This document shows, one piece after another, positions 1 through 64,000 of a stretch of DNA of 64,000 nt. The notes under the pieces are model-generated. The model ran no database searches and had not been told where the DNA came from. It saw only the letters and a list, made by a program, of their open reading frames with translations. Positions within the stretch are counted from its first letter, which is position 1; each line of letters begins with the position of its first letter. Both the position numbers and the translations under genes were made by a program. The DNA is from a virus. Location of the stretch: the IMG/VR virus record IMGVR_UViG_3300021375_000011, positions 32,001 through 96,000 of that record. One strand, given 5' to 3'.

Positions 1-2
1 TC

Positions 3-1205
3 GCCTGCTCTTGTTAGTACGAAAGCTGCACCTACTGCACCAATTGATGTACAAACATAGATACCGTTTTGTAAAGCGGCTGCTTGGTTCTGAACAAGTA
101 GTCTTTCACCGGCTACCATGGTAACACCGTCAATTGCGGCTAATACACCGTTTGCGTCAGCTGTTAATGTAGCACCGACACCAGATGTACCGTTGTCGTA
201 TGTCACTGCTGGTAATACAGCAGTTGTAGCGGCAACAACTGATTCTTTGATGTCTAAGCCTTCAGCAACTGAGTCAACATATGCTTTGTTGGCTGCGTCT
301 GTAGTAGCAGTTGGAGTAGCAACTCCACTAACTCTTTTACCTGACACTGCAACAGTACCTGTTCCTGTTGGAACAATTGTTACTGTATCGTCTGTACCTG
401 TAGCAGTAATTGTTATTGCGGCACCTTCTACGTCTGGAGTACTAACTTTTGTAGTTCCTGTAACAGTACCTGAAAATGTACCGTTTACTGCACTAGTGAG
501 AGAACCTGAAGCAAGACTTGCAACACCATCTGTTAGTGTAGCACCTTGTATTGTTCCTGAACCAGTTACGTTTACTAGTCCTGAAGTAATACTTCCTGAT
601 GCCATTGTAGCAGTACCATCTGTGATAGATCCACCTTTTACTTCACCAACTGCTGTAACTTTTGCACCAGTGGTTATGTTACCACCTGCTACGTTTCCAG
701 TTGCAGTAATTGTTGTAACTGCTGATATGGAACTTCCTGCATTTATTGCACCAGAAGCATTCAATGTAGTTGTTACGTTACCTGATGGAGCAAGGTTAAC
801 CATTGTGATGTCTTTGAACTGTGAATCAACTAAACTTGCTAGTGTGATTGCAGTACCTGTACCATCGTCTGTTGTTAGACCTGCTTTAAATGTATCGTCT
901 GTTTCGTCAAAAATCCATGCAACGTTGTTTGAATCTCCACGCTCTCCAATAAAACCAATGTCCTTTGATGGTACACCAGTTTCGTTTTTAGCAAGAAGAA
1001 TTACCGGATCTTCAATCACTGTGTTAACTGTATCCAACGCTGTGGTTGTTCCGTTAACGGTTAAGTTTCCTGTGACAGTAAGGTTACTACCATAGGTTAA
1101 GTCTGCTGCCAGTTTACCTGCGGTAATCGATGCATCAACTAACTTAGCCGACGCGACAATCGTTGCATCCGTAATCTGGTTATTTTTAATTCTTGTAATA
1201 GGCAT
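3..1205 (-). CDS. virion structural / tail fibre-like protein (truncated at window start)
   Basis: ATG at 1205 after a GGAG RBS; reads MPITRIKNNQITDATIV...GNLTVNGTTT...IEDPVILL and stays open to the window edge; Thr/Gly/Ala-rich fibre-like composition; absent from the ORF track because it is truncated. Confidence 0.75.
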   Translation of the reverse strand, partial: MPITRIKNNQITDATIVASAKLVDASITAGKLAADLTYGSNLTVTGNLTVNGTTTALDTVNTVIEDPVILLAKNETGVPSKDIGFIGERGDSNNVAWIFDETDDTFKAGLTTDDGTGTAITLASLVDSQFKDITMVNLAPSGNVTTTLNASGAINAGSSISAVTTITATGNVAGGNITTGAKVTAVGEVKGGSITDGTATMASGSITSGLVNVTGSGTIQGATLTDGVASLASGSLTSAVNGTFSGTVTGTTKVSTPDVEGAAITITATGTDDTVTIVPTGTGTVAVSGKRVSGVATPTATTDAANKAYVDSVAEGLDIKESVVAATTAVLPAVTYDNGTSGVGATLTADANGVLAAIDGVTMVAGERLLVQNQAAALQNGIYVCTSIGAVGAAFVLTRAG

Positions 1206-1285
1206 GTTGTGTTTTCTCCGCTTTCTTAAGAAAAATTATTTCCAAAGTGCTACGGTCATTTGCCACCGACACACTCTTATGATAA

Positions 1286-1291
1286 TATTTA
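1286..1291 (-). promoter_or_regulatory. late promoter TAAATA
   Basis: TAAATA box about 80 nt upstream of the 1205 start; the same box precedes most virion genes. Confidence 0.55.
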
Positions 1292-1354
1292 CCGGTGGGT
1301 GTAATTTTTAATCTATGGTGAAAAAGAAGGTTTAAGGGTATAACAGACTAGATC

Positions 1355-2623
1355 TTAGGCCGCCGAAATTGTTCCATCAAAGCGAACTTGTTGCCAGTTT
1401 GAACCGTTATATACGGCCAAGCAAGGTGCCCCACCATTGCCATTGCTGACATAAATCAATTGTCCAGCGGCTTTGTTACTGAGTGCATTTGCCTGTGCAA
1501 CTGTGTATATTGGCAATTGTAAACTGTGTACTGTTGCAAATTGTGCGACTCCATTTGCATCAACCTCAATAAAATCACCTGTGCCGTTTGTGATGCTGGT
1601 TACAGTAGTTAACGTACTAATACTACGTACTTCAATAGCATCGCCAGCAGATGGTGCTTCTGTAAAAGTCAATGTTGTGCTTGACACTGCATAAGCAGTT
1701 GTTGGTGTTTGCACTGTACCATTTATACTAACAATAACACTTGCAGTAGTAGCCGCGGCGTTAAGTGTAAATGCAACTGTTGAATTATCACCTGAGAAAC
1801 TTTGACTTGTGATACTGTCATTTGAACCAACTGTTGACCATGCAGAGCCATTATAAACTTCTACGCCAGTGGTTGTGGTATTGAATCTCAAATCTCCAGC
1901 AGTTGGAGTTGTTGGTCTTTGTGCAGTGGTTCCTACTGAAATGTTCAGAGCAGTTGTATTATTAATTTCAACTGTGCCTTGTCCGGTTGTGGTGAATCCT
2001 ATATCACTTCCGGCATTATTAGTACTGAAAGTTGTATCAGTAACAGTTAGGTTTCCAATACCAGTTCCGCCGCCTACACCAAATGGTCCAACGTATCTAG
2101 CACCAACAATATAAACTGCTTTACCGGTAATGCCAGCCGCAATTTGACTAGGAATATTAGCGCCGTTAAAGTTAAGCACACCCGCTTGATAATCAAAGAA
2201 CCATCCATCTTCGTTACCTGAGCCTGCTTGGAATAGCTGTGTTCCGCCTGTTTGTGGATCAGTTGATCCTGTGTCATCAACATAAACTTTTACCAAATAA
2301 GTTGATCCAAATTCAGTTGGTATCCAATCAGTGGCATTTGTTTTCCATGTTTGGTTGTCCGGAGCAGTTAAATCTTCTGTACACTCAACAGTTGCACTAC
2401 CGCCTACGGCATCTTGATATATTTGTACAATAGAACTAGTAGCGGCTGGTTTTACACCAGGTATACTACCTGAACTTTGCCATACTTTATCCCCACGCAT
2501 CAACAGTGGTGATGGAATACTTTCGTTGAACGCTTCTTTGTTAGCCGGGGGTGCAGTTTTTGCAACTCCGAATCCTAGTTTCTTCCATAAGAAGTCAACT
2601 TTGGTGCTATCTGCTAATGCCAT
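1355..2623 (-). CDS. virion structural protein (fibre/baseplate-associated)
   Basis: 422 aa; GTTAQRP...GDLRFNTT module and FSGDNSTVAFTL...VSINGTVQ module typical of large-phage fibre proteins. Confidence 0.7.
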   Translation of the reverse strand: MALADSTKVDFLWKKLGFGVAKTAPPANKEAFNESIPSPLLMRGDKVWQSSGSIPGVKPAATSSIVQIYQDAVGGSATVECTEDLTAPDNQTWKTNATDWIPTEFGSTYLVKVYVDDTGSTDPQTGGTQLFQAGSGNEDGWFFDYQAGVLNFNGANIPSQIAAGITGKAVYIVGARYVGPFGVGGGTGIGNLTVTDTTFSTNNAGSDIGFTTTGQGTVEINNTTALNISVGTTAQRPTTPTAGDLRFNTTTTGVEVYNGSAWSTVGSNDSITSQSFSGDNSTVAFTLNAAATTASVIVSINGTVQTPTTAYAVSSTTLTFTEAPSAGDAIEVRSISTLTTVTSITNGTGDFIEVDANGVAQFATVHSLQLPIYTVAQANALSNKAAGQLIYVSNGNGGAPCLAVYNGSNWQQVRFDGTISAA

Positions 2624-5600
2624 TAGGTTTGTACTCCTACGCTAACGCTGGTAAGAGTTTGGCCACTTGCTAATGCAATACGCACTAGTATATTATTTCC
2701 TGTTGCATTTGAACTGTTTGCACTTCCTAGTGTCATTGTGTACGCACTGCTCAAAGCACTGCCGGTTGGTATTACGTCTGCACCAGTTAATGCACATCCG
2801 TTTCCGCCGTTACCGCCATTGCCTGTGTCTGCACCTGGAACTCCAGCACCTGCGTACTGTGTAGTGCCTTCTACCCATCCATTGAGTGTACTTGCACTAT
2901 CAATAGCAGTTCCTGGACTAGCAATCCATAAGCCTGTAATACCAGTTGAACTGTTCAAAGTTATATCAAAGTTAGCAACTGTTGCTCGTCTAAAAGCAAA
3001 GGTAAGATACTGTGTGCCAGATCTATTTGTATTCAAATCTGGACCGGCTGGCAAGTATCCACTGCTTAAATTTGTTGTAAAATGTTTGACTGTTCCCCAA
3101 CGTACTATTGCTTCTGTTGTTCCTGCAACTGTGGCCGCACCTGTAAATGCGTTTGCGGTATAAAAGTTCGTTGCACTATTATAACTTGGAGTGTCTGCGG
3201 CACTGCCAAATCCTGTTACACGCTTTCCATCATCATCAAACACGCTTCCAAGTGCATCTGCTACTGGAATGTTTTCTTCGTCAAATCCAGTTAAACTTGC
3301 ACTATAAACCTGTATGTACTTGTTGGTAAGGTTAACAACACTACTTGAACCGTTAACATTGAACATTTGTGCATCAAGATAACCTACTGCTCTTGCACTT
3401 CCATTTATGCTGACAATAATAGCACCTAGTGTATATGCACTGCCTACGCCTGTACTAGCATTTGGAATACCACCGGTAAGATATGTTGGTGAACCATCAA
3501 TATCACCATATGTTTTTGTCTGTGTGTTAATAAGACTGCCCGATGTGCTTTCTGCAAGTGTTCCTGTTGTTGCCTGCCAAGGGTTAGTCATATTTCTATA
3601 TGTTTGTCCGACAAAGTTTGTTACTGTTAAACCCGTAATAGTAACTGCTGGTGATCCTGTGTTGTAATAAGGCACACCTGAAATATATCTATAGGTTCCT
3701 GCAGTGCTTTCTGCTATTGTTGCACTGCCTTGTCCAACAGTTGGCACACTGGTCATGTCATCTTTTACAAATCCAACTGTGTTCGTACCGCCGGCAGTTG
3801 AGTGTATTAGACTTGTATCATTGTATCCTACACTTATTCCGCTGGTTGCCTTTGATACACGTGCATCAAATACTTTTGCAAATCCTGTTGGATATGTGCT
3901 GGCACTGATTTCGTTGTGTGCATCACCGTCGTTAACCACAACCAAGTCTGTGTAAGTTCCTGCGCCATCTCCGCCAGCAGTAAATGTTACTGCTCCACTT
4001 GCACTATTGTTAAATGTTGCAGTTAGTGTTCCTGAAATTGCAGTGTTTGCATCAGTCACTGTGCTTGTAACAATTGGATCAGCAGTTGTGTAACGTGTTA
4101 CACTACTACCATTTGCAGGTATGTTGCCACTACTTCTATCAGTCGCTCCTGCCGCCAATAGTGGAGAAGTGCCTTGGCTACCTGTTGACATACTAAGTGT
4201 TTTTGAACTTAGTGCTCCAGGTGCAGCTGGATTGGCTTTTATTGTAATAAAATTTGTTTTTGTTTCTGTGTCAGTTTGTGCAATCGTATCTGGTGTACCT
4301 GATGACACCAATGCTACTGTAAAACTTGCTACACTACCATAACTGTTTGTTATGTTGGCCGCTCCTGGTGTACCTGCTCCGGTTGTGATATCACCAGTTG
4401 TGTTGCCATCTCCAAACGTAAAATTTGTTGTTGTAACGTTTTGACTTGTGTTTTGAAATGTAACTAATCCTCGATCAGTTTCTACTCCTGATCTATAGTC
4501 TGTAAACAAGTAACCGTCTTGTGCATCATCGCCTGTTCTATCACTGACTGTTACTAACGTACCTGTGAAGATACTGCGTATGTCTGGTTCAACTGCTATA
4601 GCAATGTTGGCAGCATTGAATGGACTGCTTGAGTGTCCTGTTAGAGTAGATAGTTGAACTGCATAAGTTGCGGTGGTACCAGCGGCTTGTTGTCCACTGC
4701 TCAATGCGAACGTATGATTTAGAGTTGATCCTGGATTACCCGCTACACCTGATTGTATATTGACAGTGTTTACATTACCATCGCCCCACGTCCATCTGTA
4801 TTTTTGACCACTACCAAATATCGCAGTTGTTCCAGGATCGGTAGCAGTACTGTTTGTAAATTGTACAACACCACCTGAAGTTGCTTCTTGGTTAACCACA
4901 CGAACTACGTTGGCACTTGATAGAGTTGTTTGTGGAGTAAACACACTTATAACAGTCGGTGCACTTGTTACTGATACAGGACTAGCACCAGCAGTATTTG
5001 ATACACCGGTAAGCACAATGTTGTATTGTGTGTCTCCACCTGTGTTGTTATATGTATTACTTACAGTTGTAAAATCTGTTGCCGGTTGTACGTTTGCACC
5101 TTGTCCCCAACTTAGATCAAAACTGGTTGTAACAAACTGACTTGTGTTTGTTATAGTTGCAGTAGCACCTGTGTCTATTGTGCTATCATCAAGTGTAAAA
5201 CTTGGTATAGGCGTTGGAGTAAACAATGTAATATAATTTGTTCTTGTAAAACTGTCAGCACTTCCTTTTGCACCAGCGGATATGTCACCTCCATGTGTTC
5301 CGTTTGTATTTTTAGCAGTAAAACTTACTGTAAATTGTCCACCAGAGGCATTGTTATATGTATGTGATGGATTTTGCGAAGTTGAAGTATTGCCATCACC
5401 AAAGTTCCATTCAAAACCATTTGCATTTCCAATAAATGTACCAGTGAAGTTCACAGTTGTTGGCGAAGGTCCGCTGGTTGGTGTGCCTACAAAACTTGCT
5501 TGTCCAACATATTTGTTATTTGCAATGTTTAAGGCAACTTGGTTGAGATCGTCGATACCAGTTGTTACCTTTGTTGTGGTTGTCCAACCGTCATATGCAA

Positions 5601-6009
5601 CGTCTGGTCCAGATATATTGCCATCAGCTGGTGTGCCAAGATTTATTGTATTACCTTGTACGGATGCTATGTTTGCACCAGTTGTCCAACTTAACGTGCC
5701 GCTACCGTTTGTTGTAAGTACCTGCCCATTGCTTCCGCCAGTGATTGTAACGGCAGTCATTGCACCTAAATTTACTGCACTGCCACTTAAATTTAACGTG
5801 CTTTCAGACGTCAATGCGTTTCCAGCAAGTGTCAGATTTGCAATTTTAGCCGTACCCGGAGCATGTAAAGGTTGTGCAGGTGTAGCCGTTCCAATACCCA
5901 CACGATTGTTGGTCACATCAATGAACAATGTGCTAGTGTCGACTGCTAGATTGGTTGTTCTTTCAAGATTGTCTGCGAGTGCTTTACCGGTGACTCTTGC
6001 AATGGCCAT
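2623..6009 (-). CDS. PKD/Ig-like domain virion fibre protein
   Basis: 1128 aa; NNRVGIGT fibre motif; PKD signatures WNFGDG..S..QNPSHTY, WTWGDG, FTFGDG. Confidence 0.75.
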   Translation of the reverse strand: MAIARVTGKALADNLERTTNLAVDTSTLFIDVTNNRVGIGTATPAQPLHAPGTAKIANLTLAGNALTSESTLNLSGSAVNLGAMTAVTITGGSNGQVLTTNGSGTLSWTTGANIASVQGNTINLGTPADGNISGPDVAYDGWTTTTKVTTGIDDLNQVALNIANNKYVGQASFVGTPTSGPSPTTVNFTGTFIGNANGFEWNFGDGNTSTSQNPSHTYNNASGGQFTVSFTAKNTNGTHGGDISAGAKGSADSFTRTNYITLFTPTPIPSFTLDDSTIDTGATATITNTSQFVTTSFDLSWGQGANVQPATDFTTVSNTYNNTGGDTQYNIVLTGVSNTAGASPVSVTSAPTVISVFTPQTTLSSANVVRVVNQEATSGGVVQFTNSTATDPGTTAIFGSGQKYRWTWGDGNVNTVNIQSGVAGNPGSTLNHTFALSSGQQAAGTTATYAVQLSTLTGHSSSPFNAANIAIAVEPDIRSIFTGTLVTVSDRTGDDAQDGYLFTDYRSGVETDRGLVTFQNTSQNVTTTNFTFGDGNTTGDITTGAGTPGAANITNSYGSVASFTVALVSSGTPDTIAQTDTETKTNFITIKANPAAPGALSSKTLSMSTGSQGTSPLLAAGATDRSSGNIPANGSSVTRYTTADPIVTSTVTDANTAISGTLTATFNNSASGAVTFTAGGDGAGTYTDLVVVNDGDAHNEISASTYPTGFAKVFDARVSKATSGISVGYNDTSLIHSTAGGTNTVGFVKDDMTSVPTVGQGSATIAESTAGTYRYISGVPYYNTGSPAVTITGLTVTNFVGQTYRNMTNPWQATTGTLAESTSGSLINTQTKTYGDIDGSPTYLTGGIPNASTGVGSAYTLGAIIVSINGSARAVGYLDAQMFNVNGSSSVVNLTNKYIQVYSASLTGFDEENIPVADALGSVFDDDGKRVTGFGSAADTPSYNSATNFYTANAFTGAATVAGTTEAIVRWGTVKHFTTNLSSGYLPAGPDLNTNRSGTQYLTFAFRRATVANFDITLNSSTGITGLWIASPGTAIDSASTLNGWVEGTTQYAGAGVPGADTGNGGNGGNGCALTGADVIPTGSALSSAYTMTLGSANSSNATGNNILVRIALASGQTLTSVSVGVQT

Positions 6010-6049
6010 TAATTACTATCCTTAAACTTTGCAGTATTTATCGCAGTTG

Positions 6050-6463
6050 TTAAGGCGTGTTGCCAACACCGTGTATTACGTTGATAGGTTCAGCGGCTAA
6101 TGGTGCAGAACTAAAGGTAATGTCGTTGCCACTGCCTGTAATGGTATAAACACCAGTTGGTTGTTGGTAGATATTTGAAACAAAAACAATTACCTGATCG
6201 GCTGCACTTGCGGCAGTGCTTAGTGTAAATGTAAGTGTTGAGTTGTCGCCAGTGAAACTGTCTACAGTTATGTTGGCTTCACCCGAGTTTGCTATTGCAG
6301 TATATTGTGAGCCATTAAAAAATTCTAAATTGTTATTGCTGGTGTTATATCTAAAAACGCCAAATACTGGATTTGCAGGACGTTCAGCAGTAGTCCCGCC
6401 GGGAACAACAACTCCAGCTTCTCCACTTTGGATTATTCTATTTTTTAGAAATGTGCCTGCCAT
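6050..6463 (-). CDS. small virion structural protein
   Basis: 137 aa; GTTAERP...FRYNT and FTGDNSTLTFTL modules shared with 1355..2623. Confidence 0.7.
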   Translation of the reverse strand: MAGTFLKNRIIQSGEAGVVVPGGTTAERPANPVFGVFRYNTSNNNLEFFNGSQYTAIANSGEANITVDSFTGDNSTLTFTLSTAASAADQVIVFVSNIYQQPTGVYTITGSGNDITFSSAPLAAEPINVIHGVGNTP

Positions 6464-6464
6464 C

Positions 6465-6779
6465 CTAGATAGCCGTAAATGATACTACTGAATTTATTCC
6501 AGAGGCTGAACTCGCAATAACTTGAATTGTATCGCCATTTGCAAGCAGTAGTTTTTCGCCACCTGTGTATAATTGATAACTGTCAGTGGCTGCAATACTC
6601 AGTGTTTTTGCAACTAAGTTTGTTGTGGTTAAACTATCTCCGCTTGGTATTACATGAATATCAACAGTTAATGCACCAGCAGTTTCATTTGTTAATTGCA
6701 TATAAGTGATTGCAGTATTGTTGGTACTTGTGTATACTGTTGTGGCACTGTTTGATACGGCAGTTGTTTGTATTGTCAT
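6465..6779 (-). CDS. hypothetical beta-rich structural protein
   Basis: 104 aa with GGAAAA RBS, within the virion operon. Confidence 0.6.
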   Translation of the reverse strand: MTIQTTAVSNSATTVYTSTNNTAITYMQLTNETAGALTVDIHVIPSGDSLTTTNLVAKTLSIAATDSYQLYTGGEKLLLANGDTIQVIASSASGINSVVSFTAI

Positions 6780-6788
6780 TTGTTTTCC

Positions 6789-7427
6789 TTAAAATATAAT
6801 TCCAAAAACAATAGCCTTGCTTTTGCTTACTAGTTCATCTGTTGTTGTATCGTCTACAAAGTAAACGCCTGTTCCGCCACTTCCAGCAATCCCGCCATGT
6901 AACACCGTGGTATTTGTTACTGCACCTGGAGCGGCACTGTCTTTGAGTTGTAATCCTGTGCTGATATTTACATTTCCGGTTAGGTTCAACTGACTAGTGT
7001 CTGTAAATGTCATATTTGCACTAGCACCAAATGCACCCGAATTGTTGAACTGTACTTGTGTATTTGCTCCTGCAACTGATCCAGATACAGCAGTTCCAAT
7101 TTCACTCCAAGTACCAGTTTCACCAGTGCTACCTGTGCTTGTGCTTAGTTCCCATTTATTGTCATTGGTATTATAACGAATGCCAGCAAATGTTGTAGCT
7201 GTTTTATGTGTTAACAATCCAGCATTACTTGCATAAGTTGAAGTGTTACTCATGTTAACCATAACAAAAGGATCTTTTACATCCAATTGTTCTGTATTGA
7301 TATATGTAACGTTACCGTTGACAGTTAGGTTACCGTCAATTTCTGTGTTACTGGCAATATGAACCATATCAGTCGCATTTATGGTTTCAATATAATAGTC
7401 GCCGTCAATTCTTTTCTTTGTGTTCAT
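6789..7427 (-). CDS. virion structural protein
   Basis: 212 aa; GNLTVNGN...DVKDPF and GANTQVQFNNSGAFG fibre-type motifs; TAAATA at 7444-7449 upstream. Confidence 0.65.
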   Translation of the reverse strand: MNTKKRIDGDYYIETINATDMVHIASNTEIDGNLTVNGNVTYINTEQLDVKDPFVMVNMSNTSTYASNAGLLTHKTATTFAGIRYNTNDNKWELSTSTGSTGETGTWSEIGTAVSGSVAGANTQVQFNNSGAFGASANMTFTDTSQLNLTGNVNISTGLQLKDSAAPGAVTNTTVLHGGIAGSGGTGVYFVDDTTTDELVSKSKAIVFGIIF

Positions 7428-8011
7428 AATGGGCCTCTAGCAGTATTTACCATCTCTAGAAAGCTCTGCATACTGATTATTTTCATGTTGTTAATTTTAC
7501 CAAACTGTTTTACAAATGCACTTTCTACGCCCTCTACTCTATAAAACTGTCTGTTTGGATAGTCTTCTGTAAGTTTTACAAGTTGATTTATCCAGTTGCC
7601 AGCGTATGTTGGTGGATCAAGTTCTTTTTTATAAAACTGTGTATCAACATAAACATTATTAAACATTCCGTTTGTTGTGCCTAAATCCATGCCAATTAGA
7701 TAAATGTCACTGTGTCCATCAATACATGCAAGAGCTGCCGCATTTGGTCCGCTACTAAATCCTTTGTATTCGTTAGTTAAATGCTTACCACCTAAATCAA
7801 CTATAGGTTTGCGTGTGTGAAATCTATGCTTTTGTGCATAGCCACTTTGTTGAATACTATCTGCAATTGGTCTATCTGTTGCAACTAAGCAATCTGGAGT
7901 AAAGGTTTTGCATAACCAATTGCATCCATAGGTAGCACCCAATGGCGATAACTTTGTCAAATCAACCGACAGTCTACTTTTGCCATTTCCTAGAATAAAT
8001 GCAGTACTCAT
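7424..8011 (-). CDS. Maf/MptE (DUF115)-like glycosyltransferase-fold protein
   Basis: AFILGNGKSR...YGCN...SSG..A...IYLIGMD pattern resembles DUF115/Maf and CstII-like transferases. Confidence 0.55.
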   Translation of the reverse strand: MSTAFILGNGKSRLSVDLTKLSPLGATYGCNWLCKTFTPDCLVATDRPIADSIQQSGYAQKHRFHTRKPIVDLGGKHLTNEYKGFSSGPNAAALACIDGHSDIYLIGMDLGTTNGMFNNVYVDTQFYKKELDPPTYAGNWINQLVKLTEDYPNRQFYRVEGVESAFVKQFGKINNMKIISMQSFLEMVNTARGPL

Positions 8012-8047
8012 AAAAAACCCTCACTGTACTTAATACAGTAAGGGTTT
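8012..8047 (-). terminator. intrinsic terminator with an embedded TAAGTA late promoter box
   Basis: minus strand AAACCCTTACTGTA-TTAAG-TACAGTGAGGG-TTTTTT directly before the ATG at 8011. Confidence 0.7.
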
Positions 8048-8067
8048 GGTTAGTTAAAAAGTAACTA

Positions 8068-8763
8068 TTAACCTAGTGAAGCATTCTCAATTTGTACTAG
8101 ATCACGTGTGTTTGGTGATGCAGATGAACCTGATCCACCAATAACAACTGTGTCATCTAGTTGATTAAAAAAGTTTAACAACACTACACCACCTGAAAAA
8201 GATATCCCGTGTTTGTTACTAAAACGCTTTAGACGAACTGCTGATGATCCAATATCAGTATATGACACTGTCATATCACCTACTGCAAGAGCTGAATCGT
8301 TAACATTTGCTAATGTGCATATTCCACATTCAGCAACAGTTCCTGATGAACCAGCAGCCGAAGCAGCTTCTACAGTAAAAATAGCTCCGTTTGAGACAAA
8401 TCCGTCTCCGGGCATTCCCATCGCATTCCAATCAGTATCACCAACTGACACAATTCTTACTATGCTACCAACTACTGCGTTTGCAGGGTCAATTGCACTT
8501 GCGTCTAGTCTTGACACAAGATACTTTGACGCACCTTTTTGTCTTACTATAAAACCGTCACCTTCAGCAGTAATACTTCCGCCACCTGGTCTAATTCTTG
8601 TTGTTGTTACTGGAAAGTCATAGTCACTTGTACTAATGTTTCCACCAACTACACCATAGAACAATTCTCCTGCTGGAGTTGGCGTCATTCCAATTAACGG
8701 TCCTGGATTGTTAAATCCAGCATCCTGTGTATCGGATATTTTTATTTTTAACGGTCTTCCCAT
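8068..8763 (-). CDS. conserved virion (head-associated?) protein
   Basis: 231 aa MGRPLKIK...FIVRQKGASKYLV; strong AAGGAG RBS; TATAAATA at 8839-8846; close to the capsid gene. Confidence 0.6.
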   Translation of the reverse strand: MGRPLKIKISDTQDAGFNNPGPLIGMTPTPAGELFYGVVGGNISTSDYDFPVTTTRIRPGGGSITAEGDGFIVRQKGASKYLVSRLDASAIDPANAVVGSIVRIVSVGDTDWNAMGMPGDGFVSNGAIFTVEAASAAGSSGTVAECGICTLANVNDSALAVGDMTVSYTDIGSSAVRLKRFSNKHGISFSGGVVLLNFFNQLDDTVVIGGSGSSASPNTRDLVQIENASLG

Positions 8764-8784
8764 TTGTTTTCTCCTTATAAAGTT

Positions 8785-8833
8785 CCCGTTCTAGCGGGTA
8801 CGCAGTTGTGTCTGCATAAACACATTATTGTGC
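8785..8833 (-). promoter_or_regulatory. structured 5' UTR with three tandem hairpins
   Basis: GCACA-AUAA-UGUGU, UAUGCAG-ACACAA-CUGCGUA and CCCG-CUAGAA-CGGG lie between TATAAATA and the RBS. Confidence 0.5.
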
Positions 8834-9496
8834 AACTGTATTTATAGGATCAAACGTTTTACGCCAGTCTGTACCACGTATTCGATCGACTTTATCAAAT
8901 TGTTCAAGAGTTGTACCTGCATAGTTATAAGATATGTAATGGTCTTCTGGAAGTGTTACCTTTGCCCAGTCCACTACATGTTTATGTGTATGTCTGTTTA
9001 GATGTGATATTGTAATGTTAACTGCAAAGTCTACACTTTCAGGCGCATTTTGCACAATCCATTTTACATTACTATCAACTTTAGTCCATTTTGCTGGCCA
9101 ACGAAGATATTCAAAGTGTTCTCCAACTCCGTCAATGCTGAAACAGATGGATATACGTTTATAATACGAACATGTATTTAGAAACTCTAAACTTGGTTTC
9201 ACTGTGCCGTTAAAGTGTATGTGAAATCTCATATCCGTGTTTTTAAATTTTTCTAATACCTCATGTGTCGATTTGTGTAGTATTGGCTCGCCGCCGCCAA
9301 TTATAATGTGTTTGAGACCGGTAAAGTCTAAATCATCAACTGTTTGATTAAAGGCATACGACTCAACAGGCAATTTTTTTAATGCTTGCCAACGTGTACT
9401 GGCATGTTCGTCGCAAGTTGAACAAGCAAGATTACAAATTTTGCCAGGATCAAATGTTGCACATGTAGGATCTTTTGAGTTTATGTTCAGTATCAT
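8825..9496 (-). CDS. radical SAM protein (short)
   Basis: CNLACSTC (CX3CX2C), GGEP, SIDG...EYLRWPAKW. Confidence 0.85.
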   Translation of the reverse strand: MILNINSKDPTCATFDPGKICNLACSTCDEHASTRWQALKKLPVESYAFNQTVDDLDFTGLKHIIIGGGEPILHKSTHEVLEKFKNTDMRFHIHFNGTVKPSLEFLNTCSYYKRISICFSIDGVGEHFEYLRWPAKWTKVDSNVKWIVQNAPESVDFAVNITISHLNRHTHKHVVDWAKVTLPEDHYISYNYAGTTLEQFDKVDRIRGTDWRKTFDPINTVAQ

Positions 9497-9500
9497 GATG

Positions 9501-9508
9501 TATTTATA
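9501..9508 (-). promoter_or_regulatory. T4-type late promoter TATAAATA, likely leaderless
   Basis: TATAAATA-CATC-ATG. Confidence 0.7.
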
Positions 9509-9511
9509 GTC

Positions 9512-9541
9512 AAAAAAATAGCACCCGAAGGTGCTATTTTT
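9512..9541 (-). terminator. intrinsic terminator after the major capsid gene
   Basis: AAAATAGCACC-TTCG-GGTGCTATTTTTTT; UUCG loop. Confidence 0.9.
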
Positions 9542-9559
9542 AATAAAGTTAAGTGTATA

Positions 9560-10747
9560 TTATGAGAATGATAAGTTGCTAACTGCAATTTCACCCACAT
9601 AGTCACCGGCATTACCAAATGAACTTGCAGTGTTTGATAACTCGATATATCCATATCTAGTCATGAAACTTACTACTGGCTCAAATGTTGACGGATCTAA
9701 TACAACGCCAGAACTCATTAGCGGTACGTATGGACAGTAGAATGCTGGAGCGTCAGTTTCTGATGCACCTTTGTATCCTACTAATACTGCTTGAGCGTCT
9801 GATGCATATGAATCACAGAATACTCTCATTGTACCGTTTAATGTACCTACAAACTTTGTGTTTGTTGGTGCTTCAAAAGTACCTTCTGTTGTTCTAGCAA
9901 ATGCTGAAGTTGTAGCTGATTGTAACACTGTTAATGAAGCTGGTGAAACAACTGCATAGTTACCTGCACCACGTCTTGTACGTTGTGCAATTAAGTTAGC
10001 TGTTCTGTTTATTAACACTGCTAAAGCGGCATGCTCATCACCAACGAAAGTAGCAGTACCTGATACTGCAGCCTGGTTGTATGTGAATTCAGTTGCGGCT
10101 AATGTACGTAGAGATAATAGAATCTCTTGATCGATCTCAGCAGTAATCTCTTGAGCTAATGCTGCCATGATTTCTGCTTCTACATCGATACCGTGCATTG
10201 CTTGTGCATCTTGAGCTGCTTCAAAAGTCCAACGAGCTGACAATTTACGTGTCTTTGCTTCTACAGGTTGCTTTAAGATCTGTACAGAAATTTTGTTACC
10301 TGCTGTACCTTCAAGTACTGCTGTGTTTCCACCACCGTAACCAGTTGCGGTTCCAGCGTTGTTAGAATATGCAGTTGCAATCTTGAATGGTGATAATGCT
10401 TCTTCGCCAGCAGTTGTTGATGTTGCGGCTAGGGAGTTATCAGTCATTGAGTCTGCATAACGTACTCTAAGTGTGTGAATTTGACCAACTGGTCCAGTCA
10501 TAGGCTGAACACCAACTAATTCGTTAGCAATAACAGTAGGCATAACCCTTCTTATTACAGGTAAAATAACTCTGTTTAGAGTTGCAATGTTACCTGATGC
10601 AGTTGATCCCGCTGTTGCGTTCTCAGCTAAGTGTTTGCGAGTGTTTTCTAAGATAACACCCATTGTTGAGCGACGAGCACCTTGTAATCCTTCTAGGAGG
10701 GCTTCTTTGGTCTCACCCCAACGGCTTTCTAGTAGTTCTTGTGACAT
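9560..10747 (-). CDS. gp23: major capsid protein (T4 gp23-like)
   Basis: GVQPMTGP, VEAKTRKLSARWT.E..QD, FYCPYVPL, FMTRYG motifs. Confidence 0.95.
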   Translation of the reverse strand: MSQELLESRWGETKEALLEGLQGARRSTMGVILENTRKHLAENATAGSTASGNIATLNRVILPVIRRVMPTVIANELVGVQPMTGPVGQIHTLRVRYADSMTDNSLAATSTTAGEEALSPFKIATAYSNNAGTATGYGGGNTAVLEGTAGNKISVQILKQPVEAKTRKLSARWTFEAAQDAQAMHGIDVEAEIMAALAQEITAEIDQEILLSLRTLAATEFTYNQAAVSGTATFVGDEHAALAVLINRTANLIAQRTRRGAGNYAVVSPASLTVLQSATTSAFARTTEGTFEAPTNTKFVGTLNGTMRVFCDSYASDAQAVLVGYKGASETDAPAFYCPYVPLMSSGVVLDPSTFEPVVSFMTRYGYIELSNTASSFGNAGDYVGEIAVSNLSFS

Positions 10748-10767
10748 TTATATGTCTCCTTTTTAGT

Positions 10768-11856
10768 TTAAAGCCCTGCTAGGCGCTTCAAGGCAATGAC
10801 GTTGCTATCAGCATCGTCAGTTGCTTTATCGACAACCTTCGCAGATTTATTACCAGTTTGTTCAGTTAAATTTGAGGCTTTCTTAGTTCCTTTAGTTTCA
10901 CTGATTACTGCTGGCAAATATTTTTCAAAAGCGTTCTTCAATCTAGATGTCTGAACGTTTTCAAGTAAGTTAGTCATAATTTCTCTCTTCTCATCATTAA
11001 GAGGAGATAGAAGCTCATCCAATGTAGCATCACGCTCATTGGCTTCCTTTATGACTTTGATTTCGTTATTTTTTCTCTCAACAAGTGCTTTCGCTTTGTC
11101 TTGAGTTTGGATGGCTTCTGCCAACTGTTTATCTTGTTTAGCAATTTTTGCATTAAGTTTACGTACTTCCTCATTTTCATTTAAATGTGTAGCACCAAAC
11201 TCTGTTGCATATGCTTCGAAGATTCGACGACCAAAATTGTTCTCACGAGCAATTTGGATGTCTTCTTTAAGTTGACCCATTTCAGCCTTAAGATGCGTGG
11301 ATACAGTTGAAGCCATCTTCTTAGCAGATTCTTTTACAAACTTGCTCTTTAGATTATCAAGTTTATTACGTGCATTTGATACAAGTCTAACCTTAGTTTC
11401 CACTAAGTCTTTCTTGTCTGCAGCAAATTCCTTGATCTCTTCAGCTAAAGCACCAACAACAAATGATTCTAATTTCTCAAAACCTGTTTTTGATACCTTA
11501 CGATCTGTGCGTAGTTCTTTTAACTCTTCTGAAAGTTGTTTTACTAAAAAGCCGTTAAACTTATCAGCATTTTCTTTCATCTTGTTATGAAACTTAACAC
11601 GATCACCAGCAAGTGCTTTCTTCTCCTCGTTAAGAGCAGCGATTTCACTTGCCAAGCCTTCTGTAACCATTTTATCTAGGGCGTCTACCATCACAGTCTT
11701 ATCATGCTCATAGCGTTGTGCAAACTCCTCACGAAGTTCACTACGTACTGTCTCTTTGGCCTCTACCATTTTTGCTTCCCATTGTTCAGCAATAGCAGTA
11801 CGAGTGTCCTCATTGACGAGATCGCTATCTAATAGTGGTTTAATAGCATCTAACAT
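10768..11856 (-). CDS. gp22: prohead core scaffold protein (gp22-like)
   Basis: 362 aa coiled-coil, Glu/Lys-rich, between protease and capsid genes. Confidence 0.8.
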   Translation of the reverse strand: MLDAIKPLLDSDLVNEDTRTAIAEQWEAKMVEAKETVRSELREEFAQRYEHDKTVMVDALDKMVTEGLASEIAALNEEKKALAGDRVKFHNKMKENADKFNGFLVKQLSEELKELRTDRKVSKTGFEKLESFVVGALAEEIKEFAADKKDLVETKVRLVSNARNKLDNLKSKFVKESAKKMASTVSTHLKAEMGQLKEDIQIARENNFGRRIFEAYATEFGATHLNENEEVRKLNAKIAKQDKQLAEAIQTQDKAKALVERKNNEIKVIKEANERDATLDELLSPLNDEKREIMTNLLENVQTSRLKNAFEKYLPAVISETKGTKKASNLTEQTGNKSAKVVDKATDDADSNVIALKRLAGL

Positions 11857-11865
11857 GCGATTCTC

Positions 11866-12492
11866 CTAAATTTTTAGGTCTCTGATAAGACGAGAAACTT
11901 CGTCTTTCAGGTACTTTTGTATTTTGCCGTCTTTCCCAGACTCACGAGCCATTTCTAAAATGTGATGTCCATGTTTCATGTTCATCAGTCCTTCATAAAT
12001 TGCTTTTGGATAAGCATTTGGAGCACTGGGTTGTGCGACCACGTCTACAGTTACTATTTCAAAGTCACTGACACGTCCGTTATGTGGATCAACGTTACCC
12101 GATCCACGACTCGAAACGCCCAATCTCACACCAGACTGAAGCATAGTTTTCACTAGCTCGCCCATTGGAGTTGGGAGAATTTTTAGTTTTCCATAACCAT
12201 TAGGTCCATCCATCCACATACTTTCTATCATGTGGCATACACGGTCTAAATTAATTTTGAGGTCATCTGGATGATCTACTTCGCCAAGAACGCTTGTAGT
12301 TTTGATTTGTTCGTTCAGTGTGTCAACTGCTTCTGCAATTTGACTTACTGGATAAACACGTTCGTTGGCATTTTTGACGTCACCTTGTATGCAGATGCCC
12401 TCCATATAGAGATTCTTACCGTCTTTGCCCTCAACGATTTGCATCTTTGCAGCTTCAAAAGTAAGGTCTTCTCTTAGGTATAGCTGTCCCAT
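11866..12492 (-). CDS. gp21: prohead protease (gp21-like)
   Basis: N.N.RVYP, LGEVDHP, GVSSRG.G, D.VAQPSAPNA motifs. Confidence 0.93.
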   Translation of the reverse strand: MGQLYLREDLTFEAAKMQIVEGKDGKNLYMEGICIQGDVKNANERVYPVSQIAEAVDTLNEQIKTTSVLGEVDHPDDLKINLDRVCHMIESMWMDGPNGYGKLKILPTPMGELVKTMLQSGVRLGVSSRGSGNVDPHNGRVSDFEIVTVDVVAQPSAPNAYPKAIYEGLMNMKHGHHILEMARESGKDGKIQKYLKDEVSRLIRDLKI

Positions 12493-12512
12493 ATACTTGG
12501 TTCCTCGCTAGA

Positions 12513-13421
12513 TTAGTCTATAACACTTTTGGTGTTAACACCAGAAGCTTGTGCTAGTTCAGGCTTTGGAGCTGGCTTAACGTCTGGCTTTGTAGTTCCG
12601 TCCATGTCACCAAATTTTGGAGTTGGGCGGCCTTCTTTGCCTTTGTTACCATCATCAAAGTTTACTGGATGTGCATCCATTCCCTTTTGACCTGAGTTTG
12701 CAGCTACCGGACTTTTACTAGCTGGTGATGTAGTTACTGGCTTTGGTGCTGGAACTAAATCTACGTTCTCATTAAAGCCTTCAACTTCGACGTTAACATC
12801 AATTGGCTCGTCCATTTTGTCTTGCATAGCATCAATCTCGTCCTGCTCCATGTCAGTGTCGCTATCAATGTCTGAGATTTCATCCTGCTCGCCTTCGATG
12901 TCGTCTGTGTTGTCATCAACTTGACCCATTAGCTCTTCGAATTCACCCATTAGTTCGTCTAATTTGTCTTCGATATTTACTACACGGTCTTCTAACTCTT
13001 CTTCGCCGTTGTCATCATCAACGTCGATGTCGATCATTTCGATTTCTTCTTCATCATCTTCCATTCTAACGCCTTGCTCTTCAGCTTCGACTTCGTCAAT
13101 GAGTTCGTCAACCTGTGATCCGCCTAATTCTTCTGATTCATCAATTGGTCCATCGCCTTTACGCTTGCCGAAGTCTCCTCTTGAATCATCTCTACGACCT
13201 TTTTTAGAAACATCCTTGTCAGCTATTTTACCATCTTTGGCAGCTTCTGACTCGTCTTCTCTATCGTCGTAACCTTGTTTCTTTTCTGTAATTTCTTCTT
13301 CTGACATAATCTCTTCGTATATGTCTCTTGACTTCTCAACAACTATGTCGTGGAAAAGTGCCTTTGCATTCTTTTCGTCATCATTGATAACGAATTCAAT
13401 TAATTGCTCAAATTTGTTCAT
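12513..13421 (-). CDS. acidic prohead core / internal protein
   Basis: 302 aa, very Asp/Glu-rich, in the gp67/gp68 position between portal and protease; TAAGTA at 13459-13464. Confidence 0.55.
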   Translation of the reverse strand: MNKFEQLIEFVINDDEKNAKALFHDIVVEKSRDIYEEIMSEEEITEKKQGYDDREDESEAAKDGKIADKDVSKKGRRDDSRGDFGKRKGDGPIDESEELGGSQVDELIDEVEAEEQGVRMEDDEEEIEMIDIDVDDDNGEEELEDRVVNIEDKLDELMGEFEELMGQVDDNTDDIEGEQDEISDIDSDTDMEQDEIDAMQDKMDEPIDVNVEVEGFNENVDLVPAPKPVTTSPASKSPVAANSGQKGMDAHPVNFDDGNKGKEGRPTPKFGDMDGTTKPDVKPAPKPELAQASGVNTKSVID

Positions 13422-13535
13422 GTGAAAATTTTCCTTCTAAGTATTGGGCTCAGTATAGTACTTACAAGAAAGTTAAAAAACTAGTAGTTTATAGGGGTAA
13501 AATGGGTATAAAATGAAACTTTAATAAAGATAAGC

Positions 13536-13757
13536 CTACAATTGCGGAGGAGGTGGAGCAAACTGTGCTTGTATCTTTTTAAGTTCTTCAGTTTTTTCAT
13601 AGTTACGCATATCATACATCTTACGCAACTTTGATATTTGCTTTAGCGTAAGTTTAGTCTTGCGTAGCTCTCCAAGCTCGGGAACACTGTTGTCAGCTTC
13701 TTGGTCTTGGTAATCTTCGTCTGATTGATCGTGATCATAAAATTCAAATAGTTTCAT
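13536..13757 (-). CDS. small head-module protein
   Basis: 73 aa, RKTKLTLKQI.KLR; TATAAATA at 13763-13770, 5 nt before the ATG. Confidence 0.6.
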   Translation of the reverse strand: MKLFEFYDHDQSDEDYQDQEADNSVPELGELRKTKLTLKQISKLRKMYDMRNYEKTEELKKIQAQFAPPPPQL

Positions 13758-13765
13758 AATAGTAT

Positions 13766-15514
13766 TTATACCGGAGGCGCTTCTGCAGGAACATCAACAT
13801 TTACATCAATCTCTTCACCGCCTAGTGCTGGATCCATTGCTTCTTCGCCGGCTACTGCGTCTCCCATTTCTACATCACCTTCAAAATCACCTGGACTTAC
13901 TCCAACAGTACGTAAATCACTGCCAGTTGGTTCTACATCAACTGGTTGTCCAGTTTCTTGTTCCCACTGCTCTGTGTTCTCTTGTAGTTCGTCTTCAGTT
14001 AATCCTAAGTAACGTTTCATAAGAAAACGTTTACTCATATAAGGCAACTGTTCTAATGCACTGAATGCTTGAATTCTTGTTGTATCTAGTTCTGCTTGTC
14101 TGTAACTTGCAAAGTTTTGTGGAGGATTAAATTTTATTGAAAACAGTCCACTGTCAATGTTGAAGCCTCTCCAACGCATGAACATTTTAAATTCATCATC
14201 AAGTTTAAGGATAACTTGTCTTTGTAATCTTTCACAGTACTGATTGAATCTAAATTCTTGTATAAGTGCAGTACCAACACGCCCGTCGTTCATTGGGCGA
14301 TCTGAATCATCTGGACCTGTAGGCAAGTACGAACTTGGTACACGCAGTCCTCTACACATCTTATTGTTAAAGTATTTTAGATCGTCAATCTGTCCTAGGT
14401 TCTCACCACCTGGTAATGTTTCTACTTTTGAACCCCTACCTTCAGCAGTTTGTGGAAAGAAGTAATCTTCGTTAATACTAAGTGGATTGTACATAGTGTC
14501 CATAGTCGTAGCACCTTGTCCACCTTGTGCAGACGGAATACGTCTTTGGTGCACTTCATTTTTTACACGCTCAACAAACTGCATAGCAAGATGTGATGGC
14601 ATGTTACCTACGTCGATGTAAAACACTCTACGCTCTGGAGCACGTTGTACTCTGTATATCAGTATAGCATCTTCAAGCAGTTCTTTTTGCTTGAACACTT
14701 TGAATATCATCTCCAGCACACTTTGACTGAAAGGCCAGTAAAAGTCTAAACCTTCACTAAGTCCTAGGTGCACAACATTCTTTGCATCAATCACAGTTTC
14801 GTTGATAGTGTGTTCAAATCTACTGCCAGTGCTGGGTTGGTTAGGAAGATTGTAGTTTGCTCCGCCACCCATGGCTCCGCCGCCACCAGTACCATTTATT
14901 TGACCAGCATTACCTGCACCATAGTCAGTGGTGTTTTTAGCAGTGATACTTAGGTTTTCAAAGTTTGGATTGATATCTCTAATTACATATTGTTCTGGAC
15001 GTTTACCATCATTCTCGTTTACAATCACTCGTACAACTTTGGCCATGTCAACCCAGTACATTTCAAATGTTTCTGGATCACGTACAAACACTTGATCTCC
15101 GTATTTTAACACATTACGAAACATCTTAAACACACGTTGGTCAAGTTTGTTAAGTTTTGTCCACTGTTTTAATTGTGTACGTATTATTTCTATTTCGTTG
15201 TTTGTCGGAGTATCTGTGTATTGTACTTCAAAAGGTGTGTTGTTGCTTTCGTTTTCTTGTGTTGAAAATTCAGCAAGTATATCTAAACATGCATTTACTT
15301 CACTGTCAGTATCCATATTCTCATACTGATTATAGCGTTCTATTCTATTAGGATGTCCTGTGTATACTTCGGGTAAATGACTTTGATAGTTTTTAAATCC
15401 AAATTCGCCATTGGAACCAGTTCCGTAACTAGGCCCGCGTTGTGTTTGTCCGCTTATTGGACTAAGTTGTCCGCCGGTGTTTCCGACTGCTTTAAAGTAT
15501 TTTTTCCAAGACAT
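13766..15514 (-). CDS. gp20: portal vertex protein (gp20-like)
   Basis: LLEDAILIYRVQRAPERRVFYIDVGNMP, EDYFFP, ETLPGGENLG motifs. Confidence 0.95.
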   Translation of the reverse strand: MSWKKYFKAVGNTGGQLSPISGQTQRGPSYGTGSNGEFGFKNYQSHLPEVYTGHPNRIERYNQYENMDTDSEVNACLDILAEFSTQENESNNTPFEVQYTDTPTNNEIEIIRTQLKQWTKLNKLDQRVFKMFRNVLKYGDQVFVRDPETFEMYWVDMAKVVRVIVNENDGKRPEQYVIRDINPNFENLSITAKNTTDYGAGNAGQINGTGGGGAMGGGANYNLPNQPSTGSRFEHTINETVIDAKNVVHLGLSEGLDFYWPFSQSVLEMIFKVFKQKELLEDAILIYRVQRAPERRVFYIDVGNMPSHLAMQFVERVKNEVHQRRIPSAQGGQGATTMDTMYNPLSINEDYFFPQTAEGRGSKVETLPGGENLGQIDDLKYFNNKMCRGLRVPSSYLPTGPDDSDRPMNDGRVGTALIQEFRFNQYCERLQRQVILKLDDEFKMFMRWRGFNIDSGLFSIKFNPPQNFASYRQAELDTTRIQAFSALEQLPYMSKRFLMKRYLGLTEDELQENTEQWEQETGQPVDVEPTGSDLRTVGVSPGDFEGDVEMGDAVAGEEAMDPALGGEEIDVNVDVPAEAPPV

Positions 15515-15552
15515 ATAAGTTCCAATGTGCTTTTGTTATAGTGTATTTATCA

Positions 15553-17781
15553 CTATCTATGTGCAGCCTGTAATAATTCGGTCTGTATGTTTACGCTACG
15601 GGCCATTGTGGTTGCAATTGCATCCAGTCTGTTTAACTGTGCTTCTGCTAGATTATTAGTTGTATTTCCGGCCATAGCTTGTGAAGCTCCATCTATTTGG
15701 TTGCCAGTACCGCCAAGTGCAGATACCGATCCGCCTAAGTCCATAGCATTATACCCGCCAGCCGGACCTGCGTTTGGAACTATGTTTCCATTCATGCCAC
15801 TCATTAGCAATTCAGGCCCGTCTTCGCCGACTATATATGATTTGCCTGCTTGTACTGGTCCTCCGACTGCTTTTTTTGGTATGTTGGGATTTTTGTTAAA
15901 CAAACTACCCAACCATGAGTCGTCATCAAAGTCAAACATATCCTGCCCAAGACCTTCTTTACCAGCAAAGAATCCACCTAAACCTCCACCGACTCCGCCA
16001 ATTAATGCACCAGCAATCGCACCAAGACTAGAGGTAAGAGGTGCTAGAGGTCCGCCTATTAAACCTAGAGCTGCACCTGCAGCCGCACCTGCGGCTGCTC
16101 CGCCTAATGCTCCACCGCCTGTGGTGACTGCAACGTCACCTGTTTCTACAGTGTCTTTTGCTCCTACACCTGTTAAATTTCTTGCATATGCTTCTGCACC
16201 CATGCTAATCATCTTGTTGATTTCAACCATGGCTGCAGTCATACCTTCTGCCACTGTAGTTGCTGCGGTTCCCATAGCTGGCAACGCACTTAAAGTAATC
16301 TTGTTTACTTCTGTTGCAAAATTACGCATTGCTATTTGTCCGTCAACCAAACCTTGTGTAGCTGCATCTTGAGGGTCTAATGACGCTTTGGTCATTTCAC
16401 CCATTTTTGCTATTTCAGCAGTGGTCGGTACTACACGTTTGTTTGCTTCTAACATGCCTAATGCAATAGTATCAAACGCAGTACCTGCACCAACTATTTT
16501 GGCTAATGCACCAGGACCGCCCATGGCTTCGACACGGTCTTTCATTCCTCGATTTATTTCAGCAGTTGCTTCGGCAGCTGATATTTGTCCTTTTTGCAAG
16601 GCAGCTACTGCTTGTTGTCCTCGCTCTCCTGCGGCTAATAAAAATCCTTGTGCTTCATCAGTAAGAGCGTTTCCAGCCATGATGTCTTGGAAACCTTTAC
16701 CAATGGCTTCATTTTGTTTTGTGAGCTGAGCGGCTGCAAGTTCGACATTTCTACCAGCCTTTTGTCCAATTCGTTCATTTAAATCTTGTACAGCACCGTT
16801 GAAACGTGCATTACGTAATTGTCCTTGTAGTTCTTTCTCTGCTTCGTCAACACTGACACCTGTTAATCTTGCAAGTGTACTAAGTTCTTTTGCATAGTTT
16901 GCTGAACCTTGTGCTAATTCAGCACTGCTCATTTGATCTACTCTTGCAGTTCTTGCTTGTAATTTCAAATAGTTTGCAGTCATTTCGTTCTGTTGCTTGG
17001 CGCCAATTCCCATTGCTTCTAGTTCACGTCTAAACGGTGTCATTGCTTTGCTTATATTAGCAAATCTGTCTACACCGGTAGTTGCAGTTCCAAAAGCAAA
17101 CGCTAGTCCTTCAGAACTATTTTTTGTTACATCTGCAAAGTCTTTAAAACTAATGCCAGCACCAATTGCTTGATTGGCAAGTGAGGTCATTCCGTCAGCA
17201 CCAAGAGCACCTGACTGTGCAACCATTCTAAATGCACTGCCAGCGTTATCAAGTTGCGATGTTACTTGTTTTCCTATCTGTGCCGCTACATCAGCAGTTG
17301 CTTCTGCTAGAGCCGCGGCTGCCTTGCCAGCACCACTTACAAGACCGCCAATTACGCCACCTAGCACAGGAAGGCCTTTCAGTGCCTCACCGAGGCTATC
17401 AGTTACACCACCAACTGCCTTTCCAGCAGTCTTTAAAACACCAGCAGTTAAATCAATTGAACCATTGAGGCTTGAAAAACTTTCTTGTTGTTCTTGTACT
17501 GATGCTGCCGCTGCTATTGTACTTGACGCAAAGTTACCAAGATTTCTTACTGTGCCGCCTAACGCACCTGCAAATCTTGCTGCACCTTTGGTGTTTTTGT
17601 ACGTTTCATCTGTTTGTATTTTTTGTGCATCAGTTTGAGCCTTAGAACCTTTTGAAATTTTTTGCAATGCTTTATCAAGTCTATCGACCTCTTTTGGATC
17701 AACAGTTTTGTTGTTTTTCATCTCAAGTTGTAAAGCCTGTATAGCTCTGGTAAGTTCTTCGATGGTTTGGTCGTCTGCCAT
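15553..17781 (-). CDS. tape-measure-like tail protein
   Basis: 742 aa Ala/Gly-rich helical sequence, Gly-zipper segment, AVGGPV.AG..YIVGE.GPEL motif typical of TMP C-termini. Confidence 0.7.
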   Translation of the reverse strand: MADDQTIEELTRAIQALQLEMKNNKTVDPKEVDRLDKALQKISKGSKAQTDAQKIQTDETYKNTKGAARFAGALGGTVRNLGNFASSTIAAAASVQEQQESFSSLNGSIDLTAGVLKTAGKAVGGVTDSLGEALKGLPVLGGVIGGLVSGAGKAAAALAEATADVAAQIGKQVTSQLDNAGSAFRMVAQSGALGADGMTSLANQAIGAGISFKDFADVTKNSSEGLAFAFGTATTGVDRFANISKAMTPFRRELEAMGIGAKQQNEMTANYLKLQARTARVDQMSSAELAQGSANYAKELSTLARLTGVSVDEAEKELQGQLRNARFNGAVQDLNERIGQKAGRNVELAAAQLTKQNEAIGKGFQDIMAGNALTDEAQGFLLAAGERGQQAVAALQKGQISAAEATAEINRGMKDRVEAMGGPGALAKIVGAGTAFDTIALGMLEANKRVVPTTAEIAKMGEMTKASLDPQDAATQGLVDGQIAMRNFATEVNKITLSALPAMGTAATTVAEGMTAAMVEINKMISMGAEAYARNLTGVGAKDTVETGDVAVTTGGGALGGAAAGAAAGAALGLIGGPLAPLTSSLGAIAGALIGGVGGGLGGFFAGKEGLGQDMFDFDDDSWLGSLFNKNPNIPKKAVGGPVQAGKSYIVGEDGPELLMSGMNGNIVPNAGPAGGYNAMDLGGSVSALGGTGNQIDGASQAMAGNTTNNLAEAQLNRLDAIATTMARSVNIQTELLQAAHR

Positions 17782-17806
17782 TAATTAAAAGCCCGTTTTT
17801 TTGCCG

Positions 17807-17832
17807 TATAAGTACATTATCAACTGTATTTA
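17807..17832. promoter_or_regulatory. face-to-face divergent late promoters
   Basis: + strand TATAAGTA at 17807-17814 and - strand TAAATA at 17827-17832. Confidence 0.6.
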
Positions 17833-17845
17833 TGTAGGAAAAAAC

Positions 17846-18682
17846 ATGGAAGTAAAACAAGAGAATCCACTTGCGAAACATTTTAGGCAACCAGCGATTT
17901 ATATTAAATTACCAACTGGCGGTGCATGGAATGATGAAACAAGTATAAAGACTACTCCAAACCAAGAATACGCAGTTTATCCAATGACTGCACTTGATGA
18001 GATAAGTTACAGAACTGCTGATGCACTGTTCAACGGTTCAGCAGTAGCAGATGTAATAAAAAGTTGTATTCCAGATATTATTGATCCATGGCAGATAAGC
18101 ACTGCTGATCTTGACACACTACTAATATCAATACGCATTGCAAGTTTTGGTCATGAAATGGATTTCACAAGTAAATGTCCAAAGTGTGAGGAAACAAACG
18201 ACTTTGCAATAGATTTAAGACAAATATTAGAGCAGATCAAAATGCCGGATTTCAGCGAACCAGTCACTAACGGTGACATCACAATTTACTTCAAGCCGTT
18301 ATCTTACAAAGATCAAAACGACAATAACTCACAACAGTTTCAAGATCAAAAAATGTTAGAATCACTGCCAACTGCGGAGATTCCCGAAGCTGAAAAAATA
18401 GAAGCACTAAGGCAGGCATTTACAAACATTAGTGTTCTCACACTAAATGCAATATCTGATAGTATTGCTATGATAAAGAGTGGTGATGATGTTGTAGTTG
18501 ACAAAGAATTCATCAAAGAATATCTACAGAATTGCGACAATAAAGCATTTGATAAGATACGAAAGAAGATCGAAAGTATAAAAGAAAGTCAAGAAATCAA
18601 ACCATTGCTTATTGTATGTGCTGATTGTAAACACGAATACAATACACCTTTCACACTGAATGTTGCAAATTTTTTCGTATAA
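17846..18682 (+). CDS. gp26: baseplate hub / tail assembly chaperone (gp26-like)
   Basis: ATG at 17846 after AGGA; YIKLPTGG, PMTALDE, LISIRIASFG, CPKC and CADC Zn knuckles; ends NFFV. Confidence 0.7.
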   Translation: MEVKQENPLAKHFRQPAIYIKLPTGGAWNDETSIKTTPNQEYAVYPMTALDEISYRTADALFNGSAVADVIKSCIPDIIDPWQISTADLDTLLISIRIASFGHEMDFTSKCPKCEETNDFAIDLRQILEQIKMPDFSEPVTNGDITIYFKPLSYKDQNDNNSQQFQDQKMLESLPTAEIPEAEKIEALRQAFTNISVLTLNAISDSIAMIKSGDDVVVDKEFIKEYLQNCDNKAFDKIRKKIESIKESQEIKPLLIVCADCKHEYNTPFTLNVANFFV

Positions 18683-18729
18683 GGCTCTTAACGTCTACAC
18701 CTGAACAAATTGAAAAGATAATCTCAGAT

Positions 18730-18906
18730 ATGGACAACGAAGTTAAGAGCCTGAAGCAAGACTTGTTAAAAATGTGTTGGTTTATGCGTGGCGGAGTTAC
18801 CTATCAAGAAATTGTAAGTATGAGTGGCCCTGAACGTGAAATGATGGGTAAACTAATTAAAGAAAACTTAGAAACTGCAAAGAAAACCGGACAACCGTTT
18901 TGGTAA
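18730..18906 (+). CDS. gp51-like small protein, probably also the -1 frameshift extension of the gp26-like ORF
   Basis: 58 aa MDNEVKSLKQDLLKMCWFMRGGVTYQEIVSMSGPERE...QPFW, missed by the ORF track; its frame is open back through the slippery site at 18667. Confidence 0.7.
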   Translation: MDNEVKSLKQDLLKMCWFMRGGVTYQEIVSMSGPEREMMGKLIKENLETAKKTGQPFW

Positions 18907-19409
18907 TAGATCAAGTAAAAGCAGACATTGAACAGTGGTTGGTTAACTTTGTTGAAGTTCCGCACCCTGCATTAGGCAACTTTCCGCCTTGTCCTTTTGC
19001 CCGGCAAGCAAGACTACGCAACAAGTATGATGTTAGACTCGGAGATGATCTCGAACGTGATTTGTTTCTGTTTGCTAAGAAAAAATACTTAGGCAAAAAT
19101 GATGTGGTCATATATGCTTATCCTCCCGAGCAATATGATGATGCATACTTTAATTTTGTTGTTGATGTTGTTAACACTTCAAAAGGATTTACTAAACGTA
19201 ATCTTTTGGCACTTGCTGACCACCCAGACACTGTTGAAGAACAAAATGGTGTGTGCTTTAACATGGGTAAATATGCACTTGTACTCATACAAGATAAAAC
19301 AAAACTTCAGGACCATGCACGTATGTTAGCTCACCGAGGATACTATGATGATTGGGACGAAGAATATCTGCAAGAAATATTTGCACACAGAAAAGACCCA
19401 AGAAAATGA
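18900..19409 (+). CDS. hypothetical protein with PCPFAR motif (DUF1415/DUF6875-like)
   Basis: W...FV...LG..PCPFA...LADHP; TTG start uncertain. Confidence 0.55.
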   Translation: MVIDQVKADIEQWLVNFVEVPHPALGNFPPCPFARQARLRNKYDVRLGDDLERDLFLFAKKKYLGKNDVVIYAYPPEQYDDAYFNFVVDVVNTSKGFTKRNLLALADHPDTVEEQNGVCFNMGKYALVLIQDKTKLQDHARMLAHRGYYDDWDEEYLQEIFAHRKDPRK

Positions 19410-19843
19410 TATACGCAAGAATTAACCTAAGCGAAACTAACTATGAAGTTATACCTGAATACAAGAAAGTAAAACTTCCTCCAATAGTTCCAAACACACT
19501 AGAAGCAATCTATAATGCCTATTGTATTCATAAAAAGTTTAAAAGTGTTATGCCAATATTCGACGAAGAATACTATGACGAAAAAAATGAAGTATTTGGG
19601 TACTATGACAAGGAAGAAAAACTGGTTGCATTCAGTCTGTTTCGATGTTATAATAGTAAGAACGTTGAAGCAGTACAATTTGCTTGGGACTATGCAAACC
19701 CAGGATTGCGTTTAGGCATACGCAGTTTAAAAAACGAATGTGCAATATATAAAAAACGCGGTTTTGACTTTTTGTACTTAGGTCAAGCAGATGATTACAA
19801 AACAAAAATTGACGGATTTGAAATACTAGGAGGAAGATTATAA
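19406..19843 (+). CDS. GNAT-fold protein resembling the C-terminal domain of ATE1/Bpt aminoacyl-tRNA-protein transferases
   Basis: ATG at 19406 (ATGA overlap); LVAFS...EAVQFAWDY...LGIRSLKNECAIYKKRGFDFLYLG...YK....FEIL. Confidence 0.65.
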   Translation: MIYARINLSETNYEVIPEYKKVKLPPIVPNTLEAIYNAYCIHKKFKSVMPIFDEEYYDEKNEVFGYYDKEEKLVAFSLFRCYNSKNVEAVQFAWDYANPGLRLGIRSLKNECAIYKKRGFDFLYLGQADDYKTKIDGFEILGGRL

Positions 19844-20160
19844 TGAACGTTTACACAGTTTATGCCGATGTAAAAGAAGGTATAGATGCACGAACTTTTG
19901 TTGCTAACATGAAGCTTTTCCTAGATAAATTACCCACTATGCATGCCTACAGAATCACAAGAATGAAGCTAGGATTCCGTTCAATGGACTTGCCAGAGTT
20001 TAGAATTGATATGGAATTTGAAACCATGCAGGCACTGGATGATGCTATGAGTCATGTGGTAGCAAACGTAGATGATATTGAAACAGAACACGTAGGTTTC
20101 AATCAATGGGTAGATGTAGAAACCATACAACACTTTCTCTACAGAGACTATCCAGACTAA
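19843..20160 (+). CDS. DUF6614-like dimeric alpha/beta barrel protein
   Basis: 105 aa; YRITRMKLG...EF.IDMEF..MQALD.A...LYRDYPD; TAATG overlap with the previous gene. Confidence 0.55.
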   Translation: MNVYTVYADVKEGIDARTFVANMKLFLDKLPTMHAYRITRMKLGFRSMDLPEFRIDMEFETMQALDDAMSHVVANVDDIETEHVGFNQWVDVETIQHFLYRDYPD

Positions 20161-20756
20161 CACCAGCCATTAGAATAATCTTCTAACATAACCTGCCGTA
20201 TACGCAGTCGTTGTAGATCAGTGGGTCCTGCTCGCATGGTGTTGTCACGGCGATGATGTGTGTCCAATGCTGGCACACCAAGTATTCCTGCTATCTTATG
20301 TACATGTTTATAATTGTAGATATGTGTGTAGACAGCTCTGTTGGAACCAAGTCGTGCAGTGTTTGTTTCGCAGTGATCTGCTACGTTTGGATTTTGTCGA
20401 TACACTGCAATGTCTTTGAGAAAGTTGGTTAGACTAGGTGATTTAATCCACAAATTTTTATTTGCCGGATTGCTCATGGTATGATAGAAACCACTTACAA
20501 ACTTATCAATAGGATCACGCCACAGTGCTATGCGTATGTCTGCGTCTAGAAGCTCTGACTCAAACTCCTCAAATGATCTAGCCTTATTGTACACACCAGG
20601 TGCTTCGTTTTGAAAGTTTTGATAGAACTGTTCTTCTTTAGGATCAGCATTCCATAATGCTTGTGCTACATAACTCAACATAGTCGTAGTACTACATTTA
20701 TGATTACGCACTATTGCTATAGTTCTATTATTGTGCTTAAACTTTATCAATCCCAT
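20157..20756 (-). CDS. sulfotransferase family 2-like protein
   Basis: HKCSTTT (5'-PSB-like) and RDPIDKFVSGF (3'-PB-like); likely start ATG 20756, 5 nt after TAAATA at 20762-20767. Confidence 0.7.
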   Translation of the reverse strand: MGLIKFKHNNRTIAIVRNHKCSTTTMLSYVAQALWNADPKEEQFYQNFQNEAPGVYNKARSFEEFESELLDADIRIALWRDPIDKFVSGFYHTMSNPANKNLWIKSPSLTNFLKDIAVYRQNPNVADHCETNTARLGSNRAVYTHIYNYKHVHKIAGILGVPALDTHHRRDNTMRAGPTDLQRLRIRQVMLEDYSNGWC

Positions 20757-20770
20757 ATGCTTATTTAATA

Positions 20771-21260
20771 AGATGTCTAAAGACATCTATTGCTTCGCTT
20801 TGCTTCAGCAATATTTTTATTACGAGTGTAACGAAGTAATCAGTTATCATCTAGATAGTTTAGTCATACTTGCCCTACTACGGGCAAGTGAACTGAAAAG
20901 ATGTCATCATCTGAGTTATCCAGTCATTTGAATAAAGAGATTTACATTACTGTATCAGGGGCGGTTGTGCTGTACCCCTTACTCTAGCCTTGTCTCACAA
21001 CGGAGCGTTTGGTATACCCCTTCAAACAAAGTATACAAACGTATGGGTTGTATCTGTTTCACAGAGCCCATGTCATTCTAGCCTTAAGTTAGCCTTATCC
21101 TTTGACGCACCAGTTCTGTCGGCTACAACTCGCGTTGGCAGACCTCAAGGTGGATCGAGGTTCCTCGATCAAACGATGTCATATTAGCTTGGGAAATTTA
21201 AAAAGTTGCTCTGAGCATTGCTCTAGTAGTGCCTGTGTCATACTTGTTTATGACAATATA
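20771..21260 (-). ncRNA. candidate large structured ncRNA or replication-origin element
   Basis: by far the longest intergenic gap; 9 or more hairpins; GNRA loops (GCGA, GUAA) on the - strand; internal direct repeats. Confidence 0.55.
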
Positions 21261-21275
21261 ATCTGGGGGTTTAAT

Positions 21276-21683
21276 TTACTCTTTTAATATGCCTTTTTGG
21301 TGTACACGGACCCGTATGTGCCCATTATACCATTGTTTTGATTCTAGTACTTTGTGTGTGAATTGTTCTCTTGCTTCAATGTAACTGAGTTCACTTTTAC
21401 TGCTACACCAAAACATGATTTCACGTTTAAACTTGTCTTTTCCTAATAGTTCCACATCTGCAGTAAGTTCATCACTACTTCCATAATAGTCTCGCCAATC
21501 GCTTTCAACTGTATACCTACGTTTGTTTGTTCTTCCCTTCAGAGGCTTCTTACTGCGTTTAAACTGAGTAAGTTTCTTGCCAATGTACTTTCTATCATTG
21601 GTAGTATTTGTTATCAAATATACAAACCCTATGAACTCTGCAGGAATTTCAGTTACTTCTTTATTTTTGTATAGCCATGTCAT
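21276..21683 (-). CDS. denA: stand-alone GIY-YIG endonuclease (T4 EndoII/DenA-like)
   Basis: 135 aa; GFVYLITN...YIGKK, Y.GSS, E..EQF, YNG. Confidence 0.75.
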   Translation of the reverse strand: MTWLYKNKEVTEIPAEFIGFVYLITNTTNDRKYIGKKLTQFKRSKKPLKGRTNKRRYTVESDWRDYYGSSDELTADVELLGKDKFKREIMFWCSSKSELSYIEAREQFTHKVLESKQWYNGHIRVRVHQKGILKE

Positions 21684-22771
21684 CAGTTTGTTTCATAGCC
21701 AACTGCATAATTTTCATCTACTACTTCGGCCCTGCATTTGAGACTGCACTCAACCCAGGTGTCCTTGTGCATACTGTCAAAAAACTTTTGCCACAGATCG
21801 TGATTAAGTACTTCTTCAAAACTCAAACCGTTTTTTATATTTAGAATCTGTCTATATTTCTCAAAAAAACTTTCTTTGTACACACTGGTTTTGTTACCAT
21901 AACTCATTGCATCATAAGGGAAACTAGTCCAACTGCATGGATGCAATGTGCCTTCTGCATTTACATACATGCCTCTATTGCCAATCTTACAAAGAGGTAC
22001 AATGCCGTTTATAGGTTTTGTATGCAAATATTTTTGCAAATTTGTTGTCATATAATGTTCTGTATTTTGTATTCTATTTTTTAATTTTTGAATGTGTCTT
22101 TCATATCTATCTGTTTTGCTTATGTACTCATTGCGTGGTTCTAGTGTATCCTTACCATAAGCACCATCATATTTGCTACTGAACTTTGTGCTTTTGGTCC
22201 ATTGTATACTGTCGCATCCATTTTGCTTTGCTAGGTCAATGATAGCACTGGTATGATCTTGATTAAAAGCAAAGTATATGGCTGCCCAGTTTACAAATGC
22301 CGAGGACTTATGCCCCATAATACGCATACCCTCCATGATGCTTTTGAAATTATTGTTTACTCTATACAAGTTGTTGCTTTCTTGATCATAACCATCCACA
22401 CTAAAGTTTATGGTATCATATTCGTTGCTGATATCTGCAAATTGTTCCCACCAGGTAGAAGTTTTATAACTTCCATTTGTGATTGTGTACACATGGCAAG
22501 TTGGTTTGATAGTTTTGATATATTCTACAATTTTTAAATAATCTTTACAATAGATACTGTCACCAACATCACCGCACATGGTAAAACGTTGTACGTACTC
22601 GCTGATAAAATCAGCAGTAAAAGCACTCTGAAATTGTTCCAAACTTAGTTCTTTGTTTAGCCAAGGAGTATCGGGCATTTCTGTTCTAGGACATCTTGGA
22701 CACTTCAAACTGCATTTACTGCTAGGTTCAATATGCCAATGATAAAATTGCCAACCGTACTTGTTATACAT
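21683..22771 (-). CDS. radical SAM protein with C-terminal SPASM/twitch domain
   Basis: CSLKCPRC; TNGS; FSVDG; C-terminal C...G.LHPC...C...C. Confidence 0.85.
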   Translation of the reverse strand: MYNKYGWQFYHWHIEPSSKCSLKCPRCPRTEMPDTPWLNKELSLEQFQSAFTADFISEYVQRFTMCGDVGDSIYCKDYLKIVEYIKTIKPTCHVYTITNGSYKTSTWWEQFADISNEYDTINFSVDGYDQESNNLYRVNNNFKSIMEGMRIMGHKSSAFVNWAAIYFAFNQDHTSAIIDLAKQNGCDSIQWTKSTKFSSKYDGAYGKDTLEPRNEYISKTDRYERHIQKLKNRIQNTEHYMTTNLQKYLHTKPINGIVPLCKIGNRGMYVNAEGTLHPCSWTSFPYDAMSYGNKTSVYKESFFEKYRQILNIKNGLSFEEVLNHDLWQKFFDSMHKDTWVECSLKCRAEVVDENYAVGYETN

Positions 22772-23294
22772 AAACTGTTATTTCCTTTAGATAAGAATAC
22801 TTAATTGCACAACCAATTGCTTGTGCAACTTTTTCAGCTGGTAGTTTATCACATTCTATATGATCAATCATTGGTGTATCTACTGGCCCTGGACTTACCA
22901 AATGTACTCGACAGTCGGAGTCCTCTTGTGCAATCTGACGAAATGTGTTTTTTAAATCGTTCTTATGAACTCTATATTCCCACGGCTCGTTGTCTTTACT
23001 GCGTTCAAGACGTGGATAATCTGTTATGTAACTTCCTATGTTTACAATAATATTTGGTTTGTTTCTCCATTCGCGATACAAACGTTCAAGCAGTCTACGT
23101 TGTGCCCTGTCTTCATAGGCATTATTAATTAAAACGGTGCAATTTTTTGCCACAATATCTGCAACTATTTCGTCAGACGATTGTATGTTCCATCCATTGG
23201 ATCTGCTATATCCAAAAATTGTGTCGTTATTGAAGTGTTCGACACATGCTTTGCCGATGCCACTGGTGTGTCCGGTGATTGCTATATTAGTCAT
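22764..23294 (-). CDS. short-chain dehydrogenase/reductase (SDR)
   Basis: ITGHTSGIG, INNA, YRVHK (YxxxK), PGPVDT. Confidence 0.85.
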   Translation of the reverse strand: MTNIAITGHTSGIGKACVEHFNNDTIFGYSRSNGWNIQSSDEIVADIVAKNCTVLINNAYEDRAQRRLLERLYREWRNKPNIIVNIGSYITDYPRLERSKDNEPWEYRVHKNDLKNTFRQIAQEDSDCRVHLVSPGPVDTPMIDHIECDKLPAEKVAQAIGCAIKYSYLKEITVYV

Positions 23295-25048
23295 GCTATG
23301 TCTATATCCGTACTATAACTTGTGAAGCCGTTTTCCTTAACAACTTTAAGCAAGTTATTTACACGCCCTGCTAGTTCATCTTTGTGTGATACAAGCCAAA
23401 TGCTTTTGCTACGCTCTCTTGCCATTTTCTTAAGCAATGCAAGTGCAGCCTCAACTCCTGATGTATCCATACCTGAATCAATCATCTCATCAATGAACAG
23501 TAAGTTGATTGCACCATACAAGCTCTCCCATACGTCACGGAAAGCCCAACTCATACTGATAATTAGCCTGTTTCTCTCACCTCTACTTAGGTTGTCAAAG
23601 TCTAAATCTCTGCCAAGTTCTTGTATTTCAACAGTTAAATCGTTCTGGAATATAACTGTGTGTGGTAATCCTATTCTATCTAAATAGTGTGTGAGTCTTG
23701 AATTCAAATAACTTAAATTTTGATCAATAATACGTTTACGCACAAAACTGTCTTTGTTTGTTAGGAGTTTCAGTAGAAAGTCTTGATGATCGTATAGTCT
23801 AGTAAGGTCATTTAGTTTGTCATAACTTATTTCAGTGGCAGCAGTGGTCTGCATTTCTACTATTTGATCAACGTAAGGATCGGCTTCTGCACGCTTGCTT
23901 TGTAACTGTGTTTCAAGTGAGGATAAAGTTGATCTATGATTGTGTGCATCAGACACGCTATCATAAAAAACTCTTGGTCTCGCTGGAACTTCCGTTTTAT
24001 CTGCCTTGAGTGCAGAGATTCCTTCCTGTATTTCTCTAAGGAAATCACTTGCCCCATTGTATTCCTCCTGTGCTTTAGCCACATGTTGTTGATGTGTTTC
24101 CATATGATCAACACTCTGTCCGCAACTGCCACAAGTGCCTGATTCTAAACTGTCTAGTGCTTTTTTAGTTCTAGTAACGTCTTTTTCTGCTCTGCCAACC
24201 TGTGCAGTTAGTGCGGCAATGTCTTTTTGTAATTGTGTTTGTGTATTGTTAAGTTCAGTCCACGTTAGGAGGTCATCCTGAGCGGCTAATTCTGCATCAA
24301 TATCAACATGTGCAAGATCCTCAATAGCAGTTTCAAACTTTTTTACGTCTTCTGCTTTCTTGTTCATCCACAGTGTTTGTCTACGTTTAAGTGCTTGTAC
24401 TTGTTCACCAATTTTGTCGTTAGCAGTTTGCAATGCTTTGATTGTCATTTCTTCCTGCTTGATATCATCACGTGTGCGTTTGCTAAGTTCTTTGATCTTG
24501 TCAGCACGTTCACTGAGTTGTGTTATTCCTAGCAGTTGCTCGATTATCTCTCTTTGATCGTTTTGTTTTAGACTCAAAAACGGTTCAGTGTATGTGTTTA
24601 ATGCTACCAAGTGTTTGAACATAGTATGACTCATGCTCAACAGTTTTAGTATAGCACCTTGTGTTTCTCTACTATCACCTTGTGCATAGTCATCTGCTTC
24701 TTGTTCGCTGTCATTGATATAAAACTTTAGTACATTGGGCTTGCGTCCACGTTCTATACGATAGCATTGTTCACCAACACAAAAATCTAAACTAACCATC
24801 ATTCCTTTTGAATTGGTCTTGTTTATGAGATTGTCACGACGTATGTTTGTGAGTGCCTCGCCATAGAGTGCATAACTTAATGCGTTTATGATTGTGGTCT
24901 TACCAGTTCCGTTACGTGAACCATCACCACCTAAGTCGATGTTCTCACCAAGTACCAGCGTGAGGTCTTGTCGGTCAAAGTTAATTGCTTGGGTAGCATT
25001 ACCCACACTCATAAAGTTTTTAACCGTAAGGTCTTTAATTTGAATCAT
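23291..25048 (-). CDS. gp46: recombination nuclease ATPase subunit (gp46/SbcC-like)
   Basis: Walker A NGTGKT, CGSC zinc hook, LSRGE signature, LFIDE Walker B. Confidence 0.93.
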   Translation of the reverse strand: MIQIKDLTVKNFMSVGNATQAINFDRQDLTLVLGENIDLGGDGSRNGTGKTTIINALSYALYGEALTNIRRDNLINKTNSKGMMVSLDFCVGEQCYRIERGRKPNVLKFYINDSEQEADDYAQGDSRETQGAILKLLSMSHTMFKHLVALNTYTEPFLSLKQNDQREIIEQLLGITQLSERADKIKELSKRTRDDIKQEEMTIKALQTANDKIGEQVQALKRRQTLWMNKKAEDVKKFETAIEDLAHVDIDAELAAQDDLLTWTELNNTQTQLQKDIAALTAQVGRAEKDVTRTKKALDSLESGTCGSCGQSVDHMETHQQHVAKAQEEYNGASDFLREIQEGISALKADKTEVPARPRVFYDSVSDAHNHRSTLSSLETQLQSKRAEADPYVDQIVEMQTTAATEISYDKLNDLTRLYDHQDFLLKLLTNKDSFVRKRIIDQNLSYLNSRLTHYLDRIGLPHTVIFQNDLTVEIQELGRDLDFDNLSRGERNRLIISMSWAFRDVWESLYGAINLLFIDEMIDSGMDTSGVEAALALLKKMARERSKSIWLVSHKDELAGRVNNLLKVVKENGFTSYSTDIDIA

Positions 25049-25743
25049 ATTGTTTTACTATAATCTTCTAAGGTTTTTGCCAATGTTTGACCTTGTCTTG
25101 TCAAGTAATATTGTACATAATCAAAGCAAATAAGTCTACCGTTTAGGTTTAAAAAGTTTATAATTCTGTCATATTGTTTATAATAGTTTGTTTGATCAAA
25201 CAAACTACCAAAAGGTATCTCAAGGACACGAGGATTATCAGACAGTGTTTGATTAAGAGTGCTTTGCCCTGGATCTAGATCACCTAACTTTTTCTGTGCA
25301 AGTGCATGTAAGATATTATTGCCTCTTTCATCATGCGGTAAAATGCGTATTACTTTTGCTTTTGAGAATGTATCTAGTATTAAATTTACACTTGTATCGC
25401 GCCACATATGTGTACCAAAGATCACTTGATCAAGCAAACTGTAATTTAAATTTCTTTTGCCAAGACTTTCAGCAACATGATAGAAAAATGTATCATCAAA
25501 TTTATAGTGATCAAATTGATCCATAAACTCATAGTCTGTAGTATACATATGAACCTTACCGTTGTCTGCAATGCCATAGTATTCACAACCAGTACGTAGA
25601 TAGTGTTTATCCACTATCGATATAAGCAAGTCGCCTGAGGATCCTGCTGGGTATACAACAAATATGCATGGATCGTCTTTAGTAAAGTCAACACAGTCTA
25701 TAAAGTTTCTGCTTTCTAATGCCTCATTTTTTGGCACAAGCAT
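25045..25743 (-). CDS. hypothetical protein (possible P-loop/sulfotransferase-like fold)
   Basis: 232 aa, VVYPAGSSGDLL; inserted between gp47 and gp46 with start/stop overlaps on both sides. Confidence 0.5.
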   Translation of the reverse strand: MLVPKNEALESRNFIDCVDFTKDDPCIFVVYPAGSSGDLLISIVDKHYLRTGCEYYGIADNGKVHMYTTDYEFMDQFDHYKFDDTFFYHVAESLGKRNLNYSLLDQVIFGTHMWRDTSVNLILDTFSKAKVIRILPHDERGNNILHALAQKKLGDLDPGQSTLNQTLSDNPRVLEIPFGSLFDQTNYYKQYDRIINFLNLNGRLICFDYVQYYLTRQGQTLAKTLEDYSKTI

Positions 25744-26756
25744 TACAGACTCCTATAGATTTCTAATAACAATTTGTTATCGTAGAATTCACTATCAATG
25801 TTTATGATTTGTTCTGTAACAATTTGGTCAACACTTTCAAACTTGATGTCGCCTGGTTGCATTTCTTCTTCCAATGCACTGCGTTTGTTAGGTATAAGTG
25901 CCATCTCACGCAGTTTGTACTTGGTTGCAAACTGTTCTTTGATGTAGTTTGCTTCTTCGTAGGATATTTCTATGTCTAAGTTTACTCTAACATGCATGTT
26001 TGGTTTTAGTATTGTGTCAGCATAGTCAATTACCTGTGAAAGGTCCAACACTTTGTACAATGGTTGATCTGGCCAAGCAATGTACTCTGGCTCTTTGCCC
26101 CATTCAAGTATCATGCAACCACGTTGATCATCACCTGCATCTGAAAAGTTGTGCGGAAATGCATTGCCAATGTAGTTGATGTTGTTTTTCTGTTGACGTA
26201 AATGAAAGTGTCCACTAAACACTGTGCCATACTGTTGGAAGTGTTCTGATTTTATCTCTCCGTGATCAGGCATTTCAACCATAGCATTCATCTTAAAGTG
26301 CGGCAGTTCAAAGTGTCCAAACATATACTGAGCACTTGCAGTTTTAATCTGCTTGTGATCATCTCCAACCAGCCAAGGAACAAGTATCACATCATCCTGT
26401 TCAAACCAGTCGTTGCATATTTTCAAGTTTGGTATGTGCTTTGCCCATTCAAAACTGTAGATATCACGTTTGTCTCTATAGTACAAGTCGTGATTGCCAG
26501 TTATAAAGTAGGTTATGTCAAAACTACGTGAAAGATTTTCTAATGCTCTTAGACTGTGGCTCATGGTTTGCAAACTTAAACTTGCTCTATGATGATGCCA
26601 GTCTCCCATGAAGATAGCAGTTTCACAGTTGTGTATTTTGCCTTGTTGTACTGCCCATTCTACAAAGTTTTCACAGTCCTGATTGTGCATGATGCTATTG
26701 CTTTTCATGCCAAAGTGGATGTCTGTGAACACTAGAGCTTTCTTAAACAAACCCAT
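25743..26756 (-). CDS. gp47: recombination nuclease subunit (gp47/SbcD-like)
   Basis: DIHFG, GD, GNHD, GHF, SGHFH metallophosphoesterase motifs. Confidence 0.93.
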   Translation of the reverse strand: MGLFKKALVFTDIHFGMKSNSIMHNQDCENFVEWAVQQGKIHNCETAIFMGDWHHHRASLSLQTMSHSLRALENLSRSFDITYFITGNHDLYYRDKRDIYSFEWAKHIPNLKICNDWFEQDDVILVPWLVGDDHKQIKTASAQYMFGHFELPHFKMNAMVEMPDHGEIKSEHFQQYGTVFSGHFHLRQQKNNINYIGNAFPHNFSDAGDDQRGCMILEWGKEPEYIAWPDQPLYKVLDLSQVIDYADTILKPNMHVRVNLDIEISYEEANYIKEQFATKYKLREMALIPNKRSALEEEMQPGDIKFESVDQIVTEQIINIDSEFYDNKLLLEIYRSL

Positions 26757-26765
26757 ATATGTGTC

Positions 26766-27659
26766 CTATTTTTTAGCGGCTTCTGCTGGTTGTAGTTTTT
26801 TTGCATCTGGTGAATTGTTAAACTGTCTTGTCCAACTTGGGTTCAACCCGTTTTGCTCTAGTATGTCATCGCGTATGTTTTGATTTTTCTTTTCAATGTT
26901 TAAGACTCTGGTAAAACTGTTTGTGATAGTAGCAGTGTAGTATGCAAATGGATTTTGGCTCTTGCTTTCATCAAACTGTAGTCCAATTTGACTCAGTTGT
27001 AGCAATGCTTGTCCACGCATTTCTTCATTGTATGTGTATCCGCGCCAGTTTGATCTAGTAGCATAACGTTCACACAATTTTATAAACATGTGTGCAAGTT
27101 TGTCAGTCATCTTACCATGGTCTTTTGAGAAGTGCCCGTTCTCCATACCACCAACCCAGTGCGATTTACCTACAATATACGGCACTTTGTTCTCATCAAT
27201 CATGTAGTGCCAAAAAGGAGGAAAGTTAAGTTTTACGTAGTTGAGATCTTGTTCAACATCACTCATCAGTTCTTGCAATCCATCATCTTCGACATCAACG
27301 TCATCCATTTCGAGGAGTTCTTCTAGTTTGCTTTTTTTCTTTTCTTGTGCTTTGGTCAGTTTCTTTGGCACCATTGGAATATGATCCCAACAAATTACTC
27401 TGAACACAAGTTCTTGGTTGTTTAGTTTTGTTGGATCGAGTATTTCGCCAGTTAGTCTTTTGATTCTATCTGCTTTGTTGCGTCTTGCTTCTGCAACACT
27501 ACGCTGATTGATCTTGTCAACACTAGGCACAATAATATCATACTGTGCAAATTCTCTTTCTAAGTAAGAACAGTAGGTATTCTTGCTTTTCCAAATTTCT
27601 TTTAGTATATCTCTGTTGTTTAGATAGTTTACTTTTCTAGGTGCTTTCACCGGTGGCAT
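26766..27659 (-). CDS. gp55: late transcription sigma factor (gp55-like)
   Basis: YLNN..L, NWRGYTY.EEM, FDESKSQNPFAYYT; upstream of gp47/gp46 as in T4-like phages. Confidence 0.88.
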   Translation of the reverse strand: MPPVKAPRKVNYLNNRDILKEIWKSKNTYCSYLEREFAQYDIIVPSVDKINQRSVAEARRNKADRIKRLTGEILDPTKLNNQELVFRVICWDHIPMVPKKLTKAQEKKKSKLEELLEMDDVDVEDDGLQELMSDVEQDLNYVKLNFPPFWHYMIDENKVPYIVGKSHWVGGMENGHFSKDHGKMTDKLAHMFIKLCERYATRSNWRGYTYNEEMRGQALLQLSQIGLQFDESKSQNPFAYYTATITNSFTRVLNIEKKNQNIRDDILEQNGLNPSWTRQFNNSPDAKKLQPAEAAKK

Positions 27660-27688
27660 ATGATTCTCCTTAGCCTAATAACTTGCTT

Positions 27689-27717
27689 ATTATACAACAT
27701 TACTTATCAGAAGTCAA
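27689..27717 (-). promoter_or_regulatory. sigma70-type promoter for the gp55 operon
   Basis: TTGACT-17 nt-TATAAT on the - strand; TAAGTA box (27701-27706) inside the spacer. Confidence 0.75.
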
Positions 27718-27768
27718 TCATTAACTACGCACTTTTTGGTAAGCATAAATAAGACTAGAGGAGTATAC

Positions 27769-29754
27769 ATGGCATATTCACAGGCAAAAGCTGACAGAAT
27801 GAATCAACTTGCACAGCAGTATCCTAAAGCACCTATTGGTACTTTAGCAACGTTGGCTAATATACCTGTAAGTGAATTGGGTAACTATACCAATGATAGT
27901 GTAGGCACACGTGCAAGTAATGCAAACTTTGGCAGAGTAACCAGCGAAGAGTCTCAGAATATTCAATCAACTGATACGGCACGTAACACTCCTGGATCAG
28001 GAACTGCATTTCAAGGTGGCGGTACTATTGCTGAACAGGCATTTGGCAAGCGACCTCAACCGGATCCGTTTCCAGCGGCTCCACCACCAAGACCAGTACA
28101 GGCACAAGATAGTGATGTAGATTTTACAGATGCGTATGGTGAAAATTTTAGACAAGCAACACCAATTCCTACACCAGTTGTGCAACCACAAGATGATGAT
28201 GTTGAATTTGCTGATGCATACGGAGAAAGTTTTCGAGAAGTTACGCCAATTCCAACAGACACACGTTTTCCGACTAGTAGGACATCAGAGCTTACGCAGA
28301 ACACAGTTGACCCTGGATTGGCAAATGCCCTACGTGATCAAGAGCGTAGAGCAATCGAAGCTAGTAATGCATTTGAGGAGCCACCAGCACCGTCACCATA
28401 TCCTGCACCTCCACCGCCACGTCCAGTAGAAAGTTTTGATGCACCTGTAGATGATTTCAGTGGTTATCCAATTACACAAGTTGATGACTTTAGTGGACCT
28501 ACTAGAAATATTACACAGGTTGATGACTTTGCCGAATATCGTCCACCAGTTACAGAAGTAGATGACTTTGCAGAATTTCAAAGTCCAAATCAAGTAAACC
28601 AATTTGGAGTAGATGATTTTGGTGATCCAGAAGCGGCACAATTTGATGCCTTTGGTGATCCACTTAGAGCTCCAGCAGATGTAAATGACTTTGAGGAATA
28701 TGGCGACTTTATCGATGAACCAGGAGCAGACTTTGATGCATTTGGCAATCCAGTTACTCCAATAGTTGAAAACGATGGAACAAATTTAGTTGGCGATGAT
28801 CCAGTTGCTGACATTGGCGACGGCGCAGAAGGTGATGGCATTGACGGAGTTGAGCAGGCAGCTATATCACAACAAGAACAAGCCGCTATTAACGCAATGG
28901 CATTAAAACAAAAGGCACAACAACAACAAACAATTAGTCAGATGCGTGAAGCATCAGGTGTTAAAAACGCAGATGGTGATTGGCGTGTTAAGCTCCGATT
29001 AGCTCCGCAGGCAACTTACTTGTACAAAGATCCTAATCCAGGTATACTTGCTCCATTAGCAGTTACAGATGGAATTATATTTCCTTATACGCCAACAATA
29101 GATGTGCAGTACAGGGCAGAATACACAAATTACTCGCCAACACACAGTAATTACATGCATTACTTTTACAAAGGTTCTAGTGTGCAAACGGTGCAACTAC
29201 AAGCAGAATTTACTGCACAAGATACTGTCGAAGCAGAATACCTACTAGCATGTATACACTTTTTAAAAAGTTGTAGTAAAATGTTTTATGGGCAAGATGC
29301 ACAAAGAGGATCTCCACCACCATTAATATATCTTACTGGATTAGGCGAATATCAATTTAACGAAGCACCATGTGCGATAACAGAATTTAACTACAACCTG
29401 CCAAACGATGTTAACTACATACGGGCAAGGAGTAGACATATAACAAGAGATGATGCACTTCAATTTCAAAAGCCATTGGCAAGTTCGACAACAAATGGAA
29501 ATTTTAGTGCGTTAAACAGGCTAAAAACAGCAGTAACAAATGCTTTAAACGGAAATACTGAACCATTACAAGTCGGTGCTCAACCATTTAAACCAGCACC
29601 AGGTAACCTGGGTACAAAAGGTGCAACCTATGTGCCAACTAAGTTGGCAATGACCATTAACTTATTACCAATTGTTAGCAGACAACAGGTCAGTCAGCAA
29701 TTTAGTCTCAAAGAATATGCAAATGGTAACTTAATTAAAAGAGGAATGTGGTAA
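27769..29754 (+). CDS. baseplate / tail-tube initiator-like protein (gp48/gp54-like C-terminus) with repetitive acidic N-terminus
   Basis: ATG 27769 after GAGGAG and TAAATA at 27746; C-terminal DWRV.L...FPYTP...HSNY...PPP domain. Confidence 0.6.
   Translation: MAYSQAKADRMNQLAQQYPKAPIGTLATLANIPVSELGNYTNDSVGTRASNANFGRVTSEESQNIQSTDTARNTPGSGTAFQGGGTIAEQAFGKRPQPDPFPAAPPPRPVQAQDSDVDFTDAYGENFRQATPIPTPVVQPQDDDVEFADAYGESFREVTPIPTDTRFPTSRTSELTQNTVDPGLANALRDQERRAIEASNAFEEPPAPSPYPAPPPPRPVESFDAPVDDFSGYPITQVDDFSGPTRNITQVDDFAEYRPPVTEVDDFAEFQSPNQVNQFGVDDFGDPEAAQFDAFGDPLRAPADVNDFEEYGDFIDEPGADFDAFGNPVTPIVENDGTNLVGDDPVADIGDGAEGDGIDGVEQAAISQQEQAAINAMALKQKAQQQQTISQMREASGVKNADGDWRVKLRLAPQATYLYKDPNPGILAPLAVTDGIIFPYTPTIDVQYRAEYTNYSPTHSNYMHYFYKGSSVQTVQLQAEFTAQDTVEAEYLLACIHFLKSCSKMFYGQDAQRGSPPPLIYLTGLGEYQFNEAPCAITEFNYNLPNDVNYIRARSRHITRDDALQFQKPLASSTTNGNFSALNRLKTAVTNALNGNTEPLQVGAQPFKPAPGNLGTKGATYVPTKLAMTINLLPIVSRQQVSQQFSLKEYANGNLIKRGMW
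28060..28750 (+). repeat. coding tandem repeats ((I/V)T(Q/E)VDDF; DV.F.DAYGE.FR..TPIP; FDAFG)
   Basis: repeated GATGA(C/T)TT units and two GATGC.TA.GG.GAAA.TTTT units visible in the DNA. Confidence 0.7.
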
Positions 29755-30062
29755 TGGCTGAAATAGAATATGGTTCAAATAGCATGTACTTTGACACTCC
29801 TATAGTACAAAATCAATACCTTGGTGTTATGGTTGATCGCCCAATACCAAAATTAATTGATGATCTAAGTTTTACCATTAACGAAACATATAATCTACGT
29901 CCTGATGTATTAGCATTTGACTTATATGGCGATGCCGCACTTTGGTGGGTATTTGCACAACGTAATCCAAATCAATTACAAGACCCGTTGTTTGATTTTG
30001 TCACTGGTACAACAATCTACCTACCACAAGAGTCTACACTAAAATCAGTATTAGGCGTCTAA
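29754..30062 (+). CDS. gp53: baseplate wedge subunit (gp53-like, LysM-type)
   Basis: RPDVLAFDLYGDAALWWVF...N motif; ATG overlaps the preceding TAA. Confidence 0.8.
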   Translation: MAEIEYGSNSMYFDTPIVQNQYLGVMVDRPIPKLIDDLSFTINETYNLRPDVLAFDLYGDAALWWVFAQRNPNQLQDPLFDFVTGTTIYLPQESTLKSVLGV

Positions 30063-30063
30063 T

Positions 30064-33000
30064 ATGGCAAATCCGGCAGAGATCAACAGCGCCAGACTAA
30101 GTCAGCAACTTGAGATCAATCGTCAAAAGCTCGCAGTTAAAAGTTTGCAACAACAAGCTCGCACAGGAGCAAAGTGGAGCAATATTCAAGATGACTGGGA
30201 TACCAGTGATGAAAGCGTTAAACTTACACGTAGCACATTGCAAAATCTAAACGGACAAAACGAAGGATTTAAGAACAAACCAGGCTATGTTACTACAAAG
30301 GTTAAACTCACTAGAAATATTACAGAAACAAATGTGCTTGTAAACGATCTTCAAGTTGTAAAGGAAACAACAATTAAAAACGAAAACTCGTTTGAGGTAA
30401 CCAACAACTTGCCAAGAACTAGTGCTGGCACTATTGTTTCTAACGATGCTATTGCAGTTGAAAACACTGGTCGATTCACAACACCTATCGAAGGTAATAA
30501 TTTATTCCTTGACGACACTGTAGTGAAACCAGTTGTAGCAAGTCTAAATAAACCTACTAATGCAAGGTCAGCAAGTCTAAGTGGACTCGAAGATCAACAG
30601 TTAGGAGATGCCAAAGGGTCAGGATCAACTAGCACAGTTGGCGGCGGAAATACAGTCCGTAAAATTACTGCTACACAAAATCAAAATAGTGTACAAGCAA
30701 CAGGACAAGATATACAGAGGGCAACTGATGATGATTCAACCACTGTAGTGTCAAATAGCGTTGGTACTGCTAGTCAAGTGGTTGAAGGACGAACAGAAGT
30801 CGCAGCTGAATTTATGCAAACTATCACACCATCTCCAAACAAATTAGCAGGATTAGCAAGCCAAACATATGCCATATCGATATACCTAATGAACACTGAT
30901 GAGTATACACAGCTATTAGGCAGTGATAGTAAAGTTTTACCAACAGATCAACTGATAGTACAAAGTGGTGGAGCACCAGTGGGCCAACGTAACAAATTTT
31001 TTGATCTTGATTTTTACATCGAGAACTTAGAATTACTTACAACAATTGGAACACAAGGTACTGGTTCCCCTCACAATGTTGTAAAGCTATCGTTTGAGAT
31101 ACTAGAAACAAATGGCATTACGTTTCTTGAAAGACTTAGGCAAGCAGTTTGGGAGCATACCGGCGACAGATCACAAACCATTAATGGACAAAACTATCTT
31201 ATGGTGATCAGATTTTATGGTTACGATGATCAAGGTAATTTAGTAAGTAGTGCACCTGGACAAGAACCAAAACCAGAACAAACAAGTGATCCAAATGCGT
31301 TGGTTGAAAAGTTTATTCCGTTTCAAATAAACCAATTAAGATACAAAATTGCTTCTGAAGCAGTGATGTACACTATTGAGGCAACACCAACAATCATGAC
31401 AGTTGGCTATAGTACTGCACGAGGCACAATCCCATTTAATTTTCAACTTAGTGCAGTTGATGTTCAAACCTTGTTAAATGGCGATACAGAAATACAAACA
31501 ACTCAAAGACAAATTACAGACACTGACGATGACGAAGCCATGGAAGTTTCTGAACGTGCTCCGCCTGCAAAAAAAATTGGCTTAAAAGGAGCAACTATAA
31601 CACAAGGACTGGCTACTGCTCTAAATGAACATCAACAGTTGTTAGCAGAAAAAACTCCTGGTATGATTCCAGACAAGTACACAATTGAATTAGAAGACGT
31701 TGCTGGACTAAAAGATGCAAAAATGCGTAAGCAAGGCACTGTTGACAAACGTAGATCCCCACTGCAAGACAATCCAGATCCAAATCAAAAACTTAACCAA
31801 AAGAAGCAGAACTTTGATACAGATACTAAAAATTACAGTATAAATGCTGGTACACAGATTGTGCAGTTGATTGATCAAGTGATGAAGAATAGTACCTATG
31901 TAACTGCTCAACAAACAGTTGCGTTTGATGAAATAAGCAAAAAGGAAATTAAAAACACTCCAGTTAAAACTGTACAATGGTATAGAATTACACAAACTGC
32001 AACTCCTACAGAGTATGATCCTGTGCGTCAAGATTATGCATATGACATACACTACAAGATATCAAGGTACCAGATTAACACTCCACGTTCACCATACTTT
32101 CCGCCTGCAATGTACAGAGGTGTACACAAGTTGTACAACTATTGGTTTACAGGACAAAACACAGAAGTAATAAACTTTGAAGTAGAGGCAAATACCAACT
32201 ATCTTTCTCCTATTAGCAACAGTGGACTTGCTAACAATACAATCAATGCAAGGTTTGCTGAAAAACAGTTTTTTCAAACAAGTGCTGAAGAAAGCACACA
32301 AGGTGGACAAGGTGAAAGTACATTGCCAGCGGCACAACTTGCTTCTCGATTGTATTCTCCAGCTGATGTAGCAAAAACAAATATAGAAATAATAGGCGAT
32401 CCAGACTGGATTACACAAAGTGAATTGTTCTATACAGAATCAAATCTTAAACCATTTGAGCGTGACGGAAGTTGTAACATGAGAGCCAGTGAAGTACTGT
32501 TTGAATTGAGATTCAATCGTCCAACAGACTATGATTTGCCAACTGGGTTGACACCAGTGTTTAAAAACAATACAGGGTCAAGTGCTATTACTGGTGAAGT
32601 TAATCTTCCTGAAGAAAGTATTGTGTTTATGGCACAAAAAATTACCAATAAGTTTCAAAATGGAAAGTTTACACAGGAGATACTAGGCACTCTACGAGAC
32701 TTTGCTACTGCCATTGACAGTCCAGAAATGAAAAAAGAAGAGTCCAACAAAGTTGAAAAAGTTGCAACACCAGTTGCTCGACCAAGTGGTGTGCGTAGCA
32801 CAAAGAAAGAACCAGTGCCAACATACGATGATGCAGTGCAACGTAGAGCAAGAGGACTAGGTGTTGCGAATAATTCAGCACCGACAGGTGTAAATGAACG
32901 TCCTGACTATATTACAGGCAGTGGTAGGCCTAGTGGTTTAAAGCCAACTGAGAACCAAGGCAGTAAAGTAGCACCTACGCAAAACTACGATGATGCAATT

Positions 33001-33273
33001 ATGCGTAACAAAAGAATTGCCACTATGCAAAATGCTAGTACTAACTATGTAGACCCAATAGTAAACAAGGCAAACTGGCAACCAAAAGTACCACCAAAGC
33101 CTGCTTCAAATGTTATAAGCGACGATGCAGGAGGCAACAACGGTTTTCAAGGATCGTTGTTGAAACGCAAGAATCAACTTGCCTTAGAAAGATCAAAACG
33201 CAGAGTAGCGGCAGGTGCTAAAGTACAAAGCAGTAGTGGAGGCGGTGTAAGAACAGACTCCGCATTTAGATAG
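30064..33273 (+). CDS. baseplate hub protein (gp27/gp44-like, extended)
   Basis: 1069 aa between gp53 and gp5; IIGDPDW and F..GKFTQ motifs. Confidence 0.55.
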   Translation: MANPAEINSARLSQQLEINRQKLAVKSLQQQARTGAKWSNIQDDWDTSDESVKLTRSTLQNLNGQNEGFKNKPGYVTTKVKLTRNITETNVLVNDLQVVKETTIKNENSFEVTNNLPRTSAGTIVSNDAIAVENTGRFTTPIEGNNLFLDDTVVKPVVASLNKPTNARSASLSGLEDQQLGDAKGSGSTSTVGGGNTVRKITATQNQNSVQATGQDIQRATDDDSTTVVSNSVGTASQVVEGRTEVAAEFMQTITPSPNKLAGLASQTYAISIYLMNTDEYTQLLGSDSKVLPTDQLIVQSGGAPVGQRNKFFDLDFYIENLELLTTIGTQGTGSPHNVVKLSFEILETNGITFLERLRQAVWEHTGDRSQTINGQNYLMVIRFYGYDDQGNLVSSAPGQEPKPEQTSDPNALVEKFIPFQINQLRYKIASEAVMYTIEATPTIMTVGYSTARGTIPFNFQLSAVDVQTLLNGDTEIQTTQRQITDTDDDEAMEVSERAPPAKKIGLKGATITQGLATALNEHQQLLAEKTPGMIPDKYTIELEDVAGLKDAKMRKQGTVDKRRSPLQDNPDPNQKLNQKKQNFDTDTKNYSINAGTQIVQLIDQVMKNSTYVTAQQTVAFDEISKKEIKNTPVKTVQWYRITQTATPTEYDPVRQDYAYDIHYKISRYQINTPRSPYFPPAMYRGVHKLYNYWFTGQNTEVINFEVEANTNYLSPISNSGLANNTINARFAEKQFFQTSAEESTQGGQGESTLPAAQLASRLYSPADVAKTNIEIIGDPDWITQSELFYTESNLKPFERDGSCNMRASEVLFELRFNRPTDYDLPTGLTPVFKNNTGSSAITGEVNLPEESIVFMAQKITNKFQNGKFTQEILGTLRDFATAIDSPEMKKEESNKVEKVATPVARPSGVRSTKKEPVPTYDDAVQRRARGLGVANNSAPTGVNERPDYITGSGRPSGLKPTENQGSKVAPTQNYDDAIMRNKRIATMQNASTNYVDPIVNKANWQPKVPPKPASNVISDDAGGNNGFQGSLLKRKNQLALERSKRRVAAGAKVQSSSGGGVRTDSAFR

Positions 33274-33280
33274 GTAGGAT

Positions 33281-35515
33281 ATGGCAGAAAATTATCAACG
33301 CAGTGTAGGAACTCCAAGGGCTTATAAAGAAACCAAAGGTGGTATTCCTGCTCCTTCAGGACCATATATAGGTGAAGTGGTTAACAATGTAGACCCCACA
33401 AGAAGTGGGCGTGTACAGGTGTATTTAGAATACCTTGCAGGACCAGATAAAAACAACAAAGATTTATGGCGAACTGTAAGTTACATCACACCTTACTATG
33501 GTTTTACACAACAGAGTGCACCACAACCAACAGGCCCTGGAAGTTTTGTTGGAAACAATCACAGTTATGGATTTTGGGGAACACCACCAGATTTAGGTAC
33601 AAAAGTAATTTGCTTTTTTGTAGACGGTGATCCTACACAAGGTTACTATCTCGGAATGCCAATTGAACCAGGACTTAATCACATGGTACCTGCAATTGGT
33701 GCCAGTGAAAAATATGTCGATGACAGTAATTCACCATTGTTTGCAAACAAACAAAAATTGCCAGTGGTTGAAATAAACAACAGTAACAAAGCCATTGCAG
33801 AAAATCCAAGATTTTTTGAAGAAACAAAACCAGTGCATAGTGTCCTTGCTGGACAAATGTTGTCACAAGGTGTCATAGCTGATCCACTGCTTGGACCTAT
33901 AACATCAAACAGTCAAAGAGAGTCACCGAGTAATTGTTTTGGTATCAGTACTCCAGGAAGACCAGTATACTCAGGTGGACTAACAGATGCACAGTTACAA
34001 CAAAAGATAAACAGTTCAACACTACAAGCAAATGAAGTTAATGTGATTGGCCGTAAAGGTGGGCATAGTATCGTAATGGATGATGGAAGTCAATCCAACG
34101 AAGATAATTTAATTCGATTACGTACCAGTGCAGGTCATCAAATAATGATGAACGATACACCCGACGGGCAAACAATACATATTATGCATGCTAATGGGCA
34201 ATCATGGGTTGAACTAGGCAAAGAAGGCACCATAGATGTATATGCTTCAAACAGTTTAAACATAAGAAGTGCTGGTGAAATCAATATGCATGCTGACAGA
34301 AATATTAATATTAACAGCGAAAATGGCAGTATAAACATGAATGCTAAAGGTTCAATGAGTTTAGAAAGTTCTAGTTTAAACCTAACAGGAACAAACAGTT
34401 TACTCGCCTACAGTAAAAGCATGATAGGCTTAAAAAGTGATTCGTCATTGATGCTAAAAAGCAACACTGGCAGTTGGGGAGCAGGCTCAGGACTTACACT
34501 AGAAGCAGGATGTATAAAACTAAACAGCGGATCAGCTCCAGATGTCCCTAAAGCACAAGAAATTCCAAAACGTAGGTTACCTGACACTGCATTTAGTCCT
34601 CAACAAGGATGGATACCAGAACCAGCCGCAATTGAAACTATAGTGACACGTGCTCCGACACACGAACCTTATGCTGAGCGTGGCACAGGTGTAAACGCAA
34701 CCACTAATTTGGCCAGCACAAGTGAAACGGTACCATTGGATAAAAAAACACAAGACGCAGTTGATAACACAGAAAAAACAGAAATTAAAAAGATTGAAAA
34801 AGGCGACTACGAAGCACAAGAGTCAGCAAAAAGTAATGTTGGAAAGATTGCTCCAGAAAAAGTTACCGGTATGTTGGCACAAGCAAGTAAAGAAGTGCCA
34901 CAAGGATTCAATGAAATATCAAACACAGTTGGTGTTGGAAAATTTGGCTTCAGTGCTCCAGAGCTTGAAACTGCAGGATTCTTAAAACCAGGTACTAGTG
35001 ACTTCTTCCTCAAAGATGCTACTTCAGACCTAAACACTGTGTTAAGCAGTTCGAGTGTGTGGAGCGGAAATCAAGGCATAAACGGAGTAAGCGACTTTTT
35101 AAACAATGAAGCAATACAAGACCTGACCAAAACAGATTTGTTTACCAAAGGACTTAACAGTTTACAAAATGCAGGAATAGTTACAGGTTTAGAAAATGAA
35201 GCTGACCTAGCGGGACTAGTGAGCGGTGCGAGTAAATTTGGAGTAGACGCAGTCAAGAAATGGACACAAGGCAGTGCAATACTAGGCAAAACTTTTAACG
35301 GTGCCAATAGCGGAAATATCACTGCAGGACAAATGAATGAATTAGTTAAGGGCGGGCAGTATGCAGTCAATCTTACCACACAAAAAATCAGCAGTGAAAT
35401 ACAAGGTTTTACAACTGGTACACTTGGCACAACTGGCACTGTGATAAGAAAAGAAATAGATACAGCAGTACAGTCAGTTATTGCTAGTCAAAAAGTCACT
35501 GGAATAGAAACATAA
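33281..35515 (+). CDS. gp5: baseplate central spike (gp5/VgrG-like)
   Basis: G.VVNN.DPTRSGRVQV OB-fold, GHSIVMDD...IRLRTSAGHQI beta-helix, PTHEPY. Confidence 0.8.
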   Translation: MAENYQRSVGTPRAYKETKGGIPAPSGPYIGEVVNNVDPTRSGRVQVYLEYLAGPDKNNKDLWRTVSYITPYYGFTQQSAPQPTGPGSFVGNNHSYGFWGTPPDLGTKVICFFVDGDPTQGYYLGMPIEPGLNHMVPAIGASEKYVDDSNSPLFANKQKLPVVEINNSNKAIAENPRFFEETKPVHSVLAGQMLSQGVIADPLLGPITSNSQRESPSNCFGISTPGRPVYSGGLTDAQLQQKINSSTLQANEVNVIGRKGGHSIVMDDGSQSNEDNLIRLRTSAGHQIMMNDTPDGQTIHIMHANGQSWVELGKEGTIDVYASNSLNIRSAGEINMHADRNININSENGSINMNAKGSMSLESSSLNLTGTNSLLAYSKSMIGLKSDSSLMLKSNTGSWGAGSGLTLEAGCIKLNSGSAPDVPKAQEIPKRRLPDTAFSPQQGWIPEPAAIETIVTRAPTHEPYAERGTGVNATTNLASTSETVPLDKKTQDAVDNTEKTEIKKIEKGDYEAQESAKSNVGKIAPEKVTGMLAQASKEVPQGFNEISNTVGVGKFGFSAPELETAGFLKPGTSDFFLKDATSDLNTVLSSSSVWSGNQGINGVSDFLNNEAIQDLTKTDLFTKGLNSLQNAGIVTGLENEADLAGLVSGASKFGVDAVKKWTQGSAILGKTFNGANSGNITAGQMNELVKGGQYAVNLTTQKISSEIQGFTTGTLGTTGTVIRKEIDTAVQSVIASQKVTGIET

Positions 35516-35522
35516 ATACGGT

Positions 35523-35903
35523 ATGACAACAGTAATCGGATATAGCACAGTAGGTAGATATAAAAATTATACCCTTACTGATTTTGAACTCATTAAGGTA
35601 GACTTATTGAATGCACTAAACATCAGACAAGGCGAAATGCCTGGCAGACCTGATGTTGGAACTAGTATGTGGAGTCTTATATTTGAACCACAAAGTGCCC
35701 AAACATCAAAAGCAATTATCAATGAATTACAGCGTGTAGTTGCTCAAGATCCAAGAATAGAAATATCAGACATTAATGTATTTGCACAGGAAAATGGATT
35801 TTTATGTGAACTTGAAGTGCAAACTATTGCCGGACAAGATGCAAATAGTTTAACTGTGTTCTTTGACAATCAAACACAACGAGCCGCGTTCTCAGACGTC
35901 TAG
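35523..35903 (+). CDS. gp25: baseplate wedge subunit (gp25-like)
   Basis: DLLNALNIRQGE...P.VG...LIFEP...DPRI. Confidence 0.88.
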   Translation: MTTVIGYSTVGRYKNYTLTDFELIKVDLLNALNIRQGEMPGRPDVGTSMWSLIFEPQSAQTSKAIINELQRVVAQDPRIEISDINVFAQENGFLCELEVQTIAGQDANSLTVFFDNQTQRAAFSDV

Positions 35904-35905
35904 TA

Positions 35906-35936
35906 TAAACTACGTAGTTTATTTTAATGATAAATA
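35906..35936 (+). promoter_or_regulatory. late promoter with upstream palindrome
   Basis: perfect palindrome TAAACTACGTAGTTTA (35906-35921), then TAAATA (35931-35936). Confidence 0.6.
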
Positions 35937-35954
35937 CTAGGTAAGGAAATACAT

Positions 35955-38900
35955 ATGGCTAAAACTACAAGACAAACTAGTATATTTGGCGTTGAGGATT
36001 GGAAGAGAATTTACCAAACTTACCGTGAAGCAGACTTTCAAAGTTATGATTTTGAAACACTGCGTAAAAGTTTTATAGATTATATACGTCTATACTACCC
36101 AGAAAGTTTTAATGACTATATTGAGTCAAGTGAATTTATAGCACTGCTTGATGTTATGGCATTTATGGGACAAGCAGGTAGTTTTAGAAATGATCTAAAC
36201 ACTAGAGAGAACTTCATTGACACTGCTGAAAGACGTGACAGTGTCAATAGATTAGCAGAACTAGTAAGTTACACACCAAAGCGTAATACTGCGGCATCGG
36301 GCTTTTTAAAAGTACAAAGTATAAGCACCACAGAAGGCGTCATTGACTTTACTGGTGTAAATCTTTCAAACGTAACAGTAAACTGGAATGACACTACAAA
36401 CGCAAACTGGCTAGAACAGTTTACAGTGATAGTAAATGCGGCTTTAGATAATAGTCAACGTTTTGGTCGTCCTGGAAACAGTCAGACAATATTAGGCGTA
36501 CAGACCGATGAATATGCACTTAACCTGATACAAGGGTTTTTACCAGTCATACCATTTACCAGTACAGTAAACGGAACATCAATGGGATTTGAGGCAGTAT
36601 GTGCTACAACACAAGATGAAACATTTGTGTACGAGCCATCACCAGCTCCAAATGGTGCTTTTAATATTTTATATAGAAATGATAAACAAGGATATGCTAG
36701 TGCAAACACTGGCTATTTCTTCTTGTTCAAGCAAGGAAGTCTACAAGACTTAGATTTTAACTTGGGCGAGCGTATAAGCAACAGAGTTGTAAACGTAAAC
36801 ATAGAAGGTATTAACAATGAGGACACATGGTTGTACCAACTTGATTCTCAAGGAAATATTACCAATGAATGGGACTATGTCGAAAACATTTACTCAGGCG
36901 CAGTTGAAGAACTAACTCCAGAACAACGTCGGTACTTTACAATAAGTTCTCGAACAAATGATCAAATCAATTTAAACTTTGGAGATGGTGTGTTCAGTAG
37001 CATACCAGTTGGCAGTTTTAGAACTTATGTCCGTGCCAGTAACGGATTAAGTTATATTATCAATCAAGATGAGATGCAAAACGTAACCATCTCAATTGGC
37101 TATGTAAGTCGTACAGGTAGGAATGAAACACTTACTTTTACATGTGCATTAACTCAACCAGTGAGCAATGCCGCCAACAGAGAAAATATTAACGATATAA
37201 AACAACGTGCTCCTGCAAGATATTACACACAAAACAGAATGGTTAACGGAGAAGACTACAACAATTTTCCATATACACTTTATTCAACTATAATCAAGTC
37301 CAAGGCTGTTAATCGTAGCTCAATTGGTACTAGTAGATATTTGGATCTTGTAGATATCACTGGAAAATATTCAAGCACAAATGTTTTTGCTAGTGATGGA
37401 TTAATATACGAAAACACCGCAGTACCTAGTTTTACTTTCACATTTGTTGACCAAAATGATATTACAGATGTAATTGTAAATCAAGTCGAGCCGGTATTAG
37501 CAAGTCGTGGTATGCAAGAGTTTTATTATGAAAACTTTACTCGACCAGACCTAGCAGTATTGAATTTAGACTGGAGTCAAAGCACAACCAGCAACAACGA
37601 AACCACAGGATTTTTTAGATTTGTCGCTAGCGGAGCGCCTGCACCGGTAGGACCGCAAGCAAGTGATAACAAAAAGTATATTGCACAAGGTGGATTAGTT
37701 AAATTTACACCTCCTGCAGGACAATATTTTACTGCTACGAATAGGTTAGCAGTTGGATCGCCAACGTTGCCTGGAGATAAAACAGTGTTATGGGCAACTG
37801 TAACTGCATTAGAACTTGACGGGACAAATCAAGGAGTCGGCAATAATGCAGATGGCACCGGACCTGTCACGCTAAACAATTTTATTCCTACTAACGCAGT
37901 ACCAACTGAAGTTATTCCAAACTTTATTACAGATTTGCCAACTGCAATTGAAACCACAATGCGTGAAAACATTGAGTTATATAGAAATTTTGGGTTAGGA
38001 TATGATAATCTAACAAGTACTTGGTATGTGATTACTAGCACTAATATCAACAACGCAATAACATTTAGTTTAACATATGCACAGAATACATCAGGCACAG
38101 GACTGGATAATTCCTGGCTGGTTGATTTTACAACTGATGGAGTTACATATACAGTTAGCTCAAGAAGCCTACAACGCTTTTGGGCCAGTGTGTTAGAAAC
38201 AAGATTCTTCTATGATGGCACACAGAAAGTATATGATCCAAAAACCGGAACAGTTATAAATGACTTTATAAATGTGCTTAAAACAAACAACAAACCAGAT
38301 TCAAGTACAACATTGAACAGTGATGAAGTATTAGACATTATTGATCAACCTGTTGAAACTGATGGCTTTGTCGATGACTTTAGAGTGAGAATAAGTTACA
38401 AAGATTCAGACAATGATGGAATACCAGACAATCCAGACTACTTTACAGATCTTGTTGCTCCGACAGTGAATCCTAATAACAAAAGAATCTACTTGCAACA
38501 AACAGTTGACTTTGACAATTTAGAAAGATATTTGCCTCTCGCCTCTGGTGTAGTAATAGGAACGATTGCAACCAAAGATGCAATTGAACTTGTAAAAAGC
38601 GAGTATGCTGATAAACAAGTATTTTATGCATACACCGATAAAAAGTTTTATCAGCTCACAGTTGATTATGAAGGTTTACGAACAATTACAGAGGTAACGG
38701 GTTATGATACCTATGTTGGCAGACAAGGATTATATTTTCAATATCGTCATAACGCTCCATTAAGCAGACGTATTGATCCTGGAACAACAAATATTATTGA
38801 CCTATATCTTGTAACACAATCTTATTATATTGCTTATCAAAATTACATACGTGATAGTACAGGCACTGTTACAGAACCAGCAAAGCCTACAATAGATGAG

Positions 38901-39362
38901 TTAACAACCAGTTATAGTACACTAGATCAGTACAAGATGATAAGTGACAATATTATTTTGAATAGTATAACCTTTAAGCCACTATTTGGAACAAAGGCGT
39001 CAGTTGAACTACAAGCAACTATCAAGTGTGTGAAAAACACTGCAAGTACTGCTAGTGTAAGTGAAATTAAAAGTCAAGTTGTAAGTGCAATGAACACCTA
39101 TTTTACAATAGAAAACTGGGATTTTGGTGATACGTTTTTCTTTAGTGAGCTTAGTGCATATCTGCATGATAGACTGGGAAGTATTATAAGTTCAGTGGTG
39201 TTAGTACCAACTGATCCTCTTAAATCGTTTGGAGATTTATATGAAATACGTAGTCAAGCAAATGAAATATTTGTAAATGCTGCCACAGTTAATGATGTCC
39301 AAGTAATTGATGCACTAACAGGTAGCCAGTTAAGAACTGCACCAAATAGCGGAGTAGTCTAG
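35955..39362 (+). CDS. gp6: baseplate wedge subunit (gp6-like)
   Basis: DFETLR, RENFIDTA, FGDG.F, IKQRAP..Y.TQNRMV..EDY. Confidence 0.88.
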   Translation: MAKTTRQTSIFGVEDWKRIYQTYREADFQSYDFETLRKSFIDYIRLYYPESFNDYIESSEFIALLDVMAFMGQAGSFRNDLNTRENFIDTAERRDSVNRLAELVSYTPKRNTAASGFLKVQSISTTEGVIDFTGVNLSNVTVNWNDTTNANWLEQFTVIVNAALDNSQRFGRPGNSQTILGVQTDEYALNLIQGFLPVIPFTSTVNGTSMGFEAVCATTQDETFVYEPSPAPNGAFNILYRNDKQGYASANTGYFFLFKQGSLQDLDFNLGERISNRVVNVNIEGINNEDTWLYQLDSQGNITNEWDYVENIYSGAVEELTPEQRRYFTISSRTNDQINLNFGDGVFSSIPVGSFRTYVRASNGLSYIINQDEMQNVTISIGYVSRTGRNETLTFTCALTQPVSNAANRENINDIKQRAPARYYTQNRMVNGEDYNNFPYTLYSTIIKSKAVNRSSIGTSRYLDLVDITGKYSSTNVFASDGLIYENTAVPSFTFTFVDQNDITDVIVNQVEPVLASRGMQEFYYENFTRPDLAVLNLDWSQSTTSNNETTGFFRFVASGAPAPVGPQASDNKKYIAQGGLVKFTPPAGQYFTATNRLAVGSPTLPGDKTVLWATVTALELDGTNQGVGNNADGTGPVTLNNFIPTNAVPTEVIPNFITDLPTAIETTMRENIELYRNFGLGYDNLTSTWYVITSTNINNAITFSLTYAQNTSGTGLDNSWLVDFTTDGVTYTVSSRSLQRFWASVLETRFFYDGTQKVYDPKTGTVINDFINVLKTNNKPDSSTTLNSDEVLDIIDQPVETDGFVDDFRVRISYKDSDNDGIPDNPDYFTDLVAPTVNPNNKRIYLQQTVDFDNLERYLPLASGVVIGTIATKDAIELVKSEYADKQVFYAYTDKKFYQLTVDYEGLRTITEVTGYDTYVGRQGLYFQYRHNAPLSRRIDPGTTNIIDLYLVTQSYYIAYQNYIRDSTGTVTEPAKPTIDELTTSYSTLDQYKMISDNIILNSITFKPLFGTKASVELQATIKCVKNTASTASVSEIKSQVVSAMNTYFTIENWDFGDTFFFSELSAYLHDRLGSIISSVVLVPTDPLKSFGDLYEIRSQANEIFVNAATVNDVQVIDALTGSQLRTAPNSGVV

Positions 39363-39363
39363 T

Positions 39364-42300
39364 ATGGCTAAGCGTATACGCTCAGAAGATTTCTTACCAG
39401 AAATATTTCAAACACCTGCTAACAAGCAGTTGTTACGTAGTACACTGGATCAACTTACACAAAATCCAAAACTTAAACCTACTGAAGGTTACATTGGGCG
39501 TAAGATTGGCCCTGGCGTCACTGCATCAGACAGTTATGTGCTTGAGCCGACAACAACACGTAGCAATTATCAATTGGAACCGGGAGTTGTACAAACAAAC
39601 GACAACGGTACTGAAGTTTTAAACACTATTACCTATCCGGGTATAATTGACAGTTTACAATTACAAGGTGCAAATACTACACGGCATGACAGATTATTTG
39701 ACAGTGAATATTATAGTTTTGATCCAATGGTTGATTTTGACAAATATGTCAACTTTGGACAGTATTACTGGGTACCAGCTGGTCCTGATAGTGTAAGTGT
39801 ATTTGCAAATGCAATTCCTATACGTGCGGACTATGATGTAAAATATGTAAACACAGGTTATACATTTTCAGGATATGCAGGCACGTTACCTACAATTAAT
39901 CTTGCTAGGCAAGGTGAGTATAATTTTAACGTAAGCGATAGTGGGCGTAATTTTTGGATTCAAAGTCAACCTGGTACAAGCGGTGTCCTATCACAACAAC
40001 CAAACCAAAGCTCAAGAGAAGTATTAGGTGTAACAAACAACGGCGATGACTTTGGCACAGTGACATTTAACGTTCCAAGTAATACTGCACAAAATTTTTA
40101 TTTTACACTTGCTGATATCGGAAGCACAGATTTACTCGAAGACACATTACAGTTCAATCAAATTAACAATGTGTTTGTTGATGTGTTTTTAGAAGAGCAT
40201 GGCGGCATTGACGGCATCACTGACTTACAAGATCGTACACTTATTATTACCACTGATACTGACACTGGTTGGGAAATACTTACTCCGTTTGATGATACAT
40301 TGTTTGACCAAGACGACCCTGGTATACCTAATCCAGGCTTTGACAATAGTGTAGCGTTGGCAACTGACCCAGAGCGTTATGTGCAATGGAGAATAAGTTA
40401 CAACTATGAAAATCCAACACGTCCTTTTATGGAACTTACAAAAGTACAAGACATTGCAAATCTAAGCAAAAGCATTATCAACTATGGTACAGACTATGCT
40501 GGCGTAACTTTTTACAAAAATGCTGATGGTGTATTTGAAAGACAACCTCTTATCACTGCAAACTTAGATATACTTTACTATCAAGATGCAAGTGATGAAT
40601 TAAATTTTGGCATAATAAGATTAGTTGATCAAGCAAACATTTCAGATTTGAATGTTGACGAAGATATTGTTGGAAAGAAAACGTATACGTCACCAAACGG
40701 AGTTATTTTTACTAATGGATTGAAAGTTGAATTCACAGGACAAATTGTTCCTGCAAGTTACGAAGGAAATCAATATTATGTAGAAGGTGTTGGAACTGCA
40801 ATTGAATTACTTCCAGTAACTGATTTTGTAACTCCTGAAACCTATACTATAAGTGCAAGTGTTCCTTTTGACAGTTTATCCTTTGACGAAGGTGGATATG
40901 ATGCAACTTCTAATGCTCCTACTGCACAAGATTATATGTTAATAAACAGAGCTAGTCTTGATCAAAATGCATGGAGTCGTGGCAACAGATGGTTTCACAT
41001 AGATGTATTAAGTGCTACTGCAACATATAACAATGTTGCCTTGGACATAGATAACAATGCTAGAGCCAAACGACCAATACTTGAATTTAGAAAAAGTTTA
41101 AAATTATTCAACTATGGAACCCTAGCAACAGAGCCAGTTGATATTATTGATTTTACACAAACAAACGCTTTTCAAAATGTCAACGGAAGCATAGGTTACA
41201 GTGTTGATGGATACACACTTATACAAGGCTCAAGAATTATATTTGCCAATGATAGTGATCCACAAGTTAAAAATAAAATCTATACTGTAAATTTTGTAGA
41301 CTTTGAAGACAGTAGTGTAAAGACAATTGATCTACAGGCTGCTAGTCTAACATCACCAGAAGTACCAACAAACACAAATGTTGTTGTGCTAAGTGGTACT
41401 ACTGAACAAGGAAAAAGTTATTGGTTCAACGGAACAACATGGGTAAGTGGGCAACAAAAAACTGATACAAATCAACCACCACTTTTTGATGTATACGATG
41501 CAAACGGTTATAGTCTCAGTGATACATCAGTGTATCCTAGTACAACATTTATAGGAACAAAAATATTCAGTTACGCAGTTGGAACTGGCGCCACTGACAC
41601 CATTATTGAACAACCTTTGAAATATTTTTCAATCAGTAATGTTGGAGATATTGTATTTGATAATAACTTATATACAGATACATTTACCTACGTAAAAAAT
41701 GCAACAAGTTCAACACAAAAAATTGACACAGGTATTATTCGACAGTACGATACAATATCAACTTTTGATAAGTTACTTGGATGGCAAACACATTTTGATA
41801 CAAGTGTACAACGCCAAAGTTTTACTTTTGATTATGCAGGTATTCCGTTAGTTTTAGATGTGCCAGTTATTACAGATACTGCAAAAATACCTGTAAAAGT
41901 TTTTGTTGACGGACAGTTTGTACTTGCAAACACATATACCTATACTACCAATACAGACAACGTCACTGTAATTACTTTCAATGCAAATGTTGTAGGACAA
42001 CCTGCTACTGAGCCTGCAACAGGTGCAGTGGTTGAAATTCAAGTTATAAGCAACAGTGCAAGTACAATTGGTTTTTATACTATTCCTAGTAACTTAGAAT
42101 CAAACGCTTTGAACAAGAACAGTGAAAATTTTACACTTGGAACTGTACGTACACACTATGAAAGTATTTGTCAAAACTTAGAAGAGTTTAGTGGTAAGAT
42201 ACACGGATCAAATAATGTACGTGATCTTGGCAATGTTGTACCATATGGCAATTTAATATTACAACAAAGTGCGCCACTAACAATGACTACTCCGTTTATT

Positions 42301-45300
42301 AACGGCAGAGAGTTTGAGTACTTCCGTGCATTAGAATTTAACAGTCAAGAATATGCAAAAACTAAAAACAAAATTTTAGATTTTGTTGCAAATAACGATT
42401 GGTCAGGTAAAACTACTGCAACCATATTAGACACTACCTTACTATCTGTAAACGCCGGAAAGACTGCAAATGCACCATTTTATTGGACTGATGCAATTCC
42501 AAGTGGTAACGAATTTGAAACAACAACATATACTTTTAGTCCTATATCAACATATGTGTTTGACACTCTTTACAGTTATGATTTTACAAGTGCCAATTAC
42601 AACGGCATATTAGTTTATCTCACTCCAAAAAGCACTGGCATACAAACTATATTAGTTGGAGATGGTGACGAATACACAGTAGCCACCGATGGTCCTCGTA
42701 TTACAATTAACAGTGAAAAGATCACGCTGGAAAATGATGATATTATTACCATTCGCGAATATACTGCAACTTATGGAAGTTATATTCCAGCCACTCCGAG
42801 TATGCTTGGACTTTACCCAGTGTATCTTCCGCAATCGTTTGTGGACAACACTTATGTGACTCCTACAACTGTTATTCAAGGTCATGATGGAAGTTTAACC
42901 GTTGCTTGGGAAACTGGCGATTACAGAAACGATGTATTACTTGAATTAGAAAAACGTATCTACAACAATATTAAAATTAGTGTTGCTGAAAAGTACGATC
43001 CACCGTTAAGATCTAGCGATGTCATACCTGGACAGTTCAGAACAACGGCGTACACGCTTACAGAAATAAACAACATATTAAACACCAGTTTCCTTGCATG
43101 GGTTGGTGCTAACCGTGTGCCATATAAAGATCAAACATATAATGCTGATGATCAGTTTACATGGAATTATAGTAACAGTCAAAACAGACTAGATGGAGAT
43201 CCACTGTTAGGGTTCTGGAGAGGCATATATTTTGATCTCTATGACACTGATAGTCCACATACACGTCCATGGGAAATGGTAGGACTTAGTGTTGAGCCAA
43301 GTTGGTGGAATACTAGATATGGTCCAGCACCCTATACAAGTGGTAACACTGTATTATGGGACGATATGGCAAAAGGAATTATTGCATACCCAACAGGTAA
43401 TGTTGTAGTAGAAGATTTTGTTCGTCCACAATTGCTCGAGTGTTTACCAACAGATTCACAAGGTAATCTTGTAAGTCCAATGCAAAGTATTGTTGGTAGT
43501 TACGATTCAGGCAGTTTTGTAAAAAGTTGGATAGCAGGTGATTATGCTCCAACACAGACTGCGTGGAGAAGAAGTAGTAATTATCCCTTTGCAATACAGA
43601 GATTATTAGCACTTACAGAACCAGCAAAATATTTTAGTTTGTTTGCTGACAGAGACCTATACAAATACAACACAGATTACAATCAATATTTGTACAACGA
43701 TAGATTTAGAATTGAATCATCAGAACTTGTAATTTATGGCAACGGAACCAGTAAGAATAGTTACATAAATTTTGTTGTAGACTACAATAGAGTAACAGGT
43801 ATAGATAGCACTGTTGTGGTTACAGACAAACTGGCTAATCTTGATGTTAGATTATGCTATAGAATGGCTAGTTTTAGTGATAAGTCATACCTAAAGATTT
43901 TTAGCGAAAAGTCATCGCCAAATAGTTTAAACAGTAGTTTGCTTTTACCAGATGAGAGTTACAATTTATTTTTATATAAAAATCCTAGTTTTGCTGAAAT
44001 ACAATTTAGTGCAGTAACAGTACAAAGAACAAGTGCAGGATATTCAGTATCAGGTTACTCAACAACAAAGCCATATTTTGAAATACTACAAAGTGTTCCA
44101 ACTGGCAAATTTACTAGTATAGACGTAAATGGACAACAGAGCAGAATTAATAATTCTTATAGCGACAATGTTGTGCAAGTGCCTTATGGATATACTTTTA
44201 CAAGCACTAATGCAGTTGTAGATTTCCTTAGCAGTTACGGAGCATTATTACAAAAGCAAGGATTGCAATTTGATAGCCAAGTTAATGATACAATTGTTAA
44301 CTGGACACAGATGGCAAGAGAGTTTTTATACTGGGTAGGGCAAAGCTGGACAGTCGGTAGTTTAATCAATCTCAATCCTGGTGCAGATATACTAAAGTTA
44401 CAACGTGACTTTGCAGTTGTTGAAAGTTTAAACAATGAAAACATAAACGACATTATGCTTGATCAAAACTTTGAGCCTCTGTTTGGTAAGGACTATGCAG
44501 TAGAACGCTTGGACAACGAACTTAAACTTATAGGACTAAACAATCAAACATTTAGTTTTCTGAATGCAAGATATACGTCCTACGAACACATTATTGTATT
44601 TGATAATGTAAGTATTTTTAATGATTTAATTTATAATCCAGTCACTGGAGCAAGGCAGAACAGACTGTTGTTAAACGGCAACACTGTTTTTGATTGGAAC
44701 GGTACACTTGATGCACAAGGATTTATTCTTAACCAAGATAATATCAAAGAATGGGTAGCAAATCAGTCTTACACAAAAGGACAGATTGTGTTGTACAAAG
44801 AAGCATACTGGAGTGCAACAAGATTGTTGTCACCAAATCCAGAATTTGTGTTTGCTGATTGGATCAAGAGTGACTACGATAAGATACAAACTGGATTATT
44901 GCCTAACATTGCAACTAAAGCAGATGCACTACGTGAAAACTATGATATCAACACTGCAAATTTAGAAAGCGATGCAACGTTACTAGGATTAGGACTAATT
45001 GGTTTCCGTCCAAGACAGTATATGCAGAACCTAAACTTAGATGACATTTCGCAAGCAGGATTGTATTCACAGTTTCTAGGTACAAAAGGCACATTAGGTG
45101 CAGCGGAACAATTTAAATCTGCTAACCTCGGCAAAGAAGAAGCTGAATATGACATACGAGAGAACTGGGCAATACAACGTGGCATTTATGGAGCTAATGC
45201 AAATAGAAGTTACTTTGAGTTAAGATTAGACGAAAGCAAACTTCTTGGAAATCCAAGCACTGTTGCAGTTATAGACCCAGGTGAGATAACCACTGCAAAT

Positions 45301-48300
45301 CAAGAAATATTATTAGAAAATATTTGGAAACAAAGTTATAAAATTACCAATAAGAATATACTGCCAACAGTTGGTACAATCCCTGATGATGTAGCACTTC
45401 CTACTGCAGGGTATGTAAACTATGATGATGTAGATATAAAAGTCTTTAACTTTGATGACTTAACCAATATTGCGGCTAATCTTGAAAACATTGCTATCGG
45501 AACAAACATATGGGTAGCAAAAGCAAATTCATATGATTGGAACATTTATAGAAACAACTTAGTTAATGCACTGGTCACAACTGTAGTTGATAACCTAAAC
45601 GGTACTTGTACATTTACATTTGATACAAATCATAATTTGCTAACAGGCACTAGACTCGTTATAAAGTATTTTGACGTTGCAGTTGACGGTGCTTATATTA
45701 TAGAAAGTGTTCCAAGTTTAAAGACTATCACAGTAACACTTAGTTTGCCTGGAGAAACAACTTCTCTTACAGGAATCGGATTGACACTTGCTCTTGAAAG
45801 TGTGAGATTTGCACAAGCAAGTGATGTTGTGAATTCAACATTTGCAAATGCAATAGTGCCAGGCAACCAAGCATGGGTTGACGATTACGGTGATGGCAAC
45901 TGGGCAGTACTACAAAAAATAAATCCATTTGGTACCGCTACTGAATTAGATGCTGACACTCCGATACTTAATGACCTATATGGTACAACAGTTCAACAAG
46001 GAGTTACAGGTGGACTAGCAATTGGTGCACCAGGATATGCAAGCGGAAAAGGTGCCGTATACTGTTACAATAAATCAGACACTGATACATACAAAGAAAA
46101 CACAATTATGACACCTACTGCCGCTGGATTTGTAGGCACAGGCACAAGTTTAAGTGTTGGAACTATCGAACGTATAGTTGCAGGAGCACCTGCAAGTGAT
46201 AGTAATAAAGGTTATGCAGTCGGTATAAGAAGAAACAGTAGTAACGGCGAATATTCGCAGACACAATTGTTTAACACAGGAACAAATGATGTAGACAACT
46301 TTGGACAAGACGTTGCAGTAAGTGCAGATGAGCGTTGGTTGTACGTAAGTGCTCCAACAGCCACTGTTAGTGGCGATTATGTTTGGGCATATCAACAAGT
46401 TGGTGTGCAAAGTCAAACACTTAAATTTACTGGCGATGCTACAACAACAGATTTTATTATTACAGGAACAATTGTTGTCAGTGCGGTAAATGCAACTGCA
46501 CAAACACAAATAGCAGTAACCAGAAACAATGTATCACAAACTGCTGGTAGTGATTATACAGTACAAACAAGTGGCACAAATCAAGTTGTAAGATTTGGAA
46601 CTGCACCAAATGAGAATGATACTATTGTAATAACAAGACGTCAAGGTGTAACTTACCTACCTTCAGGATCAACTACGGCTTTTAGCACTGCTACCTTATT
46701 CACAGTCAATGACATTTACAGTTTTGCAGTTTACTATAATGGTGCGTTGTTGCGTCCAATACACGATTATACATTTGCCGGCAATACTGTAACGTTGCTA
46801 GTAGCAATTAGCTCTGGCACACTACTAATTGATGCAAAAACATATTGGGATTTTGTAAAAACTATTAACACCGGTGGTAGTGTTGGTGACTTACCTGGGC
46901 AAAGCATATCCACTACAACAGATGGTAGACAAGTTATCATTGGAGCACCTGGTGCTGAAGTTACTGTTGGATCTACCACAACAACTGATGCTGGTAAGGT
47001 GTACATTTATGACAGAAGTGTAGAGCGTTTCCAAGTTCAAACTGCATCAACAACCACACAAAGTTTTACAACATCTGACACACCCGAAGGCACACCAGCA
47101 GTAACAGTAAACGGAACATACCTAGTACCAACTGCACAAAATAACAATGCAGAATTTAGTTTTAGCGGTACTACAATAACAATTGGAACTGCAACAAATC
47201 CGTACACACTTAATGTTGGTGACATTGTTGAGATCGAAACTAACAACTTTAGATTGGTTCAAACTATTAATTCGCCAACAGTAGGTGAAGCATACAATTT
47301 TGGTCAAGTGGTAGACATGTGTAGTACAAATTGTAGTCTATATATTGCAGAACCAAATGATAGTACAATCACAGAACAAGGCGGAAGTGTTGATAGGTGG
47401 ATTAATCAATCCAGATTGTTTGGAACCATTACTGGTACTGTAACTAACCCAGTTTTAACTGCCACTGATAGTATAAGAATAAACAATTATTTTGTGACCT
47501 TAACTGGAACCACAGTTGCTAGTTTAGTAACTGATATCACCACTGCAGATTTGCCAAACATTAAGGCAACCGAAGTCAGTGGAGCATTACAAATTACACT
47601 TGTTGATGTACAAGCAGGTGAAGCATTTATAAAACTACAAGTAGCACCAGGAGCAGGAACTGCGTTTGCAGATTTAGGACTCGCTCAAATGGTATTTGCA
47701 CAAACTATTGTATCTCCGGTAGCACAACAGTTTGGGCATTTTGGACAAAGCCTTAAAATTGATAGCACTGCAACAACCTTAGTTGTTGGTGCTCCAGATG
47801 CTACTGCTAACTTGCCAACCACGTTTGATAGCAATACAACATATTTTGATAGTAAAAGCACACTGCTAATTGATCCTTTAGAGGAATCAGGCGTAGCATA
47901 TACCTATAACTTTTTAAACGCCGCCAATGCAAGTGCAACCAATACAGGCAAGTTTGTTTTTGGACAACAGATTTACGATACAAGCATGGTAAGTTTTGAT
48001 AAGTTTGGTAGTGCAGTTGATTATTATGCCGGAGTATTATTAGTCGGAGCACCAAACGATGATTTAAATGATAGTTCCGGTGATTATGGAAGAGTAACAC
48101 AACTTGTTAATGCAAACAAAGAAAGTGCATGGAAAATTGTTTACAATCAGCAACCAATGGTCAACAGTGCTCTGCTTAACAGTGTGTTTACATATGATAA
48201 AGTAAGTAACGAAGTAGATACATATTTAGATTTCATTGATCCACTACAAGGTAAAATACTAGGAGCGGCGAGTGCTAATATAAACTATCAAGGTGGTATT

Positions 48301-51300
48301 GATCCTGCAGCCTACAACACTGGCACAGTAAACAATTTTGGTTCGCAGTGGAGAGATGAGTACTTAGGACACTTTTGGTGGGATTTAAGCACAGTTAGAT
48401 TCATTGATTATCATCAAGACACTATAGAATACAAAGCAAGACGTTGGGGACAACTGTTTCCAGGTTCGTCAGTTGATGTCTATCAATGGACTAAGAACAG
48501 TGTTGCACCAGCAAACTACACAGGACCAGGCACAGTTTATACAACTGATAGTTACGTTGTAACCAGCGAGCTTGATAGTGCAGGAACATTTGTTTCAAAT
48601 TATTATTATTGGGTCAAAGGATTATCTGCAGTTCCAACTGGCAAAACACTTAGTTCAAATGCTATTACACAATACATATCTGATCCGAGATCAAGTGGCG
48701 TATCATACAGTGCGGCATTAAGTCAAAACACAATTGGTTTATACAATGTACGTACACAATTGGTTGGGACAGACACTATACTGCACGTTGAATTTGATAA
48801 ACTAGAAAACACTGATGCAGTACACAGTGAATATGATTTAATCACTGACAATGATCCTAACAGTTTCTTAGGCACAGGACTTTACAGAAAGTTTTTAGAT
48901 AGTTATTGTGGAGTTGATACACTTGGTAACAATGTGCCAGATCCTACTTTGAGCCCTGCTGACAAATATGGTGTAAGTTTCCGTCCAAGACAAAGTTTCT
49001 TTATAGATAGATTTCTTGCACTTGAAAATTATATGACACGTGCAAATAGGATAATGAAACTGTATCCTATATCAGAAGACAAAAGTTTTAAATTACTAAA
49101 CAGTTCAGATCCAGAACCAACAAGCGTAAGTGGTTTGTGGGATAAACGTGTGTTAACCTATGCAGAACTTACGTATCAAGATCTAAATCAAGTAGCAGTT
49201 GGTTATAACTATTTGGTAGCAAGTGACAGTACCCAAGAAGGACTATGGACAATATATACTGTAATTGCTGGACCTAGTTTACAGTTAGCAAGAGTACAAA
49301 ACTATGATACACAACTATATTGGAGTTATGTAGATTGGAATGGCTTAAATGCTGATGGAACAACCTACAGTAGTGCAAATGCTAGTGCTTACGAAGTAGA
49401 AGTGTATAGTAATCTACTTGCACTCGAAGATGTGCCAAATCAATCATGGGCTACCGTTGAATCAAACAGTTTTGGAAAGAAAGAAGTCTATCAGTATAGC
49501 ACAACAACTGGTGAGTGGACAAGAGTTTTCTTAGAAGATGGAACCATTGCAGTTGACAAAACAATTTGGGATTATTCAGTTGGAAATTTTGGCTTTGATG
49601 TTGAAGCATTTGATGCACAAAGATTTGCACAAGCGCCTGATGTTGAAACAAGACAAATACTTAAAGCATTAAACGAAGAAATTTTTGTAAACGAACTAAA
49701 GATATTCAGGAACGAACTTCTAATACTTACATTTGAATTTATTATGAGTGAACAACCTGCTCCAGACTGGTTGATTAAGACATCACTGATTGATGTCAAT
49801 CATAAAATACGTGACCTAATAGAATATCCAATTTTTAGAAGAGACAATCAGGATTTTGTAAGTCAATACATAGAAGAAGTAAAACCATATCATGTACAAG
49901 TTAGAGAATTTAACTTACGCTATGAAGGCGAGGATACTTACAACGGTAGTATTACAGACTTTGATCTTCCTGCATATTATGATGCATTGCGAAATCAATT
50001 TGTTTCGCCTATACTAGATGATAGCGAATTTCCAACATCACTAAGTGCAGTACCAAGTACTTCTAGCGTATGGACTACATTTCCATGGAGCCAATGGTAC
50101 AACAATTATAAACTTATTGTAAAAGAAGTTAAAGTTCTAAATGGCGGAAGTGGTTACACTGTACCTCCGCAAGTGGTAGTGACAGGTGATGCAACGACAC
50201 AAGCAACAATGACTGCAACTGTAAACACTGCTGGTGTAGTAACCGGAATTACCGTAGACACTCTAGGAAGTGGTTATATAACTACGCCAACATTAACAAT
50301 ATCAGGTGGCAACGGAACAGGCGCAACTGCGGTAGTGGTGTTAGAACCACAACAGGTACGTGACTTTAAAACAACAGTCAAGTATGACAGAATTACATAC
50401 ACCAGTCAAGTGTTAGATTGGACTGCAAGTACTGTATACACTGCTGGTCAATTAATTCGATATCCGGTACCAACACTTGGAGTTGTAAACGTTAGTTTGC
50501 CAGAAGTTTATAGTGTAAATTTTAATTTTACAAGTGGCACAGTATTTGATCCTGACAACTATACTAAAGTTGATCAATCAACACTAGATGGTGCAGACAG
50601 AACTATTGGATTATATACTCCAGAGCCAAATGAACCAGGACGTGAACTAGCACAAGTGATGACAGGTATAGACTATCCTGGCGTACAAGTTCAAGGTCCA
50701 AACTTTAATCAGAATACTGGATATGATGTTGGAAACTTTGACATAAATCCATTTGATAACATAGATTTTGGTCCAGAAGGATTACCAACATATGATCCTG
50801 CAATACTTGACGTCATTTACGAAAGTGAATTTACAGACACATACTTAGGTGTCCGTGCAACAGACATTAATGTAGTAGGTGGCGCTTTTATAGATACCTA
50901 TAGTTCACATGCTCCTGAAGAACTTATACCTGGAAGCGAATTTGACACACTTGATCTAAAAGTTTACACACGTCCAGGCAGTGATTGGAGCAGTGACGGA
51001 CACGGCTTTAACATTGCAACAATAAATGTTGTGTTTAACGGAGCCGGAACAACACTTGATTTTACAAGTGCAATGCTACATCCAGTTGGCATAGAAGTAA
51101 TTGATATTACAAGTGGACAAAGCATTACAAACACTGCATACACAATTGACTGGGTAAACAAAGTAGTTACACTCGGTGCAACTATGCCAAGTGCAATTGG
51201 AAGTAATATTGCAATTAAGATTTATGGCCTAGGTGGCGGTTCACAGATTTACAAAGAAAGCATTGTTGGAAGTGATATTACTAGTAATGTTGCAACCATT

Positions 51301-52959
51301 CCAGTAGTGTTCTCTGAGATTAACCAAATGGTAATTTTTGTTAATGGTACAATAATATCAGACTATGCGTTTGCCGCTAGTGGTAGTTTTGCTACTGCAA
51401 TTACATTTACAAGCACATATGGTGCTAGTGATTGGATTACTTTTGGTGTACTAGGAGCAACAACACCTGTACAATATTCATGGAGCACTCCATTAGTACA
51501 GTATATCACATACGATGGTTCAAGTTTACTCGATCCACTAACAAACAGTTTAGGTGGTACAAACCAGGCAAACATGGTTGTACAACGTGAAGGATTAAGA
51601 CTTCGTCCGCCAGAAGGTATTGAATACACCGGTGATGGTTCAAGTGCAGGTCCTTATTACATAAGCACCACTGGCATCAGTAATCAAGGTTTAGTTGCAG
51701 ATAATGATCTATTGGTTTATGTTGATAATGTAAGGAAAAATTTAGCAGTCGATTGGAACCTAAGTGCATGGGATGGATCAAGCGATAGATATGTTGAATT
51801 TACAACTGCTAGTATGCCTCCTGCTAATAGTGATATTAAGATTTTCACAACAACTGAAGCAGATTATATTTTACTTGGCGATCAGTTAGATTTACGTGTT
51901 AGTGCTGCCGCTAACGCAACATTCGCAGTGTACACCTACAATGATACTGCTCAACAAAACATACTTACAAAAGTATTTGTTGGACCAACTACTACAGGTA
52001 TTACAACAGGAGTTGCATACGACGAAGATGCTTATGATGCAAGTGAATTTGATGAAACTGTTGGTACAACCATTGATACAAACAACTTTGCACTTGGCAG
52101 ACTTGTAGACAGTCCTGAAAGACTTATAGTTACATTAAACGGAACATTTATTAGTCAATCAGAATATGATTTAACCACAGGCACTGATAACAAAACCACA
52201 TTGGTATTGGATAGAAATGTTATTAATGCTGCCGACGTGTTAGCAGTAACTATGTTTACAAACACAGTGGTTCCAAACAGCTTAAACTTTAGAATCTTTC
52301 AAGACATGTTAGGCAATCAAAAGTTGCTAAGAATGAATACGCAAAATACAACACAACTTGCACAAGATCTTGCAATTGACGATATAGAAATTCATCTACA
52401 AGATGCAAGTAAACTTAGCGAGCCTGATTTAGATAACAATATTTTTGGACAACTTATGGTTGGTGGTGAACGAATTACATACAGAGTGAGAGACTTAGGC
52501 AATAATACTGTTAGCGATCTCAGACGTGGTACTGCAGGCACAGGAGTCTATGCACATGCAACAGGAACCAGTGTAAGCGACGTGGGCCCAGGAGAGCAAC
52601 TTCCTGCAACATATCAACAAAAAACAACAACTGATAAAACAAATGTTGGTGATGGTACAACTACTAGATTTACAACAAGTATAATAGTACCAACTGGCTT
52701 AGACAGTACAGAACTTGCTGAATCAATTACAGTCACAGTTGCTGGTACAGTGCTTGTACCAGACACAGATTACACAATCACTGCAACAGATAGTGCGTTT
52801 ACAGAAGTAACACTTACAACACCACCACTTGCAAATGTGGAAGTTTGGTTCAGTCAAGTTACTGCTAAAGTAATGTACGCACAAGGTAGTGGTACTGCAA
52901 GTAACGGCATTCCGTTACAAGATCAAACAACACCAGCAGTAACATTCTTAAAGAGTTAA
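39364..52959 (+). CDS. giant baseplate wedge / virion protein (gp7-position)
   Basis: 4531 aa uninterrupted ORF after gp6; VNF.QYYW, VKPYH motif, NGGSGY repeat, FG-GAP-like (L/I)xxGAP repeats. Confidence 0.75.
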   Translation: MAKRIRSEDFLPEIFQTPANKQLLRSTLDQLTQNPKLKPTEGYIGRKIGPGVTASDSYVLEPTTTRSNYQLEPGVVQTNDNGTEVLNTITYPGIIDSLQLQGANTTRHDRLFDSEYYSFDPMVDFDKYVNFGQYYWVPAGPDSVSVFANAIPIRADYDVKYVNTGYTFSGYAGTLPTINLARQGEYNFNVSDSGRNFWIQSQPGTSGVLSQQPNQSSREVLGVTNNGDDFGTVTFNVPSNTAQNFYFTLADIGSTDLLEDTLQFNQINNVFVDVFLEEHGGIDGITDLQDRTLIITTDTDTGWEILTPFDDTLFDQDDPGIPNPGFDNSVALATDPERYVQWRISYNYENPTRPFMELTKVQDIANLSKSIINYGTDYAGVTFYKNADGVFERQPLITANLDILYYQDASDELNFGIIRLVDQANISDLNVDEDIVGKKTYTSPNGVIFTNGLKVEFTGQIVPASYEGNQYYVEGVGTAIELLPVTDFVTPETYTISASVPFDSLSFDEGGYDATSNAPTAQDYMLINRASLDQNAWSRGNRWFHIDVLSATATYNNVALDIDNNARAKRPILEFRKSLKLFNYGTLATEPVDIIDFTQTNAFQNVNGSIGYSVDGYTLIQGSRIIFANDSDPQVKNKIYTVNFVDFEDSSVKTIDLQAASLTSPEVPTNTNVVVLSGTTEQGKSYWFNGTTWVSGQQKTDTNQPPLFDVYDANGYSLSDTSVYPSTTFIGTKIFSYAVGTGATDTIIEQPLKYFSISNVGDIVFDNNLYTDTFTYVKNATSSTQKIDTGIIRQYDTISTFDKLLGWQTHFDTSVQRQSFTFDYAGIPLVLDVPVITDTAKIPVKVFVDGQFVLANTYTYTTNTDNVTVITFNANVVGQPATEPATGAVVEIQVISNSASTIGFYTIPSNLESNALNKNSENFTLGTVRTHYESICQNLEEFSGKIHGSNNVRDLGNVVPYGNLILQQSAPLTMTTPFINGREFEYFRALEFNSQEYAKTKNKILDFVANNDWSGKTTATILDTTLLSVNAGKTANAPFYWTDAIPSGNEFETTTYTFSPISTYVFDTLYSYDFTSANYNGILVYLTPKSTGIQTILVGDGDEYTVATDGPRITINSEKITLENDDIITIREYTATYGSYIPATPSMLGLYPVYLPQSFVDNTYVTPTTVIQGHDGSLTVAWETGDYRNDVLLELEKRIYNNIKISVAEKYDPPLRSSDVIPGQFRTTAYTLTEINNILNTSFLAWVGANRVPYKDQTYNADDQFTWNYSNSQNRLDGDPLLGFWRGIYFDLYDTDSPHTRPWEMVGLSVEPSWWNTRYGPAPYTSGNTVLWDDMAKGIIAYPTGNVVVEDFVRPQLLECLPTDSQGNLVSPMQSIVGSYDSGSFVKSWIAGDYAPTQTAWRRSSNYPFAIQRLLALTEPAKYFSLFADRDLYKYNTDYNQYLYNDRFRIESSELVIYGNGTSKNSYINFVVDYNRVTGIDSTVVVTDKLANLDVRLCYRMASFSDKSYLKIFSEKSSPNSLNSSLLLPDESYNLFLYKNPSFAEIQFSAVTVQRTSAGYSVSGYSTTKPYFEILQSVPTGKFTSIDVNGQQSRINNSYSDNVVQVPYGYTFTSTNAVVDFLSSYGALLQKQGLQFDSQVNDTIVNWTQMAREFLYWVGQSWTVGSLINLNPGADILKLQRDFAVVESLNNENINDIMLDQNFEPLFGKDYAVERLDNELKLIGLNNQTFSFLNARYTSYEHIIVFDNVSIFNDLIYNPVTGARQNRLLLNGNTVFDWNGTLDAQGFILNQDNIKEWVANQSYTKGQIVLYKEAYWSATRLLSPNPEFVFADWIKSDYDKIQTGLLPNIATKADALRENYDINTANLESDATLLGLGLIGFRPRQYMQNLNLDDISQAGLYSQFLGTKGTLGAAEQFKSANLGKEEAEYDIRENWAIQRGIYGANANRSYFELRLDESKLLGNPSTVAVIDPGEITTANQEILLENIWKQSYKITNKNILPTVGTIPDDVALPTAGYVNYDDVDIKVFNFDDLTNIAANLENIAIGTNIWVAKANSYDWNIYRNNLVNALVTTVVDNLNGTCTFTFDTNHNLLTGTRLVIKYFDVAVDGAYIIESVPSLKTITVTLSLPGETTSLTGIGLTLALESVRFAQASDVVNSTFANAIVPGNQAWVDDYGDGNWAVLQKINPFGTATELDADTPILNDLYGTTVQQGVTGGLAIGAPGYASGKGAVYCYNKSDTDTYKENTIMTPTAAGFVGTGTSLSVGTIERIVAGAPASDSNKGYAVGIRRNSSNGEYSQTQLFNTGTNDVDNFGQDVAVSADERWLYVSAPTATVSGDYVWAYQQVGVQSQTLKFTGDATTTDFIITGTIVVSAVNATAQTQIAVTRNNVSQTAGSDYTVQTSGTNQVVRFGTAPNENDTIVITRRQGVTYLPSGSTTAFSTATLFTVNDIYSFAVYYNGALLRPIHDYTFAGNTVTLLVAISSGTLLIDAKTYWDFVKTINTGGSVGDLPGQSISTTTDGRQVIIGAPGAEVTVGSTTTTDAGKVYIYDRSVERFQVQTASTTTQSFTTSDTPEGTPAVTVNGTYLVPTAQNNNAEFSFSGTTITIGTATNPYTLNVGDIVEIETNNFRLVQTINSPTVGEAYNFGQVVDMCSTNCSLYIAEPNDSTITEQGGSVDRWINQSRLFGTITGTVTNPVLTATDSIRINNYFVTLTGTTVASLVTDITTADLPNIKATEVSGALQITLVDVQAGEAFIKLQVAPGAGTAFADLGLAQMVFAQTIVSPVAQQFGHFGQSLKIDSTATTLVVGAPDATANLPTTFDSNTTYFDSKSTLLIDPLEESGVAYTYNFLNAANASATNTGKFVFGQQIYDTSMVSFDKFGSAVDYYAGVLLVGAPNDDLNDSSGDYGRVTQLVNANKESAWKIVYNQQPMVNSALLNSVFTYDKVSNEVDTYLDFIDPLQGKILGAASANINYQGGIDPAAYNTGTVNNFGSQWRDEYLGHFWWDLSTVRFIDYHQDTIEYKARRWGQLFPGSSVDVYQWTKNSVAPANYTGPGTVYTTDSYVVTSELDSAGTFVSNYYYWVKGLSAVPTGKTLSSNAITQYISDPRSSGVSYSAALSQNTIGLYNVRTQLVGTDTILHVEFDKLENTDAVHSEYDLITDNDPNSFLGTGLYRKFLDSYCGVDTLGNNVPDPTLSPADKYGVSFRPRQSFFIDRFLALENYMTRANRIMKLYPISEDKSFKLLNSSDPEPTSVSGLWDKRVLTYAELTYQDLNQVAVGYNYLVASDSTQEGLWTIYTVIAGPSLQLARVQNYDTQLYWSYVDWNGLNADGTTYSSANASAYEVEVYSNLLALEDVPNQSWATVESNSFGKKEVYQYSTTTGEWTRVFLEDGTIAVDKTIWDYSVGNFGFDVEAFDAQRFAQAPDVETRQILKALNEEIFVNELKIFRNELLILTFEFIMSEQPAPDWLIKTSLIDVNHKIRDLIEYPIFRRDNQDFVSQYIEEVKPYHVQVREFNLRYEGEDTYNGSITDFDLPAYYDALRNQFVSPILDDSEFPTSLSAVPSTSSVWTTFPWSQWYNNYKLIVKEVKVLNGGSGYTVPPQVVVTGDATTQATMTATVNTAGVVTGITVDTLGSGYITTPTLTISGGNGTGATAVVVLEPQQVRDFKTTVKYDRITYTSQVLDWTASTVYTAGQLIRYPVPTLGVVNVSLPEVYSVNFNFTSGTVFDPDNYTKVDQSTLDGADRTIGLYTPEPNEPGRELAQVMTGIDYPGVQVQGPNFNQNTGYDVGNFDINPFDNIDFGPEGLPTYDPAILDVIYESEFTDTYLGVRATDINVVGGAFIDTYSSHAPEELIPGSEFDTLDLKVYTRPGSDWSSDGHGFNIATINVVFNGAGTTLDFTSAMLHPVGIEVIDITSGQSITNTAYTIDWVNKVVTLGATMPSAIGSNIAIKIYGLGGGSQIYKESIVGSDITSNVATIPVVFSEINQMVIFVNGTIISDYAFAASGSFATAITFTSTYGASDWITFGVLGATTPVQYSWSTPLVQYITYDGSSLLDPLTNSLGGTNQANMVVQREGLRLRPPEGIEYTGDGSSAGPYYISTTGISNQGLVADNDLLVYVDNVRKNLAVDWNLSAWDGSSDRYVEFTTASMPPANSDIKIFTTTEADYILLGDQLDLRVSAAANATFAVYTYNDTAQQNILTKVFVGPTTTGITTGVAYDEDAYDASEFDETVGTTIDTNNFALGRLVDSPERLIVTLNGTFISQSEYDLTTGTDNKTTLVLDRNVINAADVLAVTMFTNTVVPNSLNFRIFQDMLGNQKLLRMNTQNTTQLAQDLAIDDIEIHLQDASKLSEPDLDNNIFGQLMVGGERITYRVRDLGNNTVSDLRRGTAGTGVYAHATGTSVSDVGPGEQLPATYQQKTTTDKTNVGDGTTTRFTTSIIVPTGLDSTELAESITVTVAGTVLVPDTDYTITATDSAFTEVTLTTPPLANVEVWFSQVTAKVMYAQGSGTASNGIPLQDQTTPAVTFLKS

Positions 52960-52990
52960 ACTGGTAGTTAATGAATAAGGTAAATACAGT

Positions 52991-53647
52991 ATGGAACAAG
53001 AAACAAAAAATGAGGCCATAGTGGATCAAGAAGAAAAACGTCCAAACGAAGCAGGACAACTTGCTATCAGTGGGCATATTAAGATATTTGATCCTAATAG
53101 CGGTGAAGTTATTGTTGACAAACGAAATGCTATACACTATGAAAATATAAGTCAAAGTATAGCAAATAGTTTAGCAAATAAAACTATTGGCCAAATTTAT
53201 AGTATGAGTTTTGGCAACGGCGGTAGCAGTGTTGATCCTACAGGAGTGATTACCTACTTGCCACCAAACACAACAGGACAGAATGCTAACTTGTACAATC
53301 CAACCTACTCAAAAGTAGTAGACGATAACAGTGCAAGTAACACTGACACTAGCAGTAATAACCTTACTATAACACATACAACAGGTAAAGTTTATTCAGA
53401 TATACTTGTTAGTTGTCTGTTAGATTATGGCGAGCCATCAGGGCAACAAGCATTTGATAATTCAACAGATTTCAACGGTGATTATGTATTTGATGAACTA
53501 GGATTAAAAACTTGGAACGGAAGTGCAACTGACCTTAGATTGATAACACATGTTATCTTTCACCCAGTTCAAAAATCATTGAACAGACAGATACAAATTG
53601 ATTATACAGTTCGTATACAAACATTAACTAATCTTAGTGCAACATAA
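52991..53647 (+). CDS. baseplate / fibre-attachment protein
   Basis: 218 aa; FGNGG, FDELGL, HVIFHPVQKSLNR; TAAATA-CAGT-ATG. Confidence 0.65.
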   Translation: MEQETKNEAIVDQEEKRPNEAGQLAISGHIKIFDPNSGEVIVDKRNAIHYENISQSIANSLANKTIGQIYSMSFGNGGSSVDPTGVITYLPPNTTGQNANLYNPTYSKVVDDNSASNTDTSSNNLTITHTTGKVYSDILVSCLLDYGEPSGQQAFDNSTDFNGDYVFDELGLKTWNGSATDLRLITHVIFHPVQKSLNRQIQIDYTVRIQTLTNLSAT

Positions 53648-53675
53648 ATACACTTAGAAAACGGAGTAAAACAAA

Positions 53676-55028
53676 ATGTCATATACCATTAACTTAACAG
53701 ATGGTACAATTTTTGCAGTAGTTGCGGATGGTACTATCAACACAGATTCGAGTCAGGTACTAGTCGGAAAAAACTACGCTGGTTACGGTGAATTCTTAGA
53801 CGAGAACTTCATACGTTTACTTGAAAATGCGGCAAATACATCAGCACCAGGAGCACCGTTAACAGGTCAACTTTGGTACGATAAAACAAACAATGTGATG
53901 AAAGTGTACAACGGAACAACTTTTAAGGTTATTTCGGCTGCGACTGCATCCACTAGCCAACCAACTTCAAATATAGCTGGTGACTTATGGTTTGATACAA
54001 CAAACGACCAACTTAAAGTTTATAATGGATCCACTTTTATTACTATTGGTCCAAGTTTTACAAGTGGCGAAGGAACATCAGGTGCTATTGTAACAACTAT
54101 TACAGATAACGTTGCAAGTGATCACGTTGTGGTACAGATGTATGTAAACAACGTTATAGTTTCGATATTCTCAAAAGATGCTACATTTACTCCGGCAGTA
54201 GCTATTTCAGGATTTGCTACTATTGGTCCAGGTTTGAATATGAGTACAACAGTATCAAACGCAGTGTTTAACGGAACCGCAACAAATGCTGATACACTAG
54301 ATACACTCAATTCAACAAGTTTTATGAGATCAGATGCGGCCACAAGCAATAACACAAGTATCAGTGTGTTATCAGACACAGGATTATTTGTTGGTGCAGA
54401 TAGTGATGCTAAAATTTCAGTTTCAGGAACTGATGTCACTATAGCCAACCAAACATCAGACGGTGATACTATATTAACAGTAAACGATGGTGGAGTTACT
54501 ACAACAGTGATTCAACTTGATGGAGCAACTGCAACTGTAGGCGTAAGAGATATAACAAATTTACAAGCAGATGGTGTTGGAAACATTGGTACTGCTAGTG
54601 TAGGATTCAATACTGTTCATGCTAAAGCAACATCAGCACAATACGCTGATATGGCTGAGCGTTTTCATGCAGATGCAGAATACGCTCCAGGAACAATTGT
54701 TGAACTAGGCGGTGTAAACGAAGTTACACTTTGCGTAGAAGAATTAAGTTCTAAAGTATTTGGTGTTGTTTCGACACAACCAGCATACTTGATGAACGGC
54801 AATGCAGGGTCAAATGCTACGCATCCACCAATTGCGATGAGTGGAAGAGTGCCTGTAAACGTAATGGGATTTGTTACAAAAGGTGACAGACTTGTAAGTG
54901 CCGGAAACGGAACCGCAAGAGCTGCAAACTTAGATGAGATTACAAGTTTCAACGTAATTGGACGTGCTCTAGAAAGCAAAACAGACGAAGGAATTGGCAG
55001 TATAGAAGCTATTGTAAAAATAGTTTAA
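53676..55028 (+). CDS. tail fibre with C-terminal intramolecular-chaperone / autocleavage domain (peptidase G2-like)
   Basis: GQLWYD and GDLWFD repeats; YADMAE...GVVS..PAYLMN...GRVPV...KGDRLV. Confidence 0.75.
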   Translation: MSYTINLTDGTIFAVVADGTINTDSSQVLVGKNYAGYGEFLDENFIRLLENAANTSAPGAPLTGQLWYDKTNNVMKVYNGTTFKVISAATASTSQPTSNIAGDLWFDTTNDQLKVYNGSTFITIGPSFTSGEGTSGAIVTTITDNVASDHVVVQMYVNNVIVSIFSKDATFTPAVAISGFATIGPGLNMSTTVSNAVFNGTATNADTLDTLNSTSFMRSDAATSNNTSISVLSDTGLFVGADSDAKISVSGTDVTIANQTSDGDTILTVNDGGVTTTVIQLDGATATVGVRDITNLQADGVGNIGTASVGFNTVHAKATSAQYADMAERFHADAEYAPGTIVELGGVNEVTLCVEELSSKVFGVVSTQPAYLMNGNAGSNATHPPIAMSGRVPVNVMGFVTKGDRLVSAGNGTARAANLDEITSFNVIGRALESKTDEGIGSIEAIVKIV

Positions 55029-55110
55029 TATTATAAATATGTAGGATATCCAGCTAATAGTATAACTATTAGCGTATCATTAGATACTAATACAAAGGAA
55101 ATAAAAAGAG

Positions 55111-56064
55111 ATGACATATACAGTAGGTTCAACCATTGTAGACGACGACTACAATATATTTGCAACGGGAAATGCCGCTGGCTCCGGTGATGACAGTGTA
55201 AACAATATTAATACTATATTGGGTACAGGAACTGGTGATAAAGGCTATGGGCAATCAACTACCTTGCCAGCAGTTAGTGCAGGTGGTACTGTAGCAGCCA
55301 CAAACTGGGCAAACTTAGTAGCCAGAACTGCTACGCTCGCAGCACACCAAGGCATATCTATAACATCAATTACTCAGCCAAGTGCTGGAGATACAGTTGC
55401 GGTTTTTGCTGCTTTATCACAGAACATAACAGATGTAAATACTAACAGAAATTTTGCAGCCGCAGAAGGATCTGACTCATCTGTATCAACTACTTCAACT
55501 GCAGGTTGGAACAACAGTGCAACACTATCAAAAACATTTACGTTTGCAAGTGCAAATCAGTTGAGATACTTTTTTAATGCAGGTGGACAAATTCGTTTGT
55601 CATGGAGTAGATCAGGTGGTACAACCAGTGATCAAAACACATCATGGACAAACTTGTTAACTGCTTCAGGTACATTGGTACTCACTGGTGCAGCCGCAGC
55701 TAAAACTATTAACGGTGTTTCATACACAGGCCTAACAAAAATTGGTGGCTCAGGTTCACCTACTACACTTAATACAACAGAAGGTGCATACGCATTAGAT
55801 GGTACACCATCATTGAACTTTAAACAGGTACCAAGTGCACCATATGGTTCAAACGAAATTGAAGTTTCATATAGCATATCGGGTAATGTAATAACAATTT
55901 ACACAGACTTATCAGATGACTATGCTCCACCGGATCCAGCATCACCTGATAACATTGACGGAACATTAACACAGGTATCAACTGTACGTCCGCCAAGTAC
56001 AGCACAACTAAGTGATACTTGGGGAACTGTTACACAAAACACACCAAGTTGGTCACAGACATAA
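55111..56064 (+). CDS. virion structural / fibre-associated protein
   Basis: 317 aa Thr/Ser-rich; GYGQ, RYFFNAGG; TATAAATA at 55032-55039. Confidence 0.65.
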   Translation: MTYTVGSTIVDDDYNIFATGNAAGSGDDSVNNINTILGTGTGDKGYGQSTTLPAVSAGGTVAATNWANLVARTATLAAHQGISITSITQPSAGDTVAVFAALSQNITDVNTNRNFAAAEGSDSSVSTTSTAGWNNSATLSKTFTFASANQLRYFFNAGGQIRLSWSRSGGTTSDQNTSWTNLLTASGTLVLTGAAAAKTINGVSYTGLTKIGGSGSPTTLNTTEGAYALDGTPSLNFKQVPSAPYGSNEIEVSYSISGNVITIYTDLSDDYAPPDPASPDNIDGTLTQVSTVRPPSTAQLSDTWGTVTQNTPSWSQT

Positions 56065-56082
56065 TTTTATAACAAATACTAC

Positions 56083-56114
56083 AAACCCTAGTTTTTATTA
56101 ACTAGGGTTTTTTT
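56083..56114 (+). terminator. intrinsic terminator
   Basis: AAACCCTAGTT-TTTATT-AACTAGGGTTT-TTTT. Confidence 0.85.
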
Positions 56115-56130
56115 GTGGCTAAGTATTCGC

Positions 56131-56427
56131 ATGCAAGATTTAGTCAAAAGAATACGCAAAAGATTTGATCATCAGCAAGCAAGGCTGGTGCTTAAAGAAA
56201 CATATCAAGCAAAAATGATATTTGCACACAATGGCGGTATGTGGCGTGCTGGTCCAGAGCTTTTAAGTTTATGTGAAATTTGTGATGATACTGCAATACT
56301 ACTAGACATATACGATACACCAGTACAAGTAAACACCGATGAACTACAAGTAATCGCCTTACAACTCTGGCAAGAACAGATGAATGCATGGCATGCTGAA
56401 TATGAAGAAATGTCAAAACAAAGATGA
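56131..56427 (+). CDS. hypothetical protein
   Basis: ATG 56131, 5 nt after TAAGTA at 56120-56125; first gene of the GT/radical SAM operon. Confidence 0.6.
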   Translation: MQDLVKRIRKRFDHQQARLVLKETYQAKMIFAHNGGMWRAGPELLSLCEICDDTAILLDIYDTPVQVNTDELQVIALQLWQEQMNAWHAEYEEMSKQR

Positions 56428-57185
56428 CGGTTGGTGCTTTATTATATGCATTCAACAGTGATATAAAATATACCAAAATTGCTTTAGAATGTGCAAATAG
56501 GATTCAAGAATATTTAGATATTCCTGTTAGTATTGTTACAGACACTGCCTTAAACAATAGTACATTTGACAAAGAAATTATAGTAAGTAAACCAGTAACA
56601 AAAAATTACAAATACTGGCAAGACACTGATAAAACCACACTGTGGCACAACGCTGGCAGAAGTGGAGCACTTGATGTTACACCTTATGAACGCACCTTAC
56701 TGGTGGATATAGACTATATGATCAACAGTACTGTGCTTGAAAATTTACTTAACAGTACACAAAGTTTTTTTGCACACAAAAATGTTATGCCAGCAACCAA
56801 AAAAACAACTGTAGAAACATTTGGATTACACAAAAGCACAATGTGGTGGGCAACTGTAGTTGTATTTGATAAAAGCCAATTCTCAGAAGATGTGTTTGGA
56901 ATGTGGCAAATGGTTGAACAAAATTATCAGCACTATGCAAATGCATTTCAATTTGATGGTCGTAAATTTAGAAATGATTATGCCCTAAGTATTGCACTCT
57001 TAGTTGCTAACGGAAATACTGTACCAGAGCATTGCGATATTCCATGGCCTCTTGTTAATGTTGAGCCTGCAGTTGAAGTCTCTTTAGACGAGGACCGGTG
57101 GTCCATTGACGGAAAATTTTATACACGTAACCAGGATCTACACATAATGGGCAAAAGTTATTTGGAGAATCTATATGCAATATGA
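56424..57185 (+). CDS. GT-A fold glycosyltransferase-like protein
   Basis: PVSIVTD...TPYERTLLVDIDY (DxD)...RND. Confidence 0.65.
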   Translation: MTVGALLYAFNSDIKYTKIALECANRIQEYLDIPVSIVTDTALNNSTFDKEIIVSKPVTKNYKYWQDTDKTTLWHNAGRSGALDVTPYERTLLVDIDYMINSTVLENLLNSTQSFFAHKNVMPATKKTTVETFGLHKSTMWWATVVVFDKSQFSEDVFGMWQMVEQNYQHYANAFQFDGRKFRNDYALSIALLVANGNTVPEHCDIPWPLVNVEPAVEVSLDEDRWSIDGKFYTRNQDLHIMGKSYLENLYAI

Positions 57186-57942
57186 AGCAGACAACGGCTA
57201 CATCATACCTGCAACAGAAGAATATATTCAATGTGCTGAAACACTTGCAAAAAGCATACGCTATTGGCATCCAGATGTAAAAATATGTTTGCTTACTGAT
57301 ATTGAATATACCAATAGTCTATTTGATTTTGTAAAACAGTTGCCATGGGGAAACACCGGTGGTTGGTCAAACGATTGGCAAGTGTATCACGCTAGTCCAT
57401 TTCATGAAACAGTAAAGTTAGAAGCAGACATGATACTCAGTGGACCGGTGGACCATTGGTGGACACATTATCGCAAGTTTCCTGTTTGGATCAGTACTGG
57501 ATGTAGGAATCAATATAATAAAACTGCATACACAAGACACTATAGAAAAATATTTGATAAAAATAAACTTCCAGATGTCTATAATGCAATTACCTATTGG
57601 CGTGTTAGCAGAGAGTCACAAGAATTTTTTAAAAGTGTTAGACAGTGCTTTGAAAAATGGGATCAAGTAAAAACAGATATACAAGGAGCACAAGACGAAG
57701 TTGCAAATACTGATTTAATTTACGCACTGAATGCTGATGGTTATATTACTCCAGGATACGGCCCACAGATTGTACATTGTAAGCAAGAAGTGTTGCGTAC
57801 ATCGATCGAAGATTGGCATAAAGAACTTATATGGGAGATAGACAAAGGAGTATTTCGTATAAACGGTTACAATCAACATGGGTTTGTACACTATCATCAA
57901 AAACAACTTGCAGTAGAATTTGGCAAATATTATGCTTGCTGA
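57175..57942 (+). CDS. GT-A fold glycosyltransferase-like paralog
   Basis: ICLLTD...SPFHETVKLEADM...HY. Confidence 0.6.
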   Translation: MQYEADNGYIIPATEEYIQCAETLAKSIRYWHPDVKICLLTDIEYTNSLFDFVKQLPWGNTGGWSNDWQVYHASPFHETVKLEADMILSGPVDHWWTHYRKFPVWISTGCRNQYNKTAYTRHYRKIFDKNKLPDVYNAITYWRVSRESQEFFKSVRQCFEKWDQVKTDIQGAQDEVANTDLIYALNADGYITPGYGPQIVHCKQEVLRTSIEDWHKELIWEIDKGVFRINGYNQHGFVHYHQKQLAVEFGKYYAC

Positions 57943-58279
57943 AGACTTTATAAAATTAATAAACGCCAGTGCTGAACTTGTAAACAAACCGGTTGACTTC
58001 ACATACAGATTGTACTATAATAAAGAAACTGGTGAACCCATTGCATATAGTATGGAAAAACTAAAAGGTGATTTTGTCACAGTTACAAAAGAGCAGTATA
58101 CGGTAGGTAGATATGATGTTATTGTTAAAGATGATTGTCTTGTAAGTACAGCTAGTATACAATATCTAAGAAAATTAGTGCCCAGTGCTGATGGTATAGC
58201 ATGTAATAAAACAAATGTTTTAATCTTAGATGAAACAAGTTCTACTAAGTGGAAACTTAAGACAAAGGAATTATTATGA
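57932..58279 (+). CDS. hypothetical protein
   Basis: YRLYYN..G.P..YSME; translationally coupled within the operon. Confidence 0.55.
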   Translation: MLAEDFIKLINASAELVNKPVDFTYRLYYNKETGEPIAYSMEKLKGDFVTVTKEQYTVGRYDVIVKDDCLVSTASIQYLRKLVPSADGIACNKTNVLILDETSSTKWKLKTKELL

Positions 58280-58656
58280 AGTACATTATTATTGTGATAT
58301 TAGGCTTAATATCATTTACTACACATGCTCAAGAAATACCAAAACCAATGCCGAAGCCAGAAAGAACACAATTATTATTAAACATGCAGGTTCCATGTAG
58401 TCAGCAAGGCATTGAGTATCTTTCAGATATAGTAAACGAACACGGCGAACAAGAGTTTGCAAGTGGAGTGTTTGCAATAAAACCAGTATCAAAGCCAGAT
58501 TTGGTCACGGTTGATTTATTAATGTATGTCAATCCTAAAACAAGAACGTTTACAATCTTTAGCTATCAAAAAGTCGGTGACTACAATATTGCATGTGTGC
58601 TTGCCGGTGGTACAGATTTCACACCATTCTCAGGTGAGTATAGAAAGAATGATTGA
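58276..58656 (+). CDS. secreted / periplasmic hypothetical protein
   Basis: MKYIIIVILGLISFTTHA signal peptide; two Cys. Confidence 0.6.
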   Translation: MKYIIIVILGLISFTTHAQEIPKPMPKPERTQLLLNMQVPCSQQGIEYLSDIVNEHGEQEFASGVFAIKPVSKPDLVTVDLLMYVNPKTRTFTIFSYQKVGDYNIACVLAGGTDFTPFSGEYRKND

Positions 58657-59572
58657 TGTTGCTGATTTAGATTGTATATACTTGAGCTATGACGAGCCCA
58701 AAAAAGAAGAATTTTGGGTAAAAATACGCAACATGGTTCCGTGGGCTAAACGTGTAGATGGAGTACATGGATCAGATGCGGCACACAAAGCGGCTGCTGA
58801 CGCAAGCGATACAGAACGTTTTATACTAATTGATGGCGATAACTTGCCACAAGAAAGTTTTTTCAACGAAACGATCGAATACAAAACAGATCAGTACGAA
58901 CAAGCAGTGTACAGATGGCGTGCCCGCAACGATATAAACGGACTTATGTATGGCAACGGAGGTATTAGCTCATGGACAAAAACGTTTGTACAAAACATGC
59001 GTACACACGAAGCAAGTGCGGGTGCAGATGAAACTGACGTAGAATTTTGCTTTGATGATCTATATTGGCCAATGTACAACTGCTATTCAACTACATATCC
59101 TGGAGAAAGTGCAAAACATGCTTTCCGTGCAGGCTTTAGAGAAGGCGTAAAGATGTGCCTTGATAAAGGTACCAAGCCCAGTGCAAGTGCGTTTAAAGAA
59201 AGTGTACATAATAGAAACTTAGATCATTTAACCATATGGCACAATATAGGTGCAGATACAGAACACGGACTATGGGCTATTGCAGGATCAAGACTTGGAA
59301 CATATAAAACAATGTTGCAGAAGGATTGGAACTATAAAGACGTACAAGACTTTGCAAAGTTGGATGCTATATGGGAAGATGTAAAACATCTAGCACCTGG
59401 TGAATTAGTAAGTATCAAAGCCGATGATCTTGCTAGACAACTATCTTTACCAATGAATATCCTTACACCAGTACAAAGTAAGTTTTTTAAACATCATTAT
59501 CGCAGTAATTGGCACAATCAAGATATTATGACACGCGAAATTGATGTGATACGGAGCCAAGAAGGATGGTAA
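58649..59572 (+). CDS. glycosyltransferase family 2-like protein
   Basis: ATG 58649; YLSYDEP, RVDGV.G...AH, IDGDN (DxD), YGNGG, AFRAGFREG. Confidence 0.7.
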   Translation: MIDVADLDCIYLSYDEPKKEEFWVKIRNMVPWAKRVDGVHGSDAAHKAAADASDTERFILIDGDNLPQESFFNETIEYKTDQYEQAVYRWRARNDINGLMYGNGGISSWTKTFVQNMRTHEASAGADETDVEFCFDDLYWPMYNCYSTTYPGESAKHAFRAGFREGVKMCLDKGTKPSASAFKESVHNRNLDHLTIWHNIGADTEHGLWAIAGSRLGTYKTMLQKDWNYKDVQDFAKLDAIWEDVKHLAPGELVSIKADDLARQLSLPMNILTPVQSKFFKHHYRSNWHNQDIMTREIDVIRSQEGW

Positions 59573-60642
59573 AAGAACTTTTTGCTGATCTCAGCAAAGA
59601 TTACAAATATACAATGAATGCAATGCCTCGTGGCAAAGATGAACAAAAATCAGTTTCTTTTGCCTGTAATTTGCCACATAAAGTAGTAAGCATCGATGAC
59701 AACTTAAATTGCATACTTTGTATTTGCGATGGTTGGTTGCCTATACCTGTTGGACAAGTGCAAGACTTTACAAGTTTACCTGAGATTTTTTCAAGCCCAA
59801 AAGCAAAAATTTTGCAAGCTGATATTGATGCTAAAACCTATACATGGTGTGCAGTGCAAAATTGTGGAATTAAGCATCATAATGTTTTAAGATCTGATTA
59901 TCAAGTGGTTATTAATATTGACAGGAGTTGTAATCTGCAATGTCCTAGCTGTCGGCGAGATAAATTTATGTTGACGTCTGGATCTCTGTATGATAAAAAA
60001 ATAGCCGCGGCAAACCAAATACTTAACTGGTTGGATCAGCTTGACGAACCGATCGATATTGTAACAAGCGGTGATGGTGACCCTCTTGCAAGTCTTGTTA
60101 TGCGTCCATTAATAAAAAATTGGAAGTTTAAACCAAAGCAGAAGATAACAATAAAAACAAACGGCATGTTAATAAAAAAACAATTGCAAAATACTGAAAT
60201 GTTACGCAGTGCTCGTTTCAGTATTAGTGTTGATGCTGGCAGCAAAGATGTGTTTGAAAAAATTAGACTCGGCGGAAACTGGAAAATATTATTAGATAAT
60301 TTTGACTTCTTAGTTAAAAACAAGAAACAAAAATTTACATTTTTAAATTTTACTCTACAAAAAGATAACTATCGTGATTTAGAAAACTTTGTGAAATTAT
60401 GCGAACACTACCAATTTTGTGGCGCAGTGTCAAAACTTTGTGATTGGGGGACTTGGAATCTGCAAGATGTTTCACAACCAGATGAGTGGACTCAAAAAAA
60501 CGGTTACTTTTATGAACATGATGTGTTACAATTAGAACATGCTAATTATAAAGAAGCCGCGTCAATTTGTACCCAGTTTTTAGATCATCCATTGGTATAC
60601 ATTGATACATCAGTGAGAGAAAAGTTGTATGAAGCAAAATAA
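59566..60642 (+). CDS. radical SAM protein
   Basis: CNLQCPSC, GDGDP, TNG, ISVDAG; N-terminal Cys cluster. Confidence 0.85.
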   Translation: MVKELFADLSKDYKYTMNAMPRGKDEQKSVSFACNLPHKVVSIDDNLNCILCICDGWLPIPVGQVQDFTSLPEIFSSPKAKILQADIDAKTYTWCAVQNCGIKHHNVLRSDYQVVINIDRSCNLQCPSCRRDKFMLTSGSLYDKKIAAANQILNWLDQLDEPIDIVTSGDGDPLASLVMRPLIKNWKFKPKQKITIKTNGMLIKKQLQNTEMLRSARFSISVDAGSKDVFEKIRLGGNWKILLDNFDFLVKNKKQKFTFLNFTLQKDNYRDLENFVKLCEHYQFCGAVSKLCDWGTWNLQDVSQPDEWTQKNGYFYEHDVLQLEHANYKEAASICTQFLDHPLVYIDTSVREKLYEAK

Positions 60643-62059
60643 AGGCGATGAGGTAAACAAAGATTTTAAATCTAAGTTTCTCAGTGATGCTGAAATAGCA
60701 AAACAAAAGCTGGATACAGTAAGTTCAAGTTTCTGTTTGGCTAAATGGAAACAACTTAGTTTGCATTTGACAACCGGTATGAACAACAGTTGTTATCATC
60801 CTCCACTGCACAGAGCTGATGCTGATGCTATCAAACTCGACCCCGGTGCATTACACAACACAGAACACAAGAAGCAACAACGTAAGATGATGCTAGAAGG
60901 CACACGCCCGCCAGAGTGTAGTTACTGTTGGGCAATGGAGGATAATGGCAAACTAAGTGACAGACACTATCGTTCTGGCGAGCCTTGGGCAATGAAGGAC
61001 TTCGAAACTATAAAGAATGTTCCGTGGGATCAGAATATAGTTCCTAGTTATGTTGAAGTAGACTTTAACAGTGCTTGTAATCTTAGTTGTAGTTATTGTT
61101 CGCCGCAGTACAGTAGTAGTTGGATGAAAGAAACCACACGAGAAGGTGCATGGCCAACCTCAACACCACACAACGACCCTAGCCACTTTGTAGGAGAACG
61201 CAGACCAATACCCGCAAGAGAACACAATCCATATGTAGAAGCGTTTTGGGAATGGTGGCCCTCACTGTATCCAGAACTTGAACATTTTAGAATGACTGGT
61301 GGCGAACCAATGATGGATAAAAACACATATCGTGTATTTGATCATGTATTACAAAACCCATCACCAAAACTACATTTGAGTACTACATCTAACTTCAGTG
61401 TTGAAGAAAAACTTTGGCAAAAGTATAAGGCCTATGTAACAATGCTTTGTGAAAAATCAAGCACTGTAGAACATTTCATGCAGTATGTTAGTCTTGATGG
61501 AATGTTTGAACCAGCAGAATACATGCGGCATGGATTGGACTTTAATTTGCTTTGGGACAGAGTAAACCAGTTTCTTAATGATATTCCAGAACGTAACAGT
61601 ATTACGTTTATTATTACAATGAACAATCTCAGTATCACCACACTTAAAAATTTATTTGCTGGCATACTAGGACTAAGGCAAATATACAGCAACACTTATC
61701 AACGTATATGGTTTGATACACCGGTGTTGCGTACACCTACTTGGCAAAGTTTGCAAATACTTCCTGAAAGTTATGTACATGAGTTAGAGCTTTGCAAGAT
61801 GTGGATGGATGATAATTTGGAAAAACCAGAAAAACGTTTCAAAGGATTTAAAGATTACGAAGTAGCCAGACTAGACAGAGACATTGCTTGGATGCGTAAC
61901 GGACAAAACTTAGATTCTAAGTATATACAACAAAACAAAGCAGACTTTTACAGATTCTTTAATGAGCATGATAGGCGCAGAGGTACAAACTTTTTAAAAA
62001 CCTTTCCTGACATGAAAACATGGTGGAATGAGTGTAAATATTTGGCCGATAATTTTTAG
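60629..62059 (+). CDS. twitch-domain radical SAM protein
   Basis: N-terminal C..KW...SC.HP...C.YCW; CNLSCSYC; GGEP. Confidence 0.88.
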   Translation: MKQNKGDEVNKDFKSKFLSDAEIAKQKLDTVSSSFCLAKWKQLSLHLTTGMNNSCYHPPLHRADADAIKLDPGALHNTEHKKQQRKMMLEGTRPPECSYCWAMEDNGKLSDRHYRSGEPWAMKDFETIKNVPWDQNIVPSYVEVDFNSACNLSCSYCSPQYSSSWMKETTREGAWPTSTPHNDPSHFVGERRPIPAREHNPYVEAFWEWWPSLYPELEHFRMTGGEPMMDKNTYRVFDHVLQNPSPKLHLSTTSNFSVEEKLWQKYKAYVTMLCEKSSTVEHFMQYVSLDGMFEPAEYMRHGLDFNLLWDRVNQFLNDIPERNSITFIITMNNLSITTLKNLFAGILGLRQIYSNTYQRIWFDTPVLRTPTWQSLQILPESYVHELELCKMWMDDNLEKPEKRFKGFKDYEVARLDRDIAWMRNGQNLDSKYIQQNKADFYRFFNEHDRRRGTNFLKTFPDMKTWWNECKYLADNF

Positions 62060-62073
62060 AAATAATTATACAT

Positions 62074-63432
62074 ATGCCAAAACAACCCAACGAAACAGAT
62101 TTAGATTATAAGCAAAGAGTATTGGACCCGCTTAGTTCAAGTATGTGCGGAGCCAAATGGTACAATGCAACCATATGGTTAGGCAGTGGCATGACCACTA
62201 GTTGTCATCATCCTCTTCCGCATAAAGTTAGTGTCGAAGATGTTATAGCAAATCCAAAAGCACTACACAATACACCACAGAAAAAAGAAGAACGTAGGCA
62301 AATGCAGTTTGGCGAGCGACCAAAGGGTTGCGAATACTGCTGGAAAGTAGAAGATATAGGGCGTAAAAATATTAGCGATAGAGTATACAAAAGCGTAATA
62401 TACACTGATAATGAATTGCAGTGTGCCCATGCCACAGACCATAACGAAGATATAAATTTAAAAACACTTGAGATAGCATTTGATAGAACATGTCAACTGG
62501 CTTGTAGTTATTGTAACCCTGCATTCTCCACAACATGGGTCAAAGACATCAAGAAGCACGGGACATATACCAATTTAGAATCTGATGGAAGGAATCATTT
62601 TACACATCCACATGATAGTTCGCAACTGTATAAGTTCAACGAAACAAACCCTTACATTGAAGCATTTTTCAAGTGGTGGGAATCAGACTTGCATCATACA
62701 CTTGATGAGTTACGAATAACTGGCGGTGAACCAATGATGAGTGGGCACTTATGGAAACTATTAGACTGGTTTAAAGAGAATAAAGGTGCAAGTAAAACAC
62801 GTATTGCTATTAATAGTAACCTACAATGTAGTATTGAAGACATAGAAAAATTACTTGACAGGGCAGATAGTGCTCCGCTTGACATATATACTTCAAACGA
62901 AAGTCTTGGAAAACAAAGTGAATACATACGTGATGGATTAGACTGGGGTGTATGGTCTAGAAACTTACACATGCTTGCCAAGAGCAGAAAGATACGCGGT
63001 TTGCACAACATGTGTACTATTAATGCATTATGTTTGGAATCCCTTCCTGAGTTTCTCACGTATTTGTTGCATGTAAAAGAACAACACGGCAGAGATTTTC
63101 CTAGTTTCACACTTAACATATTGCGTTTTCCAAGTTTTCAAAGTGCATTAGCATTACCAGATGAGTTACGCACATACCACAAGGATAGACTACAACAGTG
63201 GTTTGATCAAAATGTCAACAACGATTTATTACACGAACATGAGATAAATCATACACAAAGATTATTAGACTATTTAGACGTGGTAAAAACGCCACATAGT
63301 GAGGCATTTGAGACTCCAAAACTACACAATGATTTTTGGCAATTTTACAATCAATACGATATACGTCGTAACAAAAACTTTGACAAAACATTTCCAAGCA
63401 TGAAAGAATGGCACAATGAGTTACGACTATAA
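62074..63432 (+). CDS. twitch-domain radical SAM protein (paralog)
   Basis: C.AKW...SCHHP...CEYCW; CQLACSYC; GGEP. Confidence 0.88.
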   Translation: MPKQPNETDLDYKQRVLDPLSSSMCGAKWYNATIWLGSGMTTSCHHPLPHKVSVEDVIANPKALHNTPQKKEERRQMQFGERPKGCEYCWKVEDIGRKNISDRVYKSVIYTDNELQCAHATDHNEDINLKTLEIAFDRTCQLACSYCNPAFSTTWVKDIKKHGTYTNLESDGRNHFTHPHDSSQLYKFNETNPYIEAFFKWWESDLHHTLDELRITGGEPMMSGHLWKLLDWFKENKGASKTRIAINSNLQCSIEDIEKLLDRADSAPLDIYTSNESLGKQSEYIRDGLDWGVWSRNLHMLAKSRKIRGLHNMCTINALCLESLPEFLTYLLHVKEQHGRDFPSFTLNILRFPSFQSALALPDELRTYHKDRLQQWFDQNVNNDLLHEHEINHTQRLLDYLDVVKTPHSEAFETPKLHNDFWQFYNQYDIRRNKNFDKTFPSMKEWHNELRL

Positions 63433-64000
63433 CAGTAGCGATCCAATAAAGATAAAGTTAGATGATCTAGAAACACGTGAGCGTTTCCTACTAAGCGAAA
63501 GCAAAACATTTTGTATGTATCCTTGGATACATCTACACGCATATCCAACAGGCGAAGCATATCCTTGTTGTCATGCTGAAATGGGTGTAGGACAGGTAGG
63601 CAACTGTAAAACAAACACCATGACTGAAATATGGAATAGTGCAGAACAAAAGCAACTGCGTAAAGACATGCTAACAGAAACAGAGAACAGTGCATGCGGA
63701 CGTTGTTACGAACAGGAGAAGTCAGGCTTCTTCTCAGGTAGACAAAGTGCAAACAAGCATCACGGACATCACATACACAGAACAAAAGACACCGCACCAG
63801 ACGGTGCATACAACGACTTTCAAATGACCTATTGGGATATACGTTTTTCAAATCTTTGTAACCTGAGTTGCCGAAGTTGTGGACATATATTTTCAAGCAG
63901 TTGGTACAAAGATCAAACTGCACTTGCAGGTCCAGAATGGGCAAAAAACAATAATGTGTTAAACTATGCAGGGCGTTTTGAAACTGACATGATGGACCAA
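63416..64000 (+). CDS. SPASM/twitch radical SAM protein (truncated at window end)
   Basis: ATG 63416; FCMYPW.H...G...PCC...CGRCY...CNLSCRSC; open to the window edge. Confidence 0.85.
   Translation, partial: MSYDYNSSDPIKIKLDDLETRERFLLSESKTFCMYPWIHLHAYPTGEAYPCCHAEMGVGQVGNCKTNTMTEIWNSAEQKQLRKDMLTETENSACGRCYEQEKSGFFSGRQSANKHHGHHIHRTKDTAPDGAYNDFQMTYWDIRFSNLCNLSCRSCGHIFSSSWYKDQTALAGPEWAKNNNVLNYAGRFETDMMDQ

Follow-up and report, generated by a model that had tools for sequence, protein, structure and literature searches.

An uncultured marine T4-like giant phage carries, within its structural region, three overlapping genes that we tentatively read, with a little less than an even chance, as an arginine-tailoring cassette: gene B would transfer arginine and gene A would then N-hydroxylate it. 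B is a distant homologue of the C-terminal domain of the ATE1/Bpt aminoacyl-tRNA-protein transferases, and A is probably a small haem mono-oxygenase. The two genes lie together in most of the related loci compared, and a third gene, C, joins them in some. The window analysed here is the whole 64,000-nucleotide stretch at positions 32,001 to 96,000 of IMG/VR virus record IMGVR_UViG_3300021375_000011.

Genomic setting of the cassette

The virus record contains 120,835 bases and is estimated to be 35% complete. The window contains T4-type gp23, gp21, gp20, gp26-like and gp46/47-like genes, which confirm the phage setting assumed in the original prediction. The three-gene set is an accessory cassette in a variable slot of the structural region of this uncultured marine T4-like giant phage, and the slot is flanked by conserved T4 modules (gp26-like, tape measure, SegE and gp46/47). 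A role in tail or baseplate assembly, suggested by the gp26-like and tape-measure neighbours, was rejected: these are conserved T4 genes that border a variable slot, and SegE and gp46/47-like genes adjoin it as well.

Table 1. Genes of the cassette and the adjoining upstream ORF (positions in the window)
Feature	Position	Strand	Description
Upstream ORF	18730..18906	+	58 aa, gp51-like, context only; stop overlaps start of A
Gene A	18900..19409	+	169 aa, PCPFAR protein, predicted AglA/P422-like haem mono-oxygenase
Gene B	19406..19843	+	145 aa, single-domain GNAT, ATE_C-type aminoacyl-tRNA transferase homologue without ATE_N
Gene C	19843..20160	+	105 aa, DUF6614 protein, no cysteine

Three translationally coupled ORFs had been proposed at 18900-20160, and both of the expected overlaps were found: ATGA at 19406-19409 joins A to B and contains the ATG of B, and TAATG at 19841-19845 joins B to C and contains the ATG of C. 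A begins at a TTG and overlaps the stop of the upstream ORF, which is kept in front of A in the closest loci (tblastn match in L001-L017), while the stop of C overlaps by 4 nt the stop of a convergent gene encoding 209 aa. No promoter-like or terminator-like signal above chance was detected between 17600 and 20900, and the T4 late-promoter TATAAATA occurred 4 times in the window against 4.8 expected, with no match near the cassette. Transcription across the cassette is weakly suggested by contigs that bridge the A/B and B/C junctions; they come from two metatranscriptome libraries, both of a single study and possibly including DNA carry-over. Neither the window nor the full 120.8-kb record (35% complete) was found to contain a tRNA gene, and PADLOC gave no match for A, B, C, a long-form B or the 209-aa neighbour.

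Gene B, a single-domain homologue of ATE1/Bpt

The motif string on which the original prediction was built (LVA, AV.F.WD, LG..SL..E, K..G, FLYLG, YK, E.L) is present in full in B, as is PPCPFAR in A, and profile searches bear out the proposal that B is a minimal C-terminal GNAT of the ATE1/Bpt kind, from which the Cys-containing N-terminal domain is absent. B matched Pfam ATE_C with an E-value of 9.4e-5 (23.4 bits; cut-off 25 bits), and 22.5 bits were obtained when the locus was searched as DNA. NCBIfam models NF002344 and NF002346 scored 21.3 and 14 bits, respectively, where the arginyltransferase equivalog cut-offs are 170-252 bits, with 252 bits set against the score of 21.3. ATE_C was the sole Pfam family matched by the relatives of B (23/30 short forms and 9/11 long forms at E<=0.01), apart from PF13480, which was matched by two long-form relatives (P0191 and P0142).

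The long forms, which are joined directly to the short forms both by phmmer and by alignment, have an extra N-terminal segment of ~65 aa, with no conserved Cys in the alignment, and a C-terminal extension. Searched against the PDB, the long-form profile retrieved klAte1 (E 1.4e-8) and Saccharomyces cerevisiae ATE1 (1.1e-6), with ATE1 proteins in five of six rows, and the short-form profile placed ATE1 among its top five rows (E 0.005-0.05). Sequence comparison confirms that B, which consists of one GNAT domain, is genuinely though distantly homologous to the C-terminal domain of ATE1/Bpt. The protein begins ~30 residues ahead of the ATE_C core, and no ATE_N match at E<=0.01 was found in 30 short, 11 long and 10 further relatives. 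B has the ATE_C GNAT core and the motifs WD, LG..S...E, YLG and YK in common with ATE1/Bpt, but differs from these enzymes in lacking ATE_N, the Cys4 metal site and the acceptor pocket residues, and in its length of 145 aa versus ~235-520 aa.

About 960 close metagenomic relatives of B were found, and tblastn detected no homologue of B or C in 50,697 GenBank phage records. A scan of genome contigs with two peptide patterns gave 181 pattern matches and no relative; as only these two patterns were used, B may have relatives in cellular genomes.

Likely donor and possible acceptor of B

The residues of B were mapped by HMMER alignments and an alignment of short and long forms, read against klAte1 (PMC9351520). 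Trp260, Ser273, Glu277 and Tyr303-Lys304 of klAte1 correspond to Trp94, Ser107, Glu111 and Tyr131-Lys132 of B, and Glu111, Tyr131 and Lys132 are invariant in 99/99 distinct sequences. According to that paper, Glu277 binds the arginine of Arg-tRNA, its charge is essential for arginylation, and a Gln takes its place in the Leu-transferring Bpt, while Tyr303-Lys304 is the active-site pair (PMC9351520). Because the acidic arginine-binding residue of Ate1 is invariant in B, we infer that Arg-tRNA(Arg) is the most likely donor. At the fourth position of the amino-acid pocket B has the Leu of Bpt and not the Tyr of Ate1, which leaves room for Lys or a different amino acid as the donor. Helix 103-118 carries basic residues in the window protein, and these vary across the family.

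The model of B (pLDDT 94.9) places it among GNAT proteins, with tRNA-dependent enzymes (FemX, L-PGS, MprF, FemX(Wv) and Sbb17) in five of the top nine VIA rows, aligned over residues 1-145, whereas alignments with single-domain acetyltransferases begin only near residue 17. The fold search showed no preference for acetyl-CoA GNATs over tRNA-dependent ones; such a preference would have spoken against the original prediction. The relation to FemX, MprF (L-PGS) and Sbb17 is one of fold, with no sequence similarity and 9-17% identity in the fold alignments; these proteins have 286-402 aa or more and the B model aligns to their C-terminal part only. The characterized tRNA-dependent transferases among the fold matches (FemX, L-PGS/MprF, ATE1) are all far longer than B, and a lone 145-aa domain may fail to bind tRNA or acceptor.

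The shared GNAT fold of the model does not by itself decide between tRNA and acyl-CoA use, and B could be an ordinary acyl-CoA-dependent GNAT that resembles ATE through common ancestry only. Acetyl-CoA-dependent GNAT acetyltransferases carry a CoA pyrophosphate-binding signature, Q/RxxGxG/A, after strand 4, to which the corresponding stretch of B, PGLRLGIRS, does not fit. Acetyltransferase Pfam families gave no match in 30/30 short forms, and the invariant residues of B are those by which Ate1 handles the arginine side chain and performs catalysis, all of which makes use of acyl-CoA very unlikely.

The acceptor poses a separate question. B had been suggested to tag proteins for ClpS/ClpAP, and arginylation or leucylation of the N-termini of host or phage proteins, with A and C as accessories, would be in keeping with its true homology to ATE1/Bpt and its retained donor-side and active-site residues; the N-terminal segment and C-terminal extension of the long forms might even make an acceptor site. 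In klAte1, however, the acceptor pocket for N-terminal Asp/Glu uses the ATE_N residues Arg80, Tyr25 and Tyr87 (PMC9351520), and none of these residues has a counterpart in B. As B lacks ATE_N, which helps to build this pocket, N-degron tagging is left unsupported. The cassette has no linked gene for a protease or an adaptor, and the near-constant oxygenase-like partner and the occasional amidinotransferase (see below) fit arginine tailoring better than proteolysis. Overall, we regard a role in N-degron formation as quite unlikely. The broader alternative in the original prediction, in which amino acids are added to small molecules or to proteins, may still hold.

Gene A, a predicted thiolate-haem protein

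A and C had been described as DUF6875/DUF1415-like and DUF6614-like flanks of B, respectively, which agrees with the Pfam matches. A matched DUF6875, now named cytochrome P422, with E 0.0095 (16.5 bits; cut-off 24.5) over residues 9-46, and across its family 16/24 members matched at E<=1 (best 9.7e-7). Cys31, located within the DUF6875-matching stretch, is invariant (90/90) and is followed by a nearly invariant Pro32 (89/90). The confident model of A has four strands with flanking helices, i.e., the central-sheet fold of thiolate-haem 'sandwich' enzymes, and AglA was its sole standout fold match. In AglA and P422, both of them thiolate-haem enzymes, four strands form the central sheet and the axial Cys lies towards the N-terminus (PMC12866846; bioRxiv 10.64898/2025.12.11.692455). 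The axial residue is Cys44 in AglA and Cys58 in Mc170, and Cys31 is the candidate in A, judged by its sequence. A is thus probably a small cysteine-ligated haem mono-oxygenase of the AglA/P422 type, with haem binding predicted from fold and conserved residues.

With the P422 tryptophan hydroxylases A shares its small size, a four-stranded sheet between helices, an N-proximal Cys-Pro and, by prediction, the thiolate-haem; by eye, its NxGxY segment also recalls the MxGxF substrate motif. Unlike P422 proteins, which have 180-300 aa, A matches DUF6875 partially and below the cut-off and lacks the full RxGxVCP and Trp-binding motifs, its family consensus LGNxPPCP[FY]A agreeing with the P422 haem motif in Cys-Pro only. 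No YqcI/YcgG match was found in A, and AglA is a YqcI/YcgG protein of 274 aa, compared with 169 aa for A. A PDB profile search with A returned unrelated rows only (E>=0.033), single-sequence PDB searches with A and with C gave no match, and the matches listed in a profile search with A5 were all unannotated close relatives, giving no bridge to DUF6875 or YqcI proteins. The AglA/P422 kinship of the PCPFAR protein had been missed in the original prediction. Both families are recent arrivals: the first AglA (YqcI/YcgG) structure and the first recognition of P422 (DUF6875) as a haem enzyme date from 2025.

Linkage of A and B across phages

The set of three genes is found repeatedly in phage contigs of IMG/VR, and linkage was counted over 133 loci (53 with a short-form and 80 with a long-form B); the IMG/VR loci compared were 132 of the 506 known (52 short-form, 454 long-form). 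A is found flanking B in 119/133 loci (50/53 for the short form and 69/80 for the long form), and C is present in 48/133, consistent with the co-occurrence anticipated by the original prediction. The pairs show at least five gene orders and orientations. ORFs, family calls and gene recurrence are all confirmed, far beyond chance. The pairing is not obligatory: B stands alone in 12/133 loci, A is absent throughout all five B-only phage records, including one that is 91% complete, and three cultured phages have A but neither B nor C. A homologue of arginine amidinotransferase (AGAT, E 3.3e-10) adjoins B in 15/133 loci.

These exceptions, together with a slot between conserved T4 modules where unrelated genes accumulate, would suit separate accessory genes gathered in a hyperplastic region, with A as a non-haem protein or an enzyme acting on a substrate of its own and C serving in anti-defence. 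A phage ORF predicted as DUF6614 is reported in a preprint to counter Druantia type I (10.1101/2024.04.14.589459). Against this, A adjoins B across 28-100% sequence identity, with both B forms, through inversions and insertions, and in the window the genes overlap at their start and stop codons. Since this adjacency is kept through divergence and rearrangement, shared location alone is insufficient to account for it, and we consider independent functions unlikely.

The possibility that A stands in for the missing ATE_N of B was rejected, as long forms, with an N-terminal segment of their own, pair with A equally often (69/80).

A possible arginine-tailoring pathway

The fold match and weak family matches of A to AglA and P422 lead us to read the cassette as a transferase coupled to an oxygenase, on the pattern of AglC and AglA in the biosynthesis of argolaphos by Streptomyces monomycini. 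In the proposed arginine-tailoring pathway, B, a lone ATE_C GNAT, would take the amino acid from an aminoacyl-tRNA and pass it to the amine of an acceptor, which may be a small molecule or a protein. A would oxidize the product, most likely by N-hydroxylation of the guanidine on the newly attached arginine, with electrons presumably supplied by a ferredoxin system of the host; no gene for a redox partner was found linked to the cassette. Some relatives carry an arginine amidinotransferase within the same operon as well. The order of the steps, B before A, and the product are modelled on the logic of AglC followed by AglA: in that pathway, AMPn-Arg is made with AglC, ArgRS, tRNA and ATP and then hydroxylated by AglA, free arginine not being a substrate of AglA (PMC12866846).

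The analogy combines a GNAT-type tRNA-dependent arginine ligase with a small non-P450 'sandwich' cysteine-haem N-hydroxylase, both of which are predicted here. The tRNA-dependent ligases of the argolaphos cluster are GNATs of PF13480 and those of the AglC/AlpF type have ~340 aa (PMC8976061), unlike B with 145 aa under ATE_C. Argolaphos is moreover the product of a bacterial phosphonopeptide cluster, in contrast to a phage cassette without phosphonate genes.

In its widest form, the proposal is that marine and freshwater T4-like phages use the 145-aa ATE_C domain and the 169-aa cysteine-ligated haem enzyme to make an N-hydroxy-arginyl (or otherwise oxidized or guanidino-modified arginyl) conjugate during infection, to serve as an antimetabolite, a signal or a protein mark. 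We hold this extended version to be doubtful, though its implications would be considerable. By current understanding, ATE1/Bpt enzymes depend on their N-terminal domain; if the reading is correct, around a thousand 145-aa proteins possessing the catalytic GNAT core alone would define the least that is required to remove an amino acid from a tRNA, and B would be the smallest known aminoacyl-tRNA transferase. Likewise, the 169-aa viral A would be the smallest member of the new haem-thiolate families and easy to express. No earlier tRNA-dependent non-ribosomal peptide-bond enzyme, and no earlier non-P450 thiolate-haem oxygenase, would have been assigned to any virus. Our literature searches found no description of a phage ATE-like or YqcI/P422-like gene. 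A tRNA- and oxygen-dependent modification of arginine in hundreds of uncultured aquatic T4-like phages would constitute a new auxiliary metabolism, and arginylation via tRNA followed by hydroxylation could be a new kind of protein mark. The target of the modification, be it a metabolite, a host protein or a virion protein, is directly testable.

Gene C and an intervening gene

In loci L030-L049, a gene encoding 218 aa lies between B and A and matches phrog_3704, named 'ferredoxin'. It was considered as the ferredoxin partner of A and rejected: this is a common cyanophage gene, annotated in 111 GenBank phages sometimes as PurM and sometimes as ferredoxin, with no Pfam match and no relation to the 2OG oxygenase of S-SCSM2R.

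Gene C is, by its profile match, a true member of DUF6614 (PF20319; E 3.2e-18, 66.3 bits versus a cut-off of 25), with residues 1-105 aligned to positions 1-106 of the 116-position profile. In the arginine-tailoring pathway it would act as an optional helper. The Atlas clusters of the DUF6614 family are mostly viral.

The cassette and its phage setting

The cassette consists of three coupled ORFs with ATGA and TAATG overlaps, as first seen in the sequence, and the original prediction also assigned their families correctly: DUF6875/DUF1415 for A, ATE_C for B and DUF6614 for C. In this T4-like phage the window corresponds to the structural region, with gp23, gp21 protease and gp20 portal genes and a tape-measure-like gene of 742 aa. 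Directly upstream of the cassette is a gp26-like T4_baseplate gene, and SegE, radical-SAM and gp46/47-like genes lie downstream. The source record, an IMG/VR virus contig of 120.8 kb, has an estimated completeness of 35%, which makes this a giant phage. No promoter-like or terminator-like signals above chance were found in 17600-20900.

The cassette stretch is present in seawater metagenomes from many studies. Two marine metatranscriptome libraries from a single study (sequencing runs X15 and X16) yielded contigs that span the upstream-ORF/A, A/B and B/C junctions; these contigs are 90-99% alike to the window and extend over parts of both the cassette and the adjoining genes (17700-20900), and relatives of this phage therefore occur in RNA libraries. 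This gives a weak hint of cassette transcription; the libraries may contain DNA.

Coordinates of the cassette genes, neighbouring genes and related genes at other loci
Feature	Sequence	Position	Strand	Remarks
Upstream ORF	window	within 18665-18906	+	58 aa; 7-nt overlap with TTG start of A
A	window	18900-19409	+	169 aa; TTG start overlaps stop of upstream ORF
B	window	19406-19843	+	145 aa; ATGA overlap with A
C	window	19843-20160	+	105 aa; TAATG overlap with B
209-aa gene	window	20157-20786	-	convergent with C, 4-nt overlap at the stops
Radical-SAM/SPASM (362 aa) and short SDR-like (176 aa) proteins	window	21683-23294	-	between SegE and gp46-like gene
218-aa gene	L034	5429-6085		between B and A
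A homologue	Puniceispirillum phage HMO-2011 (L134)	3504-4031		annotated hypothetical; no B or C nearby
A homologue	Synechococcus phage S-SCSM2R (L135)	3480-3947		annotated hypothetical; no B or C nearby

Gene B, a distant relative of arginyltransferases

ATE_C was the sole Pfam family matched by B (E 9.4e-5; 23.4 bits, below the cut-off of 25), while the NCBIfam arginyltransferase models matched far below their cut-offs and PHROGs and PADLOC gave no match. At E<=0.01 the family holds 962 proteins of ~142 aa; among 1.84 billion, 122 cluster representatives pass E<=0.001, and these include a long form of 225-268 aa. This form carries a cysteine-free N-terminal segment of ~65 aa (ALEQGW...WYQxRSTRI) and a C-terminal extension (WWTGxEWSxD...RDS), and is found in 454 IMG/VR loci (L054-L133 examined), usually convergent with A. 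ATE_C matches came from 23 of the 30 short-form members and from nine of the 11 long-form ones, a single PF13480 match being the only other family. In a test of ten longer relatives, nine matched ATE_C and none ATE_N, in keeping with the predicted lack of the N-terminal ATE domain in B. Against the PDB, the five best rows of the short-form profile were weak matches to ATE1 (E 0.005-0.05); the long-form profile matched K. lactis Ate1 (klAte1) at E 1.4e-8 and S. cerevisiae ATE1 at 1.1e-6, with ATE1 in 5 of 6 rows. Judged by these profiles, B is a true, distant member of the ATE superfamily that has lost both ends. Neither B nor C had a match in 50,697 GenBank phage records, and no relatives of B turned up when 185,579 prokaryote genomes were scanned with two patterns only.

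In klAte1 the arginine of Arg-tRNA is held by a pocket of Ser255, Ser273, Glu277 and Tyr289, in which Glu277 has to be negatively charged (the Leu-transferring Bpt has Gln instead); the active site includes Tyr303 and Lys304, and Trp260 is involved in tRNA binding (PMC9351520). HMMER alignments (chain numbering being the paper's plus 4) and an alignment of short and long forms (A3) place Ser255 at Ala/Ser/Thr89 of B, Trp260 at Trp94, Ser273 at Ser/Thr107, Glu277 at Glu111, Tyr289 at Leu123 and Tyr303-Lys304 at Tyr131-Lys132. Arg5, Glu111, Gly126, Tyr131, Lys132 and Gly137 are invariant in 99 distinct sequences from 131 loci, a pattern that argues, short of proof, that B is an active enzyme and that its donor amino acid is basic, arginine being the simplest choice.

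The model of B (pLDDT 94.9) is one GNAT domain. Its Foldseek matches included many GNATs at E ~1e-5; since an acetyltransferase ranked first and ATE1 led in coverage and identity (TMq 0.69, 19-21%), the fold does not separate tRNA from CoA users. That distinction comes from the sequence.

Genes A and C

The Pfam match of A to DUF6875 is weak (residues 9-46), and among 24 diverse relatives 16 matched DUF6875 (best 9.7e-7) and five DUF1415. The model of A (pLDDT 95.0) has four strands between helices and matched AglA in Foldseek at prob 0.97 and E 0.03, with nothing at E<=0.001; a sequence-profile search of the PDB found no haem enzyme. AglA, the prototype YqcI/YcgG haem enzyme, has a four-stranded sheet in a 'sandwich' fold and a Cys44-ligated haem, and it hydroxylates N-epsilon of aminomethylphosphonate-linked, not free, arginine (PMC12866846). 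DUF6875 has been renamed cytochrome P422, a thiolate-ligated haem family with a sandwich of the same kind and its Cys within the motif RxGxVCP (bioRxiv 10.64898/2025.12.11.692455). Cys31, Ala34, Asp107 and Tyr149 do not vary across 90 distinct sequences of A, and 89 of these keep Pro32. The AglA fold match, the DUF6875/P422 matches and the invariant Cys31 together lead us to read A as a predicted small cysteine-ligated haem oxygenase, with Cys31 the candidate axial cysteine.

C is a clear DUF6614 member as judged from sequence. It has no cysteines and no PDB match, and its Atlas clusters are mostly viral. One preprint reports a phage ORF, predicted as DUF6614, that counters Druantia type I (10.1101/2024.04.14.589459).

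Linkage across loci

Iterated HMMs were used to score A, B and C over all ORFs of 133 loci (52 short-form loci from IMG/VR, 80 of the 454 long-form loci and the window's own record), counted raw, without dereplication. The genes co-occur elsewhere: the 53 short-form loci comprised 26 with A+B+C, 24 with A+B, one with B only and two with A only, where a contig end cuts B; the corresponding numbers for the 80 long-form loci were 22, 47, 11 and 0. The many gene orders (B>A< 38; B>A> 27; A>B>C> 26; C<B>A< 21; A>B> 5; others) indicate that the A/B pair has been held together through inversions and insertions. Strict dependence is spoken against by B-only records, where A was absent anywhere in 5 of 5 (one 91% complete), and by A without B or C in the cultured phages HMO-2011, S-SCSM2R and Roseobacter phage CRP-345.

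An L-arginine amidinotransferase homologue (350-420 aa) adjoins B in 15 of the 133 loci, 11 short-form and four long-form. It lies just 3' of B in L018, L020-L027, L029 and L050 and next to B in L066, L078, L105 and L133, in up to three copies per locus (three in L020 and L025); the window has none. The homologue matches AGAT (E 3.3e-10), HsvA, SxtG and StrB1, and retains the GGxHC cysteine.

A proposed arginine-tailoring pathway

By homology, the cassette is an ATE_N-less mini-transferase paired with a predicted mini thiolate-haem oxygenase, widespread in phages, and the three enzymes recurring in the operon (A, B and the amidinotransferase) all have arginine-handling relatives. In the argolaphos system, AMPn-Arg was prepared with AglC, ArgRS, tRNA, ATP and arginine, and then hydroxylated by AglA (PMC12866846); the tRNA-dependent ligases of the argolaphos cluster are GNATs (PMC8976061). 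B and A mirror this two-step logic, and on this precedent we propose, beside the observed homologies, conserved residues and gene linkage, that they tailor arginine in the order B, then A. B would transfer arginine, presumably from Arg-tRNA, to the amine of an acceptor, and A would N-hydroxylate the attached guanidine, probably at a haem, with electrons from host ferredoxin. The amidinotransferase, where present, may make or remodel a guanidino acceptor. N-degron tagging for ClpS/ClpAP, the purpose first suggested for the cassette, is unsupported. Literature searches found no transferase/haem-oxygenase phage cassette in print, and our reading is readily testable.

Other neighbouring genes

In L030-L049 a 218-aa gene, common in cyanophages and pelagiphages, lies between B and A. 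Its GenBank labels conflict (PurM, phosphoribosylaminoimidazole synthetase or ferredoxin; 111 records), and these names look unreliable because it has no Pfam match. The A homologue of S-SCSM2R adjoins a glycosyltransferase and a 2OG-Fe(II) oxygenase, directly before baseplate wedge genes. In the window, the 209-aa gene beyond C has weak sulfotransferase matches (Sulfotransfer_2, E 0.011) and holds the same position across 13 of the closest loci, and the radical-SAM/SPASM and SDR-like proteins are more accessory enzymes of the cassette's variable slot.

What the first reader, a model, noticed from the sequence alone, without database searches (positions are those of the whole stretch)
20771..21275. 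~490-nt hairpin-dense non-coding element directly downstream of a stand-alone GIY-YIG nuclease
Seen: this is the only large gap in a tightly packed genome, and it is full of stems: 21236-21255 (TGTCATA/TATGACA), 21153-21170 (GATCGAGG/CCTCGATC), 21126-21137 (- strand CAAC-GCGA-GTTG), 21043-21071 (GGGCTCTGT-GAA-ACAGATACAACCC), 21006-21041, 20957-20979 (AGGGGTACAGCACAACCGCCCCT), 20943-20954 (TACA-GTAA-TGTA), 20868-20889 (ACTTGCCC/GGGCAAGT) and 20771-20788 (AGATGTCT/AGACATCT). Two GNRA tetraloops occur on the - strand, the nuclease strand, though some G-U pairings favour the + strand. AAGGCTA occurs three times and TGACT..AGATGAT twice. Inference: a large folded RNA co-transcribed with the nuclease, acting as a nuclease partner, a ribozyme-like RNA, or a replication primer RNA in the manner of ColE1 RNA II. 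It may be related to ARRPOF-type replication-associated RNAs; this is unverified.
Basis: partly seen in the sequence, partly recalled or inferred. Interest (0 to 1): 0.85.

Follow-up and report, generated by a model that had tools for sequence, protein, structure and literature searches.

The report
Twin-box knotted RNA of jumbo phages
The gene-free stretch behind a small nuclease gene of this uncultured marine giant phage encodes a real, roughly 500-base folded RNA from a widespread family that no catalogue lists and whose job is still unknown.

Summary
It is a non-coding RNA gene on the minus strand, about 505 nt long. No Rfam 15 family matches it, including ARRPOF, group I/II introns, GOLLD, ROOL, HEARO, RNase P and Polynucleobacter-1. 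No tRNA or tmRNA was found.

Relatives keep the gap better than the flanking genes: 82-98% against 76-94% identity. Covariance models found the central domain in 105 fetched uncultured-phage loci (many duplicates), in cultured Agrobacterium phage Atu_ph07, and weakly in E. coli phage 121Q.

- Helices covary.
- A 5-bp loop-loop kiss covaries: 88 of 95 cells pair, against 73.2±2.5 when shuffled.
- Two 7-nt boxes are identical within each RNA but differ between lineages: 53 of 65 RNAs, 11 variants.

The nuclease link looks like conserved gene order. Atu_ph07 and several loci carry the RNA without the nuclease, and Melnitz carries the nuclease without the RNA.

Function is unknown. My best guess is a trans-acting scaffold whose twin boxes are read by a two-site partner. 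Earlier follow-ups in this scan found the same family on other DNA.

The parts
20771..21275 (-). Whole RNA gene, about 505 nt. The 5' end is approximate; the 3' end is set at the terminal hairpin.
   Evidence: Conserved block in 10 aligned relatives and 40 unique relatives. In 6 relatives a TTGACA-17-TAnTAT promoter lies about 35-40 nt before the first hairpin. Conservation ends right after the terminal hairpin, where indels begin.
21237..21254 (-). Hairpin H1 (GUCAUA/UAUGAC), 5' leader of the window's subfamily
   Evidence: Relatives carry the variant CGCAUA..UAUGCA. Seen by eye, not formally counted.
21072..21187 (-). 5' domain: hairpin 21153-21170; closing helix CACC/GGUG; inner helix GUC/GAC; GNRA-capped hairpin 21126-21137
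   Evidence: Model R3 matches 10 of 36 sources, each time directly upstream of the central domain. 98.2% of cells pair. 14 of 18 pairs change on both sides, against 7.8±1.5 when shuffled (0 of 500) and at most 4 when slid. Other subfamilies carry a different 5' domain.
20923..21081 (-). Central domain, the universal core: AAUGA, helix H7 (21043-21071), H8 (21006-21041), H9 (20988-21003), and a three-way junction closed by AGAG (20982-20985) with CUCU (20936-20939) that holds H10 (20958-20978) and H11 (20943-20954)
   Evidence: Models R1 and R2. Covariation counts.
20996..21001 (-). Kissing-loop strand K1 (GUUGUG, in the H9 loop)
   Evidence: It pairs with K2. Among 19 distinct K1/K2 combinations, 88 of 95 cells are canonical, against 73.2±2.5 when shuffled (0 of 5000). 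Shifting the register gives 8-51 of 110, against 102 of 110 in register.
20964..20969 (-). Kissing-loop strand K2 (CACAAC, in the 13-nt loop of H10)
   Evidence: The loop is invariant in the window's subfamily and varies together with K1 in other subfamilies.
20906..20912 (-). Twin box X, copy 1 (AGAUGAU, preceded by CUC)
   Evidence: Identical to copy 2 in 53 of 65 unique RNAs, with 11 variants across lineages.
20868..20889 (-). Hairpin HC (ACUUGCCC/GGGCAAGU) between the two boxes
   Evidence: I counted 12 different stem sequences in relatives, all of which can still pair (rows printed; read by eye because the MAFFT register was off).
20846..20852 (-). Twin box X, copy 2 (AGAUGAU, preceded by UCU)
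20819..20840 (-). Lineage-specific hairpin (AUUAC..GUAAU)
   Evidence: Present only in part of the window's subfamily and deleted in others.
20789..20812 (-). Tail hairpin: a stem (UUGCU/AGCAA), then GA..GA flanking a 2-bp mini-stem with a small loop
   Evidence: The stem covaries (UUGCU/AGCAA, UUACU/AGUAA). The mini-stem covaries (GC/GC, AC/GU, GU/AC). GA..GA is invariant. Seen by eye.
20771..20788 (-). Terminal hairpin (AGAUGUCU-UU-AGACAUCU), the likely 3' end or weak terminator
   Evidence: Invariant in the window's subfamily. Other subfamilies replace it with different perfect hairpins at the same place. It is unique in the window. The scan for classical terminators found none.
21276..21683 (-). 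Upstream neighbour: 135-aa GIY-YIG nuclease, catalytic domain only
   Evidence: Pfam SegE_GIY-YIG 2e-36; phrog_447; 764 phage records hold a homologue.
20157..20756 (-). Downstream neighbour: ORF of no known family. The true start is probably the second ATG, at 20756.
   Evidence: No Pfam or PHROG hit. The first 10 codons of the 209-aa ORF overlap the conserved terminal hairpin and a stretch with indels in relatives.

Best explanation
Shown here. Window 20771-21275, minus strand, is the gene for a non-coding RNA of about 505 nt. It belongs to a family not in Rfam 15, carried in one copy by uncultured aquatic giant (jumbo) T4-related phages and by cultured Agrobacterium phage Atu_ph07. The RNA has:
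- a variable 5' domain;
- a universal central domain, a multi-helix junction locked by a 5-bp loop-loop kiss between neighbouring hairpins;
- a 3' domain in which a conserved hairpin is flanked by two copies of one 7-nt box (AGAUGAU here);
- a tail with a GA/GA hairpin and a terminal hairpin.

Inferred. The RNA is made as the last unit of the minus-strand recombination-gene operon (gp47, gp46, ..., nuclease). This happens by read-through here, and from a sigma-70-like or late-type promoter of its own in some relatives. The compact pseudoknotted fold and the terminal hairpin would protect it. It would act in trans as a scaffold or decoy: the rigid core presents the two identical boxes, and possibly the AGGCW repeats, to a partner with two equivalent reading sites. 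That partner is most likely a dimeric protein that co-evolves with the phage lineage, which would explain why both boxes change together.

My odds: about 0.95 that it is a structured RNA gene; about 0.35-0.4 that the scaffold-with-two-site-reader mechanism is right.
For: Conservation. The gap is 82-98% identical in 13 related loci, where the whole 1.6-kb region is 76-94% identical. About 350 nt are nearly invariant across 10 aligned sequences.

Not coding. 46 of 58 distinct central domains have stops in all six frames, and no frame stays open across the family.

Family size.
- R1 matched 45 of 45 loci chosen from the 20-mer and protein searches.
- R1 matched 49 of 67 new loci from a degenerate pattern that hit 106 IMG/VR stretches, 80 of them listed.
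- R2 matched 11 of the 18 loci that R1 had missed.

Helices.
- Alignment A5: 23 of 37 pairs change on both sides, against 6.8±1.7 when shuffled (0 of 500) and at most 9 when slid.
- Alignment A6: 88.4% of cells pair, against 66.0% when shuffled. 211 cells change on both sides, against 70.7±6.7 when shuffled (0 of 500) and at most 41 when slid.
- 5' domain: 14 of 18 pairs change on both sides.

Kissing loop. 88 of 95 cells are canonical, with 0 of 5000 shuffles reaching that. The strands were extracted by regular expression, not fitted by a model.

Twin boxes. The two copies are identical in 53 of 65 unique RNAs, with 11 variants. No complementary 7-mer sits at a consistent place inside the RNA.

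Strand.
- GNRA loops cap H5 and H11 on this strand.
- G-U dominates over A-C.
- All flanking upstream genes lie on this strand.
- 6 of 73 distinct upstream regions carry a TTGACA-17-TAnTAT promoter, each ending roughly 200 nt before the central domain.
- 9 of 73 carry TATAAAT, against a background of 0.042 per 330 nt.

Independent gene.
- One copy each in G000, in a 100%-complete 328-kb genome, and in 3 other large contigs.
- Atu_ph07 carries it at a different genomic place, behind a translation-factor gene. It keeps its own kissing pair (GUUGUU/GACAAC) and its own twin box (AUGAAU, twice).

RNA libraries. Assemblies of 4 metatranscriptome runs from 3 studies contain pieces of the element. One 215-nt contig matches 20771-20985 without a difference. 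This shows presence only.
Against: - No direct evidence of transcription, strand, ends or abundance. The RNA-library data are contigs and may include carried-over DNA.
- No partner has been identified.
- The twin boxes could be read by RNA or DNA rather than by protein.
- Twelve of 65 RNAs did not show identical boxes under my simple pattern. By eye several of them have other twin words, but I did not count them.
- Alignments A5, A6 and A8 were fitted to the model structure, which leans the pair counts towards it.
- The sequences are related, so the shuffle controls overstate significance.
- Folding-energy z-scores are modest.
- The inner 3-bp helix inside H7 is not supported: one of its pairs is unpaired in 18 of 28 rows.
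- The position at the end of an operon, facing convergent genes, fits a cis role as well as a trans role.
Confidence: 0.55

Rival explanations
1. RNA-only assembly. The K1-K2 kiss, or the twin boxes, act between molecules, so the RNA forms a homo-oligomer such as a ring or cage. ROOL and GOLLD do this, and phi29 pRNA does it through covarying loop-loop pairs (the pRNA point is recalled).
For: The RNA is large, multi-domain and phage-borne, with a covarying loop-loop pair. GOLLD, ROOL and OLE form homo-oligomers (abstract of PMC12286853, listed). One relative (L088) has tRNA genes nearby; I recall that GOLLD and ROOL often do too.
Against: K1 and K2 sit on adjacent hairpins about 10 nt apart. 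An intramolecular kiss is therefore the simpler geometry. No tool here tests oligomerisation. tRNA neighbours are absent from the window and appeared in only 1 of 15 diverse loci scanned.
Confidence: 0.12
2. Cis-acting operon end. The structure is a long 3' UTR that stops read-through into the convergent baseplate-hub genes and/or shields the upstream mRNAs from 3' exonucleases.
For: In most relatives it is the last feature on its strand. A convergent T4_baseplate gene follows in 46 of 52 distinct loci that have at least 1.5 kb downstream. It ends in a conserved hairpin. Two relatives have a classical terminator about 20 nt further on.
Against: - About 500 nt with a covarying kissing loop and co-changing twin boxes is far more than a terminator or protective hairpin needs.
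- In the window and its subfamily a gene on the same strand follows it.
- Some relatives give it a promoter of its own.
- In Atu_ph07 it has moved to another operon.
- The scan found no intrinsic terminator here.
Confidence: 0.12
3. Nuclease partner. The RNA supplies target recognition to the small nuclease, which lacks a DNA-binding domain. The twin boxes would act as two identical guides for a repeated or palindromic site.
For: Of 70 distinct loci, a 135-150-aa GIY-YIG gene ends no more than 260 nt upstream in 44, and lies further upstream in 15. In 4 others an unrelated small nuclease (PDDEXK_15, Pfam E 1e-23) takes that exact place. The boxes vary between lineages the way guides do.
Against: - Atu_ph07 has the RNA with no nuclease beside it.
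- 7 of 70 loci have neither nuclease within 2.6 kb.
- The nuclease family is in 764 phage records. The only one searched whole here, Melnitz, lacks the RNA.
- Gene order from gp46 to the hub is conserved in this clade anyway.
- No complement of the box (ATCATCT on the sense strand) occurs in the 64-kb window. All 20 other AGATGAT copies lie on strands where long ORFs run, which fits Asp-Asp codons (with ORFs).
Confidence: 0.07
4. Ribozyme, for example one that cuts itself out of the polycistronic transcript.
For: A compact pseudoknotted core with invariant unpaired nucleotides (AAUGA, GGCUCU, UAA joints).
Against: No match to any Rfam ribozyme or intron model. No split host gene: the upstream ORFs abut each other. 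I could identify no conserved cleavage-site signature.
Confidence: 0.05
5. DNA-level element or primer RNA of a replication origin.
For: AGGCW repeats occur 4 times in the element, against 0.8 expected (9 of 1000 shuffles reach 4). In some relatives they are spaced about 11 nt apart. The element lies next to recombination genes. An earlier first-reader note (e1-6155707) proposed an origin-like d(GCGAAGC) hairpin.
Against: Compensatory changes and G-U pairs point to selection on RNA, not on duplex DNA. GCGAAGC is not conserved: relatives have GUGAAGC, ACGAAGC and ACGAAGU. No AT-rich unwinding region is conserved.
Confidence: 0.04

Closest known systems
GOLLD (RF01998) and ROOL (RF03087), large ornate RNAs of phages and prophages
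   Same: A large (over 400 nt), multi-domain, pseudoknotted RNA carried by phages, with unknown function. It is the same kind of object.
   Different: No sequence or structure match to either Rfam model. The hosts differ: these are aquatic and soil jumbo T4-related phages. The twin co-changing boxes are not, as far as I recall, a described feature of GOLLD or ROOL. Oligomerisation (PMC12286853, abstract) was not tested here.
Polynucleobacter-1 RNA motif (Rfam RF01718; Weinberg et al. 2010, PMC2864571)
   Same: An orphan motif from Burkholderiales and fresh-water or estuary sequence (table row read). Several earlier follow-up notes of this scan call the present family its uncatalogued sister.
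   Different: The RF01718 model (141 positions, cut-off 37 bits) gives no match at E up to 10 in G000 or Atu_ph07. In 5 large relatives' records it gives only a 7-bit hit elsewhere. It does not appear in any Rfam scan of 50 family or candidate loci. I could not obtain RF01718 member sequences, so a more distant kinship is untested.
phi29 prohead RNA (pRNA)
   Same: A phage-encoded structured RNA whose two loops keep complementarity through covariation while the sequence drifts (recalled).
   Different: pRNA is about 120-174 nt, belongs to small Bacillus podophages, and pairs between molecules to form a ring on the packaging motor (recalled). No similarity was detected by Rfam, and here the two loops are on adjacent hairpins.
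Guide or scaffold RNAs of small nucleases (omega-RNA and reRNA of IscB/TnpB, known as HEARO)
   Same: A large structured RNA encoded beside a small nuclease gene.
   Different: The nuclease here is GIY-YIG or PD-(D/E)XK, not RuvC/HNH. The RNA also occurs without the nuclease, and the nuclease without the RNA. There is no transposon end, and no single terminal guide segment. There is no HEARO match.

Membership tests
Any Rfam 15 family (4227 models), including ARRPOF, group I and II introns, GOLLD, ROOL, HEARO, RNase P, tmRNA, 6S | Covariance-model score at or above the family's gathering score | tested here: not met
   Whole window: the only hit is freshwater-2 at 8761-8834. Region 20500-21600 at E up to 10: four chance-level hits of 9.6-19.2 bits, against cut-offs of 44-86.7. 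The same negative result came from 50 family or candidate loci.
Polynucleobacter-1 (RF01718) | Score of at least 37 bits against the 141-position model | tested here: not met
   No match at E up to 10 in G000 or Atu_ph07. In 5 large relatives' records the only hit is 7 bits (E 9.85) at an unrelated place.
Group I intron with a homing-endonuclease ORF | Intron core (P3-P9) recognised by the Rfam model, and an interrupted host gene with flanking exons | tested here: not met
   No Intron_gpI hit at E up to 10. The nuclease ORF start overlaps the stop of the radical-SAM ORF (21683), so there is no room for a 5' intron half. The flanking ORFs are unrelated proteins.
tRNA / tmRNA | ARAGORN detection | tested here: not met
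   0 genes in the window.
Box C/D (k-turn) guide RNAs | C (RUGAUGA) and D (CUGA) boxes in a terminal stem context, and a match to a family model | tested here: not met
   The words AGAUGAUGA and UGAC draw only 17.5-20.5-bit hits to snoRNA models, whose cut-offs are 41-47. The box changes to GAAUAAU, AGCGAAA or AACAGAA in relatives, which breaks the C-box consensus (the consensus is recalled).
RNA-guided nuclease systems (omega-RNA type) | Obligate co-occurrence of the RNA and its nuclease | tested here: not met
   The RNA occurs without the nuclease in Atu_ph07 and in 7 of 70 loci. The nuclease occurs without the RNA in Melnitz.
The uncatalogued 'twin-box knotted RNA' family defined here | Central domain recognised by models R1 and R2 | tested here: met
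   Window 20923-21081, minus strand: 202.1 bits with R1 (by construction) and 149.3 bits with R2, which was built without it.
The uncatalogued 'twin-box knotted RNA' family defined here | Complementary K1 and K2 loops | tested here: met
   GUUGUG with CACAAC gives 6 of 6 pairs.
The uncatalogued 'twin-box knotted RNA' family defined here | Two identical 7-nt boxes flanking a conserved hairpin | tested here: met
   AGAUGAU at 20906-20912 and 20846-20852, either side of hairpin 20868-20889.
GOLLD/ROOL-like RNA-only multimers | Homo-oligomeric assembly | not testable with these tools

The most novel reading that the evidence does not exclude
The twin boxes are a programmable address. The rigid knotted core holds two identical 7-10-nt recognition words at a fixed spacing, so that an effector is directed to a nucleic-acid site that carries the complementary word twice, either as a repeat or on both strands of a palindrome. 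The effector could be a dimer or the small nuclease that lacks a DNA-binding domain. Each phage lineage would have re-addressed the system by changing both words together. That would make this a new class of RNA-guided machinery in giant phages.
Probability: 0.08. Interest if true: 0.95.

Novelty: categorically new. Interest (0 to 1): 0.8.

Why it matters
New large structured RNA classes are rare, and past examples (RNase P, tmRNA, OLE, GOLLD, ROOL, raiA) each opened a line of biology. This family matches none of the 4227 Rfam families. My paper searches (text finds) found no description of it.

It is kept in a single copy by many uncultured giant phages of aquatic samples. It shows two unusual signals of function: a covarying kissing loop, and two boxes that always change together.

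It also occurs in Agrobacterium phage Atu_ph07, a culturable phage whose host is a well-known laboratory strain, and probably in E. coli phage 121Q. The function is therefore directly testable.

One caution on the 'categorically new' label. It refers to the RNA family, which has no detectable relative, and not to a demonstrated new mechanism. Earlier notes of this scan propose a kinship with the orphan motif Polynucleobacter-1. My tests did not find that kinship, but I could not fully exclude it. If it holds, 'new variant of a known kind' would be the fairer label.

Tried and rejected
Protein-coding gene or decayed C-terminal half of the nuclease gene. Rejected:
- There are stops in all six frames in 46 of 58 central domains.
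- Indels are not multiples of three.
- Homologues of about 130-150 aa are the norm for this nuclease.

Other rejected readings:
- Group I intron, RNase P, tmRNA, 6S, riboswitches: no Rfam or ARAGORN signal.
- Plus-strand RNA: rejected on GNRA loops, G-U counts and gene context. The plus-strand promoter-like site at 21235-21262 is at chance level, with 3 sites found against 3.7 expected.
- Antisense regulator of phage mRNAs through the box: no sense-strand complement of the box in the 64-kb window.
- Internal partner for the boxes: none at a consistent place.
- d(GCGAAGC) origin hairpin: not conserved.

Searches that found nothing:
- blastn of the window RNA and of two diverged members against 50,697 phage records.
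- tblastn of the 209-aa ORF.
- R1 or R2 in Melnitz, PA5oct and Phosso.

The two bacterial MAG hits to the 20-mer are chance matches inside GC-rich coding sequence.

Read laying used only contigs of RNA libraries. Depth differences between the element and its flanks cannot be used, and parts without cover mean nothing.

A long-range helix closing the central domain (GAAU/AUUC) was proposed by RNAalifold. Four relatives have A-C at one of its pairs, so I dropped it. The 3-bp helix inside H7 is not supported.

My MAFFT alignment of the 3' domain was out of register for the HC hairpin, so that hairpin's variants were read by eye.

The supplements of PMC10690425 (over 10,000 candidate viral RNAs from IMG/VR) and of PMC2864571 were closed. 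This family may be listed there unnamed.

Full report
WHAT IS THERE

The window is part of a 120.8-kb IMG/VR virus record that CheckV rates 35% complete. A close relative is a 328-kb genome rated 100% complete, with terminal repeats. The gp46-like recombination nuclease is 48% identical to those of jumbo phages PA5oct and relatives, 46.8% to Phosso and 40.6% to Atu_ph07. The host genome is therefore an uncultured marine giant T4-related phage.

On the minus strand the gene order is gp47-like (Metallophos), a 232-aa ORF, gp46-like, a short-chain dehydrogenase, a radical-SAM enzyme, then a 135-aa GIY-YIG protein. After that come 489 nt without an ORF of 80 aa or more, the largest such stretch in the window, and then a 209-aa ORF of no known family. 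Plus-strand genes, including the T4-type baseplate hub, converge on this block.

IS IT MORE THAN CHANCE?

Thermodynamics alone says little. The z-scores are -2.3 and -2.6 for the two strands. Comparison with relatives is decisive.

- A protein search with the downstream ORF fetched 16 related IMG/VR loci.
- In 13 of them the gap aligns at 82-98% identity, while the whole 1.6-kb region aligns at 76-94%.
- In a 10-sequence alignment about 350 nt are nearly invariant. Differences cluster in hairpin loops or come as compensating pairs.
- In some relatives about 0.8 kb of other genes is inserted between the nuclease and the element, or between the element and the 209-aa ORF. The element stays intact.

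It is not coding. 46 of 58 distinct central domains have stops in all six frames, and no frame stays open across the family.

HOW LARGE IS THE FAMILY?

- An exact 20-mer from the most conserved hairpin found 18 IMG/VR stretches, 45 metagenome stretches and 2 bacterial MAG stretches. The MAG stretches are chance matches inside GC-rich coding sequence.
- Model R1, a covariance model of the 159-nt central domain built only from the window's subfamily, also recognised three diverged subfamilies at E 1e-27 to 3e-3.
- A degenerate pattern taken from features shared by all four subfamilies hit 106 IMG/VR stretches, of which 80 were listed.
- R1 confirmed 49 of the 67 new loci.
- Model R2, built from those 49, confirmed 11 of the 18 that R1 missed.
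- R2 finds exactly one copy in G000, one in the complete 328-kb genome and one in each of three other large contigs. It finds none in a fifth contig.

No phage isolate matches by blastn. R2, however, finds a member in cultured Agrobacterium phage Atu_ph07 (E 8e-7 over the whole genome). It lies in an unannotated stretch at the end of the record. By eye that copy has the AAAUGA word, helix H7, a K1/K2 pair of its own (GUUGUU with GACAAC), a closing helix CGAGAAU/AUUCUCG, a long central hairpin, its own twin box (AUGAAU after CUC and after UCU) and GA-type tail hairpins.

There is a weak hit (17.3 bits, E 0.08 genome-wide) inside a 612-nt unannotated gap. It has a perfect K1/K2 pair (GUUGCU with AGCAAC) and a GNRA-capped H11. 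I rate this member as probable, not certain.

Melnitz, PA5oct and Phosso gave no match.

STRUCTURE

Central domain (window 20923-21081):
- AAUGA;
- helix H7;
- a long, variable hairpin H8;
- a short hairpin H9;
- a three-way junction closed by AGAG with CUCU, holding H10 (GGGG/CCCC with a 13-nt loop) and H11 (usually capped by a GNRA loop).

Pair counts:

| Alignment | Measure | Observed | Shuffled | Slid |
|---|---|---|---|---|
| A5 (30 distinct rows) | pairs changed on both sides, of 37 | 23 | 6.8±1.7 (0 of 500) | at most 9 |
| A6 (28 distinct, more diverse rows) | cells that pair | 88.4% | 66.0% | |
| A6 | cells changed on both sides | 211 | 70.7±6.7 (0 of 500) | at most 41 |
| A8 (5' domain) | pairs changed on both sides, of 18 | 14 | 7.8±1.5 (0 of 500) | at most 4 |

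Two caveats apply. These alignments were fitted to the model structure, and the sequences are related, so the shuffles overstate significance. The slid controls and the many pair types per position carry the argument.

The small inner helix of H7 is not supported.

The kissing loop is an independent test, because both strands were extracted by regular expression rather than by a model. The six bases after CCG or GCG in the H9 loop (K1) pair with loop positions 6-11 of H10 (K2).
- The 58 distinct central domains give 19 distinct K1/K2 combinations.
- Examples are GUUGUG/CACAAC, GUUGC/GCAAC, GUUGA/UCAAC, GUCAU/AUGAC, GUCAG/CUGAC and GUUUU/AAAAC.
- 88 of 95 cells at positions 1-5 are canonical, against 73.2±2.5 after shuffling (0 of 5000).
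- Shifting the register drops pairing from 102 of 110 to between 8 and 51 of 110.

The 5' domain (21072-21187) has four helices. Its model R3 matches 10 of 36 sources, always abutting the central domain, and 98.2% of cells pair. Other subfamilies, and Atu_ph07, have different 5' domains.

The 3' domain holds hairpin HC (20868-20889). I read 12 different stem sequences in relatives, all of which can still pair (by eye).

The tail has a stem that covaries, an invariant GA..GA around a covarying 2-bp mini-stem, and a terminal hairpin. In other subfamilies a different perfect hairpin replaces the terminal one (by eye).

THE TWIN BOXES

Just 3' of a CUC before hairpin HC, and 3' of a UCU after it, lie two 7-nt words. 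They are identical to each other in 53 of 65 unique RNAs and differ between lineages. The 11 variants are AGAUGAU, AGAUGAG, AGAUGAA, GAAUAAU, GGAUGAU, AGAUAAU, AGCGAAA, GGAUAAU, AAAUGAA, AACAGAA and AUAUGAA. Within the window's own subfamily, AGAUGAU and AGAUGAG switch in both copies at once.

The 12 RNAs that my pattern missed belong to the most diverged subfamilies. By eye several of them carry other twin words, such as GGUAAU twice.

No complementary 7-mer sits at a consistent place in the RNA. The 5' flanks of the two units do not visibly change with the box (by eye). The complement of the box never occurs on the sense strand in the 64-kb window. AGATGAT itself is over-represented (22 copies against 8.2±2.7 expected), but the other 20 copies all lie on strands where long ORFs run, which fits Asp-Asp codons.

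Identical words that change together without an internal partner point to a common external reader with two equivalent sites.

STRAND AND EXPRESSION

The minus strand is supported by several observations.
- GNRA loops (GCGA, GUGA, GCAA, GAAA, GUAA) cap H5 and H11 in many members.
- There are 24 G-U cells against 12 A-C cells.
- One pair of H10 is G-U in 19 of 28 diverse rows.
- All upstream genes lie on this strand.
- In 6 of 73 distinct upstream regions a TTGACA-17-TAnTAT promoter lies directly before the RNA. All six belong to loci where other genes separate nuclease and RNA.
- TATAAAT, the T4 late-promoter core (recalled), occurs upstream in 9 of 73 regions, against a background of 0.042 per 330 nt.

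The window has neither signal, so here read-through from the nuclease gene is the likely source. This is inference.

The index search listed 24 runs, of which 20 hold at least part of the stretch. All are labelled aquatic, seawater, marine or viral metagenomes except one coded organism, and 6 are RNA libraries. Contigs from 4 RNA runs of 3 studies cover parts of the element, and one of them is identical over 20771-20985. That shows presence in RNA libraries only. It gives no strand, ends or level, and carried-over DNA is not excluded.

RELATION TO THE NUCLEASE

The 94 loci with a model match collapse to 74 distinct ones (RNA plus 150 nt on each side). Of these, 70 have at least 700 nt upstream.

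| Nearest queried family upstream on the same strand | Loci of 70 |
|---|---|
| GIY-YIG gene ending no more than 260 nt before the central domain | 44 |
| GIY-YIG gene further upstream | 15 |
| PD-(D/E)XK nuclease (Pfam PDDEXK_15, E 1e-23) in that place | 4 |
| 375-aa ORF of no Pfam family | 3 |
| None of the queried families within 2.6 kb | 4 |

Downstream, 46 of 52 loci with enough sequence have the convergent baseplate-hub gene.

PA5oct, Atu_ph07 and Phosso share the order sigma factor, gp47, gp46, small genes, convergent hub. Much of the adjacency is therefore inherited gene order. Atu_ph07 carries the RNA about 17 kb away from that block, behind a translation-factor gene, with no nuclease beside it. 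The nuclease family is found in 764 phage records. Its closest cultured member, in Melnitz, has no such RNA.

I therefore read the nuclease as a neighbour, not a proven partner. Two unrelated small nucleases occupy the same slot, which keeps a functional link alive at low odds.

COMPARISON WITH WHAT IS KNOWN

No Rfam 15 family matches the window or any of 50 family or candidate loci, at gathering score or at E up to 10.

My literature searches found no description of the RNA.
- Full-text searches.
- PMC10690425: a term search of the main text for 'jumbo', 'GIY-YIG', 'kissing', 'endonuclease', 'marine' and 'largest' gave no relevant passage.
- bioRxiv 10.64898/2026.10.21.760802: a term search found none of 'GIY-YIG', 'jumbo', 'kissing', 'baseplate', 'endonuclease' or 'marine'.
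- The supplements of PMC10690425 and PMC2864571 could not be read.

In kind, the RNA resembles GOLLD and ROOL. Those are large ornate phage-borne RNAs now known to form RNA-only oligomers (PMC12286853; abstract only, as listed).

EARLIER NOTES OF THIS SCAN

I saw these only after my own analysis. They show that the same family was found and followed up on several other genomes. They describe the twin boxes and the pseudoknot, and they judge the nuclease a neighbour. My results agree with all of that.

Several of those notes call the family a sister of Polynucleobacter-1 (RF01718). I tested this with the RF01718 model on G000, Atu_ph07 and five large relatives' records and found nothing: the best hit is 7 bits, at an unrelated place. 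Membership is therefore not met. I could not test a remoter kinship.

The first-reader note that proposes an origin-like d(GCGAAGC) hairpin at 20792-20798 is contradicted, because the heptamer is not conserved.

VERDICT

This is a genuine, strongly constrained, pseudoknotted non-coding RNA gene of an uncatalogued family. The function is unknown.

My best-supported mechanism is a stable trans-acting scaffold or decoy whose twin boxes are read by a two-site partner, at about 0.35-0.4. It is followed by RNA-only assembly, a cis-acting operon-end element, a nuclease partner, a ribozyme and an origin RNA.

The culturable carrier Atu_ph07 makes all of these readings testable.

Noticed in passing
window 8761-8834 (-): The only Rfam match in the window: freshwater-2 RNA (RF02980), 56.4 bits against a cut-off of 49.9. 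It lies between two minus-strand ORFs.
   Followed up: no
window 20757-20786: The 209-aa ORF probably starts at its second ATG (20756). Its first 10 codons overlap the conserved terminal hairpin of the RNA and a stretch that has indels in relatives.
   Followed up: partly
window 13422-13765: The second-largest stretch without an ORF of 80 aa or more (344 nt). I did not examine it.
   Followed up: no
L020:8315-8821 (-), and the same slot in L019, L102, L119: In 4 distinct loci a 168-173-aa PD-(D/E)XK nuclease (Pfam PDDEXK_15, E 1e-23) replaces the GIY-YIG gene directly upstream of the RNA. This looks like non-orthologous replacement of a small nuclease in the gp46 recombination block.
   Followed up: partly
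Atu_ph07 NC_042013.1 ~489800-490380 (-) = L179:3300-3881: This unannotated end of the record holds a member of the RNA family, including two AGGC words, the twin box AUGAAU and two GA-type tail hairpins. blastn reported a second place in the same record similar to part of this stretch; I did not look at it.
   Followed up: partly
E. coli phage 121Q NC_025447.1 192745-193356 (+) = L182:1169-1780: A 612-nt unannotated gap holds a weak R2 hit (17.3 bits) with a perfect 6-bp K1/K2 pair. It is a probable distant family member.
   Followed up: partly
L088:5475-5648 and 9679-9753: Three tRNA genes lie within about 1.5-2.5 kb of the RNA in one diverged relative. There are none in the window.
   Followed up: no
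Phosso PV764938.1 229759-230772 = L175:8411-9424: A 1-kb unannotated gap lies beside a Holliday-junction resolvase gene in the syntenic block of this cultured jumbo phage. R2 finds nothing in it.
   Followed up: partly
window, both strands: AGATGAT occurs 22 times against 8.2±2.7 expected. Outside the RNA, all 20 copies lie on strands where long ORFs run, which is probably a codon effect (Asp-Asp).
   Followed up: partly
window 21127-21273, run X15: One RNA-library contig joins 21127 to 21273, skipping 145 nt. It is most likely a relative that lacks the H1/H2 leader, not a processing event.
   Followed up: no
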